Positions 1 to 59,487 of a stretch of 59,487 bases of DNA are shown here, piece by piece (positions within the stretch are counted from its first letter, which is position 1; every line of letters begins with the position of its first letter). A model generated the notes under the pieces. It saw only the letters and a program-made list of their open reading frames with translations, made no database searches and was not told the origin of the DNA. Position numbers and translations under genes: made by a program. The DNA lies in the IMG/VR virus record IMGVR_UViG_3300036820_000019, positions 1-59,487 of that record. One strand, given 5' to 3'. Origin of the DNA: a virus (lineage: Duplodnaviria; Caudoviricetes).

Positions 1-127
1 AACGAGTGATGGTCTCGGCGTGGAACCCGAACATCTCGCCCGCCGCCTTGACGCCGATCCGGTTCGACTCGGCGACGACCTCCATTTTCGTGTCGAGCGA
101 AGGGTCCTCCCTGCGCGACTTGTCGCG
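1..127. repeat. Terminal direct repeat (copy 1), most likely the assembly overlap of a circular contig
   Basis: 1-127 is identical to 59361-59487, and a reading frame runs across the join. Confidence 0.95.
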
Positions 128-331
128 CGGCCGCGTCGACGCGAGCGCGGCCGCTGGGTCGGGGTGATCTTGGAACCGGAGCAGTCCCGGCTTCATGGTC
201 AACAGAAGACTGACCATCCGTTCGTACTCGGCCAGCGTCAAGCCGGGAGGCACCGTCATGGTCACGATGCGCCCCGGCGAGAGTGGAAGAGTCAGAGGTA
301 CGTCCTCGGGTGCCGCCTCAGCCTTTGGCAT
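1..331 (-). CDS. HTH DNA-binding protein, 5' part; continues across the junction to 59113
   Basis: ATG at 331 (MPKAEAAPEDVPLTL...) is in frame with MEVVAESNRIGVKAAGEMFGFHAETITRWRR, an HTH-like pattern. Confidence 0.75.
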   Translation of the reverse strand, partial: MPKAEAAPEDVPLTLPLSPGRIVTMTVPPGLTLAEYERMVSLLLTMKPGLLRFQDHPDPAAALASTRPRDKSRREDPSLDTKMEVVAESNRIGVKAAGEMFGFHAETITR

Positions 332-644
332 TGAGCCGCCGTCGAGCGATCTCCTCGTGGTGCCACTCCTCGAACTGCGCCAGTTTCACGGCCCGACGCC
401 GGTTGATATGGGCGAACGACAACTCATTCTCGTTGCGCACGAACGCCAAGGCGGCGAAGACGTCACCCATCTCGTCGCATAGCCGCTCGACGAGGTCACC
501 GGCGCCGTCCGGGTGGTCACCGTCCGGGTAGGCCTGCAACTTGCCGCAGACCTGCAACAACTCGCCGCATTCCTCGACGAGCTTCGAGATCCCCGGCCAG
601 AGAGACGCGCCGATTGAGTAGGGCTCCTCGTTGCCCGGCATCAC
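318..644 (-). CDS. MazG-like nucleotide pyrophosphohydrolase
   Basis: KLVEECGELLQ...DEMGDV acidic motifs of all-alpha NTP-PPases. Confidence 0.8.
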   Translation of the reverse strand: MMPGNEEPYSIGASLWPGISKLVEECGELLQVCGKLQAYPDGDHPDGAGDLVERLCDEMGDVFAALAFVRNENELSFAHINRRRAVKLAQFEEWHHEEIARRRLNAKG

Positions 645-1060
645 CAGTTCCTTGAGCCGCGGGCCCTCGACTCTTCGACCCGTGCGAAGTTCGCCGCACC
701 GAGGATGCGCGAGAGACGTCGTTCGAGTTGCACGATCCGCTCGGTCTGGTCCTGGCGCTCCTCGCGTATGTAGTCCTCGGGTTGCTTGATCTGCGCCAGA
801 CCGGCGTACGTCGGCGCCTCGCGGATCTCATACCCGCCGACCTGCACGGCTTGTGCGTCGGCGAAGTCGAACGGCGGCATGGCACCGACGATGCTGTCGA
901 GCGTCTTGTTGTGATGCACTCGGAGGTCGTCGAGACGCGTCTCGGATCTCACGGCGCGAGCCTCGGCCTCGGTCAGTTTGTCCTCTAGCCACTGCACCCG
1001 GTCGCGAGCGACGCGTGCGTCCTCGATGGCGTCGTCCAGTTCTTTCTTCGTTATGGGCAT
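641..1060 (-). CDS. Hypothetical coiled-coil protein
   Basis: CCCAGGAGG RBS at 1069-1077; heptad-like charged helices. Confidence 0.75.
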   Translation of the reverse strand: MPITKKELDDAIEDARVARDRVQWLEDKLTEAEARAVRSETRLDDLRVHHNKTLDSIVGAMPPFDFADAQAVQVGGYEIREAPTYAGLAQIKQPEDYIREERQDQTERIVQLERRLSRILGAANFARVEESRARGSRNW

Positions 1061-1063
1061 GCT

Positions 1064-1456
1064 TCATTCCTCCTGGGTTGTTGGGATTCTGAGACCGATG
1101 GCGACGGCGAAGTCGTTGAAATCGTCGACCCATTCGTTGTGTCCGACACAGAGCGAGACGATCCGCTGCGGGTCGTAGTAGTCCTCGGGGTAGTGCGACG
1201 TCTTGCGCAATTCGTGACCGGTCAGGCGGCCGTGGCAGTCGGGGATGGCGACGTTCCTCGGTTGCTTGGCGTTCGGCTGGGTCATCAGCCACCGGTCGAA
1301 GTACTTCCAAAACTGGCAGGTCTGACCGTCGCGGGCGAAGACGATCTCTAGCGCCGCGTGGCGTTCCGGGATTCGCGATTCACGAATCGGAGAACGAGAA
1401 CGCAGGCCTCGCCGGGCACGACGTACTCGGGGCGCCGGCTTCGGGTCAGTCGGCAC
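1064..1456 (-). CDS. HNH-like endonuclease
   Basis: ARDGQTCQ...CHGRLTGHE...IVSLCVGHNEWV pattern. Confidence 0.6.
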   Translation of the reverse strand: MPTDPKPAPRVRRARRGLRSRSPIRESRIPERHAALEIVFARDGQTCQFWKYFDRWLMTQPNAKQPRNVAIPDCHGRLTGHELRKTSHYPEDYYDPQRIVSLCVGHNEWVDDFNDFAVAIGLRIPTTQEE

Positions 1457-1649
1457 GGGTCCTCATTCGTCGGCCTTTCTTCACGCCCGAATTGCCGACG
1501 TGGTAGGTCCCGCAGTTGTTGCACTTGTAGGACCTGATCCGGTTCGACCCGCGGCGTTTCATGTTGAGGACGACGTGGTCGGCCTCCGGCTTCGTGCGGC
1601 AGACCTTCCCCGTGGCGTCGCAAATCCCGTCAGTCACAGTTCGCTTCAT
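1446..1649 (-). CDS. Small Zn-binding protein
   Basis: CDATGKVC...YKCNNCGTYHVG; start overlaps the upstream gene. Confidence 0.65.
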   Translation of the reverse strand: MKRTVTDGICDATGKVCRTKPEADHVVLNMKRRGSNRIRSYKCNNCGTYHVGNSGVKKGRRMRTRAD

Positions 1650-1977
1650 AGGGCTCCTCCTCGTTGTGCGAGTCGTACCAGTCCGGCCAGAACACAATCG
1701 GCGAGCCGCCACAGAGCTCCATCGCCACCGACTCGGCCTCGCGGTCGGTGAAGTACCCCCGCGCGATGGCTCGGTTCCACCGTTGACGGCCGGCGATCCC
1801 CGGCCAGCCGACAATCTCGTGCGCTACCGGTTGCACGCCGTCCGACACCCGGCCGAGTTGCAAGGTCGACTCGCGGCCGAGGAACGGCCATCGTCTCGCC
1901 AGGTAGTCCCGCACCGGTTGAACCGGCCAGTGAGCATCGCGCTCGTCCAGCCGTGTGAACCGTGCATCTAGGTCCAT
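1630..1977 (-). CDS. Hypothetical protein
   Basis: Coupled stop/start; plausible composition. Confidence 0.6.
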   Translation of the reverse strand: MDLDARFTRLDERDAHWPVQPVRDYLARRWPFLGRESTLQLGRVSDGVQPVAHEIVGWPGIAGRQRWNRAIARGYFTDREAESVAMELCGGSPIVFWPDWYDSHNEEEPYEANCD

Positions 1978-2162
1978 CAGTCATTCTCCCAACCGTCCCA
2001 GCGGTGAGACTCCGCCAGGCGCTCGGTGACGACCTCCGGGTGCTGGGTTAGCATGTGCAACGCCTGGCCCTCGAAGTCGGCCTCCTCGAGTTCGACCGGG
2101 CATTCGGGACACTGGATCATGACGGGTGGTCCGACCATCGCGCGTATGTGTTGTTCACTCAC
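1977..2162 (-). CDS. C2H2-type Zn-finger small protein
   Basis: CPEC...HMLTQH; GTG overlaps the upstream TGA. Confidence 0.6.
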   Translation of the reverse strand: MSEQHIRAMVGPPVMIQCPECPVELEEADFEGQALHMLTQHPEVVTERLAESHRWDGWEND

Positions 2163-2461
2163 TGCGCCTTCCCCCCGTTCTTCATCTTTTGCGCCCAGGA
2201 CCGGAACGGCACCGGTGAGTCGCCGGGCCCGTTCATGGACTTCTTGACGGCACCGGACGAACCTCGGCCCATGCCCGAGAACGCGAGCTGCACGTGGAAC
2301 TCTTTGCATTCGCACCCAGCGACCTGGCAGGCGCCAACGCCGAACGCCGTCACGGTTTTACCGTCGCGGTCGACCTTCCTCCCGTTCGCGTGCACGTTCT
2401 TTCGGTCTCCGCAGTCACAGCGTTTGTTCGCCTGCGGATCCGTCTTCGGTGGTTTTCTCAT
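2159..2461 (-). CDS. Cys/His-module hypothetical protein
   Basis: CDCGDRKNVH...GACQVAGCECKEF. Confidence 0.65.
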   Translation of the reverse strand: MRKPPKTDPQANKRCDCGDRKNVHANGRKVDRDGKTVTAFGVGACQVAGCECKEFHVQLAFSGMGRGSSGAVKKSMNGPGDSPVPFRSWAQKMKNGGKAQ

Positions 2462-2625
2462 GCCATGCCGCCTTTCCTCCTGGGTCGGGATCTTGCTAGG
2501 TACTCGGGACAGCCGCACTTGACGCACGGAGGCGCCGAGACGTTGAGGTCGTGACCCGGCTTGAGTGGGTGCTCGTCGGGCCCGTGGCCGCAACCGGATC
2601 TAACGCACACGGGGTCATAGGGCAC
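2458..2625 (-). CDS. Cys/His-module small protein
   Basis: CVRSGCGHGPDEH...PCVKCGCPEY. Confidence 0.6.
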   Translation of the reverse strand: MPYDPVCVRSGCGHGPDEHPLKPGHDLNVSAPPCVKCGCPEYLARSRPRRKGGMA

Positions 2626-3112
2626 GGCCCATAGCTTTCCGCGCCTCGGCGATCCCTGCCGGGAAAGTCTCCGGGTCCCAGGCGGGCGGCGACCCTTCGG
2701 GGTCGTCGACGACCGCCGTCGTGCGTTCTTCACCGTTAACTACCGTTAGGCGCGCATCTGATGCGCGGGTTGAGCGCGCATCCATGCGCGGGTTGGCGCG
2801 CACCGGTGCGCGGGTTGTGAATAACTTCCCCTGCCCGAATGCGCGGGTTGCGACGTCGTAAATGGTCGGGTGTCGACCTCGGCTTGAGTGTTGGATCAAG
2901 ACGCCCTCGGCGACCAGAGCCTTGAGCAACCGGCGAACGTGACCGACGTGGTACCCAGTCTGCTCGGCCATGGTCTCGACCGACCGTCGGGAACCTCGGC
3001 CCTCGACGTCGCAACCATTCGCCACGGCGAGGAGGATGACCTTGCGCCCACGACGGGCCGGAGTATCAGCTCGGTAGTTGTCTTGCACAAGGCCGACGAC
3101 GACACCGCTCAA
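2615..3112 (-). CDS. Winged-HTH protein, putative replication initiator
   Basis: KVILLAVAN...SVETMAEQTGYHVGHVRRLLKALVAEGVL is typical of phage initiator wHTH domains. Confidence 0.7.
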   Translation of the reverse strand: MSGVVVGLVQDNYRADTPARRGRKVILLAVANGCDVEGRGSRRSVETMAEQTGYHVGHVRRLLKALVAEGVLIQHSSRGRHPTIYDVATRAFGQGKLFTTRAPVRANPRMDARSTRASDARLTVVNGEERTTAVVDDPEGSPPAWDPETFPAGIAEARKAMGRAL

Positions 3113-3183
3113 GACGTCGGAGTTTGATGCAGAGAGGCGACGGGTAAAGTTCCCATGTCGGACTGACCTCCGATGCGAGTCTT

Positions 3184-3221
3184 GAGAACCGTCGGCCTCC
3201 GAGAAGCGGTCGGCGGTTCTT
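3184..3221 (-). terminator. Putative hairpin terminator
   Basis: AGAACCGCCGACC...GGCCGACGGTTCT imperfect inverted repeat in an intergenic gap. Confidence 0.4.
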
Positions 3222-3252
3222 CGCGTGTGGCGAGGACCCTACCGCGGCCCGG

Positions 3253-3528
3253 TCAACTTGTCGAAGGGTTCTCCTCGACCGGCGGTCCGCCCTCACCGAT
3301 CAGTTTCGCCAGCACGTGCGCCGACACGACGGCCATCGGTGAGACAGCCATTCGGCCGTCGGGTTGCGGTCGCGGCACGCCGAGAACTATGACCTCCTCG
3401 CCGTGCAGTTGGCACTTGTACGCGACCATGACGTCGAGTTCGATAGCCGTCCGCATGATGATCATCGACGCCTCGGCTTCGGCCTCCTGCGCCGGAGTGA
3501 AGTGCCAAGGGTCGTCATAGACGCTCAC
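3253..3528 (-). CDS. Hypothetical protein
   Basis: GTG overlaps the upstream TGA; GC3-rich. Confidence 0.6.
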   Translation of the reverse strand: MSVYDDPWHFTPAQEAEAEASMIIMRTAIELDVMVAYKCQLHGEEVIVLGVPRPQPDGRMAVSPMAVVSAHVLAKLIGEGGPPVEENPSTS

Positions 3529-3632
3529 GAGTGATGCCGCCGGTGGCGCCTGGCGCCCCTGGTGAACCCGGCATCGAACCCGAACCGCACCGACTCGACG
3601 GCGCCTCGCCACCACGACCGGAGGCGACGCAC
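3525..3632 (-). CDS. 35-aa basic microprotein (not in ORF track)
   Basis: MRRLRSWWRGAVESVRFGFDAGFTRGARRHRRHHS; overlaps the stop and start of both neighbours. Confidence 0.45.
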   Translation of the reverse strand: MRRLRSWWRGAVESVRFGFDAGFTRGARRHRRHHS

Positions 3633-4132
3633 TAGAACGGCTCCTCGTCGTCGGCGTAGACGGGCTCGCCACCGGCATACTGACGGTTAGCGTCTCGTTG
3701 GGCGTCCGGGTTCGGTGCTCCGCCTGAGCGGGCACGTGGGCGGCGCTCCGTGGCGTTCGTGGCCGTCGACCCTCTCTCGTTTCGGAGGATGCTCGCCGTC
3801 GACCACCGAAGCGACGGTGCGGCCTCGTCGGCTTGCATCTCCATCACCGAATGGTTCTGGCCGTCGCGGTCCTCCCAGGACCGCTGCTCGAGTTCGCCGG
3901 TAGCTATGACGCGGTCGCCCTTGTGCAGGGAGTCGCCGCAGTTCTCGGCGAGGGTACGCCAGGTGATGACTTTGACGAACGACGTCTTCTCGTCCCACTC
4001 ATTCGTCTGTTTGTTGAGGGTCCTCTTCGAGACCGCGAGCGTGAACGAGCACGAGGCGATGCCGGACTTCGTGAAACGAGTCTCCGGGTCGGCGGTCAGG
4101 TTGCCGACGAGGGTCAGGGAATTACTCGGCAT
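3632..4132 (-). CDS. ssb: Single-stranded DNA-binding protein
   Basis: LVGNLTADPETRFTKSG OB-fold; acidic tail DDEEPF. Confidence 0.97.
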   Translation of the reverse strand: MPSNSLTLVGNLTADPETRFTKSGIASCSFTLAVSKRTLNKQTNEWDEKTSFVKVITWRTLAENCGDSLHKGDRVIATGELEQRSWEDRDGQNHSVMEMQADEAAPSLRWSTASILRNERGSTATNATERRPRARSGGAPNPDAQRDANRQYAGGEPVYADDEEPF

Positions 4133-5513
4133 CGGTGCCTCCTGTGTTCCCAGCTATTGCCGTGGGTGGCGTCGTCATCTGTAGCGCGGCCTGCCGTGCG
4201 AGACGGTCCTTGCGTTGCGGAGCAGTGCCGTCGATGGGCAGTCCGAACCGTTCGAGCGCCCCAGTCAGATCGGCCGCCTTTGCTGGTGCGATCTCTCGCT
4301 CAAGGGTGTCGCGTTGGTCCTCAGTGATCCCCAGTTCGTACAGGTCCTCCCACGACGGCCATTCGGCAGTCGCGCCTTCGGGTGGTTTCGGCGTGTCAGG
4401 TCTCGGAGCCGCGTGAGCAGCCGCTAACCGGTTCGCCTTTATGCGGAGCGACTCGGCGTCGACGGCGTCATCGGCGACAGCCTGCGCGGCCTTGACCTCG
4501 GGCGAATCCTCGTGAGGTTCCGGCGTCCGGTTCGCGAGCCGTGCCGGAGCGGGCGGTGGTGCCTGCGCGACGCCCGCCGACTTGGCGATGTCGTCAGCAT
4601 CGAGGATGGCGTCGACGTCCGGCTCGGCAGTATGCCCGTCGGTCGGCTCCTCGTCTTCGTGCGGTGCTTGTTCGTGACGGACGGCGGCCTCTGGGCCGTC
4701 GGGTGCTCCGGCGGCCTCCTGCGCGGCCAGGGCCCGGAGCCGGTCGAACAATTCGTCGGCGACGGTGGCAGGCATGGGCCACTTGCGATTGACGTCCTTC
4801 GACGCCAGCCACGCCCGGACCTCCTCGGCCTGTTCGAGCGAGAGCATCGCCCAAGCAGTCGAGACCTGAGTGTGGATCGTCTCGTAGTCCTCGACCGACT
4901 GATAGCCGAAGTACTCCCACGCCTCGGGAGGTTGCACGTCGGAGGCGGGCGAGCCGGAGTCCGAGTCGTCGTTCTTGTCGCCGATCATCAGGGTTTGCAG
5001 GAGCGCATATTTGTAGGCCTGAGTCATGCACTTGTTCGGGCCCTTGTCGGTCTGGTCGCGCGCTATGGCGATGAACCCTTTCTTGCCACCGACGGTGAGC
5101 TTCGTGCCGGAGGGCCCGTGCACAAAGCGGTACTTGATCCGCATCGTCGTCTCGGTCCACGGCTTGCCCGCGACCGTTATCGGAACGATGACCGCGCCGC
5201 CCTTGATGATCGGGTAGCAGACAACACCGAGGCGACCGAGCACGGCTTGCGCCTCGGCCGTGATTGCCTCGATGCCACGGTAGGCATATCCGCCCATCTC
5301 CGGCGCTGCCTTCGAGCCCTTGCCGATGGCAGGCAGCTCGACCATGGCGTGAGCCAGCGCCTCGTAGATGTTCTCCGGGTCTCGGGTGAGCCAGGCCCCG
5401 AGGGTCGAGGTCTCGATGATGCGGTCTAGGGCCTGGTCGAGTTCCTCGGCGGTGTAGGTCCGGCCGCCGTGTTCGTGGATGACGACGGCGGGTGCGTCGG
5501 TGTCGGTGGTCAT
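4122..5513 (-). CDS. ERF-family ssDNA-annealing protein with a long C-terminal extension and SAP-like motif
   Basis: GYAYRGIEAI...ARDQTDKGPNKCMTQAYKYALLQTLMIG; lies next to SSB. Confidence 0.85.
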   Translation of the reverse strand: MTTDTDAPAVVIHEHGGRTYTAEELDQALDRIIETSTLGAWLTRDPENIYEALAHAMVELPAIGKGSKAAPEMGGYAYRGIEAITAEAQAVLGRLGVVCYPIIKGGAVIVPITVAGKPWTETTMRIKYRFVHGPSGTKLTVGGKKGFIAIARDQTDKGPNKCMTQAYKYALLQTLMIGDKNDDSDSGSPASDVQPPEAWEYFGYQSVEDYETIHTQVSTAWAMLSLEQAEEVRAWLASKDVNRKWPMPATVADELFDRLRALAAQEAAGAPDGPEAAVRHEQAPHEDEEPTDGHTAEPDVDAILDADDIAKSAGVAQAPPPAPARLANRTPEPHEDSPEVKAAQAVADDAVDAESLRIKANRLAAAHAAPRPDTPKPPEGATAEWPSWEDLYELGITEDQRDTLEREIAPAKAADLTGALERFGLPIDGTAPQRKDRLARQAALQMTTPPTAIAGNTGGTDAE

Positions 5514-6154
5514 TTGGTCTCCTGGGTAGGGGTGATTTTGAACGTGTCGCGTGCGACGCGGACGACCATAACGCCCGGCACGACTGAGCCCTCCTCGTCT
5601 CCGGCGTGCTTGTAGATGACCGAGGAGACGAGGAGGTCGCCCGACGGCGTCGGCACTCCCTCGGTGACCGGCAGGGTGCCAAGGTCGGACTTGCGAGGCA
5701 CGTACTTGATCTCGTGAAACGGGATCGGGTCCTCATCGGTCCCGACCGATATCGCCCACTCGAGGAGAGCCGCTTCGTCGGTGACCTCGACACGGGTCGA
5801 GGGTTTCGTGAGCGCCAGGCGAGCATCGGGCGTGTCGACGTATTTGCGAGTAGTCCGGTTGCCGACACGAGCCCGCGTCCAGTGGTCGAGGGCTTGCTGT
5901 AACCACGCCTGGCGCATCATGAGCCGACGGCTCCGGCGTTCGACCCACGCGTCGATCTCAGCCTTGCGAGCCTCGGCGACTTTCTCGATGGTGTCTATGT
6001 CCCGCCACGTCAATTTGTAGGCGAGCGAGAAGCGGTGCGCCGTCTCCTCGTCGGGCACGACCGAGTCGGTCGGCGTGTTGACGTAGTAAGTCTCCTCGTC
6101 GGGTACGCCCGCGAGTTCGTTGTCGAGTTCGCGCTCGACGTCGTCAAGTGACAT
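5510..6154 (-). CDS. Mu Gam-like host-nuclease inhibitor / DNA-end-binding protein
   Basis: Coiled coil EIDAWVE...LQQALDHW then KYVDTPDARLALTK...VTDEAALLEWA; start moved to the ATG after RBS CCCAGGAGG. Confidence 0.75.
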   Translation of the reverse strand: MSLDDVERELDNELAGVPDEETYYVNTPTDSVVPDEETAHRFSLAYKLTWRDIDTIEKVAEARKAEIDAWVERRSRRLMMRQAWLQQALDHWTRARVGNRTTRKYVDTPDARLALTKPSTRVEVTDEAALLEWAISVGTDEDPIPFHEIKYVPRKSDLGTLPVTEGVPTPSGDLLVSSVIYKHAGDEEGSVVPGVMVVRVARDTFKITPTQETK

Positions 6155-6190
6155 GCTGCTCCTCCTGGGTTGGGGGTCGACCTTCGTCAG

Positions 6191-6207
6191 GTCAAGAATA
6201 TCTTTCG
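6191..6207 (-). promoter_or_regulatory. Degenerate copy of the operator/-35 motif, with no -10 box
   Basis: CGAAAGATATTCTTGAC versus consensus TGAAAGATTGTCTTGAC. Confidence 0.6.
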
Positions 6208-6213
6208 GGTGTA

Positions 6214-6393
6214 TTACTTCGCGACGAGGTCCCGGCCCTTCGTCAGGGCCCACTTGTCGATCGTTATCTCCTTCCACGCGGGGCGGCCGCCGATGGTGGC
6301 GTCGGGCTCCGGGAGGAGTCCTCGGTGGCGCCAGCCATCGACGGTCGATCTCGTCTTATCGAGTCGTACGGCAATTTCCTTGAGTCCGAGCAT
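6214..6393 (-). CDS. AlpA/excisionase-like HTH protein, 59 aa (not in ORF track)
   Basis: MLGLKEIAVRLDKTRSTVDGWRHRGLLPEPDATIGGRPAWKEITIDKW; AAAGGAG RBS. Confidence 0.85.
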   Translation of the reverse strand: MLGLKEIAVRLDKTRSTVDGWRHRGLLPEPDATIGGRPAWKEITIDKWALTKGRDLVAK

Positions 6394-6407
6394 CTAGCTC
6401 CCTTTCG

Positions 6408-6614
6408 TCAGAACCATCGAGCCGCCGCACGGTAGCCGTACTCGTCCTCCCACGCCCGGAGCGTGTCCTCCGTGAGGTCTGCTCCGCAGTCGGCGCAGAA
6501 CACGCCACCCGACTGCCCGACGTCGGGCTCGGCGGCGAAGGATTCGGTGTGCAGGTGCGGGCAGTTGGCGTTGGCCTCGCGGGCCTCGGAGCGCCGCTCC
6601 TCGACGATGCTCAC
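6408..6614 (-). CDS. Zn-ribbon hypothetical protein
   Basis: CPH...FCADCG. Confidence 0.65.
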   Translation of the reverse strand: MSIVEERRSEAREANANCPHLHTESFAAEPDVGQSGGVFCADCGADLTEDTLRAWEDEYGYRAAARWF

Positions 6615-6868
6615 AGCGAGTGCGCTCGGAGGAAGGTCTCACGACCGTGCCAGCCCGCGTAGCAGGTCTGGATGGACACGAGCATCGCCATGATGGGCGA
6701 GGGCGAGTAGGTGAGTCCGGCGTTGAACACCGGGTCAGCACCCGCCGAGAAGCGAGCTTTCCAGTCGGCGTAGTCGCCCGACTCGAGGAAAGCCTTCGGG
6801 CCGACGAGTGCGTCGGTCGCCGTGTCGAAGGTGAACTCTCCGACGACGACTTCGGTGGTGGTGGACAT
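6611..6868 (-). CDS. Hypothetical protein, first gene behind promoter cassette 1
   Basis: ATG 5 nt after CCCCCAGGAGG. Confidence 0.75.
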   Translation of the reverse strand: MSTTTEVVVGEFTFDTATDALVGPKAFLESGDYADWKARFSAGADPVFNAGLTYSPSPIMAMLVSIQTCYAGWHGRETFLRAHSL

Positions 6869-6955
6869 TGCGACCTCCTGGGGGAAGTTTGACGGCGCCC
6901 TGCCGACATCACTCACGGTAATGCCGCGCCGTCGGGAAGTCAAGAGAATCTTTCA
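6869..6955 (-). promoter_or_regulatory. Promoter cassette copy 1
   Basis: TGAAAGATTCTC-TTGACT-N17-TACCGT, hairpin CGGC-AGGGC-GCCG, RBS TTCCCCCAGGAGG. Confidence 0.85.
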
Positions 6956-7147
6956 GAGTGCGACGTGGATGAGGTCCTTCGAGGCGGCCCAGTCAATCGT
7001 GAACTCGTGGCCGCAGGGCATGACGTTGAGGGTTCGAGCCTTGACACTCGCGATCCTCAACCATTGGATCTCCGCCGCGCACGTCGGGCAGCGGTCGGAG
7101 TGCGGCAGGACACGCCAAGCCGTCATCGCTTCGTCGAGGCAAGGCAT
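6953..7147 (-). CDS. Small Zn-finger protein
   Basis: CPTC...PCGH; its TGA is the first triplet of the cassette motif. Confidence 0.6.
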   Translation of the reverse strand: MPCLDEAMTAWRVLPHSDRCPTCAAEIQWLRIASVKARTLNVMPCGHEFTIDWAASKDLIHVAL

Positions 7148-9153
7148 CGCTCGCAGGGAGTGATCTCGCCGACGGACACGTGGCGGAACCGAGCCGCCTC
7201 GGCGACCGAGACGATTCGGCCGTCCTTCGCCCCACAGATGGGGTGAGCCCAGACGTACGGCTTGCCGAGTTCTGGGTGGTCCTTCACGCCGTAGCGATTG
7301 ACGACCTCGGCCAGGTGTTCGACTTCGCCGTAGTGGCCGCGCACGTTGCCGGTGACCTGGGAGCGGTAGAACGCTCCGGAGACCCTGTCGCCAGCCTGGG
7401 CGTCCTCGACGGGGCGGGTGCCCTCGAAGGTGCCGGAGTCGCCGGTGGTCAGGATCGCGTCCTTCGCTCGGTCGTGGAGCCGCTCGAACCCGGCGGTCGG
7501 GACGTACCCAGCGGCCACGTCCGAGCCTTGCAACGCCTCGTGCAACACGGCGGCGATTCCAGCATCGCTGCGCACCACGGCGACGTCGGCGGCCGCAACC
7601 GTCGCCCCGACCAGCTCCGACGCGTCCTGCGTGACCTCAGCCACGTCTCCGACCGATTCCTCGGCACCGTCCGGGGAGCCAAGATCTAGCCCCAGCGAGT
7701 CAAGGCATACGACCCGGACGATGTCGAGAGATTGCTTCGCCCGTGTGCAGGCGACATACACGAGGCGCCAGTCGGAGGCCGTCAGCTCGCGGCCCTTGAT
7801 CTGACCGGCGGCGTTCATCCAGAGCCCGGCGGGGAAGTCGGAGAACAACTGCACCGAGTCCCACTCACGACCCTTGGCCTTGTGTGCGGTCGAGATGATG
7901 AGGTCGGCGTTCGCCTCCGATGGCATGTTGTCCATGACGAAGATGATCCGCTCGGCCCCGTACTCCTCGACAAGGTCGACGAGCATCTTGAGATCAGAAC
8001 CGTCTTCGTCCTGGTCGACGTAAGTCACGACCTCCGACCACGAACCGAAGCACGACAGTTCAGCGTGTGCGGTGAAGCCGCGGGTCTGCAATTCGATGGA
8101 TGCCTTCGCGAAGTTCGAGACCTCCGCTCCGCCGCCGACAAGGTGCGGGGACATCCCGTCGCCGAGCGCCTCGACGAACCGCTTGAACGCACCCGCATTG
8201 GTGCGGCAGAGAACCGCGTCGGGGAGTTCGACAGGACCGACGACCGACGGACCGCCGACGCCATCGAGGCGAAGCTCGGCCTCGAGTTCGGTCAGGATCT
8301 TGTTCGCGACCTCGGCGACCTCGGGCCCGAACCGGAACGACTGGGTGAGGAACGTGCGGTGCGAAGCATCGACGTTGGCGAGGGCGTTGACCGCGCCGCG
8401 CCAGTCGTAGATCTGTTGTTGCGTGTCGCCGACCCAGACAACTTGTGAGGACTGCTCGGCGACGACGGCGAGCATGACCGGCGAGGCGTCCTGAGCCTCG
8501 TCGAACAGGATGAACTCGCCAGGGATGACCGGGTGCGAGAGCTGCCACATCTTGAGGTAGCAGTCGTGCGTGAACCGGAGAGTTCCGGCCGTCTTTTGCA
8601 GGTCAGCCCAGGCTCGCACGAGTGCGGGTTCAAGGTGCGCGGCCACGAGGTTGTTGTTGTAATACGACCGCTGGTGAGTGGTCTGGTCGAGGCCGTCGAT
8701 GCCCTCGGTGTAGGGGACGTGGCGACGGGTCGGCACCGAGTCGGCCGAGTTACAGAAGTTGGCGATGGCTCGGTTGACGAGACCGGCGAGCCAGCCCGGC
8801 GCGAGACGCTTCGACTCGCCGTTGACCTCGACGACGAGAGGGTCGATGCCGAGGAACCGGGCGACGTCGGCGGACTTGACGCGAGGGCCGTTGAGGCGGC
8901 CGCGGTAATCCTTGCCGACCGCCTGGTATGCGAGGGCGTGTGCGGTCGAGCACTTGACGTTGGCGGGGAACTTGCGCTCGCCCTCGACCACGATGGCCTT
9001 GTTGAACGCGACGTACGTGCCACGACGAGAGGTCGACTTAGCGATCTCGACGAGGGTTGTCGTCTTGCCGGTACCGGCGCCCGCCTCGATGGCGATGGTC
9101 TCGCCAGTGGCGAACAACTCGACGGCCTGGTCCTGCTCGGGAGTGCGATTCAT
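7123..9153 (-). CDS. UvrD/Rep-family SF1 helicase with a C-terminal Zn-binding extension
   Basis: AGAGTGKTT, DEAQD, VGDTQQQIYDWRGA, LTQSFRFG, STAHKAKGREW, YVACTRA. Confidence 0.95.
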   Translation of the reverse strand: MNRTPEQDQAVELFATGETIAIEAGAGTGKTTTLVEIAKSTSRRGTYVAFNKAIVVEGERKFPANVKCSTAHALAYQAVGKDYRGRLNGPRVKSADVARFLGIDPLVVEVNGESKRLAPGWLAGLVNRAIANFCNSADSVPTRRHVPYTEGIDGLDQTTHQRSYYNNNLVAAHLEPALVRAWADLQKTAGTLRFTHDCYLKMWQLSHPVIPGEFILFDEAQDASPVMLAVVAEQSSQVVWVGDTQQQIYDWRGAVNALANVDASHRTFLTQSFRFGPEVAEVANKILTELEAELRLDGVGGPSVVGPVELPDAVLCRTNAGAFKRFVEALGDGMSPHLVGGGAEVSNFAKASIELQTRGFTAHAELSCFGSWSEVVTYVDQDEDGSDLKMLVDLVEEYGAERIIFVMDNMPSEANADLIISTAHKAKGREWDSVQLFSDFPAGLWMNAAGQIKGRELTASDWRLVYVACTRAKQSLDIVRVVCLDSLGLDLGSPDGAEESVGDVAEVTQDASELVGATVAAADVAVVRSDAGIAAVLHEALQGSDVAAGYVPTAGFERLHDRAKDAILTTGDSGTFEGTRPVEDAQAGDRVSGAFYRSQVTGNVRGHYGEVEHLAEVVNRYGVKDHPELGKPYVWAHPICGAKDGRIVSVAEAARFRHVSVGEITPCERCLASTKR

Positions 9154-9241
9154 GACTTCCTCCTGGGGAGAGGTTGCCGGGCTCCGTGCCCGACGAGTCA
9201 ATGGTAATGCGCACTGGTCACGTGGTCAAGACAATCTTTCA
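9154..9241 (-). promoter_or_regulatory. Promoter cassette copy 2 (helicase)
   Basis: TGAAAGATTGTC-TTGACC-N17-TACCAT, hairpin GTCGGGC-ACGGA-GCCCGGC, RBS CTCCCCAGGAGG. Confidence 0.88.
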
Positions 9242-9242
9242 G

Positions 9243-9341
9243 ACAGACGAACGGCGGGCCCTCCGCCTAGTCGCCGAAGCAACCATCAGCAGGCCCGCCG
9301 CTCAATCTCCCAGGAGGACCGGGCTAGCCCGGCCATCATTG
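9243..9341 (-). ncRNA. Candidate structured small RNA with an anti-RBS segment
   Basis: TACGAT -10-like box at 9348-9353; 5' hairpin; CCUCCUGGGAG; 13-bp stem with G-U pairs enclosing a C(UUCG)G-capped inner stem. Confidence 0.55.
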
Positions 9342-9360
9342 CTTTGCATCGTAGGTGACG

Positions 9361-9657
9361 CTACCGCGAGAGGGCGGCGGCCGTCGCTTTCAGATGGCGA
9401 ATGACGTTGAACGCGATAACGCCTCCGGCTATGACCCACGAGACCGCCGGGACGAGCGCCTGCACAATGGGCGGGATTACGAACCCAGGGTGCAAGACGA
9501 CGATGATCCCGTTCGCGACCGAGATGGCGGCGGTGAGGAACACGACGATGCTCGTCGGGTCGGTCCACGTCGGCATCGGAATCTCGACTTGCTTCTCGTT
9601 CGCCATGACCGAGCGACCGGCGTCGGTGTCCCGGACCGGGATCGTCAGCTTGCTCAC
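9361..9657 (-). CDS. Holin-like protein with two TM helices
   Basis: Two hydrophobic helices and a basic C-terminus, at the end of the lysis cluster. Confidence 0.7.
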   Translation of the reverse strand: MSKLTIPVRDTDAGRSVMANEKQVEIPMPTWTDPTSIVVFLTAAISVANGIIVVLHPGFVIPPIVQALVPAVSWVIAGGVIAFNVIRHLKATAAALSR

Positions 9658-11093
9658 GACGCGGTGTTCGGGAGCTTGAGCAGCTTCTCGATGAATGAGA
9701 TCCCGGATTCGGCGAGCGATGCGAACGGCTCGGGCAAGGTCGCGGCGAATGTCGCGATGACCACCAAAGCCTCCTCGACCTCCTGCGTGATGGGTGATGG
9801 CGAGGGCGACGGGGATGGCCCCGGCGAAGGGGAAGGGCTCGGTGCCGGGCCAGGGGTCGGATCTGGGACGGGTCCCGGAGAGGGCGGGCCCGGTGACGGT
9901 GAGGGCGCGGGCTCGGGTGCCGGTGACGGTGAGACGGGAGGGTCCACTACCGTGCCGCCCCCAGCTTTGATGGCGGCCAGGACCGCGTCGAAGTCGAGAC
10001 CCGTGTTCTCGGCGTCCTCGCGAGTGGCGATGCCCCAGGCTTCGACGACGCATGCTGTCATCCAGTCGTAGGTCATCTCCTGGAGCTTCGCCCAGGTGAC
10101 GCACGTCCCCATGCCTGGCGCGAACTTGACGAGCAAGATCCCGTGACCTTCGTCCGGGTCTGGCTTCTCTCCGTTGGCGACGGTCCACGGTGAGTTCGGA
10201 AAGAGCGTCTGCGCGTCGTCGGTGAGCTCGACGCCAAGGATGATCCCATTGAACTCGAGCGCCTCGACTCCGAGGTTCGCCGGGTCGAGGTTCGTTATCT
10301 CGACGAACCCGAACTCGTCGATGTCGTCTCCGGCCAGCTTCGCCTTTTGCGACTCGTCGAAGAGGTACTGCAACCAATCCGAGATGACCGAGCCCTCGTC
10401 GGGAGTTGGCGGCGGTTCGCCCGCCGCGATCCCGTAGCCGTAGTAGAGGCCGAGGGTTTCGTCGGTCGCCGGTGCGGAGTCGCCGGGAAAGAGTTTCTTC
10501 GACATGCGATTGTGCTCGGTGGCGGCAGGCACACAGTCCGACTCGTCGTCGTTGCCGAGCATCCCCCAGGCCGTTATGCCCTGGGTCACGTCGCCGGAGG
10601 TCGCGCCCTCGAACCGTCTCGAGCCGGTGCGGAGGAGTTCGACCGCGAGTTCTGGTCGATGCTTCGCCGGCTTGCGGCCGGTCTTGTACGGGTGCGTCTG
10701 GGCGTGGCCCGCGATCCCGGTGTCATCGTGCGTCAATGTTGCCTCCTGGGTTATCGGTCGAGGAACGCCAGTCGCCGACTCGACGTGGTCGTGCAGCGCG
10801 TCCATCCTTGCATGAAGTCCACCGATGAGGCGAGCCATTTCCTCGGCCTGTGACTTGGCGAGTTCGCGGCGGTGTGCTCGTTCCGACTCGTGGATGCGGT
10901 GCCACCATGCCTCGACCTTCGGGCGGAGCCAGGGTTCGAGGATCTTCGCCAGGACGAGACCGACGAGGATGGCGAGTAGCTGCTCCGAACCGTTCGTGAT
11001 CCAGTTGTCGGGGTTGAACGCGAACGCGGCGAAGTGGCGAAGATGCGCCCAGTCGTAGGGCACGTCGGCATGGATGAACGCGAGGAGGGTCAC
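9654..11093 (-). CDS. Papain-like cysteine peptidase (putative lysin) fused to an N-terminal TM domain; internal start at 10736
   Basis: MLGNDDESDCVPAA (Cys), GHGILLV (His), VTWA; Pro/Ser linker; CCCAGGAGG before the in-frame TTG at 10736. Confidence 0.7.
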   Translation of the reverse strand: MTLLAFIHADVPYDWAHLRHFAAFAFNPDNWITNGSEQLLAILVGLVLAKILEPWLRPKVEAWWHRIHESERAHRRELAKSQAEEMARLIGGLHARMDALHDHVESATGVPRPITQEATLTHDDTGIAGHAQTHPYKTGRKPAKHRPELAVELLRTGSRRFEGATSGDVTQGITAWGMLGNDDESDCVPAATEHNRMSKKLFPGDSAPATDETLGLYYGYGIAAGEPPPTPDEGSVISDWLQYLFDESQKAKLAGDDIDEFGFVEITNLDPANLGVEALEFNGIILGVELTDDAQTLFPNSPWTVANGEKPDPDEGHGILLVKFAPGMGTCVTWAKLQEMTYDWMTACVVEAWGIATREDAENTGLDFDAVLAAIKAGGGTVVDPPVSPSPAPEPAPSPSPGPPSPGPVPDPTPGPAPSPSPSPGPSPSPSPSPITQEVEEALVVIATFAATLPEPFASLAESGISFIEKLLKLPNTAS

Positions 11094-11104
11094 GTCCCCA
11101 GAAG

Positions 11105-11437
11105 TTAGCGGTCCTTCGGTGGCAGCTTGAGGAACGCGACGATGGTGCTCGGGCAGTCACGGACGACGGCCGACGATTCGAACTCGATGAGAGGGTCCTT
11201 GCCGTTGTAGAGGGCAGGCACGAGGAACGCGCAGAGGAGGTCGCCGTCGACGCTTGCGGCCGACCGGAGCTTGATCGACGTCGGCGACGTCCCGTGAGCT
11301 ATCAGTTCGTTCGTGTTCGAGACGACCGTGTCGATCTTGGTCAGGAGGACGCCGAACCCAGTCCCGGCCGAAAGAGCCACCACGACGACGACCGCTATCA
11401 CCCAGCCCGTGAAGTCGAGGTGCGGTCGCAACCTCAC
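11105..11437 (-). CDS. Membrane protein in the lysis cluster
   Basis: N-terminal TM WVIAVVVVVALSAGTGFGVLL. Confidence 0.7.
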   Translation of the reverse strand: MRLRPHLDFTGWVIAVVVVVALSAGTGFGVLLTKIDTVVSNTNELIAHGTSPTSIKLRSAASVDGDLLCAFLVPALYNGKDPLIEFESSAVVRDCPSTIVAFLKLPPKDR

Positions 11438-11766
11438 TTCTCCGTGCCGGTCCTCAACAGTTCGAGGACCGCGTGGTCCTGGCCCTGGACTTCCGAGAGA
11501 TGATTGACCGTGTTCGTCAGCGTGGTCATGCCGTCGGTGAACTTCTTGAGTTGGACAAGCAACGGATCTGCTCCCTCCTCGCCGGTCATCTCATTGGGTT
11601 TCGTACCCTCGAACGCCGTGAGAATCACATCGAACTTCGTCCGCCTGGTCGCCCAGCGGTGGATAGCGTCGGAGCCCTTCGCTCCTGCTACGCCACCGAT
11701 GGTAACGAATGCGAGGGCGACGGTTGCTATCGCGCCCCAGTCGCTACCCGAGATGTTCGCAAGCAT
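11434..11766 (-). CDS. Membrane protein (single TM plus coiled coil), holin-like
   Basis: WGAIATVALAFVTIGGVAG; follows the endolysin. Confidence 0.7.
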   Translation of the reverse strand: MLANISGSDWGAIATVALAFVTIGGVAGAKGSDAIHRWATRRTKFDVILTAFEGTKPNEMTGEEGADPLLVQLKKFTDGMTTLTNTVNHLSEVQGQDHAVLELLRTGTEK

Positions 11767-12557
11767 CAGGCGTCTTTAGGCGCGGGCCACAATTCCGGGG
11801 TGAAGTAGGCGAAGGTCTCGGTGTCGATGTTGTGCTGTTCGACGCCGGTCGAGAGGACCTGGGCGAGGACCGGTTCCGACGGTATGCCGACGGCCCTCCG
11901 GGTAGACCAGGAGCAGAGGTAGTCGCCGCCGCCTGGGTTCGGATTTGCCGTCACGAAGGTATCCACGTCGGGCAGCTTAGGAGCTGGCGGCGGAGCCGGG
12001 GGGAATGGCTGCGTGCCGGTCCACGACACGCCCGAGGCAGCCAGGAAGCCCTCCGGCGGGTGACCCGAGGAGATGGCTTGCATGACCTCGTCGACGTCCT
12101 GGGCGTACTGCGCCGGGTCGGCCGGGCGTTGTGCGGCCGCCACGAGGGCGCCACCGGTGAGGCCGGTCGCCCGCATGACTCCGGCCATCTCGGCCATCGC
12201 CACGTTCGAGCAGTTGACGGGGTCCTCGGCCCACGAGGTCGGCACGCCCGCAGGCATCTCGCCGCCAAGGTGCAATTGGTACCACCCGAACGACGTCGGC
12301 AGGGCGCCAGGCGTTCCCGGAGCGACGATGACGCCTCTCGGGTTGCCGCCGTAGGTCCAGTCTCCTCGAGCGGCAGGGTCGAACCCGGATTCGATCCAAC
12401 AACACGCCGCGCACGTCAGAGGGTCGAGGCCGTAGTGCCTCGCCATCTGCCCGTTGAGGTCAAGGAGCGTGAACGTCGTCGCGGCGAAGTCCGGTCGCTT
12501 CGTGAACAAGTGAGCGATGGTCGACTCGTCGAAGGGCTCGGGGACTGGCTGGGTCAC
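11766..12557 (-). CDS. Endolysin with a lysozyme-like/lytic transglycosylase domain
   Basis: WIESGFDPAARGD...SFGWYQL SLT-like motifs; first gene after the tail genes. Confidence 0.8.
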   Translation of the reverse strand: MTQPVPEPFDESTIAHLFTKRPDFAATTFTLLDLNGQMARHYGLDPLTCAACCWIESGFDPAARGDWTYGGNPRGVIVAPGTPGALPTSFGWYQLHLGGEMPAGVPTSWAEDPVNCSNVAMAEMAGVMRATGLTGGALVAAAQRPADPAQYAQDVDEVMQAISSGHPPEGFLAASGVSWTGTQPFPPAPPPAPKLPDVDTFVTANPNPGGGDYLCSWSTRRAVGIPSEPVLAQVLSTGVEQHNIDTETFAYFTPELWPAPKDA

Positions 12558-12566
12558 GGCGAGATC

Positions 12567-13736
12567 CTATTGCACGGCGATCTGGCCGACGTGCCAGCCT
12601 TGCGAGCCCGGAGGCGTCCAGAGTTTGCCCCAGGGAGCCGTCGAGAACATCAGCCAGTCGGAGACGTAGACCTCGCCGTTCGTGTGCTGGCAGAGATCCG
12701 TCGGGCACGACAGGGCAGCGCTGCCCCAGAGGTCGTACTCGGCATAGGTGCCCGTCGACGGGTCGAGAGTGAATACTGCCGTCGCGGCCGAATCGAACGG
12801 GACGTCCTCATCGAACCACCAGCCGCAGAACGCGAGGATGTTCTCGGCGCCGTCGTTGTAGATCATGATGCCCGAGACGAAGAACGCCGAAGCACCGATC
12901 TCTATGTCCGGCGGCGGCCCGGTGTAGTTGTGGATGAGGAAGCCCGTTGACGGATCGATGGCGAGGAATCCCCAGCCGCCGCCGTTGTCAGCCCAGTCGG
13001 CGTAGGCGACCCACAGATTGCCGTCGGGACCCTTGAACACCGTCGACGGTCGGCAGGTGTCGAACGGGAGATCGGCTGCTATGTCACGGAGGATCGTCGA
13101 CGCGCCCGAGACGTCGATCTGCAACACGGCGTAGTCGTTCGTCTCTTCGAGGATGACCGCCGCATAGATGTAACTCTCGTCGGCGCAACACGAGCACCAC
13201 GGCAGGCCGTAATAGATCGACACGCCGGTGAGGGAGACCTGAGTCCATGTCGAGCCGTCAGGCGTCACGCCGATCAGGTTCGGCGCCGAACTGCTCGTGA
13301 AAGCACTGAGCCGGTAGAGGTTGCCGTCCGGGCCGAGGACGAGGTTGTAGTCCCAACCGCCATCGAGGATCGAGTCGTCGTGTGGCGCGTTGTACTGCGC
13401 CACCGAGCCGTCGGTCGTGTCGACCACGAGCAGCGTCGGGTAGAGGAAGTCGTAGACCATCGAGTACAGGAGCGAGCCGATCTTGATCGTCTTGCGCGGC
13501 GTGTACCACTCGGTTGCGCCGTCGCCCCAGGCGTCGGGGTCGACGTCGTACTTCGTGATCGAGAAGCCATTGGGCGGCGTCACTTGAAACTCGGTCGGGC
13601 CAGACCCGAAGTACTGCGTCGCGCCCATGATCGACGACGTCTCCATCCAGAGCTTTTGATCCGGGCCCTCGATGACGGTCAGGGCGCCGTGTGGCGGCGT
13701 CGGGATCTGGCGGGGGACGAACGGGCCGGGGACCAC
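12567..13736 (-). CDS. Beta-propeller tail-tip/receptor-binding protein (Vgb-like repeats)
   Basis: Repeated GPDQKLW/GPDGNLY/GPDGNLW blades. Confidence 0.7.
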   Translation of the reverse strand: MVPGPFVPRQIPTPPHGALTVIEGPDQKLWMETSSIMGATQYFGSGPTEFQVTPPNGFSITKYDVDPDAWGDGATEWYTPRKTIKIGSLLYSMVYDFLYPTLLVVDTTDGSVAQYNAPHDDSILDGGWDYNLVLGPDGNLYRLSAFTSSSAPNLIGVTPDGSTWTQVSLTGVSIYYGLPWCSCCADESYIYAAVILEETNDYAVLQIDVSGASTILRDIAADLPFDTCRPSTVFKGPDGNLWVAYADWADNGGGWGFLAIDPSTGFLIHNYTGPPPDIEIGASAFFVSGIMIYNDGAENILAFCGWWFDEDVPFDSAATAVFTLDPSTGTYAEYDLWGSAALSCPTDLCQHTNGEVYVSDWLMFSTAPWGKLWTPPGSQGWHVGQIAVQ

Positions 13737-14276
13737 CTAGACGATCCGCACGGCGGCCACGAGGTCGGCGCCGACCGTCCCACAGGCGGTGCACTGCACT
13801 TGGATTATGTCGGTGGCGTTTCCGCCGAGAGGCGGCCAGGAGGAGTCGTACCGGGCGAACGTCGACGCCTCCGACTCCGAGAGAGTGAGCGTCGTGAACT
13901 CGGTTCCGTTGAGGAGGAACGAGATTGTGATTTCGGCATCAGGGTCGACGGTGCCTATGGCGAGCGTGACGAGGTAGATCTTCGACGTGTTCGGCAGGAT
14001 GACCAAGTGCGGCCCGGATGGGTTGCCGGTGAAGACTTGACCGGGCCAGGTGAACGGGACGAGTTGCGGTGACGACGGTCGCGCGGCGCCGACGAGCTCG
14101 TCGAAGACGTAGGAGTGGCCGTCCTGCACGATGCCCGTCGCCAGGTTGTTGTCGAGCTGCTCCGCGGCGGTCGCCCTCGGGTTGAGCTTGCGCTCGCGCT
14201 CATAGATGCGTGCGGCGTGACGGGAGGTGATCTCCTCCATCGTCAGAGGAATGATGTTCGAGTTCTGCCCAGGCAT
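13737..14276 (-). CDS. Minor tail protein
   Basis: ATG overlaps the upstream TAA; beta-rich C-terminus; position in the tail module. Confidence 0.7.
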   Translation of the reverse strand: MPGQNSNIIPLTMEEITSRHAARIYERERKLNPRATAAEQLDNNLATGIVQDGHSYVFDELVGAARPSSPQLVPFTWPGQVFTGNPSGPHLVILPNTSKIYLVTLAIGTVDPDAEITISFLLNGTEFTTLTLSESEASTFARYDSSWPPLGGNATDIIQVQCTACGTVGADLVAAVRIV

Positions 14277-16105
14277 TAGACCGGACTCGGCACGCCCGCA
14301 TACGGGTCGGGCAAGTTGAGGGTGAAGTCGACGACGTCGCCGTCGGGGCCTGGGTAGAGGTCGATCTGCACCACGCGGAACACTTCGCCAGTGAACACCA
14401 TCCAACCGTAGGACCCAAACACGGGCACGGTGTCGCCGACCTTGAGGCCGGGTGCGCCGACGATGATCGGGCCGAACGTCGGGTCGGTTGCTCGAGTTCG
14501 GATGACCGGGGCGAGAGGCGTGCCGCCGATTGACTTCTCGCGCTGTTTGGCGAGGGGCGTCAGGGCACCGATCGATATGTCGTTCGGTGCGTTCTCGACG
14601 ATCTCTATGTCCTTGCCGCCGAAGGAGCCGTGGTCTATGAACCCGCCCTCGACGTTGGCCGCGCCCTGGTCGATGCTCGTCGACATGTCGACGCCAATCT
14701 CGGTGACGTTATTGCCGCCGTTCTCGGCATTGGCGGAGAACTGCCCGGACGCCAGGAACGGATCGATGAACAACGGCAGGGCCGGTTGGAAGACTCCCTT
14801 GCGGCCGAGGTTGGCATTGCCCCAGGTCGTGAAGTTCCGATGCTGGGTGTCGGGAAACAGGATTTCCATGTCGAGGCCCTGGTATTGCGAGGTCCAGTCG
14901 TTGAGGGCTTCGAGGATGTTCTGGTGATTCGAGTAGGGGTAGCTCGCCGTCCGCCTGATCGGCATGTTCGGGCAGTCGAACCCGAAGTTGAGATCCGTCT
15001 TCGACGTGTCCATCTGTTCGAGGTTGTCGTCGCCGAGGGAGGTCGGTTGAAAGCAAATCTGAGCGATGCGCTGAACGATGATGTTCTCGTCCTCGCCGCC
15101 CGTCTCCGGGTAGAAACCGTCGAGCTGATTGAACGCCAGGCCCGACCAGAGGATCTTTCCGCCCGGCGCGTACATCCGGTATTTGACGACGAACCCGCCC
15201 GCGAGGCCTTGCGGTGGCACAAGGCCGACCTGTAGCCGAGTCCACTCCTCGGTGTCGGCCGTGGCAGTTATCTGCGCCACCGAGACGGCCAGGCCCGATT
15301 GCAGGTTCGGGGTGTAGGAGCCGTCGTCGTGGACCGTGCCGACGTTGTAGATGGGCGTCGTTCCGTCGGCAAGGAACAGTTGCATGTAGAGCCCGCGCAT
15401 CGTCGCGCCGAGGGTGCCGGGGAAGTTCGCCGCCGGGCCGGTGAACGCGAGGAGGTAATACCAGCACGTGAGCACGAGACCGGGCGCCTGCGGCGTCCAC
15501 GCGCCATCGGGAAAGGCGACGGTCTGCTCCCAATAGGCATCCTCGCCCGCGGTCTGATTCGTGTTGTCGGCGCCGGAGAGTTGGACTGCCGTGTATTGCC
15601 CGTTCGTGAGGTCGCCGGATTGACCGATGAGAGGCGACGGCGGCACCGGCCAGGAGACGTGCGTGTCGACGGCGGTGAAGTGAGTTGCCGGCTGCACGAA
15701 CCCGGAGTCGTAGTCGTAGCCCTTCGCCCACTGCACCCGGTTCGCCATGCCGAAGAATCGCTTGTGCGCGTACCAGAACAGGCCGTAGCCGGTGACCTGC
15801 GTGGTCGAGCCATCGCCCAGGATCTCGACGTCGACCATGACTCCCCACCAATAGAGGCGGCCGTACCGGTAGTACTGGATCTCCCAACGAGCGGTCTCTT
15901 TGCCGTAGGGAGCGAAGGTCGGCTCGGTCGTCGGGATCGTGAACTGGATGAGGCCCATGTTGTTGAGCTGCCACTCGACTTGCGTCAGCTGGTAGTTGCG
16001 GAGGCCCTGCACGAAGACGCCGTAGATGTCCGTGAGGACGAGGAAGTCGCCGCGCGGTCCTGCCGGGGGAGCAACGGCCGCCGGTGGCGGCGTGAGCAGC
16101 GTCAC
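14276..16105 (-). CDS. Minor tail (hub/Tal-like) protein
   Basis: WQLNNMGLIQFTIP...IQYYRYGRLYWWG and LKVGDTVPV motifs of siphophage hub proteins. Confidence 0.8.
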   Translation of the reverse strand: MTLLTPPPAAVAPPAGPRGDFLVLTDIYGVFVQGLRNYQLTQVEWQLNNMGLIQFTIPTTEPTFAPYGKETARWEIQYYRYGRLYWWGVMVDVEILGDGSTTQVTGYGLFWYAHKRFFGMANRVQWAKGYDYDSGFVQPATHFTAVDTHVSWPVPPSPLIGQSGDLTNGQYTAVQLSGADNTNQTAGEDAYWEQTVAFPDGAWTPQAPGLVLTCWYYLLAFTGPAANFPGTLGATMRGLYMQLFLADGTTPIYNVGTVHDDGSYTPNLQSGLAVSVAQITATADTEEWTRLQVGLVPPQGLAGGFVVKYRMYAPGGKILWSGLAFNQLDGFYPETGGEDENIIVQRIAQICFQPTSLGDDNLEQMDTSKTDLNFGFDCPNMPIRRTASYPYSNHQNILEALNDWTSQYQGLDMEILFPDTQHRNFTTWGNANLGRKGVFQPALPLFIDPFLASGQFSANAENGGNNVTEIGVDMSTSIDQGAANVEGGFIDHGSFGGKDIEIVENAPNDISIGALTPLAKQREKSIGGTPLAPVIRTRATDPTFGPIIVGAPGLKVGDTVPVFGSYGWMVFTGEVFRVVQIDLYPGPDGDVVDFTLNLPDPYAGVPSPV

Positions 16106-16108
16106 GGG

Positions 16109-18775
16109 TTAGCCCTCGACTTCGTCGAACTCGACGGTGGCGCTCCAATTCACCTGGCTGCCGGAGTCGCCCGTCACGGTGACGACGAGCGTCGAGCCGT
16201 CGGTGTCGACGTCGACGGCCCATGTCGCCGCGGCCACGTCCTGAGCAACGAGGACCGGAGTCGGAGCGACGCCACCGACCCACGAATACGACGACACGCC
16301 ATCGCCGCGGAGGACTCCCTGCAAGGTCCACGCCGAATCGGTGCCGGGCACGTCGATCCGTCGCGCCACGATGCGCACGGTCACGAGGGCCGTCGTTGAC
16401 TCATTTTGCATCAGGAACGAGCCGACTTGAGTCGGCGTGTCGGTCATGTCCGTCTGTATGCCAGCGACGATCCGTTGGAACTGGGAGTCGCCAGCGACGG
16501 CTATAGGCGAGCCCGATTCGGCGTGTGCACCGTTGCCGAGGTAGGCGACCGAAGCGACGCCCTCGGCGTGTCCAGCCTGGCCGACGGTATCTTTGACGAC
16601 GGACCCGACGCCCTCGACGTGAGCATACGGCGCCCAGGCTTGGTTTCCGAAGCCCTCAGCATGCGCCCAGCCGTCGAGGACCCAGTTGCTCTCGCCCTCG
16701 ACGTGCGAGTTCTCGCCCATCGCCAGGTTGTTGTAGCCCTCGACTCGGTTCGGGCCACCGGCCGAGGAGTCATCTATGAACCCGACGGATATGACGGCGC
16801 CTTCGCCCTCGCCGAAGACGTTCCCGAAGTTCGCTCCGTCCCAGTAGACGATGGCTTGCGACCACGTGGTGCCGTTCCCGATGGGGCCCATGATGAGTTG
16901 TTGGGCGAGGTTCGCAGCGACGTCGAACGGCGCGACTCGAGTAAGTACCCAGGGGGTCCCGACCGAGCCAGCGTCAGTGACCTGATAGACGCCGTCGGAG
17001 TTCTCGCCACCGACGACGACAACCGCCTCGCCGACAGATGGGTCGGAGCCGTCGATGGAGAGGACGCCGTTCGCGACCGCCGTCAGGGTCGGCTCGGCGT
17101 AGGTGAAGTCGGGGAGGTAGGTCGAGGGCGTGTAGTCCGGCCACGTCGCGGGCGGCAGGAATGCGAGGTACCAATAGAACGCGTCGTCCTCGGCTTGCGT
17201 GACGTAACTCGCCGGGATGGCGGCCGCCTGGCCCGCGAGCTGCGTGTTGGTGGAACCGCCGCCGCCGCCGTAGGACACCCACGTCGAGGCGTCGTCGTCC
17301 CACTGCCAGATGCCCGTCGACGCGGCTTGAATGTCGATGGCAAGCGACGAGGTCCCCGTCGGCGTTAGGTCCGTGTCGTTCGGTGCGGTGGTCGTCAGGT
17401 ACAAGAGACCGGAGCCGGACCCGTCGACCACGAGACCGTAGAGACCGAGCCACGAGGCACCCGATGCCGACAGAGCGACCTCGGCGACTATGGCCGCGTC
17501 TTCGAGGCGTTGTAACACGGGCTGCAATCCGGCGAGGAACGCGTACGAACCGGTGAACCCGAGACCGGGCTCGGGCGAGCCGGTCAATTGGCCGAGACCG
17601 ACCCAGGCGGTGTCGTCAGCCGACGGGGGAGTGATCCATAGGCCGGTGCCGTCGGTGTCGTCCCAGTAGAGGTACGGGATCGAATCGGTCGGCGGGGTGA
17701 CGGCGCCGAGCGGTTTCCCGTGCGAACCGTTGCCAGAGGAGACGAGGAACCACGACGGCAGGCTGGCAGCTCCGATGACCTCCCAGTCAGTGTCCTCGGT
17801 GCCGGTCGCCTGGTAGAGAGCAGGCGTCGCGGTGTCGATGCAAAGGTCGCCCTCGGCATCGGGTGTGACGTGACCGTTCGGGTCGCCCGCATAGGTGTAC
17901 TTGGCGCCGGAGACCTGGCCCCATTGCGACGGCGTCAGTTCGACCCACGTCGCCGCACTGTCGAACTCGGTGACGGTGCATCCCCACCACGTCTCGGTGT
18001 CGATCCGCCAAGCGACGTCGCCCTCCTGGCCGGATTCAGCATCGTTCGGGTCGGTCGTGACGAAGTGCATCGCCGTGCCGGAACCGCCGAGGCGGAGCCA
18101 ATTGGCGACGTTCATGTTTCCGTCTTCGTCGATGCTCCCGGACAGGGGCGAGTCGGGCGCGCCCGTCTGCCACCGGACTTGCTGGTCGCCGTCGACGCCT
18201 CCGGGGTACCACCCGAACCCATTCCCCGAGCCGTCGTTCTGAGCGGCCGGGTCGGAGAGGAGGGCCGACTGATTCGGCAGGGCGAGGATCGAGACCGCAC
18301 CGGCGGTGGAAGTCGCGACGCCGGGGATGGTCGTGTCGGCCGCGCCGCCGACGGCTACCCAATCCTCGTCGGTGACGCCCAGGGCTTCGTAGACCGCGCC
18401 GTTCTCTGTATCTTGATACAGGGCGCCGATCTGAGACGGCACGGTGGTGCCGACCGGAGTTCCTTCGCCGAATTGGAACCACGACGGCAGGTCCTCATCA
18501 CCACCGGACGACGTCACGAGGAAGTAGTAGATGCTCCCGTCCCACTGAATCGCGATGGCGTAGTCGTCGGCGTCCTCCAACTCGAGGGCGTAGAAGCCGG
18601 CGCCGCCATAGTCGACCGACGTCGTCACCGGACCGGCGTCAGGTGAGCCCGCCGGAAGGGCGGTGTTCTCTGCAATCGGAGTGCCGCCGGTGAACCGCGA
18701 CGTGAGCCACGCCGAGACGGTCGCGCCGTTCTGACCCTGCTCGCCGATGATGAACTGACCTGATGCCCAAGTCAC
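16109..18775 (-). CDS. Tail fibre with repeated knob modules and YadA-head-like repeats
   Basis: Repeats of P..G.LY.DT...LY...W; SHVEG/AHAEG/AHVEG repeats. Confidence 0.75.
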   Translation of the reverse strand: MTWASGQFIIGEQGQNGATVSAWLTSRFTGGTPIAENTALPAGSPDAGPVTTSVDYGGAGFYALELEDADDYAIAIQWDGSIYYFLVTSSGGDEDLPSWFQFGEGTPVGTTVPSQIGALYQDTENGAVYEALGVTDEDWVAVGGAADTTIPGVATSTAGAVSILALPNQSALLSDPAAQNDGSGNGFGWYPGGVDGDQQVRWQTGAPDSPLSGSIDEDGNMNVANWLRLGGSGTAMHFVTTDPNDAESGQEGDVAWRIDTETWWGCTVTEFDSAATWVELTPSQWGQVSGAKYTYAGDPNGHVTPDAEGDLCIDTATPALYQATGTEDTDWEVIGAASLPSWFLVSSGNGSHGKPLGAVTPPTDSIPYLYWDDTDGTGLWITPPSADDTAWVGLGQLTGSPEPGLGFTGSYAFLAGLQPVLQRLEDAAIVAEVALSASGASWLGLYGLVVDGSGSGLLYLTTTAPNDTDLTPTGTSSLAIDIQAASTGIWQWDDDASTWVSYGGGGGSTNTQLAGQAAAIPASYVTQAEDDAFYWYLAFLPPATWPDYTPSTYLPDFTYAEPTLTAVANGVLSIDGSDPSVGEAVVVVGGENSDGVYQVTDAGSVGTPWVLTRVAPFDVAANLAQQLIMGPIGNGTTWSQAIVYWDGANFGNVFGEGEGAVISVGFIDDSSAGGPNRVEGYNNLAMGENSHVEGESNWVLDGWAHAEGFGNQAWAPYAHVEGVGSVVKDTVGQAGHAEGVASVAYLGNGAHAESGSPIAVAGDSQFQRIVAGIQTDMTDTPTQVGSFLMQNESTTALVTVRIVARRIDVPGTDSAWTLQGVLRGDGVSSYSWVGGVAPTPVLVAQDVAAATWAVDVDTDGSTLVVTVTGDSGSQVNWSATVEFDEVEG

Positions 18776-18785
18776 TGTCGACTCC

Positions 18786-19670
18786 TCACAGCCACGCGTC
18801 GTTCCACGAGCAATACGCCTCCTGGGTGCCGGACGGCGACGCCGAGCCTAGGTGGTAGGTGATGGTCGTTCCACCGTTGGGCTTGAGTTGGAAGAACGCG
18901 ATCGCGGCGACGACGTCCCACGCCGAGTTCCCGTCTTGGTCGACGCACGTTTGGTTATACAGGTCGATCTCGATTGCGGTCGGCATGGGCGGCGCGGCAT
19001 TCGTCCCGCGGTTCGCCGACGTTATGAGGATCTGATTGCCGAGGTCGTCTTCGATGTAGTCGCCGTTGCACGGGTAGTCGAGCGTGAACACCGGCCACGC
19101 CGGGTAGTTGCCGAAGGTGTCGATGGCAACCGAGCCGTCACGGTCGAGTTCCTGCGGTGACCGACCCGACGGCGTGACTTGCTTGATCGGGAACGGGCAT
19201 ATCAGCGAGCCCTCGAATTGGAACGGCCAGGCGTCGGGAGTCTGCCCGGACGAGCCCGGCGGGACCTCTTTGTACTCCGGCTTCGATGCCAGGTAGCCAT
19301 CGAGGTACAGGTCAGTCTCGCCCTCGTGCACGACGACGTGGCAGGTCCCCTGAGCAAGCGTCGCGGCGAGGAGCATGCCCCACTGGGATTCGGCCGCCCA
19401 GCGCGCCGACTCGGAGGGAGCTATGGCGAAACCGTTGGCGAAAGTGATTAGTCGGCTTTGGAGTTCGTTCACGCCGACGATGGTCCCGTCGATGCCGTAA
19501 GGGTCGACGAGGACCTGGCGAACGTCGGGCCCGTCCCAGCCTTCGAGTTCCTCTATGGCCCAATAGACGCCGTTGCCGTCGGGGACGAGTTGCCCGGTGT
19601 CGTCGTTCGTCTCGTTGAAATTGATCGAGAGAACGCCGGTCGGGTCGGTGACGGTGTACCAGCGCGGCAC
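18786..19670 (-). CDS. Distal tail protein (Dit-like)
   Basis: Directly after the tape measure gene; ELEGWDGPDVR, CPFP, GNYPAWPVF, WNDAWL motifs. Confidence 0.8.
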   Translation of the reverse strand: MPRWYTVTDPTGVLSINFNETNDDTGQLVPDGNGVYWAIEELEGWDGPDVRQVLVDPYGIDGTIVGVNELQSRLITFANGFAIAPSESARWAAESQWGMLLAATLAQGTCHVVVHEGETDLYLDGYLASKPEYKEVPPGSSGQTPDAWPFQFEGSLICPFPIKQVTPSGRSPQELDRDGSVAIDTFGNYPAWPVFTLDYPCNGDYIEDDLGNQILITSANRGTNAAPPMPTAIEIDLYNQTCVDQDGNSAWDVVAAIAFFQLKPNGGTTITYHLGSASPSGTQEAYCSWNDAWL

Positions 19671-22159
19671 TAGGAGTGCTTCACTTTCGAGGCCTGGGAG
19701 CGGGTGGTCTGTTGGGCGATGGTCTGACCGCTCAGCTTGACGGTCGTCGTCGTCTTCGGGGTGCCGGGCCGCATGGGTGACCGCGGGATGGCGGCCGCCT
19801 TTGCTTTCTCCGCGGCGACCTCGGCGTTGTGCTTCTCCAAGCCAGCGACTCCGCCGTACCGGGCAACGATGGCGTTTGTCTTGGCGGTGTCCGACGTCGA
19901 CGGCGTGACCGCGTGTCCGCCGAAAAAGTTGTAGACGTCACGGCCGAGGTCTTTGTCGTACTGCCCGGCCTTCGTGTGCTTGAGGGCTTCGGTCGTGAGG
20001 CCGAACGCCGCGACGCCTGCGGCCGCAACTGCTATGCCCTGTATGCCCGCAGAGAACGCACCGAGACCAGCGCCGCCTTCGAGACCGGAGGTCCCGGCCA
20101 GGATCTCCGCACCGGACATGAGACCGAGGGCCTTCGTGGCGTCTCCGATCATCGTTATGAACTTGACGAACTTGGCGCCGGTGTAGAGGGCTATGGCGCC
20201 GCCGAGAGTTACCTCGAGTGCGTGTGCCGCGTCCGACGCCGCGCCCTTGTTCTTTTCGAGCCAGTTCGCGCCCTTCGTCAAGTCGCCGACGAACTCGGTC
20301 AATTTCGGAATCACCTTGAGGCCGAGCTTCGTCCCCAAATCTTCGAGGTCGGACCCGAGGATGGCGGCCTGCTTGTCGAGCGTCTGGTTGTTCTTCGCCG
20401 CGGCCTTCGCCGCCGAACCCGCCGCGGCGACTTGCTTGCCCCACTTCTGGAATGCCGCCGGGCCCTCGTTTATGACCTTGAGCATCACCTGCGCGGCACC
20501 GGCGCCGAACAGAGTCGTCGCGGCCTGGTCGCGCTGCTCCGGGGTGAGGACCGCGAACGCCTGGTGCAGGAGACCGAGCGTCTTCGTCGTGCCGATGAAC
20601 TGGCCCTTGGCGTTGAACAACTGGATCCCGGTTTTGCCAAGCGCCAGGATCTCCGCCTCGAGTGAGGCTTTCTGGTCCTTGAGCCCGACGGTTGACTGCC
20701 CCATGGACGCGTTCGTCGTGTCGAGCTGGGATTCGAGGTCGGCGAGATTCGTCTTGAGCAGCGTCACGTTGGCATAAGCGGGCGACGACGAGGTCACCGT
20801 TCCGAACGAAGCGATCTGAGTCTTGAGCGCCGAGATTTGCGAGGTCAGATTCGCGGCCGCCGGTGAGGATGCTCCGGCCTTGTCGAGTTCGGCGTTGACC
20901 TTATCGAGTTGTTGCTTGAGGGAGGCAATCGACGTGCCGCCCTTCGTGCCGAGCGATTCGAGCTGCTCCGTGACGGCGGTCGATCCGCCGAGGAGCTTCG
21001 TGAGCGCCGTCGAGACCATCTGCACGCCCTTGCCGCCGACGACTCCGTTCTTCGCCAACTCGACCATCAGCGTGGCGACGTCGCCGAGGGATGGCGAGGC
21101 GGTGCCGAGGCGGCCGTGCAGTTTGTCGACGGCCGTCGTGACGGTCCCGAGCGAGGTCTGGGTGAGGCGTGACGCGTTGAACAACACGTCCGAGGCGTAG
21201 GCAGCCTGGTCCGTCTTGAGCGAGAACGCTTGCATGACCTGTGAGAGGTTCCCGGTCGTCGTCGCGAGGTCACCGGAAACGGCCTCGTTCAAGTCGAGCG
21301 CGGTGTTCATGAACTTGAGCGCCTGCGCCGCGGTGAGTGCCTTGCCCTGGGTAGCTCCGAGCTGCCCGGCGACCTTGGCGTAGGCGGTGCCGATCTGTGT
21401 CGCCGAGGCGTAGGCGACTCCGCCAGTCGAGAGGAACGCGTTCGAGATCTTCGTCGCGGCCGCAGTCGAGATATTCGCCGAGGCGGCGATTTGGTAGTTC
21501 ACCTGTTGGAACCCGGTTGCCAGCTTGACCGATTCGTACACGACGCCGACGGCCAGTGCCGACCCGGCCAGGAGGACTACCTTGCCGAGTTTGGCGTACG
21601 ACGAAGCGAGCTTGTCGATGTTGCCCTTGTTCGCATCGACCGCCGTCGACGCCCGCGCGAGCGCACCGGCGAACGGGAGTTCGGCCGACTCGGCGACGGC
21701 GCCCAGTTTGCCGAGACCCGTCGAGAGAGCGCCGCCGAAACCCTCGGCCGCCTGCTTGCCCTTCGTGGCGAAGAATGCCGCCAGACCACCGAGCCCGACC
21801 GAGGCATCCTCGGGCAGAGTCTCAGCCATGCCAGCGAACGAAGACGAGATCGAGTCGTGGATCGCGGTGTCGAATGCTTCACCGGTCGCCAGACCTCCGG
21901 CCGCGCCGACCGCCGCGCCTGCGTCTTGGAAGTCGCGGGGAACGAGGAGGCCCGAGGAGTCGAGCTTGAACTTGCCGAGTTCCTCCGAGGCGCCGGTGCC
22001 GACGGCGTCGCCGTAGACCGCACCGGCCGCCAGGCCCGCATCCGACAGTGCGTCGCCGGTCTCTGAACCCGCGGCGAGTTCGGCCTCGGTGGCGTCACCG
22101 AAACCCGTCATCAGCGGGCGGAGTTCTACATACGCATAGCCGACGACGCCGTCAGGCAC
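19670..22159 (-). CDS. Tape measure protein
   Basis: 829 aa Ala/Gly-rich helical protein; VVGYAYVELRP N-terminus; follows the chaperones. Confidence 0.9.
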   Translation of the reverse strand: MPDGVVGYAYVELRPLMTGFGDATEAELAAGSETGDALSDAGLAAGAVYGDAVGTGASEELGKFKLDSSGLLVPRDFQDAGAAVGAAGGLATGEAFDTAIHDSISSSFAGMAETLPEDASVGLGGLAAFFATKGKQAAEGFGGALSTGLGKLGAVAESAELPFAGALARASTAVDANKGNIDKLASSYAKLGKVVLLAGSALAVGVVYESVKLATGFQQVNYQIAASANISTAAATKISNAFLSTGGVAYASATQIGTAYAKVAGQLGATQGKALTAAQALKFMNTALDLNEAVSGDLATTTGNLSQVMQAFSLKTDQAAYASDVLFNASRLTQTSLGTVTTAVDKLHGRLGTASPSLGDVATLMVELAKNGVVGGKGVQMVSTALTKLLGGSTAVTEQLESLGTKGGTSIASLKQQLDKVNAELDKAGASSPAAANLTSQISALKTQIASFGTVTSSSPAYANVTLLKTNLADLESQLDTTNASMGQSTVGLKDQKASLEAEILALGKTGIQLFNAKGQFIGTTKTLGLLHQAFAVLTPEQRDQAATTLFGAGAAQVMLKVINEGPAAFQKWGKQVAAAGSAAKAAAKNNQTLDKQAAILGSDLEDLGTKLGLKVIPKLTEFVGDLTKGANWLEKNKGAASDAAHALEVTLGGAIALYTGAKFVKFITMIGDATKALGLMSGAEILAGTSGLEGGAGLGAFSAGIQGIAVAAAGVAAFGLTTEALKHTKAGQYDKDLGRDVYNFFGGHAVTPSTSDTAKTNAIVARYGGVAGLEKHNAEVAAEKAKAAAIPRSPMRPGTPKTTTTVKLSGQTIAQQTTRSQASKVKHS

Positions 22160-22472
22160 GGGGCGCGTCTTTCACAACCGGCTTCGCCCTCGGGACCATG
22201 GCCGTCATTTTCGCAAGCGCGGCCTGCGCAGATGGGGATAGTCCCCAGTTCGTGTTCACCGGGTTCACACCGGGCCCTCGATTGCCCATGATGCGCTGCA
22301 ATGCCTCCTCGGCTTCCTCGCCGCCGAGATGGTCGAGGGCCAGGACCCACAACATAGCCACCCAGCCCCGGAGCGGTACTAGGTCAGGGTCGACGCCTAC
22401 TCGCCAGAAGCACCCGGCGAGCCAGTCCCGTTGGCCGATGCACCATTGGATGAGCCCTTCGGCTCGGTCGTA
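22152..22472 (-). CDS. Tail assembly chaperone, frameshifted (GT) C-terminal part
   Basis: The -1 frame is open from CCC TAC: YDRAEGLIQWCIGQRDWLAGCFWRVGVDPDLVPLRGWVAMLW... Confidence 0.7.
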   Translation of the reverse strand, partial: YDRAEGLIQWCIGQRDWLAGCFWRVGVDPDLVPLRGWVAMLWVLALDHLGGEEAEEALQRIMGNRGPGVNPVNTNWGLSPSAQAALAKMTAMVPRAKPVVKDAPRA

Positions 22473-22831
22473 GGGTCCACGTCTGAGTACGCACCAGTCA
22501 GGAACTCACGCACGGCTTGAACCGTGTCGAACCCTTCGTCGAGTGGCAACCGGCGCCGCACCACGTCAAACCTTTTGACCGCCGCGGCGTGGCCCTCCTC
22601 GTCGACGTCGGGTGACGGCGCCAGGCAGTCGGAGATGAGCTGCACCGCGGCCTCGACCGGGATCGTCGCCTTGTTCGGGTCGAGGGGATCGAACCGGATG
22701 TGCGCCCGGTAATCCTCCATGACCGCGATCGTTATGTCCGGCAGGCACGCGAACTCCTCGCCGTCGAGGATGAACGCGACGTCGCGTTGTCGAGGCGCGG
22801 CGACTTTGAACTCCTGGCGAAATTGGGTCAT
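22397..22831 (-). CDS. Tail assembly chaperone (G)
   Basis: MTQFRQEF...FILDGEEF; ends DPT plus a low-complexity tail; lies before the tape measure gene. Confidence 0.8.
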   Translation of the reverse strand: MTQFRQEFKVAAPRQRDVAFILDGEEFACLPDITIAVMEDYRAHIRFDPLDPNKATIPVEAAVQLISDCLAPSPDVDEEGHAAAVKRFDVVRRRLPLDEGFDTVQAVREFLTGAYSDVDPTTEPKGSSNGASANGTGSPGASGE

Positions 22832-23256
22832 AGCAGCGAGCTCCTTATGATGATGTTTGCCGACTCCCACAGCCACGGTTGAGGTCGGGTTCCTGGGTGA
22901 TTGACGCTTGCGAAGAAAACGTAGCCGCCGCCCTTCGGCCAAAAGAAGTGCAACGCGGAGGCGTTGACCGCGGCGATGGGATGCGGGCTCGTGCCCTGAT
23001 GCACGAAGTAGGCGTACGACTTGTTGGCACCGATGCGGAATCGCCAGCCCAACTCGACGTCGAGCGCCTCGTCCATGAAGTGCGATTTCTTGAGGCCTCC
23101 GGCGCCAACGTTCGGACCGCCTGAGCCCTGCGCGACCGGGCATCGTTCGATGGCGAGCGCCTCGACCCGGAGGGCTATGTTGCGCGCACCGAGGAACGTC
23201 TGCTGGGCGACGACGAGCCGCCAGTCGGGCTTGAGAACGAACCGCGGGATTGCCAC
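22828..23256 (-). CDS. HK97 gp10-like neck protein
   Basis: CPV...GGLKKS...YAYFVHQGTSPHPI...VNHPGTRPQPWL. Confidence 0.8.
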   Translation of the reverse strand: MAIPRFVLKPDWRLVVAQQTFLGARNIALRVEALAIERCPVAQGSGGPNVGAGGLKKSHFMDEALDVELGWRFRIGANKSYAYFVHQGTSPHPIAAVNASALHFFWPKGGGYVFFASVNHPGTRPQPWLWESANIIIRSSLL

Positions 23257-23267
23257 GGTCGGCGAGG

Positions 23268-23612
23268 CTAGTGCTGTCCGGGAGGGGAGTACCCGCAACA
23301 GGAGCGGGCGGGTAGCGCCGCCGGTGCGGGCTCGCCGTCGGGGCCCTCGAGTAGGACCAAGTGCTTTCGGAGGCACACTTCGAGATGGCGGTGAGTTTTC
23401 TTCACGTCGCCCCAGTGGTTCGCCGCGATCCCGAACACGTTCGCCAGGGCGTACACGCGCACGTAGCCGTCCGGCACGTCACCCGGCAAGCCATCCGATC
23501 GAGGCGGCGCCTTGCGGATCGTCTCGGCCGAGAGGATGGTGACCTCACGAACCTTCGGCTTCTCGACTTCGAGAGACGGTACCGCCTTTGGCGAGGTCCG
23601 GCGGGTGGTCAT
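23268..23612 (-). CDS. Hypothetical protein
   Basis: Coupled ORF in the structural operon; ends RSCCG. Confidence 0.65.
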   Translation of the reverse strand: MTTRRTSPKAVPSLEVEKPKVREVTILSAETIRKAPPRSDGLPGDVPDGYVRVYALANVFGIAANHWGDVKKTHRHLEVCLRKHLVLLEGPDGEPAPAALPARSCCGYSPPGQH

Positions 23613-23908
23613 CCGATGACTTGCAGGAACCCGGCCGCGATCCGCGCCTCGACGTCGGGTGTGCGCGGCAGGGTGTACGTCTTGAGGGCCCGGAGCGTCG
23701 CGTGCCCCGCGAGCGACTGACCGGCCATCGCTCGGACCTTCACGTCCGGGTAGGTCGTCTCGGCGGTGTCTGCGCCCTCGGCGAGGTTCGTGGCGCCCTG
23801 CGTGGTCTCAGCCTCGTCTCCGGCCGGTTTGGCGTTCGGGGCGAGCGCCTCGATCTCCTCGGCTCGTGCGACGGCTGGGTCCGGCGGTGCGTGGTAGGGC
23901 TCGGTCAC
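23609..23908 (-). CDS. Hypothetical protein
   Basis: Coupled ORF in the structural operon. Confidence 0.65.
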   Translation of the reverse strand: MTEPYHAPPDPAVARAEEIEALAPNAKPAGDEAETTQGATNLAEGADTAETTYPDVKVRAMAGQSLAGHATLRALKTYTLPRTPDVEARIAAGFLQVIG

Positions 23909-23923
23909 GCGCCCGACATTACC

Positions 23924-24460
23924 TCAAGGCATCTGGATCTGCACCGTTAGCTCGTAGCCGACGAACTGCCCTTTGGGTCCAATGGGTTCGAGCGGCCCGA
24001 TCAGTGCGGGCTTGAACGGAAACAGGGTGTTCTGGAATTGAGCAACCTGCAAGGCGGCGAAGATGACGAACGCCGCATTGAGCGAGTTCTTCGAGAACGC
24101 GGTGATGGCTTGCGCCGAGGCGGGCTCGAAACCGGCGATGGCCGAGATCTTCGGTTCGGGAACCGGCGTCTTCGCCCAAGTCTGGACCTTGAAGATGGCG
24201 ACGGTCTGGGTCCACTTCGCCTCGCCCGGCGTCATGCCCGCGAACTGTTGAATGCCGATCTGTCCGGCGTGCCCCATGGAAAACAGGACGGCGACCGTTC
24301 CCGGCACGTCGAGCGGGAACTCGATTCCCGGTGCGATCAGACGGTTTCGGAAGCCGTCTATGTCGTTGGCGTCGAGGGCCGCCGAGGCGGTGTCGAGGAT
24401 CGTCTGCGCCAGGTTCGAGAGAGTCGGCGGTTGAACGTACGGCGGGACGTTGTCGCTCAA
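23924..24460 (-). CDS. Putative tail terminator/completion protein
   Basis: Position after the adaptor; C-terminal PIGPKGQFVGYEL. Confidence 0.65.
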   Translation of the reverse strand: MSDNVPPYVQPPTLSNLAQTILDTASAALDANDIDGFRNRLIAPGIEFPLDVPGTVAVLFSMGHAGQIGIQQFAGMTPGEAKWTQTVAIFKVQTWAKTPVPEPKISAIAGFEPASAQAITAFSKNSLNAAFVIFAALQVAQFQNTLFPFKPALIGPLEPIGPKGQFVGYELTVQIQMP

Positions 24461-25344
24461 GAAATGACCGGCTGGTCGAAGTTGTACCACTCCTGGTAAA
24501 GCGGACTCTCCTCGGGCGCGACCGAGTCGGGAGAGATGAACGAGGCTCGACGTCGGAGGCCGAACGGATTCGAGGCGACGATGAACAGGTCGACGAGCGG
24601 CAGGCCCGTGAGCCCTTTCTCTATGAACGTCAACGGGTCGGCCGCTATGGCGGTGACGCCCTGGCGAGCGATGTTTATGACGCGCTGCGGGAGGTCCGAC
24701 TCCGAGCCCGAGAGGGCTTTGGCGATCTCGACGGCGTAGGCGAACGCGGCGATCCTGCCGTCAGCGGGCAGTCGCTTTCCCCAGGCGTAGTCGACGAACC
24801 ATCGACCATCGGAGAGCGCCGGCTGTCGGAGGTCCTGGCAACACGGCCAGACCTGCGGCGAGTTCGGTGCGGGCGGTGGCGTCGTCGACGCCATGCGGAC
24901 AAGGCGCCGCTTGTTGAGCAGCGTGTAGTCGATGCCCGGTCGGAGCAGCGTGCCGTTGACCGTGACGCCTGATATGACGACCGACGTCGGGAAGACGAAC
25001 TCGGCCGACGACGCGCAGTTACAACCGTTCCACGCGTAACCGCCCGCGCCCCATCCCTGCCAGAGCGACCACGCCGAGCCCCAGCCTCCCCACGACGCCA
25101 TCCACCACGGCGCGCACCCGCAGTCGCGGTTTATGACCGTCGGTTGTATGCGAGCGATTCCGCCCTCGGCGAACTGCCGACCGGTGAGGCGGTACAAGTT
25201 CTCCGAGGCGGCGCAACAGATCAGGCTCAGCATCTCGGGATTCGAGGCGATGTCCGGCGAGAGCCAGCCGGAGCCGCCCTGCCCGTCGGAGTTGGCGCCG
25301 GGTGCGGCGAGGATCTGGTCGGGGGTGACCCATGGGAGGAGCAT
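24457..25344 (-). CDS. Head-to-tail adaptor
   Basis: LYRLTGRQF...LPQRVINIARQGVT...TGLPLVDLFIVASNP motifs of actinophage adaptors. Confidence 0.8.
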   Translation of the reverse strand: MLLPWVTPDQILAAPGANSDGQGGSGWLSPDIASNPEMLSLICCAASENLYRLTGRQFAEGGIARIQPTVINRDCGCAPWWMASWGGWGSAWSLWQGWGAGGYAWNGCNCASSAEFVFPTSVVISGVTVNGTLLRPGIDYTLLNKRRLVRMASTTPPPAPNSPQVWPCCQDLRQPALSDGRWFVDYAWGKRLPADGRIAAFAYAVEIAKALSGSESDLPQRVINIARQGVTAIAADPLTFIEKGLTGLPLVDLFIVASNPFGLRRRASFISPDSVAPEESPLYQEWYNFDQPVIS

Positions 25345-25356
25345 GCTCGTAGATCC

Positions 25357-25674
25357 TTAGCTCGGTGGTCCTGGCGGCGCGAGCGCAGTGAACACGGCCG
25401 ACTCGGTGATGGCGCATGCTCCGGTCCCCTGCACGGTGAGCCGACCCACTCCCGCGACGGTAACCGGCAACTCGACCTGGTAGACGCCGACCTCGAGTTT
25501 GTTGATGGTTGCCGGGTAGGCGAGAGGAGTCCAAACGTCGCCCTGCAAATACTGGGCGGTGACGGTGTCGGGATCGACTGGCACCGAGGGTGCGTCGGGA
25601 TTGGCGAACGTCATGGTCGCGGTGATCGATGTATTTGTATACAACGGGTCCGGCAGGTTGAGCTGAATCGCCAC
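25357..25674 (-). CDS. Small Ig-like structural protein
   Basis: PVDPDTVT...GVYQVEL beta-sandwich pattern. Confidence 0.6.
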   Translation of the reverse strand: MAIQLNLPDPLYTNTSITATMTFANPDAPSVPVDPDTVTAQYLQGDVWTPLAYPATINKLEVGVYQVELPVTVAGVGRLTVQGTGACAITESAVFTALAPPGPPS

Positions 25675-25683
25675 GGCGACAGC

Positions 25684-27087
25684 CTACGTGAGGTCGACGG
25701 CGAGGCTCGGTGATTCGACGTCGACGACGAGCGTCGGTGCCTCGACCTCCTCGGTCAGGAGCGGCGCCTCGAGTTCGACCGCCAACGTCGGCGCGGCGAG
25801 GACGATGGTCACCATGCCTTGCATCTTGCCTCCGAGGTTCACGAGCAGCGTAGGTGCCGCGAGCGCAATCGTCACGATCCCCTGCACGACGACCTGGCTG
25901 GTCGAGACGATCAGCCCTGCCGACGCCACGAGGAACACGGCGCCGGACTTGAGAACCTGGGCCGTAGCCGCTAGCGAACTAGTCGCTACCAGGGAGACGG
26001 CGCCGACCCGAAGAACCGTCGCCGTCACGTCGAGGCTTGTCGACGACGACAACACGACGACACCCGTCGACGTAACTCCGCCCGTAACTTGTAACTCCGA
26101 CGCCGCGGCAAGTGCGGCCGCACTTCGCACGTCGACGACGGCCTCAACCTCAAGTGCAGAGTCAGCCGTCAGGGAGACGTCACCGGTCGGGTGCGCCGTT
26201 GTTGATATCTCGATATCGGAAACCCCGACGAGGTCGACAGCCGCGCGGTTTGTCACCACGGCGGCGATAATCAACGCGGCGAGGGCCGCCAGGTCGACCG
26301 AACCGACGACGCCAGACTCGGCGGTGACGTCAATCGAGGAGACGGCGACCAGGGCAATGCTCGCCTTTTGCGTCACGAATGCGTTGACGGTGAGTGACGA
26401 TTGCGCACTCAACGCCACGTCGCCAGACGGTTGCGTGGTGCCAGCGACCAGGAGCGCCGAGAGGGCCGCCAGAACGACCGCTCCGGCAGGGTGCGCCGTT
26501 GCCGTCACGTCGAGGGCGGAGAGGGCCGCCAGGGTCACGGAGGCTCGCTGGGTGACGGTTGCCGCCACCGAGAGGGAGCTCGTCGCCACGAGGGCTACAG
26601 CCGCCGCCTGGGTCACTTCTGCGGACGCGACGAGAGACGACGTCGACGAGAGAACGATGACGCCCGAAGGATGGGCGGATCCGGTCACCACGAGGGCGGA
26701 GGCGGCCGTCAGCGCCACGGAACCGGCGGGGTGTGCCGTTCCTGCCACCACGAGTGCAGATGACGCCACGAGGGCCACAGAGGCCGAAACGGTCTGTTTC
26801 CCGGCCGCCGTCAGAGAAGACGCCGCGACGAGGGAAACAACGCCGGTCGGATGGGCGATGCCAGCAACAACCACGGCCGACGAGGCGACGAGGTCTACTA
26901 CAGCCTTTTGTGTAGTACTACCGGCGACGGTGAGGCCCGAGGTCGCGCCGAGGGTGACCGATGCTTTCTGGGTGACCTTCCCGGCGACGGTGAGCGACGA
27001 CGAGGCGGTGAGCGCGACCGAGCCGCTAATCGTCTGTGTGGCGCCGGTGGCGAGCATGGCCGTGCCGAGCGCCTGGGAACCGAGCAT
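25684..27087 (-). CDS. Fibre-like protein made of tandem ~20-aa Ala/Val/Ser/Thr repeats
   Basis: About 19 copies of G.V.L.A.S.L.V.G/A...., e.g. GSVALTASSSLTVAGKVTQK. Confidence 0.75.
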   Translation of the reverse strand: MLGSQALGTAMLATGATQTISGSVALTASSSLTVAGKVTQKASVTLGATSGLTVAGSTTQKAVVDLVASSAVVVAGIAHPTGVVSLVAASSLTAAGKQTVSASVALVASSALVVAGTAHPAGSVALTAASALVVTGSAHPSGVIVLSSTSSLVASAEVTQAAAVALVATSSLSVAATVTQRASVTLAALSALDVTATAHPAGAVVLAALSALLVAGTTQPSGDVALSAQSSLTVNAFVTQKASIALVAVSSIDVTAESGVVGSVDLAALAALIIAAVVTNRAAVDLVGVSDIEISTTAHPTGDVSLTADSALEVEAVVDVRSAAALAAASELQVTGGVTSTGVVVLSSSTSLDVTATVLRVGAVSLVATSSLAATAQVLKSGAVFLVASAGLIVSTSQVVVQGIVTIALAAPTLLVNLGGKMQGMVTIVLAAPTLAVELEAPLLTEEVEAPTLVVDVESPSLAVDLT

Positions 27088-27408
27088 TTAGCCCTCCGGC
27101 GGTCGGCTCTGGTATGCGGCGTGCGACGCGTCGAGTTCGTCCTGGGTCACGCCACGAGGCCCGCGCGAGCCGTCGGGGTGCACATACTCGCCGACGGGGC
27201 CCGGTGCGGGCGGTGCGGCGTGGACGAGGTCGCCGAGGCGCCAATGGTCAGTCGACTGATCGGCGAAGGTGACGACGATCTCGTCTTCCAATTTCTCGAC
27301 CGAGCGGACGAGCATGTGGTAGCCGGTGCGGCCGTAGTGCAGAACGAACCACCCGGCATCGAGGTCGCGGGCTTCGTGCAGGGTCGGGTGATGGGGGTCG
27401 ACTGTCAT
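27088..27408 (-). CDS. Hypothetical protein
   Basis: GGAGG RBS; fills the gap exactly. Confidence 0.65.
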   Translation of the reverse strand: MTVDPHHPTLHEARDLDAGWFVLHYGRTGYHMLVRSVEKLEDEIVVTFADQSTDHWRLGDLVHAAPPAPGPVGEYVHPDGSRGPRGVTQDELDASHAAYQSRPPEG

Positions 27409-27417
27409 GGTTTCCTC

Positions 27418-28029
27418 CTAGGCGCTTCGATACCAAAAATAGACCGACGCCGACGGTTGGATGTTGTTGTGCTCGGTCGACGCGTTAGCCGCGGCGATGG
27501 CGTGCTCGTGAGTAGCGCCCTCGGTCGCCGAGGCGCCGTTCGTGTTGTGATAGTGCGTGGCGGTCTGGCCGCCGGTGTAGGGCTGGGCGCCACCGTAGGG
27601 ACCGCCCGGTGTCTGACCGCCGCCGCCGTTGGTCTCGATGAAGTCATAACCGTCGCTCGTCCCGTGCGCGTGGTCGGCCGACTCGACTCCCGAATTGATA
27701 TTGACGGCGTGCGTGTGCGTCGAGAGTTCGGTCCCGGTGTCGACGCCGGGCGTGCCCGACTCGGTGCTGAGGAGAAGGTGCCGGTACTCACCGAAGATCA
27801 CTCCCGGCGTGACGTTCTCGGTGTTGCTTGCGCTGTCGGTGTATTGGCCGACGCCGATCAGCACCAGCCCTCCACCGAAGGGAATCCAAGTGCCGAACCC
27901 GAATGTGATCGACGGGTTGACGCCGGTCATCTCCGTGTAGATCGTGCCGACGGGATAGGCGAACTGCAAGATCGTCTGGACGATGATGTCCTTGATCCCG
28001 AGGACGATCCCCAGGAACCCACGGTTCAT
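27418..28029 (-). CDS. Tail-collar/short-fibre domain protein
   Basis: YPVGTIY...NPSITFGFGTW...HTH repeats...HNNIQPS..VYFWYRSA. Confidence 0.8.
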   Translation of the reverse strand: MNRGFLGIVLGIKDIIVQTILQFAYPVGTIYTEMTGVNPSITFGFGTWIPFGGGLVLIGVGQYTDSASNTENVTPGVIFGEYRHLLLSTESGTPGVDTGTELSTHTHAVNINSGVESADHAHGTSDGYDFIETNGGGGQTPGGPYGGAQPYTGGQTATHYHNTNGASATEGATHEHAIAAANASTEHNNIQPSASVYFWYRSA

Positions 28030-28437
28030 CTAGTAGTCGGCTCCCGAGGCGGTGACGACGAGCTTGGCGGCGTTCGAGGATTCCGACTGGCTCACGTAGA
28101 GGAACTGCCCCGTCTCGAGTACGAGGTTCGGGTACTGCTTGGAGCTGCGGAAGCCTGCCGTCGTGGCCGAGGCTGTGATGGCCGAGACCGCATAGACGTC
28201 GAAGAGGTAGTAGGTCGACCCGTTGTAGATGAACAGGTACACGAGACCGGCGACCGTCGTGGCGACGAGCGTCGTCGCGATCGCGTTGACGTCGACCTCC
28301 TCGATCTTCGAGCCCGCGGCCGGTGCAGTCCACAGGAGGACCGACTCGGTCGGGACGGCGAGGTCGGTTTCCGTCGAGGCAATCGCCACCGACACGGAAC
28401 GGGGCGAGTTCGCCGCGTAGTTCGCATTTGCCGCCAT
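28030..28437 (-). CDS. Virion structural protein (beta-rich)
   Basis: Coupled ORF; LVLETGQFLYV...VTASGADY ending. Confidence 0.7.
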   Translation of the reverse strand: MAANANYAANSPRSVSVAIASTETDLAVPTESVLLWTAPAAGSKIEEVDVNAIATTLVATTVAGLVYLFIYNGSTYYLFDVYAVSAITASATTAGFRSSKQYPNLVLETGQFLYVSQSESSNAAKLVVTASGADY

Positions 28438-28835
28438 TATCGGACTCCCATGTTGAACGGTTGCAACGCCAGGCCGAGGTTAGTCAGAGCGCCGGCTGTC
28501 TCGGTGATGACCGCCGTCCAGTTCGCCGCGTGCGCCTTCGGCGTGGTGCCGTCGACGCCACGAATGGCGGTCCACGAGGTCGAGGAGTTGCGCAGAATCA
28601 GACAGACCTCGAACCCGGTCGGGTTGAGGACGTCACACGGCACGAGGGAACCGATGTCGATTTCGTCGATGATGCGGAACCGCTGCCAGGTCGTCGTCGC
28701 TGGGAATGGCGAGTCGGCCGAGTGCTCGACGACGGTCCATGCTTCTTGCGTCCCGGAGGCGGGCGCGGTGGTGCCGCCCGCGGTGACCTCTGCGGTGTTG
28801 GCGTTCCCGAGGACGTCGACGTAGTCGAGCGACAC
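28437..28835 (-). CDS. Virion structural protein
   Basis: WTAIRGVDGTTPKAHAA...TAGAL motif of fibre-attachment domains. Confidence 0.7.
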   Translation of the reverse strand: MSLDYVDVLGNANTAEVTAGGTTAPASGTQEAWTVVEHSADSPFPATTTWQRFRIIDEIDIGSLVPCDVLNPTGFEVCLILRNSSTSWTAIRGVDGTTPKAHAANWTAVITETAGALTNLGLALQPFNMGVR

Positions 28836-28838
28836 GGG

Positions 28839-29222
28839 CTAGCTCAGAGTCTTGGAGTACGACCCGGAAGCGATGGTGAAGGTGTCGCCTGAGTTGACGA
28901 CCTTGTTCGCCGTAAGAGCTCCCCACCACCGACGTACCGGCGACCCGGCCGAGTCCCACTCGTCGACGGCCACGACGGTGCACGAGGGCATGGACGTATA
29001 CGTCTGCGTGTCCGACGAGGTGTTGCCCTCGGCGCTCGCTGCGTTGAACGTGATGGTCTGGCGGGCGTAGGAGCCGCCTGAGACCTCCGTGCCTGGCGAC
29101 GTCGACGAGCCGATGACCGTGTCAAGGGCGACCTTGATCGGAGTCGTCGGGTTCGTGTAGGCCGACGTGCCCGAGGAGGCGTCGAGGATCGCGTCGGCCT
29201 CGACCGCTACGAGTGCACCCAT
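28839..29222 (-). CDS. Phage tail-fibre-associated protein
   Basis: GTEVSGGSYARQTITF...GALTANKVVNSGDTFTI family motif. Confidence 0.75.
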   Translation of the reverse strand: MGALVAVEADAILDASSGTSAYTNPTTPIKVALDTVIGSSTSPGTEVSGGSYARQTITFNAASAEGNTSSDTQTYTSMPSCTVVAVDEWDSAGSPVRRWWGALTANKVVNSGDTFTIASGSYSKTLS

Positions 29223-29489
29223 CTAGTCGCCGTCCTTTGCTGCTAGGGCCTTGATCGACGCGGCGGTCGCCTGTTGCACGCCGTTCGATTGGAGCATGGC
29301 CGCGACGGCGATCAGGTTCGTCAGCTGCGCAGCGGTGAGAGTGAGGGTGGTCGTCACCGGAATCGTCACGATGGCGGCCGTGCCGTCGGACATGAGTTCG
29401 ACCGTTATGCCGCCGAGGAGGATCGAAGTCACGACCGTCTTTTGGACGGGCGCCGGAGTGGGGGTCGTGTCGTCGACGTCAATCGTCAC
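29223..29489 (-). CDS. Hypothetical protein
   Basis: Coupled ORF. Confidence 0.55.
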   Translation of the reverse strand: MTIDVDDTTPTPAPVQKTVVTSILLGGITVELMSDGTAAIVTIPVTTTLTLTAAQLTNLIAVAAMLQSNGVQQATAASIKALAAKDGD

Positions 29490-29829
29490 GGACCGACGGT
29501 TCCTCGCCCGGTGCAAGCGTGACAGCGATCCCGTGCCGGTCACGGATCGCGGCCAGGTGCGCCGCGGACTTCGTTTTCATGGCCTCAGTGAAAGCGTCGC
29601 CGATGGTGCCGCCAGTTCCCTGGCCCGAGAGGAACTCGACGTCGGTGGCGCATATCTCGCATCCGTCGAGGGCGCAGCACTGGATGTGCTTCTCGATGGA
29701 GAAGTCGATGTCGGCGCCAGTGACGGGGTGTTTCCCGGAGGCGTAGATGATGTGCTTCGTGTGGCCGTCGGTCACGCCGCACTTGTCGCACGTGTGCGGT
29801 TCGCGGACCTCGGGGACTTGGTCAGTCAC
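29479..29829 (-). CDS. Cys/His-containing hypothetical protein
   Basis: CDKCGVTDGH...HIQCCALDGCEIC; GGAGG RBS. Confidence 0.7.
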   Translation of the reverse strand: MTDQVPEVREPHTCDKCGVTDGHTKHIIYASGKHPVTGADIDFSIEKHIQCCALDGCEICATDVEFLSGQGTGGTIGDAFTEAMKTKSAAHLAAIRDRHGIAVTLAPGEEPSVRDD

Positions 29830-29870
29830 CTACGCCTCCGTTGCTAAGCAGCCAGTTGGTCGCCCGAAGC

Positions 29871-30500
29871 TTAGAGGGCCGGGACGACGATCAGGTGCAA
29901 CGTCGACGAGCCCGCAGACGCGCCAGCAGCGGTGCCGCCCTTCACGCCCGTCTCGGAGACGATGATCGTCAGCGGGTTCGCCGGAGACGTGACCCGGATC
30001 GGCATACCGGCGGTGTCGAGGTTGAGGACGTCCGTGGCGATCTTGTCGAGCCCGGCGTTGTCGGTGATTGCCGAGTCAGCCGTGCCGAGGGAGATGGTGC
30101 CCGACAGAAGCTCCGTGAACACGCCGTCATTGCCGCCGTCGAACGTGCCGATATCGGCCTTCGGCGTGGTGCCGTTCCAAAGCGTGTCGGTCTCGAACCA
30201 CGCGGCGAGGATGAGGTCGCCGTCGTTCGGCTGGTAGCCGGTGACGGGGAGACCTTCGGCCGCCCACTCTGCCGACGTGAGGGAGTTCCACGCGAACGGC
30301 TGTACGTAGTGAGCCGGGATGCCCGCCGGTGACGGGGTGACGATCTCACCGGAGACTACTTCCCAGTAGTCGGCGTTCGGCGGTGAGGTGTCGACCGGGA
30401 CGGCCGCCGTTGCCTCATAGAGGACGCCGTCAACGACGACCTGTTGCCCGATGAAGTAGACGATGCCGCTGTCGTACTGACCCTGAATTGCCATGACCAT
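29871..30500 (-). CDS. Decoration protein with an N-terminal CBM5/12-like carbohydrate-binding module
   Basis: YDSGIVYFIGQQVVVDGVLYEA...PPNADYW. Confidence 0.65.
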   Translation of the reverse strand: MVMAIQGQYDSGIVYFIGQQVVVDGVLYEATAAVPVDTSPPNADYWEVVSGEIVTPSPAGIPAHYVQPFAWNSLTSAEWAAEGLPVTGYQPNDGDLILAAWFETDTLWNGTTPKADIGTFDGGNDGVFTELLSGTISLGTADSAITDNAGLDKIATDVLNLDTAGMPIRVTSPANPLTIIVSETGVKGGTAAGASAGSSTLHLIVVPAL

Positions 30501-30510
30501 TTCCTTTCGG

Positions 30511-31137
30511 TTAGGCCGCGACGGCCTGGTACGTACCCGCGACGATTGTCGCCTCGACCGCGTCGGCTCGGAGCCACCACGTCGGCGGCACGATGATCCG
30601 GTGCACGAGCGTTATGGCGAGAGAGTTCTCGGCGAACGAGGCTTCGAGCGCGCCCTCTGAGCCTGGCGAGGCCGCTGCGAGGGCGATGTTCAAGCTGGCA
30701 GCCGCCGAGTCGGTGGCGGCGTATTCAACCGGCAGGGCGACGACGACCGACTGCCCGGTCTCGTTCTGCCAGGGCGTGCCCGAGACGATGGTCAGGGCGT
30801 GCTCGGTGTAGTCGACGAAGGTGACCGTCGGCTCCGCCGGGTCAGGGTTGACCGTGACGTCGAAGGGCCCGTGCACGTTCCCCGAGGAGTCGGTGATCGT
30901 GTACGTGTAGCCCGCGCCTGGGTCGACGAACACCGGGTCAATGGTGCCATTGGCGTCGGTGACGAGGTCCGGCGTAGTCGTGTCGCCCTTCGTCCGGCTC
31001 GTGTAGTACGTCGGGACGTCAGACGAGGAGTTGAGGAGTTCGACCGTGGCCGCGACGGCAGGCTCGAGGGCGCCTTCGGGCGTGTTGAACGCGAAGGTGC
31101 CTGGCGCCCAAACGCCTGCGAACTCGAAGTCAGCCAT
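30511..31137 (-). CDS. Ig-like structural/decoration protein
   Basis: Start reassigned to MADFEFAG after AAAGGAG; TDANGTI...YTYTI. Confidence 0.7.
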   Translation of the reverse strand: MADFEFAGVWAPGTFAFNTPEGALEPAVAATVELLNSSSDVPTYYTSRTKGDTTTPDLVTDANGTIDPVFVDPGAGYTYTITDSSGNVHGPFDVTVNPDPAEPTVTFVDYTEHALTIVSGTPWQNETGQSVVVALPVEYAATDSAAASLNIALAAASPGSEGALEASFAENSLAITLVHRIIVPPTWWLRADAVEATIVAGTYQAVAA

Positions 31138-31147
31138 GGTTGCTCCT

Positions 31148-31858
31148 TTATGCTGCGGTCGAGAGGTAGCCCGGCCCAAGGGTAGCGGGCAAGGCTGTCG
31201 AGGCGATCCATTCCCAGACGCGGGTGGAGTCGAGCGCAGTGCCCTCCTCGGTCTCGGTCGTGGTCCAATCCTCGAAGGGACCGGTGCCGAAGTTCGGGTT
31301 CTCGAATGCGTAGCCCGCATACATGAACTCGTTCGGGTTGTTCTCGTGAGCGAGGTCGGTCCGGTGCCAGCCGCGGGTGTACGGCATGAGCCAGCGGTAC
31401 CACTGATAGGTGCCCGTCTGGACGATGCCAACAGGAGCCTTCGACCAGACCTCAAGCGAGACCGGGTTCGAGTTGACGTTCGACGCCAGGAGTGGCGCCT
31501 CATAACCGAGAATCGGGATGACCTCGTCGACGACGTCGCCGAGGAGGAGTGCGCCGTTCTCGATGAGCTCCATGAGCGTCGCGTCCGGATACTGCACCGA
31601 GAGCGACAACTCGACCCACTTGATCTTGTCGTCGTCGCGATAGTCGATGTAGATGCCACCGTCGGCCGACCGCTGAACGAACTCGTTCGCCGACTCCATG
31701 GCGGACTTGACTTCGACCTTCGTGAACGCGTAGTTCGCGTACGCGCCCGTGACCGCGAGGACCGGCGTGCCGTCAGTCCCGAGGCGGCAGATGCGGATGG
31801 CGTCCGCCTGAATAGACGGGTTGTTGATGACGTCGGCGGTGGCATTCGAGGTAGTCAC
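31148..31858 (-). CDS. Major tail protein
   Basis: IRICRL...EFVQRSADG...VSLEVWS...RWLMPY...FGTGPF motifs. Confidence 0.8.
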   Translation of the reverse strand: MTTSNATADVINNPSIQADAIRICRLGTDGTPVLAVTGAYANYAFTKVEVKSAMESANEFVQRSADGGIYIDYRDDDKIKWVELSLSVQYPDATLMELIENGALLLGDVVDEVIPILGYEAPLLASNVNSNPVSLEVWSKAPVGIVQTGTYQWYRWLMPYTRGWHRTDLAHENNPNEFMYAGYAFENPNFGTGPFEDWTTTETEEGTALDSTRVWEWIASTALPATLGPGYLSTAA

Positions 31859-31867
31859 GTCAACTCC

Positions 31868-32893
31868 TTAGATCGTGGTCGTGTCGACGAGGACCGCTGC
31901 GCGCAGCCAGCCGTTCGAGAAGATGGCCCACGGACGGGTGGCCCGCCAGGGGATGTCGTTGTAAACCGGGATCGCGGGCGACATGTCCTCGTATCCCTCC
32001 GGCTCGATGATGACCGGTGCTTGCAACAGGTCGACCATGTCGGTCGCGTACGCCCACTGCTCGGTCGACCACTGCGTCGGCTGGCTGTCGGGGTCGTCCG
32101 CATAAAAGTTGGACGGGCCCGTGCCGTCGTACCCGTAGCCGGGCACCACGAGGTTGCCGTTCGGGGTCCAGATCCGAGTCGAGGAGCCAGGAGTGGCGCC
32201 GTCGTACCGGAACGGGATTCCGCCTCGAGTCGCCCAGGCATTGAACACGTACGGCGTGCAGTGAATGATGCCCTGCCCGGCGTCCGAGTTCGCCAACGAC
32301 TGTTCGAGGAGACCGAGCGAGTTCGCGAGACCGGTCGCCGTGTCACCGGCGACGTCGGCTTGCGCCGAGATCGGGCAGAACGCGTTCGCCTGCGCCAGGT
32401 GTGGATTGTCCGGGTTGAGAGCACCGGTCCACCACTCGTTCTCGACCCGCCAGGCTTCGTGTGCGAGGAGGCCCCGGAGGACCCGGTCACGAGCATCGCT
32501 CGCCTTCCACCCGAGTGTCGATCGGTCGTCGAGCATGACCGCCTCGAACACCGAGACGACGGTCGGGCCGTCGCAGTTGACCTCGTTCGCCATGGGTGCC
32601 GCCTGGCACCACGCATAGCCGGCTGCCGGTCCAGCGAGTTCCCGGAGGAACTGAAACCCGTTCACCCAGCGCGACAGGTCAGGGCCCTGTAGGACCGTCG
32701 ATGGCGTGTCTGGGTCGTCGCCGACGAAGGGCGCCCGGTCGGCCGTGGTGAACAGCGCGCCGGAGGCCTTGCACGTCGAGACGAGAGAAAGGGGTGACGG
32801 CCTCGGCTGGGGAGCTGGGACGACGTCCGCCGGACCCGGAAAGGTCGTGACGGGCGTTGACTCCCAGCCGAGAACGCGCTCGATAACGGACAT
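31868..32893 (-). CDS. Second capsid protein (putative pentamer protein)
   Basis: Directly after the major capsid gene; RWVNG, VENEWWTG, LGLLEQ, IWTPNGNLVVPGYGYDG, WAYAT. Confidence 0.7.
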   Translation of the reverse strand: MSVIERVLGWESTPVTTFPGPADVVPAPQPRPSPLSLVSTCKASGALFTTADRAPFVGDDPDTPSTVLQGPDLSRWVNGFQFLRELAGPAAGYAWCQAAPMANEVNCDGPTVVSVFEAVMLDDRSTLGWKASDARDRVLRGLLAHEAWRVENEWWTGALNPDNPHLAQANAFCPISAQADVAGDTATGLANSLGLLEQSLANSDAGQGIIHCTPYVFNAWATRGGIPFRYDGATPGSSTRIWTPNGNLVVPGYGYDGTGPSNFYADDPDSQPTQWSTEQWAYATDMVDLLQAPVIIEPEGYEDMSPAIPVYNDIPWRATRPWAIFSNGWLRAAVLVDTTTI

Positions 32894-32911
32894 GTGGGAG
32901 GTTCAGCCCTC

Positions 32912-34789
32912 TTACTGGTCGTCCGAAACGCAGTCTTGCGTGGCGATGGCGTACGACGCGGCGAGCCCGCCGTCCGGGCACGTGGTCATCGTCATGGCAA
33001 GGGCCGCTCCGGGAGGGCCGATGTAGACGACGTTCTCGAACGACTCACCGAAGTTCCTGAACTTGTTGAGCGCGGTCAAGGTCGAGTCCCGGATGATTCC
33101 GAGGTCGAGGATGCCAGCGTCAAGGTGCAGGAAGTGACCCTCGAAAAAGATGTACGCCGCGATGGTGGCGGGGAAGCTCGGAAGCTGCTCGCCACTCGTC
33201 GCCATGACGAACGTCTGGTCGGCACCCGAGGCGGTGTCGATGTAGTACGACGCAACGACGCCGTATTCAGCGAACCACGAGTCGATCTGCGCGTCAGCCA
33301 CGGAGAAGAAATCGAGCGAACCGGCGAAGGTGTACCCGAGGTCGACTCGCATGGCGTCACGGACCCACGCCGGGAGAAGCACACGAACGGTGAGCTTCGG
33401 GTCGGTGCGGTTCGTGTTGCGCAGGTAGGCCGCAGCACGACCCAACTGAGCGACGACCTGGCGGGCCGTGCCGAACGTCTTGGCGTCGGTCACCGGCAGG
33501 CAGAAGTTGGCGATGTTCGTGAGGAGCAGCTCCTCGGCCGCCTGGGCCCATGCCGCGTTCACGAGTCGCACAAACGCCTCGACCTGCTCAGGGAAGGTAC
33601 GCGAAGTCACGTTGGCGAACTGCAAGCAGCGCCAGATGATCTCGATGTCCACTTCGGCGATGTCGTTGCACGGCACGTCGAGGCAAAGCTTCGTTCCGCC
33701 GTTGGCGTCCTCGGCGACCGTCTCGGTTCCTACGGCGTTGCCGAGGAAGTACGGGTTCGGGTCTGGCGACTCGGCGATCAGCGACGCGAGGTTGGGCGGT
33801 GGCACCCAGCGCAGGCCTCCACGCTCAGCACCGAACGTCGGGAGTGCGGCCGCAACCGGGCGCAGGTCCTCGGCGATGACGAGCTGCGTGTAGAACGGCG
33901 CAACCGGCGCACACAGACCACCGGAGGCGGCGATGGCGTCGGGGTCGGTGACGTGCTCGACCTGGCGGAGCAAGTTGCCCTTGCCCTTCGTGACCAGACG
34001 GTCCTCCGGGTAGTGCGACTCGACACGCACGACCGGCACGCGGTCGCCCAGCCGAGACATCGGCGAGGCGGCACCGTCGTAGCGGTTGTCGTAGTCGGCT
34101 TGCAGGGAGAGGTTCATCGAGTTCGCACGGGCGTCGAACGCCTTCACGACGTCATCGAACCCGACGAGCTGTTGCCCGGCAGGCATACCGGGGATGTCCG
34201 AGGAGGCGGTGAGCGTGGTCGCTGGGACCTCGACGCCCTCACGGGTGATCATCGGCGCGGCCTCACGAGGGCGGTATTCGACGAGGGAGATCCGCGACGG
34301 GTCGTTGACCTCCATCGCCTGCCCTCCGGCAGTGACGGCTACCGCACGAGCCTCGACGAGGCCGGTGGCGATTGCGCGCCCCAGGCCCTCGACGTCGAAC
34401 GGCGTCGCCTCGACGATCTGTAGTGCGGCCGGGATCGGGTTGCCGTCGGCGTCAAGCTCGGGCTCGACAACGGCGGCCTCGGTGGCGGGTGCGACGGCGG
34501 TCGCAAGAGCGGTGTCGAGGTCGGCGAGTTGCGCCGCGAAGTCAGGCGAGGCCCGGCGGGCGAGTTCGGCCCGAACGGTGGTCACGTGGCCGACGACGGC
34601 TTGCAGCTCCGTTACGACCTCGGCGGTCGGCGTCGCCGACTCGGCGCGCACTTCGGCGAAGTAGGCAACGAGCCCCGACTCCAACGCGGCCAGGTCCTCG
34701 GGGGACATGGCGGCCAGGTCGGCGGGCACCGGCGGCAGTTCGCGGAACTGGTACCGGAGCGGGTTTACGCGGAACGAGGGGTGATTCAT
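32912..34789 (-). CDS. Major capsid (hexamer) protein with an N-terminal scaffold-like region
   Basis: ASGGLCAP...LPTFGAERGGLRW...KLCLDVPC...FPEQV...LDLGIIRDSTL...N. Confidence 0.9.
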   Translation of the reverse strand: MNHPSFRVNPLRYQFRELPPVPADLAAMSPEDLAALESGLVAYFAEVRAESATPTAEVVTELQAVVGHVTTVRAELARRASPDFAAQLADLDTALATAVAPATEAAVVEPELDADGNPIPAALQIVEATPFDVEGLGRAIATGLVEARAVAVTAGGQAMEVNDPSRISLVEYRPREAAPMITREGVEVPATTLTASSDIPGMPAGQQLVGFDDVVKAFDARANSMNLSLQADYDNRYDGAASPMSRLGDRVPVVRVESHYPEDRLVTKGKGNLLRQVEHVTDPDAIAASGGLCAPVAPFYTQLVIAEDLRPVAAALPTFGAERGGLRWVPPPNLASLIAESPDPNPYFLGNAVGTETVAEDANGGTKLCLDVPCNDIAEVDIEIIWRCLQFANVTSRTFPEQVEAFVRLVNAAWAQAAEELLLTNIANFCLPVTDAKTFGTARQVVAQLGRAAAYLRNTNRTDPKLTVRVLLPAWVRDAMRVDLGYTFAGSLDFFSVADAQIDSWFAEYGVVASYYIDTASGADQTFVMATSGEQLPSFPATIAAYIFFEGHFLHLDAGILDLGIIRDSTLTALNKFRNFGESFENVVYIGPPGAALAMTMTTCPDGGLAASYAIATQDCVSDDQ

Positions 34790-34887
34790 TGATCTTGCCT
34801 CCGAGCACGGTTAGCAGGAGTTGGCTAGAACGCGACCCGCTGTGCAGGTGCAAGACCGCCGGACTGTGTCCGGCTCGACAGATGGAG

Positions 34888-34916
34888 ACTGTAGGTGGAA
34901 CGTTGAGGGTTCGCAA
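34888..34916 (-). promoter_or_regulatory. Putative capsid-operon promoter
   Basis: TTGCGA-N17-TACAGT, followed by a GCCGGAC/GTCCGGC leader hairpin and GGAGG RBS. Confidence 0.6.
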
Positions 34917-35050
34917 GCATCCTCACAACGACCGCATCGACCTTGCTCGTCCAAACACCGATCGCAACGGTTTGCCCGGCTCGAGGTCGACAGTCGCGGG
35001 CGAAGGTACGGGCGTTAATTCCCGCCAGTGGGTCGCCGCGAGGATGCTTG
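34914..35050 (-). ncRNA. Candidate structured RNA, 137 nt
   Basis: 20-bp closing stem with 3 G-U pairs, plus nested stems. Confidence 0.6.
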
Positions 35051-35053
35051 AGA

Positions 35054-36247
35054 CTAGGCGGCCGCGTAAGCGAACTTGGCGACCTGCTCGATGACCAGCT
35101 CGGCCGTCTTCGGCGTGGCCGAGGAGACCTGCGTGTGCCAGCCCTTCGTAGCCGTCGAGGCGACCTGCGTGCCGAGGAGGTCACAGTGCGGAACCGTCGG
35201 AGGCTCGACTGTGATGGTGAACGTCGTTATGACGTCGCCAGTCGTCGGGTCGACGTAGCCCTCGACGATCTTCTCGCCGGGGTAGATCGCACGCCAGGTG
35301 ACGACGGCTTGCTTCGAGAAGTCGAGCGGCGCGGCGTCATAGACCTCGGAGAACGGAGCAGTCGAGGCGGGCGGTGAAGCAGTGCCGTGCCACGACGTCG
35401 TCAGCGCAGTGTTGGCGTTCGCCGGGACCTTGCCGGTGTTCGCCGCGGCCGCCTCGTTGTTGAGCCCGCCCTCGGAGTCGTCGATCTCCTCGTACGCGGT
35501 CGTGCCCTTGGCGGGTGCGTTCTCGTCGGGGAGAGCCCAGAACGCCGTCCAGAGCCCCGAGTTGCAATCGGGCCGTATGGCGTTGCGCAGGTGCAGAGTC
35601 GGGATTCCCGAGGCGACCTGATGCTTGCCGTAGTCGGAGATCATCATCGAGGAGAAGTCCGTCGGCGAAACTTCGGTCGTCGTTATGACCATGCCCTTGC
35701 CCGGCACGAGTGCTATCGCCTCGACGGTGTCGACGTCGTAGCCGAACTGGCTGTCGTAGTTCGGCGGCCAGATACCGCCGGGTCCGCCTTCGGGGCCCAT
35801 GACCCAGTCGTCGGTTATGGGCGGTGCATCCTCGGCGGTGTAGTCGATGTCGAACGAGGTGACCGTGAACTTCGGGTCGATCTTGGCGGCGATCTGAGCG
35901 AGAGTCGAGAGGGTCGCTGGCGGTGCGGGTGGCGAGACCGGCGGCGGTGTCACGACGACTGGCGGCGGTTCCACGGGCGGGGGTGTTACCACCACCACCG
36001 GCGGCCCGTTCGGGTTTGCTTGGATGTACGCCTCGGCGAGGGCGATTGGCGTGTTGAGGTCGCCGGAGGCCTTCGCCATCTTCGGTTGAACCGACTTGAA
36101 CACGGACTGCGGAACGGCCATCCGGAGCGTGTTGTCGGCGGTGTCGATGTCCTGTTGCGCCAGACGCATACCGGCGTAGGCGGTGCGCAGGATCGAGTCA
36201 GCCGTCGGTGCGGTTGCCTCGTCGGTCTCTTCGATTTCCTCGGGCAT
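35054..36247 (-). CDS. GH16-like glycoside hydrolase with helical N-terminus and Pro-rich linker
   Basis: GLWTAFWAL...EEIDDSEG matches the GH16 WxAFW...EIDxxE motif. Confidence 0.65.
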   Translation of the reverse strand: MPEEIEETDEATAPTADSILRTAYAGMRLAQQDIDTADNTLRMAVPQSVFKSVQPKMAKASGDLNTPIALAEAYIQANPNGPPVVVVTPPPVEPPPVVVTPPPVSPPAPPATLSTLAQIAAKIDPKFTVTSFDIDYTAEDAPPITDDWVMGPEGGPGGIWPPNYDSQFGYDVDTVEAIALVPGKGMVITTTEVSPTDFSSMMISDYGKHQVASGIPTLHLRNAIRPDCNSGLWTAFWALPDENAPAKGTTAYEEIDDSEGGLNNEAAAANTGKVPANANTALTTSWHGTASPPASTAPFSEVYDAAPLDFSKQAVVTWRAIYPGEKIVEGYVDPTTGDVITTFTITVEPPTVPHCDLLGTQVASTATKGWHTQVSSATPKTAELVIEQVAKFAYAAA

Positions 36248-36262
36248 GGCGAGCCTCCTGGG

Positions 36263-37777
36263 TTAGACGTTGATGGACGCGGCGAGCCTATCTACCGCGG
36301 CGGCCGTGAGACCAGCCGCCTTGATCGTCTCCTCGAGCACGTGCAAGCGAGCAGACAAGGCGAGGAACATGTCACGGGCTGGGTCGTGAACGACTCGACC
36401 GGCGGCGACCATGGCGGTGCAGACCATCTCGTCGCCGACGCGCTCGTAGTGCTCCCAGGCGCGACCGTCCGCCTCGAACGCCGGACCGCCCGCGGCGGCC
36501 AGACCTCGCGGGATCGGGAACCCAGGAACGGGGACCTGGCAGCACGCGCACATTTCGTAGTGGCCGTTGATCCAGCGCCAGTCACCCGACGGGGAGAGAG
36601 CCATGAACTCGCGGATCTGCGCCGCGGTGAGGTCGGGACGCATGGCGCCTGCGCACCAGATCCCCCACTCATCCTCGCCGACGGTGACGTCCGCGGCCAT
36701 GATCGCACCGGGCCCGCCGTCGTAGTTCGCCTTGTTCGGCGAGTAGTGCGCCTTGGCCGCCCAGACGTCGACGCCGAGGTCGGCGTGCCCGCAGTTCATC
36801 GAGAGCTGTCCCACGCGGACGTTGACGTCGTCCGAGCACGGGTAGTCACCGGTCAGAAAGAACGGGTACGACTCCGACGAGTGCGGCGCGTATTTCTTCG
36901 TGTTGCCGTACCCGGTGTGCGGCGTGCGCCAGTCGGCCAGGTGACCGTAGACCCGGCCCTCCTCGGTGACGGTGAGCGGCGTCGGACCGGAAAGAGCCGG
37001 CTGCGCGAACCATGCCGAGGGCGCGGCACCGTCTCGGAAGTTGGCACCCGAGGCGACGAGCATCGGCACCGTGACGGGCGGAGGCTCGACGCCGGTTCCC
37101 ATGGGCGGCACGATCTCAAGTGTCACGTCGATAGGCGCGATGACACACTGCGGAAAGGCGGGCTTCGAGACGATGGTCCCGCCCATCATCCGGTACGACG
37201 TCATGACTTCGTACACGGAGCCGTAAAACAGGGCGTCCCAGAAGTCGTCGCCGGAGATCGGCTCGCCGGTGTCACCGGAGCAGTAGTTCGAGGCGAGGAC
37301 TTCGATGTCCGCGGAGACGAACCGGGTCCCGCCTTGCAGAGCGACTTGCCGTGCGCATTCCTGGCCGTGCTCGCCGCCGAGGTCGAACGAGCCGGTCTGG
37401 TAGATGAGAGCCCAGGTTCCGCCGTCCTGGTCGATGCGCTCCGAGGTCTCGATGGCGCCGACCGTGACGGCGTCGGTGTGGCCGTAGTCGGTCTCGCGCT
37501 GCCACATCAGCGGCAGGGGAAGCGGGCGAGTCGATCCGGCGTTGAGTTCGGCAGCGCGACCGTCGGTCGTTTGCAGGCCCTCGACGAACATGTACGCGTG
37601 CCACTTCGCCGGGAGCTGCGCGATCTCCTCGGGCGTCAGCGGTGTGGCGGCCGCGGTGGTCGGCTCGGTCTCGACGACAGGAGTGTCGGCGACAGAAGTG
37701 TCGGGTGCGACGAGCTGGTCGAGGTCCGCCTGCAAGTCGGTGAACTGGTACCGGCGCAGCGCCATCTTCGGGTTCAT
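36263..37777 (-). CDS. Capsid maturation protease (two protease-like domains)
   Basis: EGLQTTDGR, PLPLMWQ, GH, VSAD, KPAF; second domain GRVYGHLA, GEDEWGIW, SGDWR, VPGFP. Confidence 0.85.
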   Translation of the reverse strand: MNPKMALRRYQFTDLQADLDQLVAPDTSVADTPVVETEPTTAAATPLTPEEIAQLPAKWHAYMFVEGLQTTDGRAAELNAGSTRPLPLPLMWQRETDYGHTDAVTVGAIETSERIDQDGGTWALIYQTGSFDLGGEHGQECARQVALQGGTRFVSADIEVLASNYCSGDTGEPISGDDFWDALFYGSVYEVMTSYRMMGGTIVSKPAFPQCVIAPIDVTLEIVPPMGTGVEPPPVTVPMLVASGANFRDGAAPSAWFAQPALSGPTPLTVTEEGRVYGHLADWRTPHTGYGNTKKYAPHSSESYPFFLTGDYPCSDDVNVRVGQLSMNCGHADLGVDVWAAKAHYSPNKANYDGGPGAIMAADVTVGEDEWGIWCAGAMRPDLTAAQIREFMALSPSGDWRWINGHYEMCACCQVPVPGFPIPRGLAAAGGPAFEADGRAWEHYERVGDEMVCTAMVAAGRVVHDPARDMFLALSARLHVLEETIKAAGLTAAAVDRLAASINV

Positions 37778-38733
37778 CGTTTCCTCCTGGCTTTCTTCGC
37801 CTGCAATCGGCGAGCCTCACGGTTCGGGCCCTGGTAGCCACCGGCTCGAATGACGACCTCGAATCCACCGAGCTTGCCGACCGAGACAGTATGCCCCGGA
37901 TCTCCCTTGAACGGCGAGATTCCCGCCGCGGCGAGGACGTCGGGCGGTGGATCTGCGGCCGCCGCGGTGGCCGTCGGTGCCGGTTCCATGACGAGCCAGC
38001 ACCGGCAGTTCGCGACCTCGGCCTCGGACCCGTTCGGGTCGCCTGGGTACATGAGATCTTCGCCGCCGACGGTGAACGACTGATCAACCGGGATCGTCGT
38101 GCCGTCGACCTCTAGGTGGTCCTCACGCACTTTCGAGTCGCCCATGGTCGTCCACGTCTTTTGCATCGCCTGGCCCGCGCCCTGCACCGTGAGCGCCGCC
38201 TGAGTCGAGAGGGCGTTCGCGAAGAAATTGGCCGACCTCGCGACGTACGACGACTGGATGTCCGCGGCGTCGAACAGCGAGTTCATCGAGGCGGCGAGTT
38301 TGCCTTCGTCGGTGGCCGTCGAGATCGTCAGCGACACCCGTTGCGAGACCCGGTCGGCGAGGGCGTTCGTTTTCTTCATGATGCCGCCGGTCGCCTCGTT
38401 GAGGGAGTTCGCCACCGACCCGCCGTCAGCACCGGGCTTGAGGCCGAGGAGGTACGCCGACCCGCCTTGCACGCCTGCCGTCTTGGCGACGTCGTCGATG
38501 ATCTCCGTGAGTACCGCGCGGACGCGCGGTTCGGTGACGGTCTCGGCAGTATTGGCGAACCCGGCGAGGTCGAACGGATCGGGCGGTGGCGTGCCTGGCT
38601 TAAGCCCCAGGGCGAGCACGGCCTTTCGGTGTATGAGGAACGCGGCCGCTATGGCTGCGGCGATCTGGCGCTCGTACTTGGCGACCTTCCACGCAGCGAT
38701 TGACCGTCTCGCCTCGTGTCTGCCGTCAGCCAC
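37774..38733 (-). CDS. MuF-like minor head protein
   Basis: KTWTTMGDSKVREDH...YPGDP...NCRC. Confidence 0.9.
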   Translation of the reverse strand: MADGRHEARRSIAAWKVAKYERQIAAAIAAAFLIHRKAVLALGLKPGTPPPDPFDLAGFANTAETVTEPRVRAVLTEIIDDVAKTAGVQGGSAYLLGLKPGADGGSVANSLNEATGGIMKKTNALADRVSQRVSLTISTATDEGKLAASMNSLFDAADIQSSYVARSANFFANALSTQAALTVQGAGQAMQKTWTTMGDSKVREDHLEVDGTTIPVDQSFTVGGEDLMYPGDPNGSEAEVANCRCWLVMEPAPTATAAAADPPPDVLAAAGISPFKGDPGHTVSVGKLGGFEVVIRAGGYQGPNREARRLQAKKARRKR

Positions 38734-39037
38734 TTTCGCCGTCGGGATTGTCGTCGAACGTGCGGCCGTAGAGGTTGCGTGCGGTCAGCGAGGCGGGCGC
38801 CTTGATCCAGCCCATGAGCGCCATGTCGCGCTCGTTCAGACCGACGACCGAATCCTCGGGCGAGACGAGCTCTATGACCGTCATCTCTGGGATGCGGCCT
38901 TCGCGCATGGCCGTCAGGATCTCCTCTCGGAGCGTCTCGTCGTCGTCCTCGGTGGCCGCCGGGTCGAGATGGATGACGAGAGCGACCGAGTCCTTCGAGA
39001 TCCCGGCGAACCGCTTGTTGAACTCCTCGTCAGTCAA
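38726..39037 (-). CDS. Acidic hypothetical protein
   Basis: Coupled ORF; GGAGG RBS. Confidence 0.65.
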   Translation of the reverse strand: MTDEEFNKRFAGISKDSVALVIHLDPAATEDDDETLREEILTAMREGRIPEMTVIELVSPEDSVVGLNERDMALMGWIKAPASLTARNLYGRTFDDNPDGESG

Positions 39038-39380
39038 TGAACCCTCCGATCAGCGCGTGAGCCGAGACGCACACGAGGTAGCCGTCCGGGTGCGCGTCGA
39101 GGAACGTGAGCAGCTTCTCGCGGTCGGCGGGCCTGCACTCGGGACGGTTGCCGCCCTGCAATGCGAACGCCGTGAGGTAGCCGCGAGCCTGGCGGGCGTG
39201 GCACACGAACGTCGACATTCGGGAGTTCATGCGGTCGTCGAGTTCCGTCACGAGGTCGTACTCGAGGAGGGTTTCCGTGGCGCCTATGCCCGAGCGGTCG
39301 TTCGTGGCACCGTACTTCACGCACCACGTGCGCGTCAGGGTCGACTCGACGTCGTCGTCGGTGTCGGCGGGCTCGTTCAT
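39030..39380 (-). CDS. Hypothetical protein, paralog B
   Basis: WCVKY...FLDAHPDGYLVCVSA. Confidence 0.75.
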   Translation of the reverse strand: MNEPADTDDDVESTLTRTWCVKYGATNDRSGIGATETLLEYDLVTELDDRMNSRMSTFVCHARQARGYLTAFALQGGNRPECRPADREKLLTFLDAHPDGYLVCVSAHALIGGFID

Positions 39381-39742
39381 GCCACGACAGCGTAGGCGGA
39401 AACGGCGACGAGGTAGCCGTCCGGGTGCGCGTCGAGGAATCGTTCGAGGGCCTGCCGGTCGCCCGGTTTCGCCTCGGGTCGGTGCCGCCCTTGAATGGCG
39501 ATCATGTCGAGGGCCGGGCGGGCGCGTGCGGCCTCCGCGACGAAGAACTCCGGCAGGGAATCGAGGCGGTCACCGAGCGCCAGACACAGTTCGTATTCGG
39601 CCTGCGCCTGGGCGCCGGAAAGGTGCGCACGGTCGACGGCCGCGGTGTACTTCACGACCCATCGGCGATTCCGGGTGAGAGGTTCGGCCGGTCCCTGTTT
39701 CAGACCGCCCAGCGTTTGCCGGTACCGGTGGCGCGAGATCAT
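39377..39742 (-). CDS. Hypothetical protein, paralog A
   Basis: WVVKY...FLDAHPDGYLVAVSA; ATG overlaps the portal stop. Confidence 0.75.
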   Translation of the reverse strand: MISRHRYRQTLGGLKQGPAEPLTRNRRWVVKYTAAVDRAHLSGAQAQAEYELCLALGDRLDSLPEFFVAEAARARPALDMIAIQGRHRPEAKPGDRQALERFLDAHPDGYLVAVSAYAVVA

Positions 39743-41973
39743 GCGTCGACGGGCGCCGGTAGGGCGTCGTCGACGAGGGCCGAGAACGTGGCGAGGTCGA
39801 CGATGTGAGCCGAGTCGAACAGACGGGCGCGGGTGTTCGCTTCGAGGAGTGCCGTCGCTTTCTCGGCGAGGTCGCCAGGCGACTCGCAACCGTGCTCACG
39901 GGCCCATGCCGCGACCATGCGCGAGAACGCCGAGAACTCACCGGCGACGGAGAGGTCCCATTCGCCGAGGAGTGCCGCCGAGGTTGTCGGTCCCAGGGTC
40001 GCGGCGACCTCAGCATTCGAGACGCCGGAGACGAGAGCCGCGGCGGCCGGGTTCTTCGGCACGACCGTCCGCAGTTTGGCGCCGACTTTCTCGACGGCTT
40101 TCTCGACGGCGTACATGGCGGCCGAGTGCACACGGAGCGCCAAGATCCCGACGGCGACGGCGTGTCGCTCCGAGGAGGCCGCGACGGCCTTCGGTGCGGC
40201 CACAGGACCGACGGGCGGGGCGGCGGGCCCTCCGACGGTGCCAGGCGGTGCCGGTGCAGGCGGAGCAGCGGGCGGCAGAGGTAGCCCGGTTTGCGGGTCG
40301 ACCGCTGGCGGCGGTGCGCCGTTGACCGCATCACCCGAGCCCGGCGCGGGCTGGTCGTACGGGTCCGTGCCATCCGGGAACTTGTACTGGCCCTCGGTGT
40401 TGCCCGGTTGATTCTTGAGTTGCAGGAGCGCCGGGTCGACCACGACGGGCAAGTCGACGTCGGTGCCACGGACCATGACCCGGAAGTTCAACTCCTGCGC
40501 CTGGCGGATGCGGCGAGCGATCTCGTCGTCGTCCGGTGCGTCGTCCTCCGTGAAGCCGAGGGTCTGGCGGTAGGCGTGGTCGGAGATCGCGATCGCGTCG
40601 TGTGCCTTCTCGGCGGCCGCGGTGCGGTCCGGCTTCGAGATGAGATGCGAGGCGTCGTACCAAGCGAGTTGCTTCTTGATCTCCGGCGGCACGGGTGACC
40701 CAGGCTTGAGCCCGCGCCGTTGCATGAGCTTCGGCCAGAGGTAGCCGCGGGTCAGGGCCTCGCACACTTCCGAGAGACCGGGCTCGATGTAGAGGCGGAA
40801 AGCGTCCTCGGTGATTTGGAACGCGTTCGAGAACGTCGTCGAGGCGTGGCCGAAGATCCACTCCGGCGGGAGTTCGATGCCCTGGGCGAATCGCTCGAGC
40901 GCCTCGCGCCGTTTCGCCATGGCGACCGCGGCATCCGGGCGCGCGAACGACAGGTACTTGATCCCCTTGTCGATCAGCTCCGCCGGACCTCGCATGACGA
41001 TGGGTGCGACGCCGGCTGCGGTGCCCTTGTTCTCGATGGCGTTGATCATCGTCGTGATGATCTCTCGGGTGAACGGGTCGAAGTCCTCCGTGCCGGGCTG
41101 CGCGTCGTCGTCGTTCGGGAACGAGAACTCGTCGGCGATTGCCATGACACCGGCGGACGAGATGCGTGAGACCGTCTCGCCGCGGACCTCCCGAGTAAGC
41201 AAGACGATCTCATCGAGGATTTCGAGGAGGGCCCGCACCGAGGAGTCGGCGTGTCGCGAGAACCGGGGGTGCGGTCGCCAGATGCGGCAGATGAACGCGT
41301 CGTCCGGGAGCTGCCGAGGGTTGAACCCTGGGCCGTAGTACTTCATCCAGCGGACGTTCTGCGGGCGGTTCGTGGCGTTGTACGCGGCCGACGAGGAGAT
41401 CGGCCGCAGTTCGTCAGTCGACAGGACCTCCCACGTTCCGGCGTTGCCGTCGATGGCGTCGTTGAGATACAGGAAGCACTCGCCGACCATGAACGTGTTT
41501 CGACCCATGCGCTCCATGAGGTACGCCTGGGAGCCGTACGGCGATTGCAACTCCGCCAGGATCTCAGTCGCCTCGTCGGCCATCGTCTTCTCGGGCGAGT
41601 CGTCGTCGAAGGTCATCGAGACGGTGCCCTCCTCGTTGGCGACAGCACCGACGAGGTTCACCCGGCGAAAGCAGTTGCCGTAGATGCGAGCGGCGTTCGA
41701 GAGCTCACCGACGAGGTCGATGTATCCCCAGGCGTCGGTCTGCCACTGGCGAGTCGCCGACGGTGGCGGAACGGCCTCGGGATTCTCGGCGCCCTTCGTG
41801 AACACCGACGCGGCACCGGTGAGAGCTTCACGGTCGAGGACGTGCCCGGCGGCATAGGCACGCTGCGCGGCGATCTGGTGAGCGATGTCGAACCGCGGCC
41901 GCTTCGCCTCCTCGGCTCGAACGACCTCGTGACCCTCGGCCTCGATGACCGACCTACGACTCCAAGGTGCCAC
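39739..41973 (-). CDS. Portal protein
   Basis: WQTDAWGYIDLVGEL, VGECFL, RIWRPHPR...ADSSVR, ISDHAYRQTLGFTEDDAP. Confidence 0.88.
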   Translation of the reverse strand: MAPWSRRSVIEAEGHEVVRAEEAKRPRFDIAHQIAAQRAYAAGHVLDREALTGAASVFTKGAENPEAVPPPSATRQWQTDAWGYIDLVGELSNAARIYGNCFRRVNLVGAVANEEGTVSMTFDDDSPEKTMADEATEILAELQSPYGSQAYLMERMGRNTFMVGECFLYLNDAIDGNAGTWEVLSTDELRPISSSAAYNATNRPQNVRWMKYYGPGFNPRQLPDDAFICRIWRPHPRFSRHADSSVRALLEILDEIVLLTREVRGETVSRISSAGVMAIADEFSFPNDDDAQPGTEDFDPFTREIITTMINAIENKGTAAGVAPIVMRGPAELIDKGIKYLSFARPDAAVAMAKRREALERFAQGIELPPEWIFGHASTTFSNAFQITEDAFRLYIEPGLSEVCEALTRGYLWPKLMQRRGLKPGSPVPPEIKKQLAWYDASHLISKPDRTAAAEKAHDAIAISDHAYRQTLGFTEDDAPDDDEIARRIRQAQELNFRVMVRGTDVDLPVVVDPALLQLKNQPGNTEGQYKFPDGTDPYDQPAPGSGDAVNGAPPPAVDPQTGLPLPPAAPPAPAPPGTVGGPAAPPVGPVAAPKAVAASSERHAVAVGILALRVHSAAMYAVEKAVEKVGAKLRTVVPKNPAAAALVSGVSNAEVAATLGPTTSAALLGEWDLSVAGEFSAFSRMVAAWAREHGCESPGDLAEKATALLEANTRARLFDSAHIVDLATFSALVDDALPAPVDA

Positions 41974-42274
41974 TGCTACCGCCTAATCCCATGGGAGACC
42001 CGAGCAACCCGACAACGGTAGCAACCGCCGCCCATTCGACCGGGAATGTCTGCCAGTGCCAGGGCACGAGCCCGAGCCCAGCGCACCACCCGACGACCAG
42101 ACCGGATAGCCACCACCCGCAGCACCAATGGCAGAGGAGCAATTGCAGCGTCACCGGCGGTAGGTGTGAAGCAAGCCACGTGCGGGGACGGTCGAACACC
42201 GTGTCGATCATCCAGAGACGGACGAGCCTCGCGGTAGCGAGGGCCGCGAGAACGAGGACCAGCCACGCGGGCAA
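41954..42274 (-). CDS. DUF1360-like membrane protein
   Basis: LATARLVRL..D.VF..PR...LLCHWCCGWW. Confidence 0.8.
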   Translation of the reverse strand: MPAWLVLVLAALATARLVRLWMIDTVFDRPRTWLASHLPPVTLQLLLCHWCCGWWLSGLVVGWCAGLGLVPWHWQTFPVEWAAVATVVGLLGSPMGLGGSSGTLES

Positions 42275-42277
42275 GGT

Positions 42278-42448
42278 CTAAGAGATGATGGCGCGGCCGC
42301 CGCCCGAACGGACGCCGACGGAGCGAGTCGCCTTCGTCTTCGCCCAGGGAGTACGTCCGACCTTGGCGACCCGAGTCTTGATCTTGCGGCCAGCGATGGG
42401 CTTAGCCGTGTGGGCGGTCGATGCCAGTTTCGCCAGTTGGGTCGCCAT
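42278..42448 (-). CDS. Small basic protein, probably leaderless (not in ORF track)
   Basis: MATQLAKLASTAHTAKPIAGRKIKTRVAK...; TACACT 7 nt before the ATG. Confidence 0.6.
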   Translation of the reverse strand: MATQLAKLASTAHTAKPIAGRKIKTRVAKVGRTPWAKTKATRSVGVRSGGGRAIIS

Positions 42449-42465
42449 GGCCCGGAGTGTAGTGC

Positions 42466-42786
42466 CTAGTCGGCGTCGCCCTCATCCATTGCCTGTTGAA
42501 AGTCGATCATCGCCGCGGTGCGTCCCCATTCGTCGGTCGGCTCCGATGTTTCACGTGGCACGTCGGGGAACTGAGCACCCGGCGGCACGCCCTTATCGAG
42601 CACGTACATATCGACGTGTTCGGTCGCCGAGCGCATCATCGCCAGGTAGGCGCCGAGGATGTCTGATGCCTTCGGGTGACCCATCTGCACGTTCGGCATC
42701 TTCGCTTCGATCAGCGACAGTTCCTCGCGCAGCTCCTCGGTCAACTCGAGGACCCGCCTCACGTGTTGTGCTCGTTCGTCGGTCAT
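42466..42786 (-). CDS. Hypothetical protein (in-frame Cys-rich extension upstream to ~42975)
   Basis: GGAGG RBS before MTDERAQ. Confidence 0.65.
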   Translation of the reverse strand: MTDERAQHVRRVLELTEELREELSLIEAKMPNVQMGHPKASDILGAYLAMMRSATEHVDMYVLDKGVPPGAQFPDVPRETSEPTDEWGRTAAMIDFQQAMDEGDAD

Positions 42787-42967
42787 GGGTTCCTCCGGTC
42801 GTTGGGCCGAGTACATGCAATCGCCAGTGCGGCAGGCGGCGTTGTCCCGACAGTGCGACAGCATGCACCGGCGCCGGTTGAGATACGCCGTCACGACACA
42901 GAGCGAGCCGGGCCCGCACCGAGGGTCGCACGGGTAGAGGTTGCCGATCAGCGCACACGTGGGCGGC

Positions 42968-43249
42968 CTAGACATCGATGACCACGTCCCGCCAGCCGCC
43001 ACCGAAGAGTTCCTGATGCCGCGGCGGCGAGCCTGGATCGCGGGTCAGGTACAGCCAGCGCTCACCGGACCGGGCCCCGACCGACGAGAGGATGATGACC
43101 TCGTTTCGGCGCACGCCGTACAGCACCGGCGATTCGAGGAGTTCGTTCACCCGCCTCTGAGCCGCGACGCGCGTCGCGAATGACGCGGTCCGGTTGGCGT
43201 TGTACTCGACGACCTTCCACGGCCGACCACGCGAAGCCCGGCGTTGCAT
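42968..43249 (-). CDS. Hypothetical protein
   Basis: ATG overlaps the upstream TGA. Confidence 0.55.
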   Translation of the reverse strand: MQRRASRGRPWKVVEYNANRTASFATRVAAQRRVNELLESPVLYGVRRNEVIILSSVGARSGERWLYLTRDPGSPPRHQELFGGGWRDVVIDV

Positions 43250-43437
43250 CAGTCCGGCAGGTCCGACGTGTAGAGCGTGACGACCTCCCACGACTCACGG
43301 TTCGAGAACGTCATCGCTCCGGTGAGGATGTCGAAGTTAACCTTCGTCGCCTCGACCGGCCAGCCGAATTGCGCGCGAACAGCGGCCGCAATCGCGACCG
43401 CCGCCTGCGCAACCTCGGGAGTGACCTCGGCCGTCAT
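43249..43437 (-). CDS. Hypothetical protein
   Basis: MTAEVTPEV; ATGA coupling. Confidence 0.6.
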   Translation of the reverse strand: MTAEVTPEVAQAAVAIAAAVRAQFGWPVEATKVNFDILTGAMTFSNRESWEVVTLYTSDLPD

Positions 43438-43892
43438 GCGTAGTGGGAGGCGTACATCGAAGCGCCCTCCCAAAGGTGCGCCGAGCTGTAGCTCGTCATG
43501 GTGATGTACTGCCGGACCTCGTCGCCGAAGGTGTAGCTCTGGATCTTGTGCAGTTCGGCCTTGACCGGCTCCGACTCGAAGCCCTCGCACTCGCAGTTGG
43601 CGAACAGGCATCCCGAAGGGCCGAGGTCGTCGTCGTAGTGGATCGAGCCCGCGTGCTGGCAGGTGCAGAACCGGGACTTCGTCACCGGGGCAACGGGAGT
43701 CGCACGCCCGGACATAAACCCGGTCTCGGTCTCGTGCGACGACATCGGGAGAATCCAGCAGGACTTGGCGGTGACCCGAGTCACCATGTAGTAATCGACG
43801 TTCGTCTGGTCGTAGCCCCACGAGCAGACCATGATGGCGCCAGGCTCGATGACCTTGGCGACGTGTGCATCGGGGAGAAGTGCTTCGGACAT
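43434..43892 (-). CDS. SWGYDQTN-motif protein with an inserted Cys/His module
   Basis: CSWGYDQTNVDYYMV; first gene of cassette 3. Confidence 0.8.
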   Translation of the reverse strand: MSEALLPDAHVAKVIEPGAIMVCSWGYDQTNVDYYMVTRVTAKSCWILPMSSHETETGFMSGRATPVAPVTKSRFCTCQHAGSIHYDDDLGPSGCLFANCECEGFESEPVKAELHKIQSYTFGDEVRQYITMTSYSSAHLWEGASMYASHYA

Positions 43893-43981
43893 TGCGGGCC
43901 TCCTGGGGGAGAGTTTGTCGGCGCCTTGCCAACACAGGTAATGGTAATGGAGCCCGGCCGAGAGGTCAAGACAATCTTTCA
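43893..43981 (-). promoter_or_regulatory. Promoter cassette copy 3
   Basis: TGAAAGATTGTC-TTGACC-N17-TACCAT, TGTTGGC-AAGGC-GCCGACA, CTCCCCCAGGAGG. Confidence 0.88.
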
Positions 43982-44305
43982 GCCTTCGGGGTGAGACGAC
44001 GCGGACGAGTGAAGCGGGCAGGTCGGCGAATCGAGGCCCTTGTCCCAGCCGTCCTCCTCGCACGTGCAAGCACCGTGGATCGGGCACCATAGAGCCGTGA
44101 GCCCGGTGCAGGTCGTCGTCGCCGAGGCCGGGATCACCATCGGACTCTGCACCACGGCCGACATCGAGTTCGCGTACTTGCTCACGCCGTCGGCGAATGC
44201 TCCGATGAGTTCCTCACGCAGGGCGACCGAGGCATCGACAGCGTCGGCGTCGTAGATGACCTGGATCGGTTTGCCGCAGTGCGGGCACGTCAGCTCGTCG
44301 GTCAC
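43979..44305 (-). CDS. Zn-binding hypothetical protein
   Basis: CPHCG; WCPIHGACTC...CPLH. Confidence 0.65.
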   Translation of the reverse strand: MTDELTCPHCGKPIQVIYDADAVDASVALREELIGAFADGVSKYANSMSAVVQSPMVIPASATTTCTGLTALWCPIHGACTCEEDGWDKGLDSPTCPLHSSASSHPEG

Positions 44306-44553
44306 GCCTTCGCCGCCGGACCGATGTTGTCGAGGTCCCAGTATGCGCCCGCATCACCGGTCTCTTTTAACGCGCGAACGCGCGTAATGAGGACGAACGG
44401 ATCACCCATGAGCTGATCGATCCCGGCGTTCGTGATTGCCTCCTCGAGTGACTCCTCGTCGTCGAGGCGGTCGATGAGGTCACCGACAGCAACGACGGTC
44501 ACGCCCAGGCGGTCAGGGATGAGGACGTAGATCGACGACGGGTCAGCGGGCAT
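44302..44553 (-). CDS. Acidic hypothetical protein
   Basis: GAGGAG RBS; coupled ORF. Confidence 0.65.
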   Translation of the reverse strand: MPADPSSIYVLIPDRLGVTVVAVGDLIDRLDDEESLEEAITNAGIDQLMGDPFVLITRVRALKETGDAGAYWDLDNIGPAAKA

Positions 44554-44968
44554 TCGTGCGCTCCTCGATGTGATGTTCGTTCTTGCAGGCGTGGTCGTCG
44601 TTCTCGATGCGGTGCATCGCGTCCTCGGCGAGGGCCCGAGTCTTGAACCCGTTCACGACCCACTCGGCGCAAACGACTGAGTAGGTGATGCCCTTGCGCT
44701 CGGGCTCGGGCGCGTGGTGCGGCGCCTCGATTGCTCCGGGCAGGTAGCCCACGAGGCGAGTCACCCGCATAGTGCGGGTGTACGTGTTCCCGTCTCGCTC
44801 GCTCGTCTCCTGAATGCGGACAGACTGCGCTCCGCGGGGTTCGACTGACTCGACCCGGTACACGTAGCCGTAGTTCCACACGATGCGGTCACCGGGGACC
44901 AGGTCGGCCACGTACTTCGCGGGGACTCGGCCGATGCCGATGAGATGGACGGTCGGGGCCTCGGGCAT
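44543..44968 (-). CDS. Hypothetical protein (SH3-like N-terminus)
   Basis: DLVPGDRIVWNYG. Confidence 0.65.
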   Translation of the reverse strand: MPEAPTVHLIGIGRVPAKYVADLVPGDRIVWNYGYVYRVESVEPRGAQSVRIQETSERDGNTYTRTMRVTRLVGYLPGAIEAPHHAPEPERKGITYSVVCAEWVVNGFKTRALAEDAMHRIENDDHACKNEHHIEERTNAR

Positions 44969-45459
44969 CAGGCCTGCACCAGCACGAGGTCGAGGTACTC
45001 GCCACGACGCCAGTAGTTGCTCACACCGGAGGTCGTCGACTTCCACATGATGCGGTACAACGTGCCGTCGACGTCGAGCAGGTCACCTTCGACCGCCTCG
45101 ATGAGGAGTCCGGCCTTGCGAGCCTCTTCACGCTCCCACGCCGAGCCGTGACCGTCGGCAGACAGAACTGCCGGGAGTCCGTAGCTGTAGGCCCAGGGTC
45201 CGGGAACCATGGGGCCGCCCGTCTCCTGGCGAGCCTCGACGCCCTCGGGAACGAACCCGAGACCGAAGCCGACGCCGCGCTGGTCACGCACGACCAGGAT
45301 GACGTCCTCGGCCGAGAGAACTCCCCGGCCGTAGTTGTTGCGAAGCGACGCGACCGGCACGACGTGAGTCTGCGGTGCACGCTTCTCGATGATGATCTCT
45401 CCGCCGCTGGCGATTGCCTTGTCGACGGCGGACTTGATGAGGTCGGAACCCTTGCTCAT
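44968..45459 (-). CDS. Hypothetical protein, first gene of cassette 4
   Basis: ATG 4 nt after CCCCCAGGAGG. Confidence 0.75.
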   Translation of the reverse strand: MSKGSDLIKSAVDKAIASGGEIIIEKRAPQTHVVPVASLRNNYGRGVLSAEDVILVVRDQRGVGFGLGFVPEGVEARQETGGPMVPGPWAYSYGLPAVLSADGHGSAWEREEARKAGLLIEAVEGDLLDVDGTLYRIMWKSTTSGVSNYWRRGEYLDLVLVQA

Positions 45460-45547
45460 GGTGCCTCCTGGGGGAGTACTTCCGGCGGCGCCTTGCCACC
45501 GAGTCAATGATCACTCAGCGCCGTCGGGAAGTCAAGACAATCTTTCA
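45460..45547 (-). promoter_or_regulatory. Promoter cassette copy 4
   Basis: TGAAAGATTGTC-TTGACT-N17-GATCAT, GGTGGC-AAGGC-GCCGCC, CTCCCCCAGGAGG. Confidence 0.85.
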
Positions 45548-45634
45548 GCGGGCCATCTTGTTGTGCTTGCCGCACTGGCGACAGGCCGGATAGCCACCGT
45601 GCAGGCCGAGGGCGCAGAGGAGCTTCGAGAACAT
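45545..45634 (-). CDS. 29-aa Zn-binding microprotein, DUF1660-like (not in ORF track)
   Basis: MFSKLLCALGLHGGYPACRQCGKHNKMAR; the stop is the TGA of the cassette motif. Confidence 0.55.
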   Translation of the reverse strand: MFSKLLCALGLHGGYPACRQCGKHNKMAR

Positions 45635-45638
45635 GGGA

Positions 45639-45713
45639 TCACCCCCATCCGAAGACGTGAGACGCGAGTTCGGCCCCGAGGATTATCCCGAGGCCAAACA
45701 GGCACTTGCGCAT
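45639..45713 (-). CDS. 24-aa hydrophobic microprotein
   Basis: MRKCLFGLGIILGAELASHVFGWG; TGATG coupling. Confidence 0.4.
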   Translation of the reverse strand: MRKCLFGLGIILGAELASHVFGWG

Positions 45714-45853
45714 CAGATTTGCTCGCAGACCGGGCAGAGGTTGTCGCCGGTGCGGATTGGCGAGAAGAACCGGTTGCAGTTCTCGCATCGGTCCATGAGG
45801 AGCCGATTCGCTAGGCGGTGCATCCGCCAGCGGTAGAGGAGCCCGCCGATCAA
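45713..45853 (-). CDS. Small Zn-ribbon protein
   Basis: CENC...CPVC. Confidence 0.55.
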   Translation of the reverse strand: MIGGLLYRWRMHRLANRLLMDRCENCNRFFSPIRTGDNLCPVCEQI

Positions 45854-45993
45854 CGGTGGAACCGGACGCGGCGCATGGTGCCGTCGGCGTTCTTGTGGTG
45901 CGCGACGAACGCCTTGAGACCGGCGTAGCAGCCGCCGAAGATGAGACCGATGCGGACGTACTCGGCGTCCCAAAGCAACTTGACGAGGGCCAT
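45850..45993 (-). CDS. 47-aa protein, first gene of cassette 5
   Basis: MALVKLLWDAEYVRIGLIFGG; strong RBS. Confidence 0.65.
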   Translation of the reverse strand: MALVKLLWDAEYVRIGLIFGGCYAGLKAFVAHHKNADGTMRRVRFHR

Positions 45994-46085
45994 CTGTGAA
46001 ACCTCCTGGGGGAGTGGTGCCGTTGGCGCCTTGCCAACACATTCAAGAGTACTCAGCTCGCCGGGGAAGTCAAGACAATCTTTCA
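45994..46085 (-). promoter_or_regulatory. Promoter cassette copy 5
   Basis: TGAAAGATTGTC-TTGACT-N16-TACTCT, GTTGGC-AAGGC-GCCAAC, CTCCCCCAGGAGG. Confidence 0.85.
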
Positions 46086-47576
46086 GGCGCCGAACTGAGA
46101 GATGCGCGAGGTCGACGGGATTCGGATGCCTGCGCCGCCGTTGTAGATGCGAGCGCCCTTTTGCGCCGCCTTGACCATGAGGTACCAGAACCCCCAGACC
46201 ATCGCATCGAGGCGGTTCGGTGACCAGTCCGACGGGTCGATGTCCGTCGGTGGTTTCCACGTGGTGCACTGCCCCTCGAGTAGGGCATGGGAGCCGACCC
46301 ACTTGATCCGGTCCTGCTCCTGTAGCGACACGATGGGCTCGGCACGTGCGGCCTTCCCCTGGCGAGCAGTGACGTCGATGATGCGCACGGTCTCGCCGCC
46401 GGGGATGGCGCGGATGATGCCGATGGTCTCGGCCTTCGGCGGCAGGTTCGTCTCTATGACCATGGCCTTGCACCCGAGGTCGTGGTAAGCCTCGACGGCA
46501 ACCTTGCCCCAGACCGCGCCGCGGCCGACGGTCGAATAATCGCCGAGGATGTACCCGGTCGGCTTCGGTTTCTTGTCGATCCCACAGTGCACGATGCCCG
46601 CCTCGCCACCCATGGACGGGTCGATGCCGAGGACGGTCGACCGCATGTCCGGCAGGTCGAAGACTGAGAGGCCGTCTTCGTCGAGCGACGTCTTCGTGAG
46701 CCGGTTGCGATTTATGAGGGCCGAGTTCCATAGGGCGCCCTCGACGTCGTCGAGGATCTCGGCATAGATCTCCTGGCGGCCGAGCGTGGTCCCTTCGTAC
46801 GCCGACAGGATCTCCGTGTAGAACGTCTCCGACAAGTTCATGGCGTTGCGGTGCGTCGAGAACTTCACCCACTTGCACCGAGGGTGCGCCACGAGGTCGT
46901 CGATGAGGGTGGACCGCGCGGGCGTGCCGGTGACGACCATCTGCGGGTGCTCGCCGACACGGAGCGCGAACAGGAGGTTCGCCACGGTCGAGTTGCGGTA
47001 GAGGCCGACGTGTGCGTCCGGGAACTCGGCCGGCTCGTCGACCCACGCCATGCCGAGGTTGTACCCGCGAGGTTCGTCCGGCTTCTGCGCCGAGAACCCT
47101 TTGACCTTCGCTCCGTTGGCGAGGTAGAGCTCCGACATCGAGCGCGACCACGACGTCTTGAGAGAACCCCCTCTGAGAGCTGATGGGGGTAACACCGACA
47201 ACAGGCCGGAGGGCCCTTCCATCATGAGGTCGCGGAACTTGGCGATCTTCGGCGCGGCCGCACCGACGAGCGAGTGCGGGTGCGTGCGCAGGAACTCGGC
47301 GACCTGTTCGGCGCCGGGGCGCGTCTTGCCGGAGCCTCGACCGCCGCGCATGAACCAAATCGTCCAGTCGCCCGGTGGTGGCAACTGCTCACGCCGCGGA
47401 TCGAACTTGCCTTCGAGGTTCGTCGCCGTGAGCGTCGTCATCAGCCAGCGTGCTCGCCGGAGGGCCCAGTCGTCCTTCGCCTCACGAGCCTTCGCGTACG
47501 CCAACTGCACCGCGGCTATGAGGACGTCGATCTCGTCGTCTCGAAGTGGGACCTCTAGCGGCCGGTACTCGGGCAC
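46083..47576 (-). CDS. terL: Terminase large subunit
   Basis: Walker A GGRGSGKT, Walker B WVDE, TGTP, nuclease GIDP and SPNRLDA. Confidence 0.95.
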   Translation of the reverse strand: MPEYRPLEVPLRDDEIDVLIAAVQLAYAKAREAKDDWALRRARWLMTTLTATNLEGKFDPRREQLPPPGDWTIWFMRGGRGSGKTRPGAEQVAEFLRTHPHSLVGAAAPKIAKFRDLMMEGPSGLLSVLPPSALRGGSLKTSWSRSMSELYLANGAKVKGFSAQKPDEPRGYNLGMAWVDEPAEFPDAHVGLYRNSTVANLLFALRVGEHPQMVVTGTPARSTLIDDLVAHPRCKWVKFSTHRNAMNLSETFYTEILSAYEGTTLGRQEIYAEILDDVEGALWNSALINRNRLTKTSLDEDGLSVFDLPDMRSTVLGIDPSMGGEAGIVHCGIDKKPKPTGYILGDYSTVGRGAVWGKVAVEAYHDLGCKAMVIETNLPPKAETIGIIRAIPGGETVRIIDVTARQGKAARAEPIVSLQEQDRIKWVGSHALLEGQCTTWKPPTDIDPSDWSPNRLDAMVWGFWYLMVKAAQKGARIYNGGAGIRIPSTSRISQFGA

Positions 47577-47585
47577 GCGGTGATG

Positions 47586-48272
47586 CTAGGCGCCCGGTTC
47601 AGCGTCCGGCGTCGCCTCGATGGTTATGACGTCGAGGAGGTCGGTCGCCGCCTCGGTGAGTTCCGGCTCGGCCTCGGCACGTGCGGCCATGGCTCGCTCC
47701 TCGCGCGCCTGGTCGATGCGTGCCAGGTGACCCATGACGTCTTTCTCGAACTCGGTGACGTTGTAGTCGTCGCCCGCGACCTCGACTTGGACCGGCATGT
47801 TGGCGCCGACCAGCCGGGCGTAGTTCCCGAGGACGGAGTTCATCGTGTTCATCGAGCGCAAAGCGACGTCGGCGTCACGAGGTAGCCCGCCATCCATGGT
47901 CGAGCCCCACTGCGCCAGGACGGCGGCCCGGTTGATCAGCCATTGCATCGAGAGACCTATGTCCCGGCGGTAGTCCTCGAGTGCGTTCTTCGGGATCTCC
48001 GTCAGTGCGGTGTTGAAATCCGAGAGGGCGGTCGCCGGTGATATGTGCAGGAGTCGCCCGATCTCCGCGTACGGCACGTTCATCTGGCGAAGTTCGAGGA
48101 CCTGTAGTCGTCTCTGCGCCATCGTGACCCGGCGCCCGTCTATGGGGCCCGGAGGTCGTCCGCCTCGGTTCTTGGCCTTCGTGATGCTCGTTACGTTCGA
48201 CGGTGGCTTCTCGGCCGGTGCGTCTTTCGGCTTTGCCGCGCGCTTGCGCGGTACCTTCGGCTCGTCAGGCAT
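47586..48272 (-). CDS. Terminase small subunit (HTH)
   Basis: Directly upstream of terL; RRLQVLELRQMNVPYAEIGRLLHISPATA HTH. Confidence 0.75.
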   Translation of the reverse strand: MPDEPKVPRKRAAKPKDAPAEKPPSNVTSITKAKNRGGRPPGPIDGRRVTMAQRRLQVLELRQMNVPYAEIGRLLHISPATALSDFNTALTEIPKNALEDYRRDIGLSMQWLINRAAVLAQWGSTMDGGLPRDADVALRSMNTMNSVLGNYARLVGANMPVQVEVAGDDYNVTEFEKDVMGHLARIDQAREERAMAARAEAEPELTEAATDLLDVITIEATPDAEPGA

Positions 48273-48459
48273 CGCCGTTCAGTTTCCTAGCATTCGGTTT
48301 CGTCAAGATCGCGTCGAGCGGCATGAGGGTCGCCAGGCCTCGTTCGATGACGATTTCGGCGAGGCGGTTCATCGACATATCCCGGTCCTTCGCCTCATTG
48401 GCTAGACGGTCCCGGAGCGCTTGTTCGAGGCGGAGCGGGACGGCGACCCGCGGCGTCAA
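48265..48459 (-). CDS. Ribbon-helix-helix (Arc-like) DNA-binding protein
   Basis: VPLRLEQALRDRLANEAKDRDMSMNRLA. Confidence 0.75.
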   Translation of the reverse strand: MTPRVAVPLRLEQALRDRLANEAKDRDMSMNRLAEIVIERGLATLMPLDAILTKPNARKLNGDA

Positions 48460-48680
48460 GTCCGATCCTCGGCCGCCGGTTCGACGAGCCTCACTTCGGT
48501 TTTCACCAGGCGCCAGGTCTCGATGACATACTCGCTGGCAACCTCCATCCCCTTGGCGTCCTCGTGCATGACGTCGTCGTCGCCGTCGGCGTAGATCCAC
48601 CAGGAGTACTCGCCGAACATGTCGTCGCCGTCGGCTCGTCGGATCGTCTTCATCTCTTTGCCAGGCAGGTCGACGGCCAT
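48456..48680 (-). CDS. Acidic hypothetical protein
   Basis: Coupled ORF. Confidence 0.6.
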   Translation of the reverse strand: MAVDLPGKEMKTIRRADGDDMFGEYSWWIYADGDDDVMHEDAKGMEVASEYVIETWRLVKTEVRLVEPAAEDRT

Positions 48681-48854
48681 TCAGTTTCCCTTCGGCTTCG
48701 GGGAGAGACGGTCGAGGACCGCCGCGGCGACTCCGGCGAGGGCGCCGACACAGATGCACACGTCCCACTTCGTCGGCGAGACCGTGATGGCGTACGACAA
48801 CGAACCGACGGTCACGCAGACACAGATGACGATGGTCACGAGGCGAGCAGTCAC
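48681..48854 (-). CDS. Small two-TM membrane protein
   Basis: LVTIVICVCVTVG and CICVGALAGVAAAVL. Confidence 0.6.
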   Translation of the reverse strand: MTARLVTIVICVCVTVGSLSYAITVSPTKWDVCICVGALAGVAAAVLDRLSPKPKGN

Positions 48855-49018
48855 GGGCCTCTCCTGTTCTTCGGCTTCTTGTAGAGGAGCGGCACCAGCA
48901 GGCAGTCGGGTTGAGAGTCGTCGAGCCCGGCCGAGAAGTCGCACGGTGAATCTTCGTCGACGTCGACAACGCCGTTGTGCGTCACGCAGTAGCGGAGCCC
49001 GGAATCGATCATCGGCAT
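48851..49018 (-). CDS. 55-aa hypothetical protein (not in ORF track)
   Basis: MPMIDSGLRYCVTHNG...; fills the gap. Confidence 0.5.
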   Translation of the reverse strand: MPMIDSGLRYCVTHNGVVDVDEDSPCDFSAGLDDSQPDCLLVPLLYKKPKNRRGP

Positions 49019-49236
49019 TCCTCACACAGGTCCTCGTCGTTGAGGTCGGCGGAGTGCATCCACCACCCACACCCGCGACAGGTGTCGACGTCCGCCAGGG
49101 CTAGCTCGTGTTCGACGTCCTCCTCGGGAACGCCGAACTTGAGAGCGATCTCCGCCGGTAACCGGCAGGTGCCGAGGGTGTCGTTCGCTATCCGGCGCCA
49201 GTCTCCTCGGTTCGGCTTCGGTCCGTCCATGGTCAC
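49009..49236 (-). CDS. Small HTH plus Zn-ribbon protein
   Basis: PAEIALKFGVPEEDV; CRGCGWW...CEEC. Confidence 0.6.
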   Translation of the reverse strand: MTMDGPKPNRGDWRRIANDTLGTCRLPAEIALKFGVPEEDVEHELALADVDTCRGCGWWMHSADLNDEDLCEECR

Positions 49237-49625
49237 GTGTGCGGCCCGACCTCGGGATGGTGAACCGTGATCCATGCGCCGCGCCAGGCCGAATCGTTGT
49301 CGAGGACGTGCGCGCCCATGATGCGGCCGCCGGTCATGGTGCCTTCGGCCTCCTCGTCCTTGACCTCGAACTCCTCGGTGACGTCGCCGACGTCCAGCCC
49401 TACCGGGTAATTGCCGGGCGGCAGTGTCGTCTTGCCCCAGGCAATCCCGACGTGGACAACCTCCTCGACTCGGTCGATGGTGCCGAGGGTGGCTAGGTCC
49501 GAGCTGCCGTGGCTGTACCGCACGAGCGGCACTGGCAGGTCGAACCGGAGTTTGCCCGGCGTTATGAGGCGGCCGTCGACCGTGCGGACGTCGACGAAGT
49601 AGAGAGCACCCGACCAGACGTTCAC
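49233..49625 (-). CDS. Stand-alone degenerate prohead-protease-like domain
   Basis: W.G...TVDGR...LPVPL...GTIDRVE...RIMGAHV..SAW is colinear with the N-domain of 36263-37777. Confidence 0.6.
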   Translation of the reverse strand: MNVWSGALYFVDVRTVDGRLITPGKLRFDLPVPLVRYSHGSSDLATLGTIDRVEEVVHVGIAWGKTTLPPGNYPVGLDVGDVTEEFEVKDEEAEGTMTGGRIMGAHVLDNDSAWRGAWITVHHPEVGPHT

Positions 49626-50119
49626 GGTTGCGCCGGGCCGTCGTTCTGGTCACCGTTGCGTCGACGTGGCAGGAGCAAGCGCACCTTGTCGGGATAGGCC
49701 CGCGCGGCGGCCTGTTGCAGGACCCTCGATTGCAAGACGTGGACCGGGATCAACATCTCGTTCACGTCGAGGTCGTCGTCGCCGAGGGCAGCCACCATCC
49801 GTCCGGCGATCTGCCCGAGGTCGTGCAGGATCGATTGCTCCTCGTCGGTCATGAGTCCAGCGAGCTGGGCCCGTAGGGCATCGCGGTCGTTCGTGTATGC
49901 GACGACGAGGTCCTGCGCCTGAGTCAGACGAGCAGTCAGACGTTCGACCCGGACGTCGCGATCCTCGCCGGGCCGCTCGACCTCACGGGTGAAGCTAGGG
50001 ACCTCGAAGTCCGGCGTGCGGCCGCCGGTCGCGGCCACGGGCCCGACGTTCGGTTTCGGGTCCTTCGGATGCCCGACCGGCGTCGAGGTCAGACCGAGCA
50101 GTTCACGGATACGGCTCAT
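49622..50119 (-). CDS. Hypothetical protein
   Basis: Coupled ORF; coiled coil. Confidence 0.65.
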   Translation of the reverse strand: MSRIRELLGLTSTPVGHPKDPKPNVGPVAATGGRTPDFEVPSFTREVERPGEDRDVRVERLTARLTQAQDLVVAYTNDRDALRAQLAGLMTDEEQSILHDLGQIAGRMVAALGDDDLDVNEMLIPVHVLQSRVLQQAAARAYPDKVRLLLPRRRNGDQNDGPAQP

Positions 50120-50186
50120 TCGTCGTCCTCATCGGCGCAATTTATGGCGCCACGGACGGCATCGAGGAGCCTCGACACGACATTGT

Positions 50187-50384
50187 TCACGACTTCACCT
50201 GATGATCGGCGAGTTCCGCCGCGGCCATGGACCGGTCGGAGTACCAGTTCCCTCGCCAGTCCGGCGTGCGGCCGCGCCACTCGGTCGCCGTGCCGAACGT
50301 GCATCTCTCGACGCCGACGAAGTCCGACGGGTCGTCGTGGTACCAGGAGGCGAACCCGATCCCGTCCGGGATCGTCACGGCTAC
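50187..50384 (-). CDS. Hypothetical protein
   Basis: TIPDGIGFASWYHD...; start uncertain. Confidence 0.5.
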   Translation of the reverse strand, partial: VAVTIPDGIGFASWYHDDPSDFVGVERCTFGTATEWRGRTPDWRGNWYSDRSMAAAELADHQVKS

Positions 50385-50686
50385 CGCTTGCGGCGGCGTC
50401 GGCAGGTCATCGAGTGCACGTCGTACAAGACGCCGTGATTCTCTCTGATGAGGACTGCCGAGGCGGCCGACTTGAGCGAGACGTGCGAGCCCTCGGCGTT
50501 GCGACCGGTGAACAGATACCGGCCGGTTGCATTGGGTTCGGCGTCGAGGATCACTCGTCGGCCGTGGTCGTCGAGAGCCGCGAACGTCTGCGCCTTGCAG
50601 GCGTAGCAGGGCCGTATGGGCCCCGGTGCAGCGGCGATAGTGACGACTTCGTCCATGACAACGAGCATACCCGGAAGTGATAGCAC
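50381..50686 (-). CDS. Zn-binding hypothetical protein
   Basis: CYACKA...ILDAEP...YDVHSMTC. Confidence 0.65.
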   Translation of the reverse strand: MLSLPGMLVVMDEVVTIAAAPGPIRPCYACKAQTFAALDDHGRRVILDAEPNATGRYLFTGRNAEGSHVSLKSAASAVLIRENHGVLYDVHSMTCRRRRKR

Positions 50687-50712
50687 TTAAACGCACTCCC
50701 TCGCAACAGGCC

Positions 50713-50901
50713 TCATTCATCCTCATCGACTAACCGCACGTCGAGCCACCGATCTTTCCGGTAGCGGCCGATGGTCTCACCCTGGCGCTTGATGAGGAGC
50801 TGTCCGTCCTTCGTCTTGCGGAAGTGCGAGGCGTTCGGGTGCTCGATGGTGCGCGGTCCGCCGAACGCCACGGGCGGCACGGAGATGATGGCTTTCCTCA
50901 C
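50713..50901 (-). CDS. Small beta-rich hypothetical protein
   Basis: VRKAIISV...HPNASHF...GQLLI. Confidence 0.55.
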   Translation of the reverse strand: MRKAIISVPPVAFGGPRTIEHPNASHFRKTKDGQLLIKRQGETIGRYRKDRWLDVRLVDEDE

Positions 50902-51003
50902 GAGATTTTGAGCAGGTGCGCCCAGCCTTGGTTCGCCTGCAACTCCGCGACGACGGTCTCGACGGCGACACGGCACGAATGCGGTGACTCGAACGGGCAG
51001 CCC

Positions 51004-51219
51004 CTAGCCGCCCACGCCTTTGTGACCCGGTCCTCGAGTATCGCTCGAACGACGGGATGCGGTTGTTTCACCTGCACGTGATTCCTCCTCTGAGTAGGGC
51101 CAGTCGATGATCTGCGGTTCGTTGGCGGTGCGGTAGCCGTTCAGGTGCAACGTGGCATCGATGAGGCGGCCGACCTCCTCGGCGACGTCGTCAGGCAGGA
51201 CGAGGACGATGGCTTTCAC
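51004..51219 (-). CDS. Hypothetical protein
   Basis: GTGA coupling. Confidence 0.5.
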   Translation of the reverse strand: MKAIVLVLPDDVAEEVGRLIDATLHLNGYRTANEPQIIDWPYSEEESRAGETTASRRSSDTRGPGHKGVGG

Positions 51220-51539
51220 CGGTCCGCCCGGTATTGCCGGAGTTCGCCGAGGAGCATGGCGGCGCGACCCTTGTCGATGATCTCGTTCTCGGTGAGGAAC
51301 CGGAACACCATCGAGTCGTGTTCGGCCGCCTCGGCTATGGCGAGCCAGTCGAGGGCGGTCTGTCGGACCTCGGCGACGGTCAACTGCCCATAGGCGGACC
51401 GGTGCCACATGCCGAGCGAGGACGAATACATGACCTCGACGCGGCAGAACGGCTCGCCGTCGACATTGACACCCGATTCGATGTTGACCTGGTCGACGTG
51501 TTGCGAACCCTCGGGTACCGGGCCGGGCCCGTGCGACAT
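51216..51539 (-). CDS. Hypothetical protein
   Basis: GQLTVAEVRQTALDWLAIAEAAEHD. Confidence 0.7.
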   Translation of the reverse strand: MSHGPGPVPEGSQHVDQVNIESGVNVDGEPFCRVEVMYSSSLGMWHRSAYGQLTVAEVRQTALDWLAIAEAAEHDSMVFRFLTENEIIDKGRAAMLLGELRQYRADR

Positions 51540-51541
51540 GC

Positions 51542-51769
51542 TCACCCGACGACCGCCTGGCGCAGGTGCGTGAGTGCTCCCTTGACGTTGAGACGCCGGG
51601 CCGACCGGTCCCACGAGTTCAGCGGACGGTCGTCATCCAGTTCGGCCGCCTTGCGGGCAACCTCGACGAGGGCATCCCATATGGGACCCTCGACCTCGAC
51701 GATGGCGTGCTTCTCGCCCTTGTAGTCCGCGTCCAACTGCTCGAACACGGGGATCATGGGCCCGTTCAT
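51542..51769 (-). CDS. Hypothetical protein
   Basis: ATGA coupling. Confidence 0.6.
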   Translation of the reverse strand: MNGPMIPVFEQLDADYKGEKHAIVEVEGPIWDALVEVARKAAELDDDRPLNSWDRSARRLNVKGALTHLRQAVVG

Positions 51770-52092
51770 GCGGGCATCTCGATCGACCCGACGGGAGCAT
51801 CGCGCTCGTAGGAGTGCAGGCCGTTGTGCCCGGCGGCGAAGGTGCAACGCCAACCGCCCTTGATCGCGCCGAAACGGCACTTCGGCTCGTCGGCCTTGAC
51901 CTCTCGCTCGTGCCAATTGCCGGTGCGGTCGCCGACGACGTAGGACTTCCATTCGTCCACATTCCACCCGGCGATCTGGTAGCCGTTGTTGTCGATGACG
52001 AGGGCGCCGGTGCCGGTGACGTGCGCGTGCGTGGCGTCGGGGTAGTCCCGCCAGGTCGAGCCCTTCGGCCCTCTCACTCTCACTCTGACCAT
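51766..52092 (-). CDS. Hypothetical protein
   Basis: GGAGG RBS; C-terminal C..C...GH..H. Confidence 0.65.
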   Translation of the reverse strand: MVRVRVRGPKGSTWRDYPDATHAHVTGTGALVIDNNGYQIAGWNVDEWKSYVVGDRTGNWHEREVKADEPKCRFGAIKGGWRCTFAAGHNGLHSYERDAPVGSIEMPA

Positions 52093-52442
52093 TTGCGTGC
52101 CTCCGGTTCGAGCTTGTAGACCTCGTCGAGGGAGATCGTCACGGCGGTGTTTATAGCGGTGAGTTGCGTCTCGGTCGAGACCTTGACGCCGTTGTCGTCG
52201 ACGTAGCCCGCGTCAAGACTTTGTTTCACGCCTATGAGCGTGCCGCAGGCCCGACCGGCGACCATCGCGTAGTGCGCCGCCTGGTCGACGAGAGCGTCGA
52301 CTTCGTTCTGCAAGTCGAGGACGAACCGCGCCAGGACGTCGCCGTCAGCTTGCAGGTCATCCCATCGTTTGACCGTGCGCGACCGGTTCTGCCAGGCGAC
52401 CGCCGCGGCGACCGCCTTCGATACGACTTGAGTGTCAGCCAT
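52080..52442 (-). CDS. Hypothetical protein
   Basis: Coupled ORF. Confidence 0.65.
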   Translation of the reverse strand: MADTQVVSKAVAAAVAWQNRSRTVKRWDDLQADGDVLARFVLDLQNEVDALVDQAAHYAMVAGRACGTLIGVKQSLDAGYVDDNGVKVSTETQLTAINTAVTISLDEVYKLEPEARKWSE

Positions 52443-52950
52443 GGGAGCGGAACCTTTCGTAGGGTGTCACGTCGGCGAGGTAGAGCGGGTGCTTCGGTGA
52501 GCCGTCGGCGTTGTGGCCGAGGCATTGCCAGGACGATCTCAGCATGAGCGGCACGGTCCCGAGGGCCTTCGACGGCGGGACACCTTTCGGCGTGCCTGCG
52601 CCCCATCCAGCCATCACTAACCCGACTCTGTGATCGGAGAGGACGTTCGCCCAGGCGATCCAGTTCAGCATGCCCTCCGGGTCGCCTGGGTCGAGGAGAT
52701 GCTTCGGCTTCGTGCAACGCCGGGCGTAGAGGTTGATGACGACGATCCCGTCGTACTCCTCGCGCTGGGCGAACTTCATGCACTTGCGGATCGTGTTGTC
52801 GTCGACCTCGGCGTCGGCCGTCGACGGGTTGAGCATGATCCACGCCATGATCTCGCCGGAGCCCCAGGTGCGCCGGAGTTCGTACCGGTAGAGACCATCG
52901 TTCGAGAGGTCGGCGGAGCGCATTATGTCAGTGTCCAGAGGTTCGCTCAC
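52435..52950 (-). CDS. DUF1643-family protein
   Basis: YRYELRRTW, IMLNPSTAD, DDNTIRKC, NLYA, G.PKHPLY. Confidence 0.9.
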   Translation of the reverse strand: MSEPLDTDIMRSADLSNDGLYRYELRRTWGSGEIMAWIMLNPSTADAEVDDNTIRKCMKFAQREEYDGIVVINLYARRCTKPKHLLDPGDPEGMLNWIAWANVLSDHRVGLVMAGWGAGTPKGVPPSKALGTVPLMLRSSWQCLGHNADGSPKHPLYLADVTPYERFRSHG

Positions 52951-53089
52951 CGTGATTCTCCAATCTCTCGGCGGCCTCGATGAGGAGGGCGACGCGTTCC
53001 TCGGCGGTCCGGCCTCGGAGGTCGTTCGCCAGGCGCTCGTTGTTCATGGCGTGCGCCCAGTTCCGGGTAACCGTCGTCGGCGGGTTCAT
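52928..53089 (-). CDS. Small hypothetical protein
   Basis: MNPPTTVTRNW; ATGA coupling. Confidence 0.5.
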   Translation of the reverse strand: MNPPTTVTRNWAHAMNNERLANDLRGRTAEERVALLIEAAERLENHGERTSGH

Positions 53090-53544
53090 CGGGTCGGCCT
53101 CGACCAGAGCTGGTCGACGATGTACGACCGGACGGCGTTCTGATTGTGCGACCCGACCTGTTTGAATATCGCCTCGCGCAGTTCGTTGATGGCCGTCTCG
53201 AGTGGCTTCTGCCGAGTCGACGACTTCTCCATCGAGAGCTGCGCCAAACGCCGGTCGGCCTCGTGCTGCTCCGCCACGGCGAGAACACGGAACGGGTCGT
53301 CGACGGGGAGTTCGCCGACCCACTTCACGGCTACACCCTTGAGCCCGGCGACGTCGCCGTCGGCGTCGTAGGTCGGGTGCACTTCGTAGATGCAACCGGG
53401 CGTGCCCTTCGTCTTTTGGAACACCCACGGCGTCTCATCGGGCGCCGATTCTCGGACCCAGAGCCATCGCTGTTTACCGTTGACGATCCTGCGCCCGAGG
53501 GCGATCCATCGTTCGGTGCGGTCCTCGACCTCGGGCGTCGTCAC
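53086..53544 (-). CDS. Hypothetical protein
   Basis: GTGA coupling; GC3-rich. Confidence 0.65.
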   Translation of the reverse strand: MTTPEVEDRTERWIALGRRIVNGKQRWLWVRESAPDETPWVFQKTKGTPGCIYEVHPTYDADGDVAGLKGVAVKWVGELPVDDPFRVLAVAEQHEADRRLAQLSMEKSSTRQKPLETAINELREAIFKQVGSHNQNAVRSYIVDQLWSRPTR

Positions 53545-53852
53545 GACGGGTTCCCGAAGCGTCGAATGTCGGGAGTCCACTCGCCGGTGGCGGCGGACAT
53601 GCCGAGGTCGGCGAGAAGTTCGGCTTTGGTCGGGCCCTCGTCGGGCCCTCCCGGCCGCATGAGCATAATTATTTCGAGGGCGGCGTTCAGCCAGCCGGTC
53701 ATGCAGGCGACGGTGTCGATCAATTCGATTCGGGGCATGGTGAGCAGCGTCCGGGCGAGTTCGCCCTTCGTGCCCTGAGCATCCATGGCCGTCAGTGCCA
53801 TGACGCAGTTCGAGGCGGCGGCGTCGAGCCGCGGGTTGCGGTCGGCGGTCAT
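53541..53852 (-). CDS. Hypothetical protein
   Basis: ATGA coupling. Confidence 0.65.
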   Translation of the reverse strand: MTADRNPRLDAAASNCVMALTAMDAQGTKGELARTLLTMPRIELIDTVACMTGWLNAALEIIMLMRPGGPDEGPTKAELLADLGMSAATGEWTPDIRRFGNPS

Positions 53853-54277
53853 GCGAGCGAACCCGTGCGGAACGCAGCGAGGAGTTCGAGTTCCGACAGA
53901 CCCGAGACAGGGGCCGGGCAATCGGCGAGGACGGCGAAGCCGAACGAGAGAGCAGCGAGAGCGACCTCGGCCTCGGGGAACAGGACGACGTCGCCGACAC
54001 ACATCGAACGGAAGTACTGCCCGGTCGGACGGCTGTCGGAGTTCATGAGGGCGAACACGGTCTCGGCCGCGTCGAGGAGTTCGGCGAGCGGCGACCACTT
54101 GGCGGAGACGTCGCGCTGGGCCGGGCCCACAGCAACGGAGCCTTCGTAGACGACGACGAGCTGGTCGGTCGGGAGGACCGCCTGTTCGGCCGTGTCAGGG
54201 AACCGGCAGTACGCGGGACGAGGGACGACTTCGCCCTCGGAGTCGCGGGTGATGTTGCCGAGGAATTGGTAACGCAT
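53849..54277 (-). CDS. YodL-like domain protein, first gene of cassette 6
   Basis: ETVFALMN..RP..Y.RSMCVGDVV. Confidence 0.65.
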   Translation of the reverse strand: MRYQFLGNITRDSEGEVVPRPAYCRFPDTAEQAVLPTDQLVVVYEGSVAVGPAQRDVSAKWSPLAELLDAAETVFALMNSDSRPTGQYFRSMCVGDVVLFPEAEVALAALSFGFAVLADCPAPVSGLSELELLAAFRTGSLA

Positions 54278-54371
54278 GATGCATTGCCTCCTGGGGGAGT
54301 CATTCTGTCGGCGCCTTGCCAACAGGTGAAACGGTACTCGTCGACGGCCGGGCCGTCAAGACAATCTTTCA
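54278..54371 (-). promoter_or_regulatory. Promoter cassette copy 6
   Basis: TGAAAGATTGTC-TTGACG-N17-TACCGT, CTGTTGGC-AAGGC-GCCGACAG, CTCCCCCAGGAGG. Confidence 0.88.
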
Positions 54372-54376
54372 CGAGC

Positions 54377-54410
54377 GGCCCGGCCGAGACTTACACTCAC
54401 CGGCCGGGCC
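54377..54410 (-). terminator. GC hairpin directly upstream of cassette 6
   Basis: GGCCCGGCCG...CGGCCGGGCC perfect 10-bp inverted repeat. Confidence 0.55.
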
Positions 54411-54424
54411 CTCGATCGTTCGGT

Positions 54425-54970
54425 TTACGCAGACGCCACCTGCCAAACTCCGTTCTCGTCTTGGACCATGTCCTCGACGGGGACGAGTGCCGTGGTCGCT
54501 TTGCCGAGATCGGCAACGACCGTCTCATCATGCGCGGCCTGGCGAGCCAGACCCTCGGCGTGAAGGTTGTCGAGGTTCGGCGTGTCGGGCCGGGTAGCCG
54601 GGTCGGAGCCAGCGTCTTCCCATGCCTTGACGCTCGCCGTCTCCTCGCGGATCGCGTTCAGCCGTGCCGTCCGCTCTGCACCGGTCAGCTTCGACTTCGG
54701 CTTCGGGTCGGGACGGACCGCCTTGCGTGCGTTCGCCTTGCGAGCGGCGACTTTGCCGGGCGCCTTTTTGATGACGGCGGCGTGAGGGTCCTTCGCCGGG
54801 GCGGCCGCTTTGACCGGTGCGGGCTTGCCGCCTCCGGGCTTCTCCGGTCCGCCCTTTGCTGCCACGCGGGCAGCGCACGCCTTCTCCGACTTACAGCGCG
54901 GAGTGGTTCGCGGTGAAGGGAACTTGTAGCCGCAGACTTCGCAGTTCTCGTGCTTGGTTTCGGTTGCCAT
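54425..54970 (-). CDS. Zn-binding, Lys/Ala/Pro-rich (histone-H1-like) protein, sole gene of cassette 7
   Basis: CEVC...C..KAC then KPAPVKAAAPAK...KKAPGKVAARKANARK. Confidence 0.75.
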   Translation of the reverse strand: MATETKHENCEVCGYKFPSPRTTPRCKSEKACAARVAAKGGPEKPGGGKPAPVKAAAPAKDPHAAVIKKAPGKVAARKANARKAVRPDPKPKSKLTGAERTARLNAIREETASVKAWEDAGSDPATRPDTPNLDNLHAEGLARQAAHDETVVADLGKATTALVPVEDMVQDENGVWQVASA

Positions 54971-55070
54971 GGGCTCCTCCTGGGGGAGTCGATTCGGTCG
55001 GGCGCCTTGCCCGGCTCGTTGCATCGGTGACTGTAATGGAGCACCGCGGAAAGGTCAAGACAATCTTTCA
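54971..55070 (-). promoter_or_regulatory. Promoter cassette copy 7
   Basis: TGAAAGATTGTC-TTGACC-N17-TACAGT, CGGGC-AAGGC-GCCCG, CTCCCCCAGGAGG. Confidence 0.88.
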
Positions 55071-55080
55071 AGATGCGACA

Positions 55081-55108
55081 GGCGGGCCCCGCTCGCCCAG
55101 GGCCCGCC
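55081..55108 (-). terminator. GC hairpin after the cupin gene
   Basis: GGCGGGCCC...GGGCCCGCC inverted repeat. Confidence 0.5.
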
Positions 55109-55115
55109 CGGCGCT

Positions 55116-55667
55116 CTAGTGCAAGGGCGGAGCGTGAGGGCAGCCCTGCGCGATCAGTTCATCCCGCGTCCCGACCTTCGCGCAGAGGAGACATTCGAGA
55201 ACGCCGGGGAGGTCCGAGGCGACCGACGTGTACTCGACCGGTGTCATCCGGTCCTCGGAGTCGACGGGCATGTGCGGCGCACCGACAGCGAGGATGACGT
55301 GCTCGCTGATGGCGCCGACGGCGTGCGGTTCCATGCCGGGCACGAGGTAGATATCCCCGGCCTCGGTCGGGTGGATCTTGCCGCCTATGGTGACCGTCCC
55401 GTTGCCCGCCATGATGACGAGCAAGTGGTCGCCTGGGTGCGTGTGAGGAGTGAATCCGTCGCCCGCCTCGAGTCGGATGAGGTCGGCACCGAGGGCACCG
55501 TTCGAGACGAGCCCTCGGCCGTGCGCGTTCGAGTGCGCCATCTCCGCCGGGTAGTCGCCTATGAACCGTGAGACGTCGGCCGAGACGGTGAACAGCTTGC
55601 CTCGGTCGTAGCCGAGGATGCCCTGGCCCCACTTGACGATCTGTAGTTCGCTCACTTCGGTTTCCAT
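55116..55667 (-). CDS. Cupin-domain protein with a C-terminal Cys/His motif
   Basis: PHTHPGDHLLVI...GDIYLVPGMEPH; CLLC...CPH. Confidence 0.85.
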   Translation of the reverse strand: METEVSELQIVKWGQGILGYDRGKLFTVSADVSRFIGDYPAEMAHSNAHGRGLVSNGALGADLIRLEAGDGFTPHTHPGDHLLVIMAGNGTVTIGGKIHPTEAGDIYLVPGMEPHAVGAISEHVILAVGAPHMPVDSEDRMTPVEYTSVASDLPGVLECLLCAKVGTRDELIAQGCPHAPPLH

Positions 55668-56230
55668 GCCTTCCCGAACTCGGCGGTTCCGCCGCGCTTA
55701 GTCATCGAGCCTCGGTCGAGGAGGCGAGTCACTTCCTCCGGTTCCATCTGTAGTCGAGCCGCGATCTCCTCGGGTGCCACGTCGAGGTCGACGAGCTCCG
55801 CCACGAGCTCGGCCATCGACACAACGTAGTGAGTGCCGCGTGCTCGGTTGTGCCGGATGGTCGCCATGCGCTCCTGCGCCGGGTCGGAGTCGGAAAGAAA
55901 GACGACCGGAACTTTCCCGTTCGTCGCCGCGGCGACCGGGCCCCAGCCGGCAACGGTCCACCGGTGGAAGCCGTCGATGATCGTGCCGTCCTGCCGCGCG
56001 ACTATGGGTTGCGTCCAGCCGTCCTCGAGTATCGAGATCGCGAGCAGGATCATCTCGGGCCTGGCCGTCTTGTTCGGGTTCCAATGGTTCGCAGTCAGGG
56101 AGTCGCGGTCGACCCACTTCACGGCGGAGACGGGTTGCGCCTTTTGCCCCTGCCGTTTTGCCCGCGGTAGACCGCGGGGAGCCTCCGTCGGTGCGAACTC
56201 TTTCTCGCGTGCTCCGGTCTCAGCCCTCAA
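55652..56230 (-). CDS. ParB/Srx-like protein (IbrB-like)
   Basis: WNPN...SILEDGWTQPIV...IIDGFHRW...ATIRHNRARG. Confidence 0.88.
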   Translation of the reverse strand: MRAETGAREKEFAPTEAPRGLPRAKRQGQKAQPVSAVKWVDRDSLTANHWNPNKTARPEMILLAISILEDGWTQPIVARQDGTIIDGFHRWTVAGWGPVAAATNGKVPVVFLSDSDPAQERMATIRHNRARGTHYVVSMAELVAELVDLDVAPEEIAARLQMEPEEVTRLLDRGSMTKRGGTAEFGKAWKPK

Positions 56231-57422
56231 GAGTGATCCCCAGTTCCGCCTTGACCGCCGCCAGGTACGCAGTACGTAGCTTGTCGAACTCCTCCGGCTT
56301 CGGGAGCGGTCGCCATTCCCGGTTCTTGAGGTCGCCTCGGTCGGCGAGCATGTAGAGCCACTCCCACGAGAGCCCGGTCGTCGGGTGCATGGCCGAGACG
56401 AGAGGTTCGCTCGTGAGCTTGTAGTGCTGCCGGATGAAACCTTGGATGCGCCGACCGGTGTAGGTGCGGACCGACATGTCATCGACGGCCAGAAGCCGCT
56501 GTCGGATGAGTTCCTGCCAGGTGTAGCCCTCGGGCAGTTCCATCGACTCGCCGAACGAGTAGATCTCCGTGCGCGCATAGCGAGCAGCGGCGGCCGCGCC
56601 AGGCACGCGGTCGACCATCTTCGTCCAGAGGTCCGGGCAGCACGTCTTGAACACCCACAGATCCTTCATCGGTTGCTCGCCGTAGGGCGGAGCGCAGCGT
56701 TGCGACCCGTGAGGAATCCCGACCATTTCGAGGAGGTCGTAGTACTCGTTGTAGTCCCAGCCGAACGACGCGGCCGCGTGCCAGACGTCGTTCGTGTTCA
56801 TGTCGTACACCGGGTAGACCTTGGCGACGTTGGGCCCGAGGTCGTGAGCGTGGATGATCCAGTTCTCTTTGCGCCGGTTGCCGACCGCGCGGCGCCGGGT
56901 CATCGACTCAGCGGCCCGTATCCCCATCAGCACGCCGACCGAGCCCAACTCCGCCGGACACAGGAGTCCGGTCGTCTCCGGGATCGTGGGTCGTCGCTCC
57001 GGCGGTTCTACGGGGAAGCCTGGCAAGTCAGTGATGGCTTCGGGCGGTAGAGGGCGGCACCAGAGATCGCGTGCCTCCGGCGCCCACGGCCACCAGTGCG
57101 GCGACTCTCGTGAGCACCCGTTCCGGTGTTGCACCGGCAGGCACAACCATTCGAGTTCGATGCGAGGGTCCTGGGCTATGCGCCGGACGTAGTCCTCGGT
57201 CTCGAACGGTATCGCCTCCTCGTCGAAGAACACGACCCGGAGCGGCAGTTTGCCGAGGCGCTCGGCGACGGTGAGGGCGACGTTGAGGACGACCGTCGAA
57301 TCCTTGCCGCCCGAGAACGAGACCCAGACGTTGTCGAATTGCGCGTACGCCTGCGCCGTGCGGTCGAGTGCCTCGTCCCAGACGTTCCGCTCGAGTTCGT
57401 CTTTCTGCCAGGCAATGCTCAC
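56220..57422 (-). CDS. PAPS-reductase-family (PP-loop) protein, IbrA/DUF3440-like
   Basis: VSFSGGKDS, FFDEE, GIRAAESMTR, YPVYD, QRCAPPYG. Confidence 0.88.
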   Translation of the reverse strand: MSIAWQKDELERNVWDEALDRTAQAYAQFDNVWVSFSGGKDSTVVLNVALTVAERLGKLPLRVVFFDEEAIPFETEDYVRRIAQDPRIELEWLCLPVQHRNGCSRESPHWWPWAPEARDLWCRPLPPEAITDLPGFPVEPPERRPTIPETTGLLCPAELGSVGVLMGIRAAESMTRRRAVGNRRKENWIIHAHDLGPNVAKVYPVYDMNTNDVWHAAASFGWDYNEYYDLLEMVGIPHGSQRCAPPYGEQPMKDLWVFKTCCPDLWTKMVDRVPGAAAAARYARTEIYSFGESMELPEGYTWQELIRQRLLAVDDMSVRTYTGRRIQGFIRQHYKLTSEPLVSAMHPTTGLSWEWLYMLADRGDLKNREWRPLPKPEEFDKLRTAYLAAVKAELGITLEG

Positions 57423-58111
57423 TTGGCGCGGCGTTCGAGGTCGGCGAGGGCGAACATGGCTTCGCCGATTGTGTCGACCTCGAATTGCTTCGCCTGGGCC
57501 CGTAAGTACTTCACGACGACGTCGCGCTCCTCGGTCGAATTGAACACGAGAGTGACCGACACCGCGTCGGTCTCGTTGACGCCGCCCTCCGAGCCCATGG
57601 CGTGACCACGAGACTCGCCGAGGATGTCATCGAGGAATCCACCATCACCCGCCGCGGCCAGTCCACTACTCGCCATGAGGTCCCGCATCGTCTGGTCGTT
57701 GTACCCAGTGCCGAGGAGACCTTCGGGCGTTGCTTTGAGATCCTGTAGGACCTGGGCCAGAGCCAGCGGGTCGTTGCCGCCCGCCTCGGTGAGCCGGTTG
57801 AGCGCCAGGACCATGCGCGTCGCGTGGCGGTCGTTCTTCGACCTCACGCCAGTCTGCACCGGGACGAGCCATTCGTCGCCGTCGGCGTCGACGTTCTTCG
57901 GCGGAGAGTCCCCGGCGTCACGGAGGATGACAAGTTCGTCGAGGCGGCCGTGACCACCGAGGAGTCGACCCGTGCGGTCGTCGAGGACCAGCGACTCGAT
58001 GAACCCGTGCTGCTCGAACGACTCACGAATGAGGTCGAGGTCGTGCAACTTCGGGTTGACCTTCGCGGGCGCGACGTCTGAGAGTTTCATGTACCGGATA
58101 GCGAGCGGCAT
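57419..58111 (-). CDS. ParB-like N-terminal domain protein
   Basis: NPKLHD...SFEQHGF...TGRLLGGHGR...LALNRLTE.G. Confidence 0.8.
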   Translation of the reverse strand: MPLAIRYMKLSDVAPAKVNPKLHDLDLIRESFEQHGFIESLVLDDRTGRLLGGHGRLDELVILRDAGDSPPKNVDADGDEWLVPVQTGVRSKNDRHATRMVLALNRLTEAGGNDPLALAQVLQDLKATPEGLLGTGYNDQTMRDLMASSGLAAAGDGGFLDDILGESRGHAMGSEGGVNETDAVSVTLVFNSTEERDVVVKYLRAQAKQFEVDTIGEAMFALADLERRAK

Positions 58112-58125
58112 CGCCCGGAGTCTAG

Positions 58126-58287
58126 TTACGCCCAGTTGTCGTAGGTGCCGACCGGTTCGGGCACGACGAGGATCACCGTGCCACCGGCGAACTCGATAGC
58201 GATGCACGCCCCGTCGCCGTCAAGGTCGATGATGTCCCGCGGGTCGACCTTTGCCAGCTCCGCCATCAGCTCGCCGACGGTGATCAT
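58126..58287 (-). CDS. 53-aa hypothetical protein (not in ORF track)
   Basis: MITVGELMAELAKVDPRD... Confidence 0.6.
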   Translation of the reverse strand: MITVGELMAELAKVDPRDIIDLDGDGACIAIEFAGGTVILVVPEPVGTYDNWA

Positions 58288-59033
58288 GACGGACTTACGA
58301 CAGCCGACAGTCGGACCAGTCCGCGAGCCAGGGCCACCAGCCCATCCGAGACCACTCGACGTAGGCGGCGCGGTTTTGCACCGCGGGCGAGGAGTCCCCC
58401 GGCGGCGAACGCAAGCCGGTCACGCTCAGCCACGTCCCGCCCTCGAACTGCCAGATGTTCCCGTAAGCCCTCGGGTCGTAGGTCACTCCGTTGATGGTCG
58501 TCGACTCGTGTCGTTCCACGCACTTCGCCGCTGCCGATGCCAGCCAGGACGTCTCCGATCGTGTCGCCCGGTTGGATCGGGCCACCGAGCCAGAGATCCT
58601 GATAGACGACGAGGTCGAACTCACCATCGTCGACGTAGAACCCTTCGAGGTTCGGCCGGATGGTGACGACGAGATCCGGGAGTCCTTCGGGGAGGTCCGG
58701 ATTGCGACTGATGCGGAGACCGCCTCGACCGACGTTGGGCCCATCGATGCCAGGCTGATAGGGCGTGCCGACGTCGATAGACCCGGCGAAGTAGTCCCCG
58801 AACGTGAGGGGATCGAACGGGTCCTCGTCGCCTGCGCCAGGGTGACCGTCGGGGAGATCGTGAACGGTGAGTAACCGCTCCGACTCGATGCGGGCACGGA
58901 GGCGAGAACGGTCGCGCCAGTTCTTGAGGTCGGCGGCGTCGGCGATGTTGAGACCGGGACAATCCTCGGGCTCGTGACCAACGCCAAGACAGATAAAGCA
59001 GGGAGCGCCGCCCGGCGCAGCCGCCTCACTCAT
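58284..59033 (-). CDS. Zinc-knuckle (CX2CX4HX4C) acidic protein overlapping the Rpf-like ORF
   Basis: CFICLGVGHEPEDC; GC3-biased codons down to ~58530. Confidence 0.6.
   Translation of the reverse strand: MSEAAAPGGAPCFICLGVGHEPEDCPGLNIADAADLKNWRDRSRLRARIESERLLTVHDLPDGHPGAGDEDPFDPLTFGDYFAGSIDVGTPYQPGIDGPNVGRGGLRISRNPDLPEGLPDLVVTIRPNLEGFYVDDGEFDLVVYQDLWLGGPIQPGDTIGDVLAGIGSGEVRGTTRVDDHQRSDLRPEGLREHLAVRGRDVAERDRLAFAAGGLLARGAKPRRLRRVVSDGLVALARGLVRLSAVVSPS
58295..59029 (-). CDS. Rpf-like transglycosylase with putative signal peptide and Ser/Thr linker
   Basis: CVERHES...YGNIWQFEGGTW...SPAVQNRAA...GWWPW..C; N-terminus MRRLRRAALPALSVLALV. Confidence 0.7.
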   Translation of the reverse strand: MRRLRRAALPALSVLALVTSPRIVPVSTSPTPPTSRTGATVLASVPASSRSGYSPFTISPTVTLAQATRTRSIPSRSGTTSPGLSTSARPISLASMGPTSVEAVSASVAIRTSPKDSRISSSPSGRTSKGSTSTMVSSTSSSIRISGSVARSNRATRSETSWLASAAAKCVERHESTTINGVTYDPRAYGNIWQFEGGTWLSVTGLRSPPGDSSPAVQNRAAYVEWSRMGWWPWLADWSDCRLS

Positions 59034-59070
59034 CAGGCCTTCCCTCACCGCGGGAGTAGCTCGGAACCGA

Positions 59071-59096
59071 CAACATATTTTCAACATATTTTGAAA
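59071..59096. repeat. AT-rich tandem 11-mer with an embedded palindrome
   Basis: CAACATATTTT x2; TTTCAA-N6-TTGAAA. Confidence 0.8.
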
Positions 59097-59112
59097 GAAT
59101 CATGGGAACTCC

Positions 59113-59487
59113 TCAGTCCTTCGGGTAGGCGGCCAGAGCGCCGCGGGCCCGTGCTTCGTCAGGGTCGAATGATGGGTGGTCGGCGAGGACCATCGGCCTC
59201 TCGCCGTTCGCAAAGATAGGCGCGTGGTCGTACAGGTCGTCATCTTCGGCGCCTTCGCCCTCGTCGCCGTCGGTGCGCGACACGTCGCGCAAGGGTGCGT
59301 CGGGTGCGTGGCCGCCGCCGTTGTTCTCGCGGGCGTCACCGGCCGCCAGTTCCCGGCGCCAACGAGTGATGGTCTCGGCGTGGAACCCGAACATCTCGCC
59401 CGCCGCCTTGACGCCGATCCGGTTCGACTCGGCGACGACCTCCATTTTCGTGTCGAGCGAAGGGTCCTCCCTGCGCGACTTGTCGCG
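59113..59487 (-). CDS. HTH DNA-binding protein, 3' part (starts at 331)
   Basis: Frame is continuous across the circular junction. Confidence 0.75.
   Translation of the reverse strand, partial: RDKSRREDPSLDTKMEVVAESNRIGVKAAGEMFGFHAETITRWRRELAAGDARENNGGGHAPDAPLRDVSRTDGDEGEGAEDDDLYDHAPIFANGERPMVLADHPSFDPDEARARGALAAYPKD
59361..59487. repeat. Terminal direct repeat (copy 2)
   Basis: Identical to 1-127. Confidence 0.95.

Follow-up and report, generated by a model that had tools for sequence, protein, structure and literature searches.

A candidate terminator-promoter junction holds the only inverted copy of a ribosome-binding-site tag in a soil actinobacteriophage genome

In Cluster K mycobacteriophages, a 13-bp start-associated sequence (SAS) is found 3-7 bp before 13-19 start codons, and about half of the copies have an upstream extension (PMC3203893). 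In phage Adephagia, the ESAS is present in seven copies and has been described as a 46-47-bp element that includes a SigA-like promoter and an inverted repeat (PMC11373665). An analogous motif is reported for Cluster EF Microbacterium phages (PMC7302621). The authors of the Cluster K studies leave the function of the SAS open and regard an RNA or a protein partner as possible (PMC3203893, PMC11373665). A lone inverted SAS has also been published for subcluster K1. Our literature search found no paper that linked the mycobacteriophage SAS with a small RNA. Cluster A phages are reported to have abundant noncoding RNAs of unknown function (PMC5712189), and the mycobacterial small RNA 6C/B11 is described as blocking ribosome-binding sites (RBSs) with its C-rich loops (PMC10470900).

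Here we analyse a phage genome whose RBSs carry a repeated tag with a single inverted copy. The window, that is, the whole stretch of DNA that was analysed, is IMG/VR record IMGVR_UViG_3300036820_000019 (59,487 bp, 65% GC), and all of its long ORFs lie on the minus strand. Its ends form an exact 127-bp direct terminal repeat (1-127 = 59361-59487); an overlap of this length may also arise from the assembly of a circular or permuted genome. According to matches with PHROG families, the genes on the minus strand follow the order ParB-like and PAPS-reductase-like, terminase, portal, major head protein and tape measure, then the genes just upstream of the element described here, and finally a UvrD-like helicase, Gam-like, Erf-like and SSB. 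At 55652-58207 (minus strand), the PAPS-reductase-like protein is encoded between two ParB-like proteins; this group may be a DNA-modification or partition-like module. The capsid protein matched 836 GenBank phage records, and the hosts in the names of these phages are almost all actinobacteria (Mycobacterium 485, Gordonia 179, Microbacterium 123). Every one of these matches is below 60% identity. Sequence comparison thus indicates that this soil phage is an actinobacteriophage without close cultured relatives.

The tag, CCCAGGAGG, occurs 14 times in the window compared to 0.68 times in total in shuffled sequences, with 13 copies on the minus strand (direct) and one on the plus strand (9309-9317). 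For 12 of the 13 direct copies, a start codon is found 4-14 nt downstream, whereas the copy at 18826-18818 has no usable start codon after it. The original prediction had listed 12 direct copies, in seven promoter cassettes and at genes 1069, 2476, 6161, 10742 and 36254; all of these are present, and the list had missed the copy at 18826-18818. It had also been noted that CCUCCUGGG is the exact complement of the tag and its sole inverted copy, and this is what we found (one inverted compared to 13 direct copies). On the plus strand, no ATG, GTG or TTG follows 4-13 nt past the AGGAGG of the inverted copy, as had been noted from the sequence, and a plus-strand gene behind the inverted tag was thus rejected. 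Three other CCUCCUGG 8-mers are located on the mRNA strand (50350, 21575 and 13843).

The tagged sites 36254 and 10742 and the tag at 18818 are located inside the structural (portal-to-lysis) block. Thus, the tags are not marks of early genes only, and since those in the structural block would be carried by the same transcript as the inverted copy, the proposed logic of an early-gene shut-off fails.

Seven of the tags are part of promoter-leader cassettes on the minus strand (first base of AAGATT at 55067, 54368, 46082, 45544, 43978, 9238 and 6952). The cassettes read, in this order, TGAAAGATTGTC (TGAAAGATTCTC in the 6952 copy), TTGAC, a 17-nt spacer, a TAC..T-type -10 hexamer (replaced by GATCAT in one copy), a leader hairpin, an RBS mini-hairpin and the tag. 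The leader hairpin is situated at the predicted 5' end in all seven copies; its stem varies among them, and its loop reads AAGGC in five copies and AGGGC and ACGGA in one copy each. In all seven leaders, the RBS is predicted to fold into a CUCC....GGAG mini-hairpin. Four cassettes abut the upstream ORF, which uses the TGA of TGAAAG as its stop codon. Furthermore, a very stable GC-rich hairpin is found 5-10 nt upstream of the cassettes at 55067, 54368 and 9238 (-38.8, -33.6 and -37.3 kcal/mol; z -3.5 to -4.3). These three hairpins split the genome into three putative transcription units, one of which is a single 181-aa gene (54970-54425). On the minus strand, approximately 4.5 kb lie between the terminase and portal genes (46083-47441 to 39739-41616), and three of the seven cassettes are found there together with several small ORFs. 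Cluster EF phages have also been reported to carry additional genes at this place (PMC7302621).

When comparing the tags to the published systems, we find a motif that, like the SAS, is conserved beyond an ordinary RBS, lies few bases before many starts and has almost always one orientation. Like in the ESAS, some copies are joined to an upstream promoter element and an inverted repeat, and there are seven such copies in both Adephagia and the window. The motif itself is unrelated (CCCAGGAGG here compared to GGGATAGGAGCCC and GGGAAAGGACCCC). Because it differs from both published consensus sequences, the likeness to the SAS and ESAS is one of architecture and not of descent. There is also no detectable kinship between this phage and Cluster K, in line with the low capsid identity to any GenBank phage. 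Two further differences concern the placement of the copies. First, three tags lie in the structural block here, whereas the SAS of Cluster K is confined to non-structural genes. Second, the inverted copy is a linker between two hairpins at a putative terminator here, whereas K1 phages have it as the loop of a hairpin within 385 nt of noncoding sequence. The combination of an RBS barcode with an antisense RNA had originally been proposed as an undescribed type of system. This does not hold, since start-associated sequences with promoter-bearing extensions have been published for Cluster K and Cluster EF, including the lone inverted copy of K1. By analogy, the architecture found here is thus a variant of the SAS/ESAS kind rather than an undescribed one.

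The inverted copy is part of an element located after the final gene of the structural block and before the helicase gene. The features of this region, and the two other hairpins that precede a cassette, are as follows.

7123..9153, minus strand: UvrD-like helicase gene, whose RBS is the predicted cis partner of the inverted tag
9159..9242, minus strand: promoter-leader cassette of the helicase, with TGAAAGATTGTC, TTGACC (9229-9224), a 17-nt spacer, TACCAT ending at 9201, the leader hairpin and the tag (9167-9159)
9241..9250, minus strand: interrupted U-rich tail UCGUCUGUCU, which runs into the A/U-rich start of the cassette
9249..9303, minus strand: large branched GC-rich hairpin with a 13-bp outer stem (9303-9291 with 9261-9249) that includes two G-U pairs
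9268-9285, minus strand: inner hairpin UGGUUGC-UUCG-GCGACUA, enclosed by the 13-bp stem
9309..9317, minus strand: linker CCUCCUGGG, followed by AGA; only inverted copy of the tag, joining the two hairpins
9317..9334, minus strand: small 7-bp hairpin GGCCGGG-CUAG-CCCGGUC (-12.6 kcal/mol)
9348..9353, minus strand: TACGAT, a hexamer resembling a -10 element by its sequence
9363-9361, minus strand: TAG stop codon, end of the last gene before the element
9361..9606, minus strand: 81-aa ORF, last gene before the element, holin-like by its features only
54372-54410, minus strand: hairpin upstream of a cassette (-33.6 kcal/mol)
55075-55115, minus strand: hairpin upstream of a cassette (-38.8 kcal/mol)

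All the parts that had been described from the sequence, namely the TACGAT box, the 7-bp hairpin, the CCUCCUGGG linker and the 13-bp stem around the UUCG hairpin, are present on the minus strand at their places. The TACGAT hexamer has no -35 partner, as a sigma-70 scan of 8500-10500 found no two-hexamer promoter before the element. The only sigma-70-type promoter in the scanned range is that of the helicase cassette (9229-9201).

We observed a strong fold for the element as a whole. The predicted free energy of the 136-nt RNA is -68.5 kcal/mol (z -4.06), and none of 200 shuffles folded as well. The small hairpin and the linker by themselves are not more stable than shuffled sequences (z +0.77; 158 of 200 shuffles are as stable or more so). 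When comparing the two strands, the minus-strand RNA reaches -60.4 kcal/mol compared to -40.4 kcal/mol for the plus-strand RNA, and the large hairpin alone -42.2 compared to -24.3 kcal/mol. Since the plus-strand RNA is weaker by 20 kcal/mol, the suggestion that the structure belongs to the RNA level and to the transcribed strand is borne out. No Rfam family reaches its gathering threshold in the window. Two minus-strand ORFs of about 15 codons inside the element were rejected on inspection, as they have no Shine-Dalgarno (SD) sequence.

The genes upstream of the element had been called lysis genes, which we could not confirm. The translated 81-aa ORF has, on inspection, two hydrophobic segments and matched no Pfam or PHROG family, and the sole match of the neighbouring 360-aa protein (9654-10736) is a PHROG of unknown function. 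Five homologues of the 360-aa protein with 54-66% identity are found in public assemblies, on contigs of 2.8, 16.4, 63.3, 64.7 and 5.3 kb.

We searched GenBank phages, IMG/VR, JGI metagenomes and GTDB genomes and found no relative that bears the junction. A megablast search with 8000-11000 yielded no match among GenBank phages. Protein searches in IMG/VR with the helicase, the capsid, the portal, the 888-aa tail protein and the 360-aa protein returned relatives of 30-40% identity or none, with the exception of a 60% capsid match on an 8.4-kb fragment that does not include the junction. For the helicase, two loci were detected in JGI metagenomes (40% and 33% identity), both without tags or cassettes. 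The 17-mer of the cassette was found on five contigs in IMG/VR, all with 36-42% GC and without tags, and on 62 contigs in GTDB genomes, where no actinobacterium was recognized by title alone. The search with the leader pattern gave zero matches, and a profile search based on eight homologues of the 360-aa protein gave nine loci with 30-38% identity and zero or one tag each. Among sequencing runs, the stretch was detected in one DNA run, which is probably its source, and in no RNA run. In that DNA run, the source contig alone spans the element, and no variants were seen.

Our preferred reading, to which we give an even chance, is that the locus is a terminator-promoter junction, in which the inverted RBS tag is real but may have no role of its own. 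The element would then be the 3'-end module of a long transcription unit that comprises the structural genes together with those that directly precede the element. The branched hairpin (9303-9249) with its interrupted U-rich tail may stop the RNA polymerase, protect the 3' end of the transcript, or both, and the junction would insulate two gene blocks from each other. The small hairpin and the CCUCCUGGG linker would be part of the same 3' untranslated region, and the complementarity of the linker to the tag may be an incidental or auxiliary feature. The sequence, the strand-specific fold, the position and the parallels within the genome are observed, and from these we infer termination. With respect to position, the stem starts 57 nt past the stop codon at 9363-9361, and 6 nt separate its end from the promoter cassette.

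We read the large hairpin as a terminator or 3' end because it is one of three hairpin-then-promoter junctions in the genome and because a similar layout exists in the Microbacterium phage AnnaSerena (MH271292). There, 25232-25359 lies in a region where holin, GC-rich hairpin, promoter-type repeat, small gene and helicase follow each other in the same order as in the window. The AnnaSerena junction has a SAS-like RBS without the full motif, and the genome contains ten direct tags and none that is inverted. Unlike the element here, its junction thus has one simple hairpin and no inverted tag. The dominant hairpin had been interpreted as part of a small RNA; with equivalents before two other cassettes and the parallel in AnnaSerena, this is weakened, and the hairpin is explained more simply as a terminator.

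Several observations do not fit well with a mere terminator. An uninterrupted U-tract after the stem is absent, as the tail GUCUGUCU has at most 4 U in any 8-nt window, and the site is missed by our terminator scan, whose rule asks for at least 5 T in 8 together with a loop of 3-8; the tolerance of the host polymerase may differ from this rule. Furthermore, TACGAT, the small hairpin and the linker (about 60 nt) are missing from the other two hairpin-cassette junctions and are thus dispensable for termination. That these extra 60 nt are not required to terminate argues against a pure terminator, as do a lone inverted tag in a conserved hairpin loop in seven of 17 sampled Cluster K phages and the length of the complement to the helicase start, which we consider in the following.

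To estimate whether the inverted tag exceeds chance, we compared it to dinucleotide shuffles of the 118-nt untranslated region. A contiguous 10-nt complement (UCCUCCUGGG) to the helicase start region was found in 0.36% of 20,000 shuffles (P = 0.0036, before multiple testing), and the best duplex energy of -27.0 kcal/mol was reached by 2.5% of 5,000 shuffles (P = 0.025). Allowing for 7-10 comparable junctions, the corrected P is about 0.03. Among 99 SD-start combinations in the genome, the 10-nt complement is the longest, by a small margin (next 9, 9 and 8 nt). When the 61 starts are ordered by the energy of the duplex with their upstream 260 nt, that of the helicase comes only 15th and was thus rejected as an outlier; duplexes of -23 +/- 4.5 kcal/mol between upstream and start regions are common in this 65% GC genome. 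We conclude that the evidence for an inverted tag beyond chance is suggestive but not compelling.

A complement of this kind could act in cis. In read-through RNA, the linker would pair with the helicase RBS 150 nt downstream and block its translation, whereas transcripts from the cassette promoter would escape. We consider this unlikely, although the pairing is reproduced. The original prediction of about 13 bp with one bulge between the linker and the adjacent helicase RBS is recovered as the minimum free energy fold of the 231-nt read-through RNA (-101.8 kcal/mol), in which UCCUCCUGGG-AGA pairs with UCU-C-CCCAGGAGGA and the unpaired probability of the seed drops to 0.01-0.20. The predicted duplex (-22.3 kcal/mol) is stronger than that of the same RBS with a generic anti-SD tail, which may differ from that of the host (approximately -10 kcal/mol). 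Moreover, the promoter (9229-9201) is situated between the two arms, such that its transcripts would lack the anti-RBS, and the two shuffle tests, before correction, also speak for such a pairing. The corrected P and the commonness of similarly stable duplexes at starts speak against it. In addition, the anti-RBS is present at only one of the three hairpin-cassette junctions, the block would silence only the first downstream gene, and the helicase does not fit the seed region specially well, since its pairing energy is only the sixth best among the 13 tagged sites. Because of this rank and because the complement is found at one of three hairpin-cassette junctions, the pairing itself favours neither an action in cis nor one in trans.

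An occlusion of the RBS that depends on the transcript is known from phage T4, where it affects the lysozyme gene e, soc, gene 49 and I-TevI. Similar to T4, an upstream segment here is predicted in silico to pair with a start region in a long read-through RNA, and the promoter of the gene itself is situated inside the paired structure, such that only RNAs from this promoter would be translated. In T4, local hairpins silence early read-through RNA, whereas the modelled arms here are 150 nt apart and separated by the putative terminator and the promoter. The long RNA would also be a transcript of the structural block, unlike the early read-through RNA of T4.

Alternatively, CCUCCUGGG could act in trans, as the seed through which a stable RNA of some 100 nt would bind CCCAGGAGG at tagged starts, in competition with ribosomes. 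This RNA would be the 3' end (3' UTR) of the long transcript or start from TACGAT, and its C-rich seed of 8-9 nt would be placed between a 5' hairpin and a terminator hairpin. We find this doubtful as well. Its layout of hairpin, linker and terminator resembles that of a small RNA, and the single inverted copy contrasts with the 13 direct copies, 12 of which are at start sites. Comparing the duplex energy to the opening costs, pairing in trans is predicted to be feasible: the 9-bp duplex yields -17.8 kcal/mol, and opening costs are +3.55 kcal/mol for the seed and +4.7 to +8.3 kcal/mol for the targets in the seven leaders, such that the rough net energy is favourable. The seed is accessible in part. 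In the terminated RNA, its per-base unpaired probability ranges from 0.02 to 0.89, with 0.2-0.9 for the middle bases, and the 3.55 kcal/mol are needed to open all nine bases. In the predicted fold, both ends of this 9-nt exact complement to 13 sites are partly paired: its first C is the closing base of the small hairpin, and the large stem is lengthened by the AGA. These flanks have an unpaired probability of at most 0.14, which speaks against a seed. A -35 element before the candidate RNA is missing, too, and the tags at 36254, 18818 and 10742 would sit on the same transcript as the seed.

A precedent for targeting RBSs with C-rich loops, and without a chaperone, is documented in mycobacteria (PMC10470900). 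Like 6C/B11 as described there, the element has a C-rich unpaired stretch that is flanked by helices and complementary to the G-rich RBSs of many mRNAs, in an actinobacterial setting without Hfq. Unlike 6C/B11, the candidate RNA would be encoded by a phage, its seed would be a linker and not a loop, and it has no Rfam match.

The inverted SAS of Cluster K is the closest analogue, and it bears on an action in trans in both directions. In phage Anaya, there are 16 direct and one inverted SAS, with the latter located between gp96 and gp97, which are separated by 385 nt of noncoding sequence. When positions 59779-59979 of the Anaya record are folded as RNA (201 nt, z -4.69), the complement of the SAS comes to lie in the loop of a hairpin. 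This noncoding region, which Cluster K phages carry close to their right end, is conserved across 182 phage records, and no Rfam family matches it at the gathering score. The anti-SAS is kept in seven of 17 sampled Cluster K phages. An alignment of six of the phages that have it shows an invariant 11-nt loop on a 17-pair stem, in which two compensatory double changes are found and seven pairs are kept despite a one-sided change. This invariant loop counts in favour of an action in trans. Among the remaining ten, five phages have another pyrimidine-rich sequence as the loop, Marshawn has an A-rich one and Keshu a long insert, and the loop is absent from Yuna, KiSi and SirPhilip. Whole-genome counts in ten Cluster K genomes gave 13-17 direct SAS in all ten and an inverted copy in one. 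The nine genomes that have tags but no inverted copy, with a homologous loop that is diverged or deleted, count against a partner in trans, as does AnnaSerena with its ten direct tags. These sequence comparisons show that a lineage can conserve a lone inverted tag as part of a structured noncoding RNA, and that such an inverted copy is not an obligatory partner of the tag.

Lastly, it is very improbable that the element is a functionless, inverted partial duplication of a cassette leader: the plus strand does read hairpin, spacer and CUCCCAGGAGG like the leaders, and its local alignment to the seven leaders scores 26 compared to 18.6 +/- 2.6 for shuffled sequences (P = 0.017), with matches that extend over 35 columns in leader 6952 and over 58 columns in leader 55067, but no start codon follows on this strand, the opposite orientation scores 17, and the similarity beyond the tag was rejected as insignificant once the tag was removed (20 compared to 16.5 +/- 2.4, P = 0.11).

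If the inverted tag has no function, the locus would be an ordinary terminator-promoter junction, and the window would still represent a third, unrelated lineage with a SAS/ESAS-like architecture. If it is functional, the phage would encode an RNA that recognizes a private extension of the Shine-Dalgarno sequence. RBS tags of the SAS type would then have a dedicated, phage-encoded antisense partner, which would provide a mechanism for the SAS and ESAS, and the invariant anti-SAS loop of the K1 type would be an independent second example. The anti-SAS hairpin of K1 offers a cultivable system for testing the idea of an anti-tag. With a functional anti-tag, the function of the SAS, which has been open since 2011, would become directly testable in phages of Mycobacterium smegmatis.
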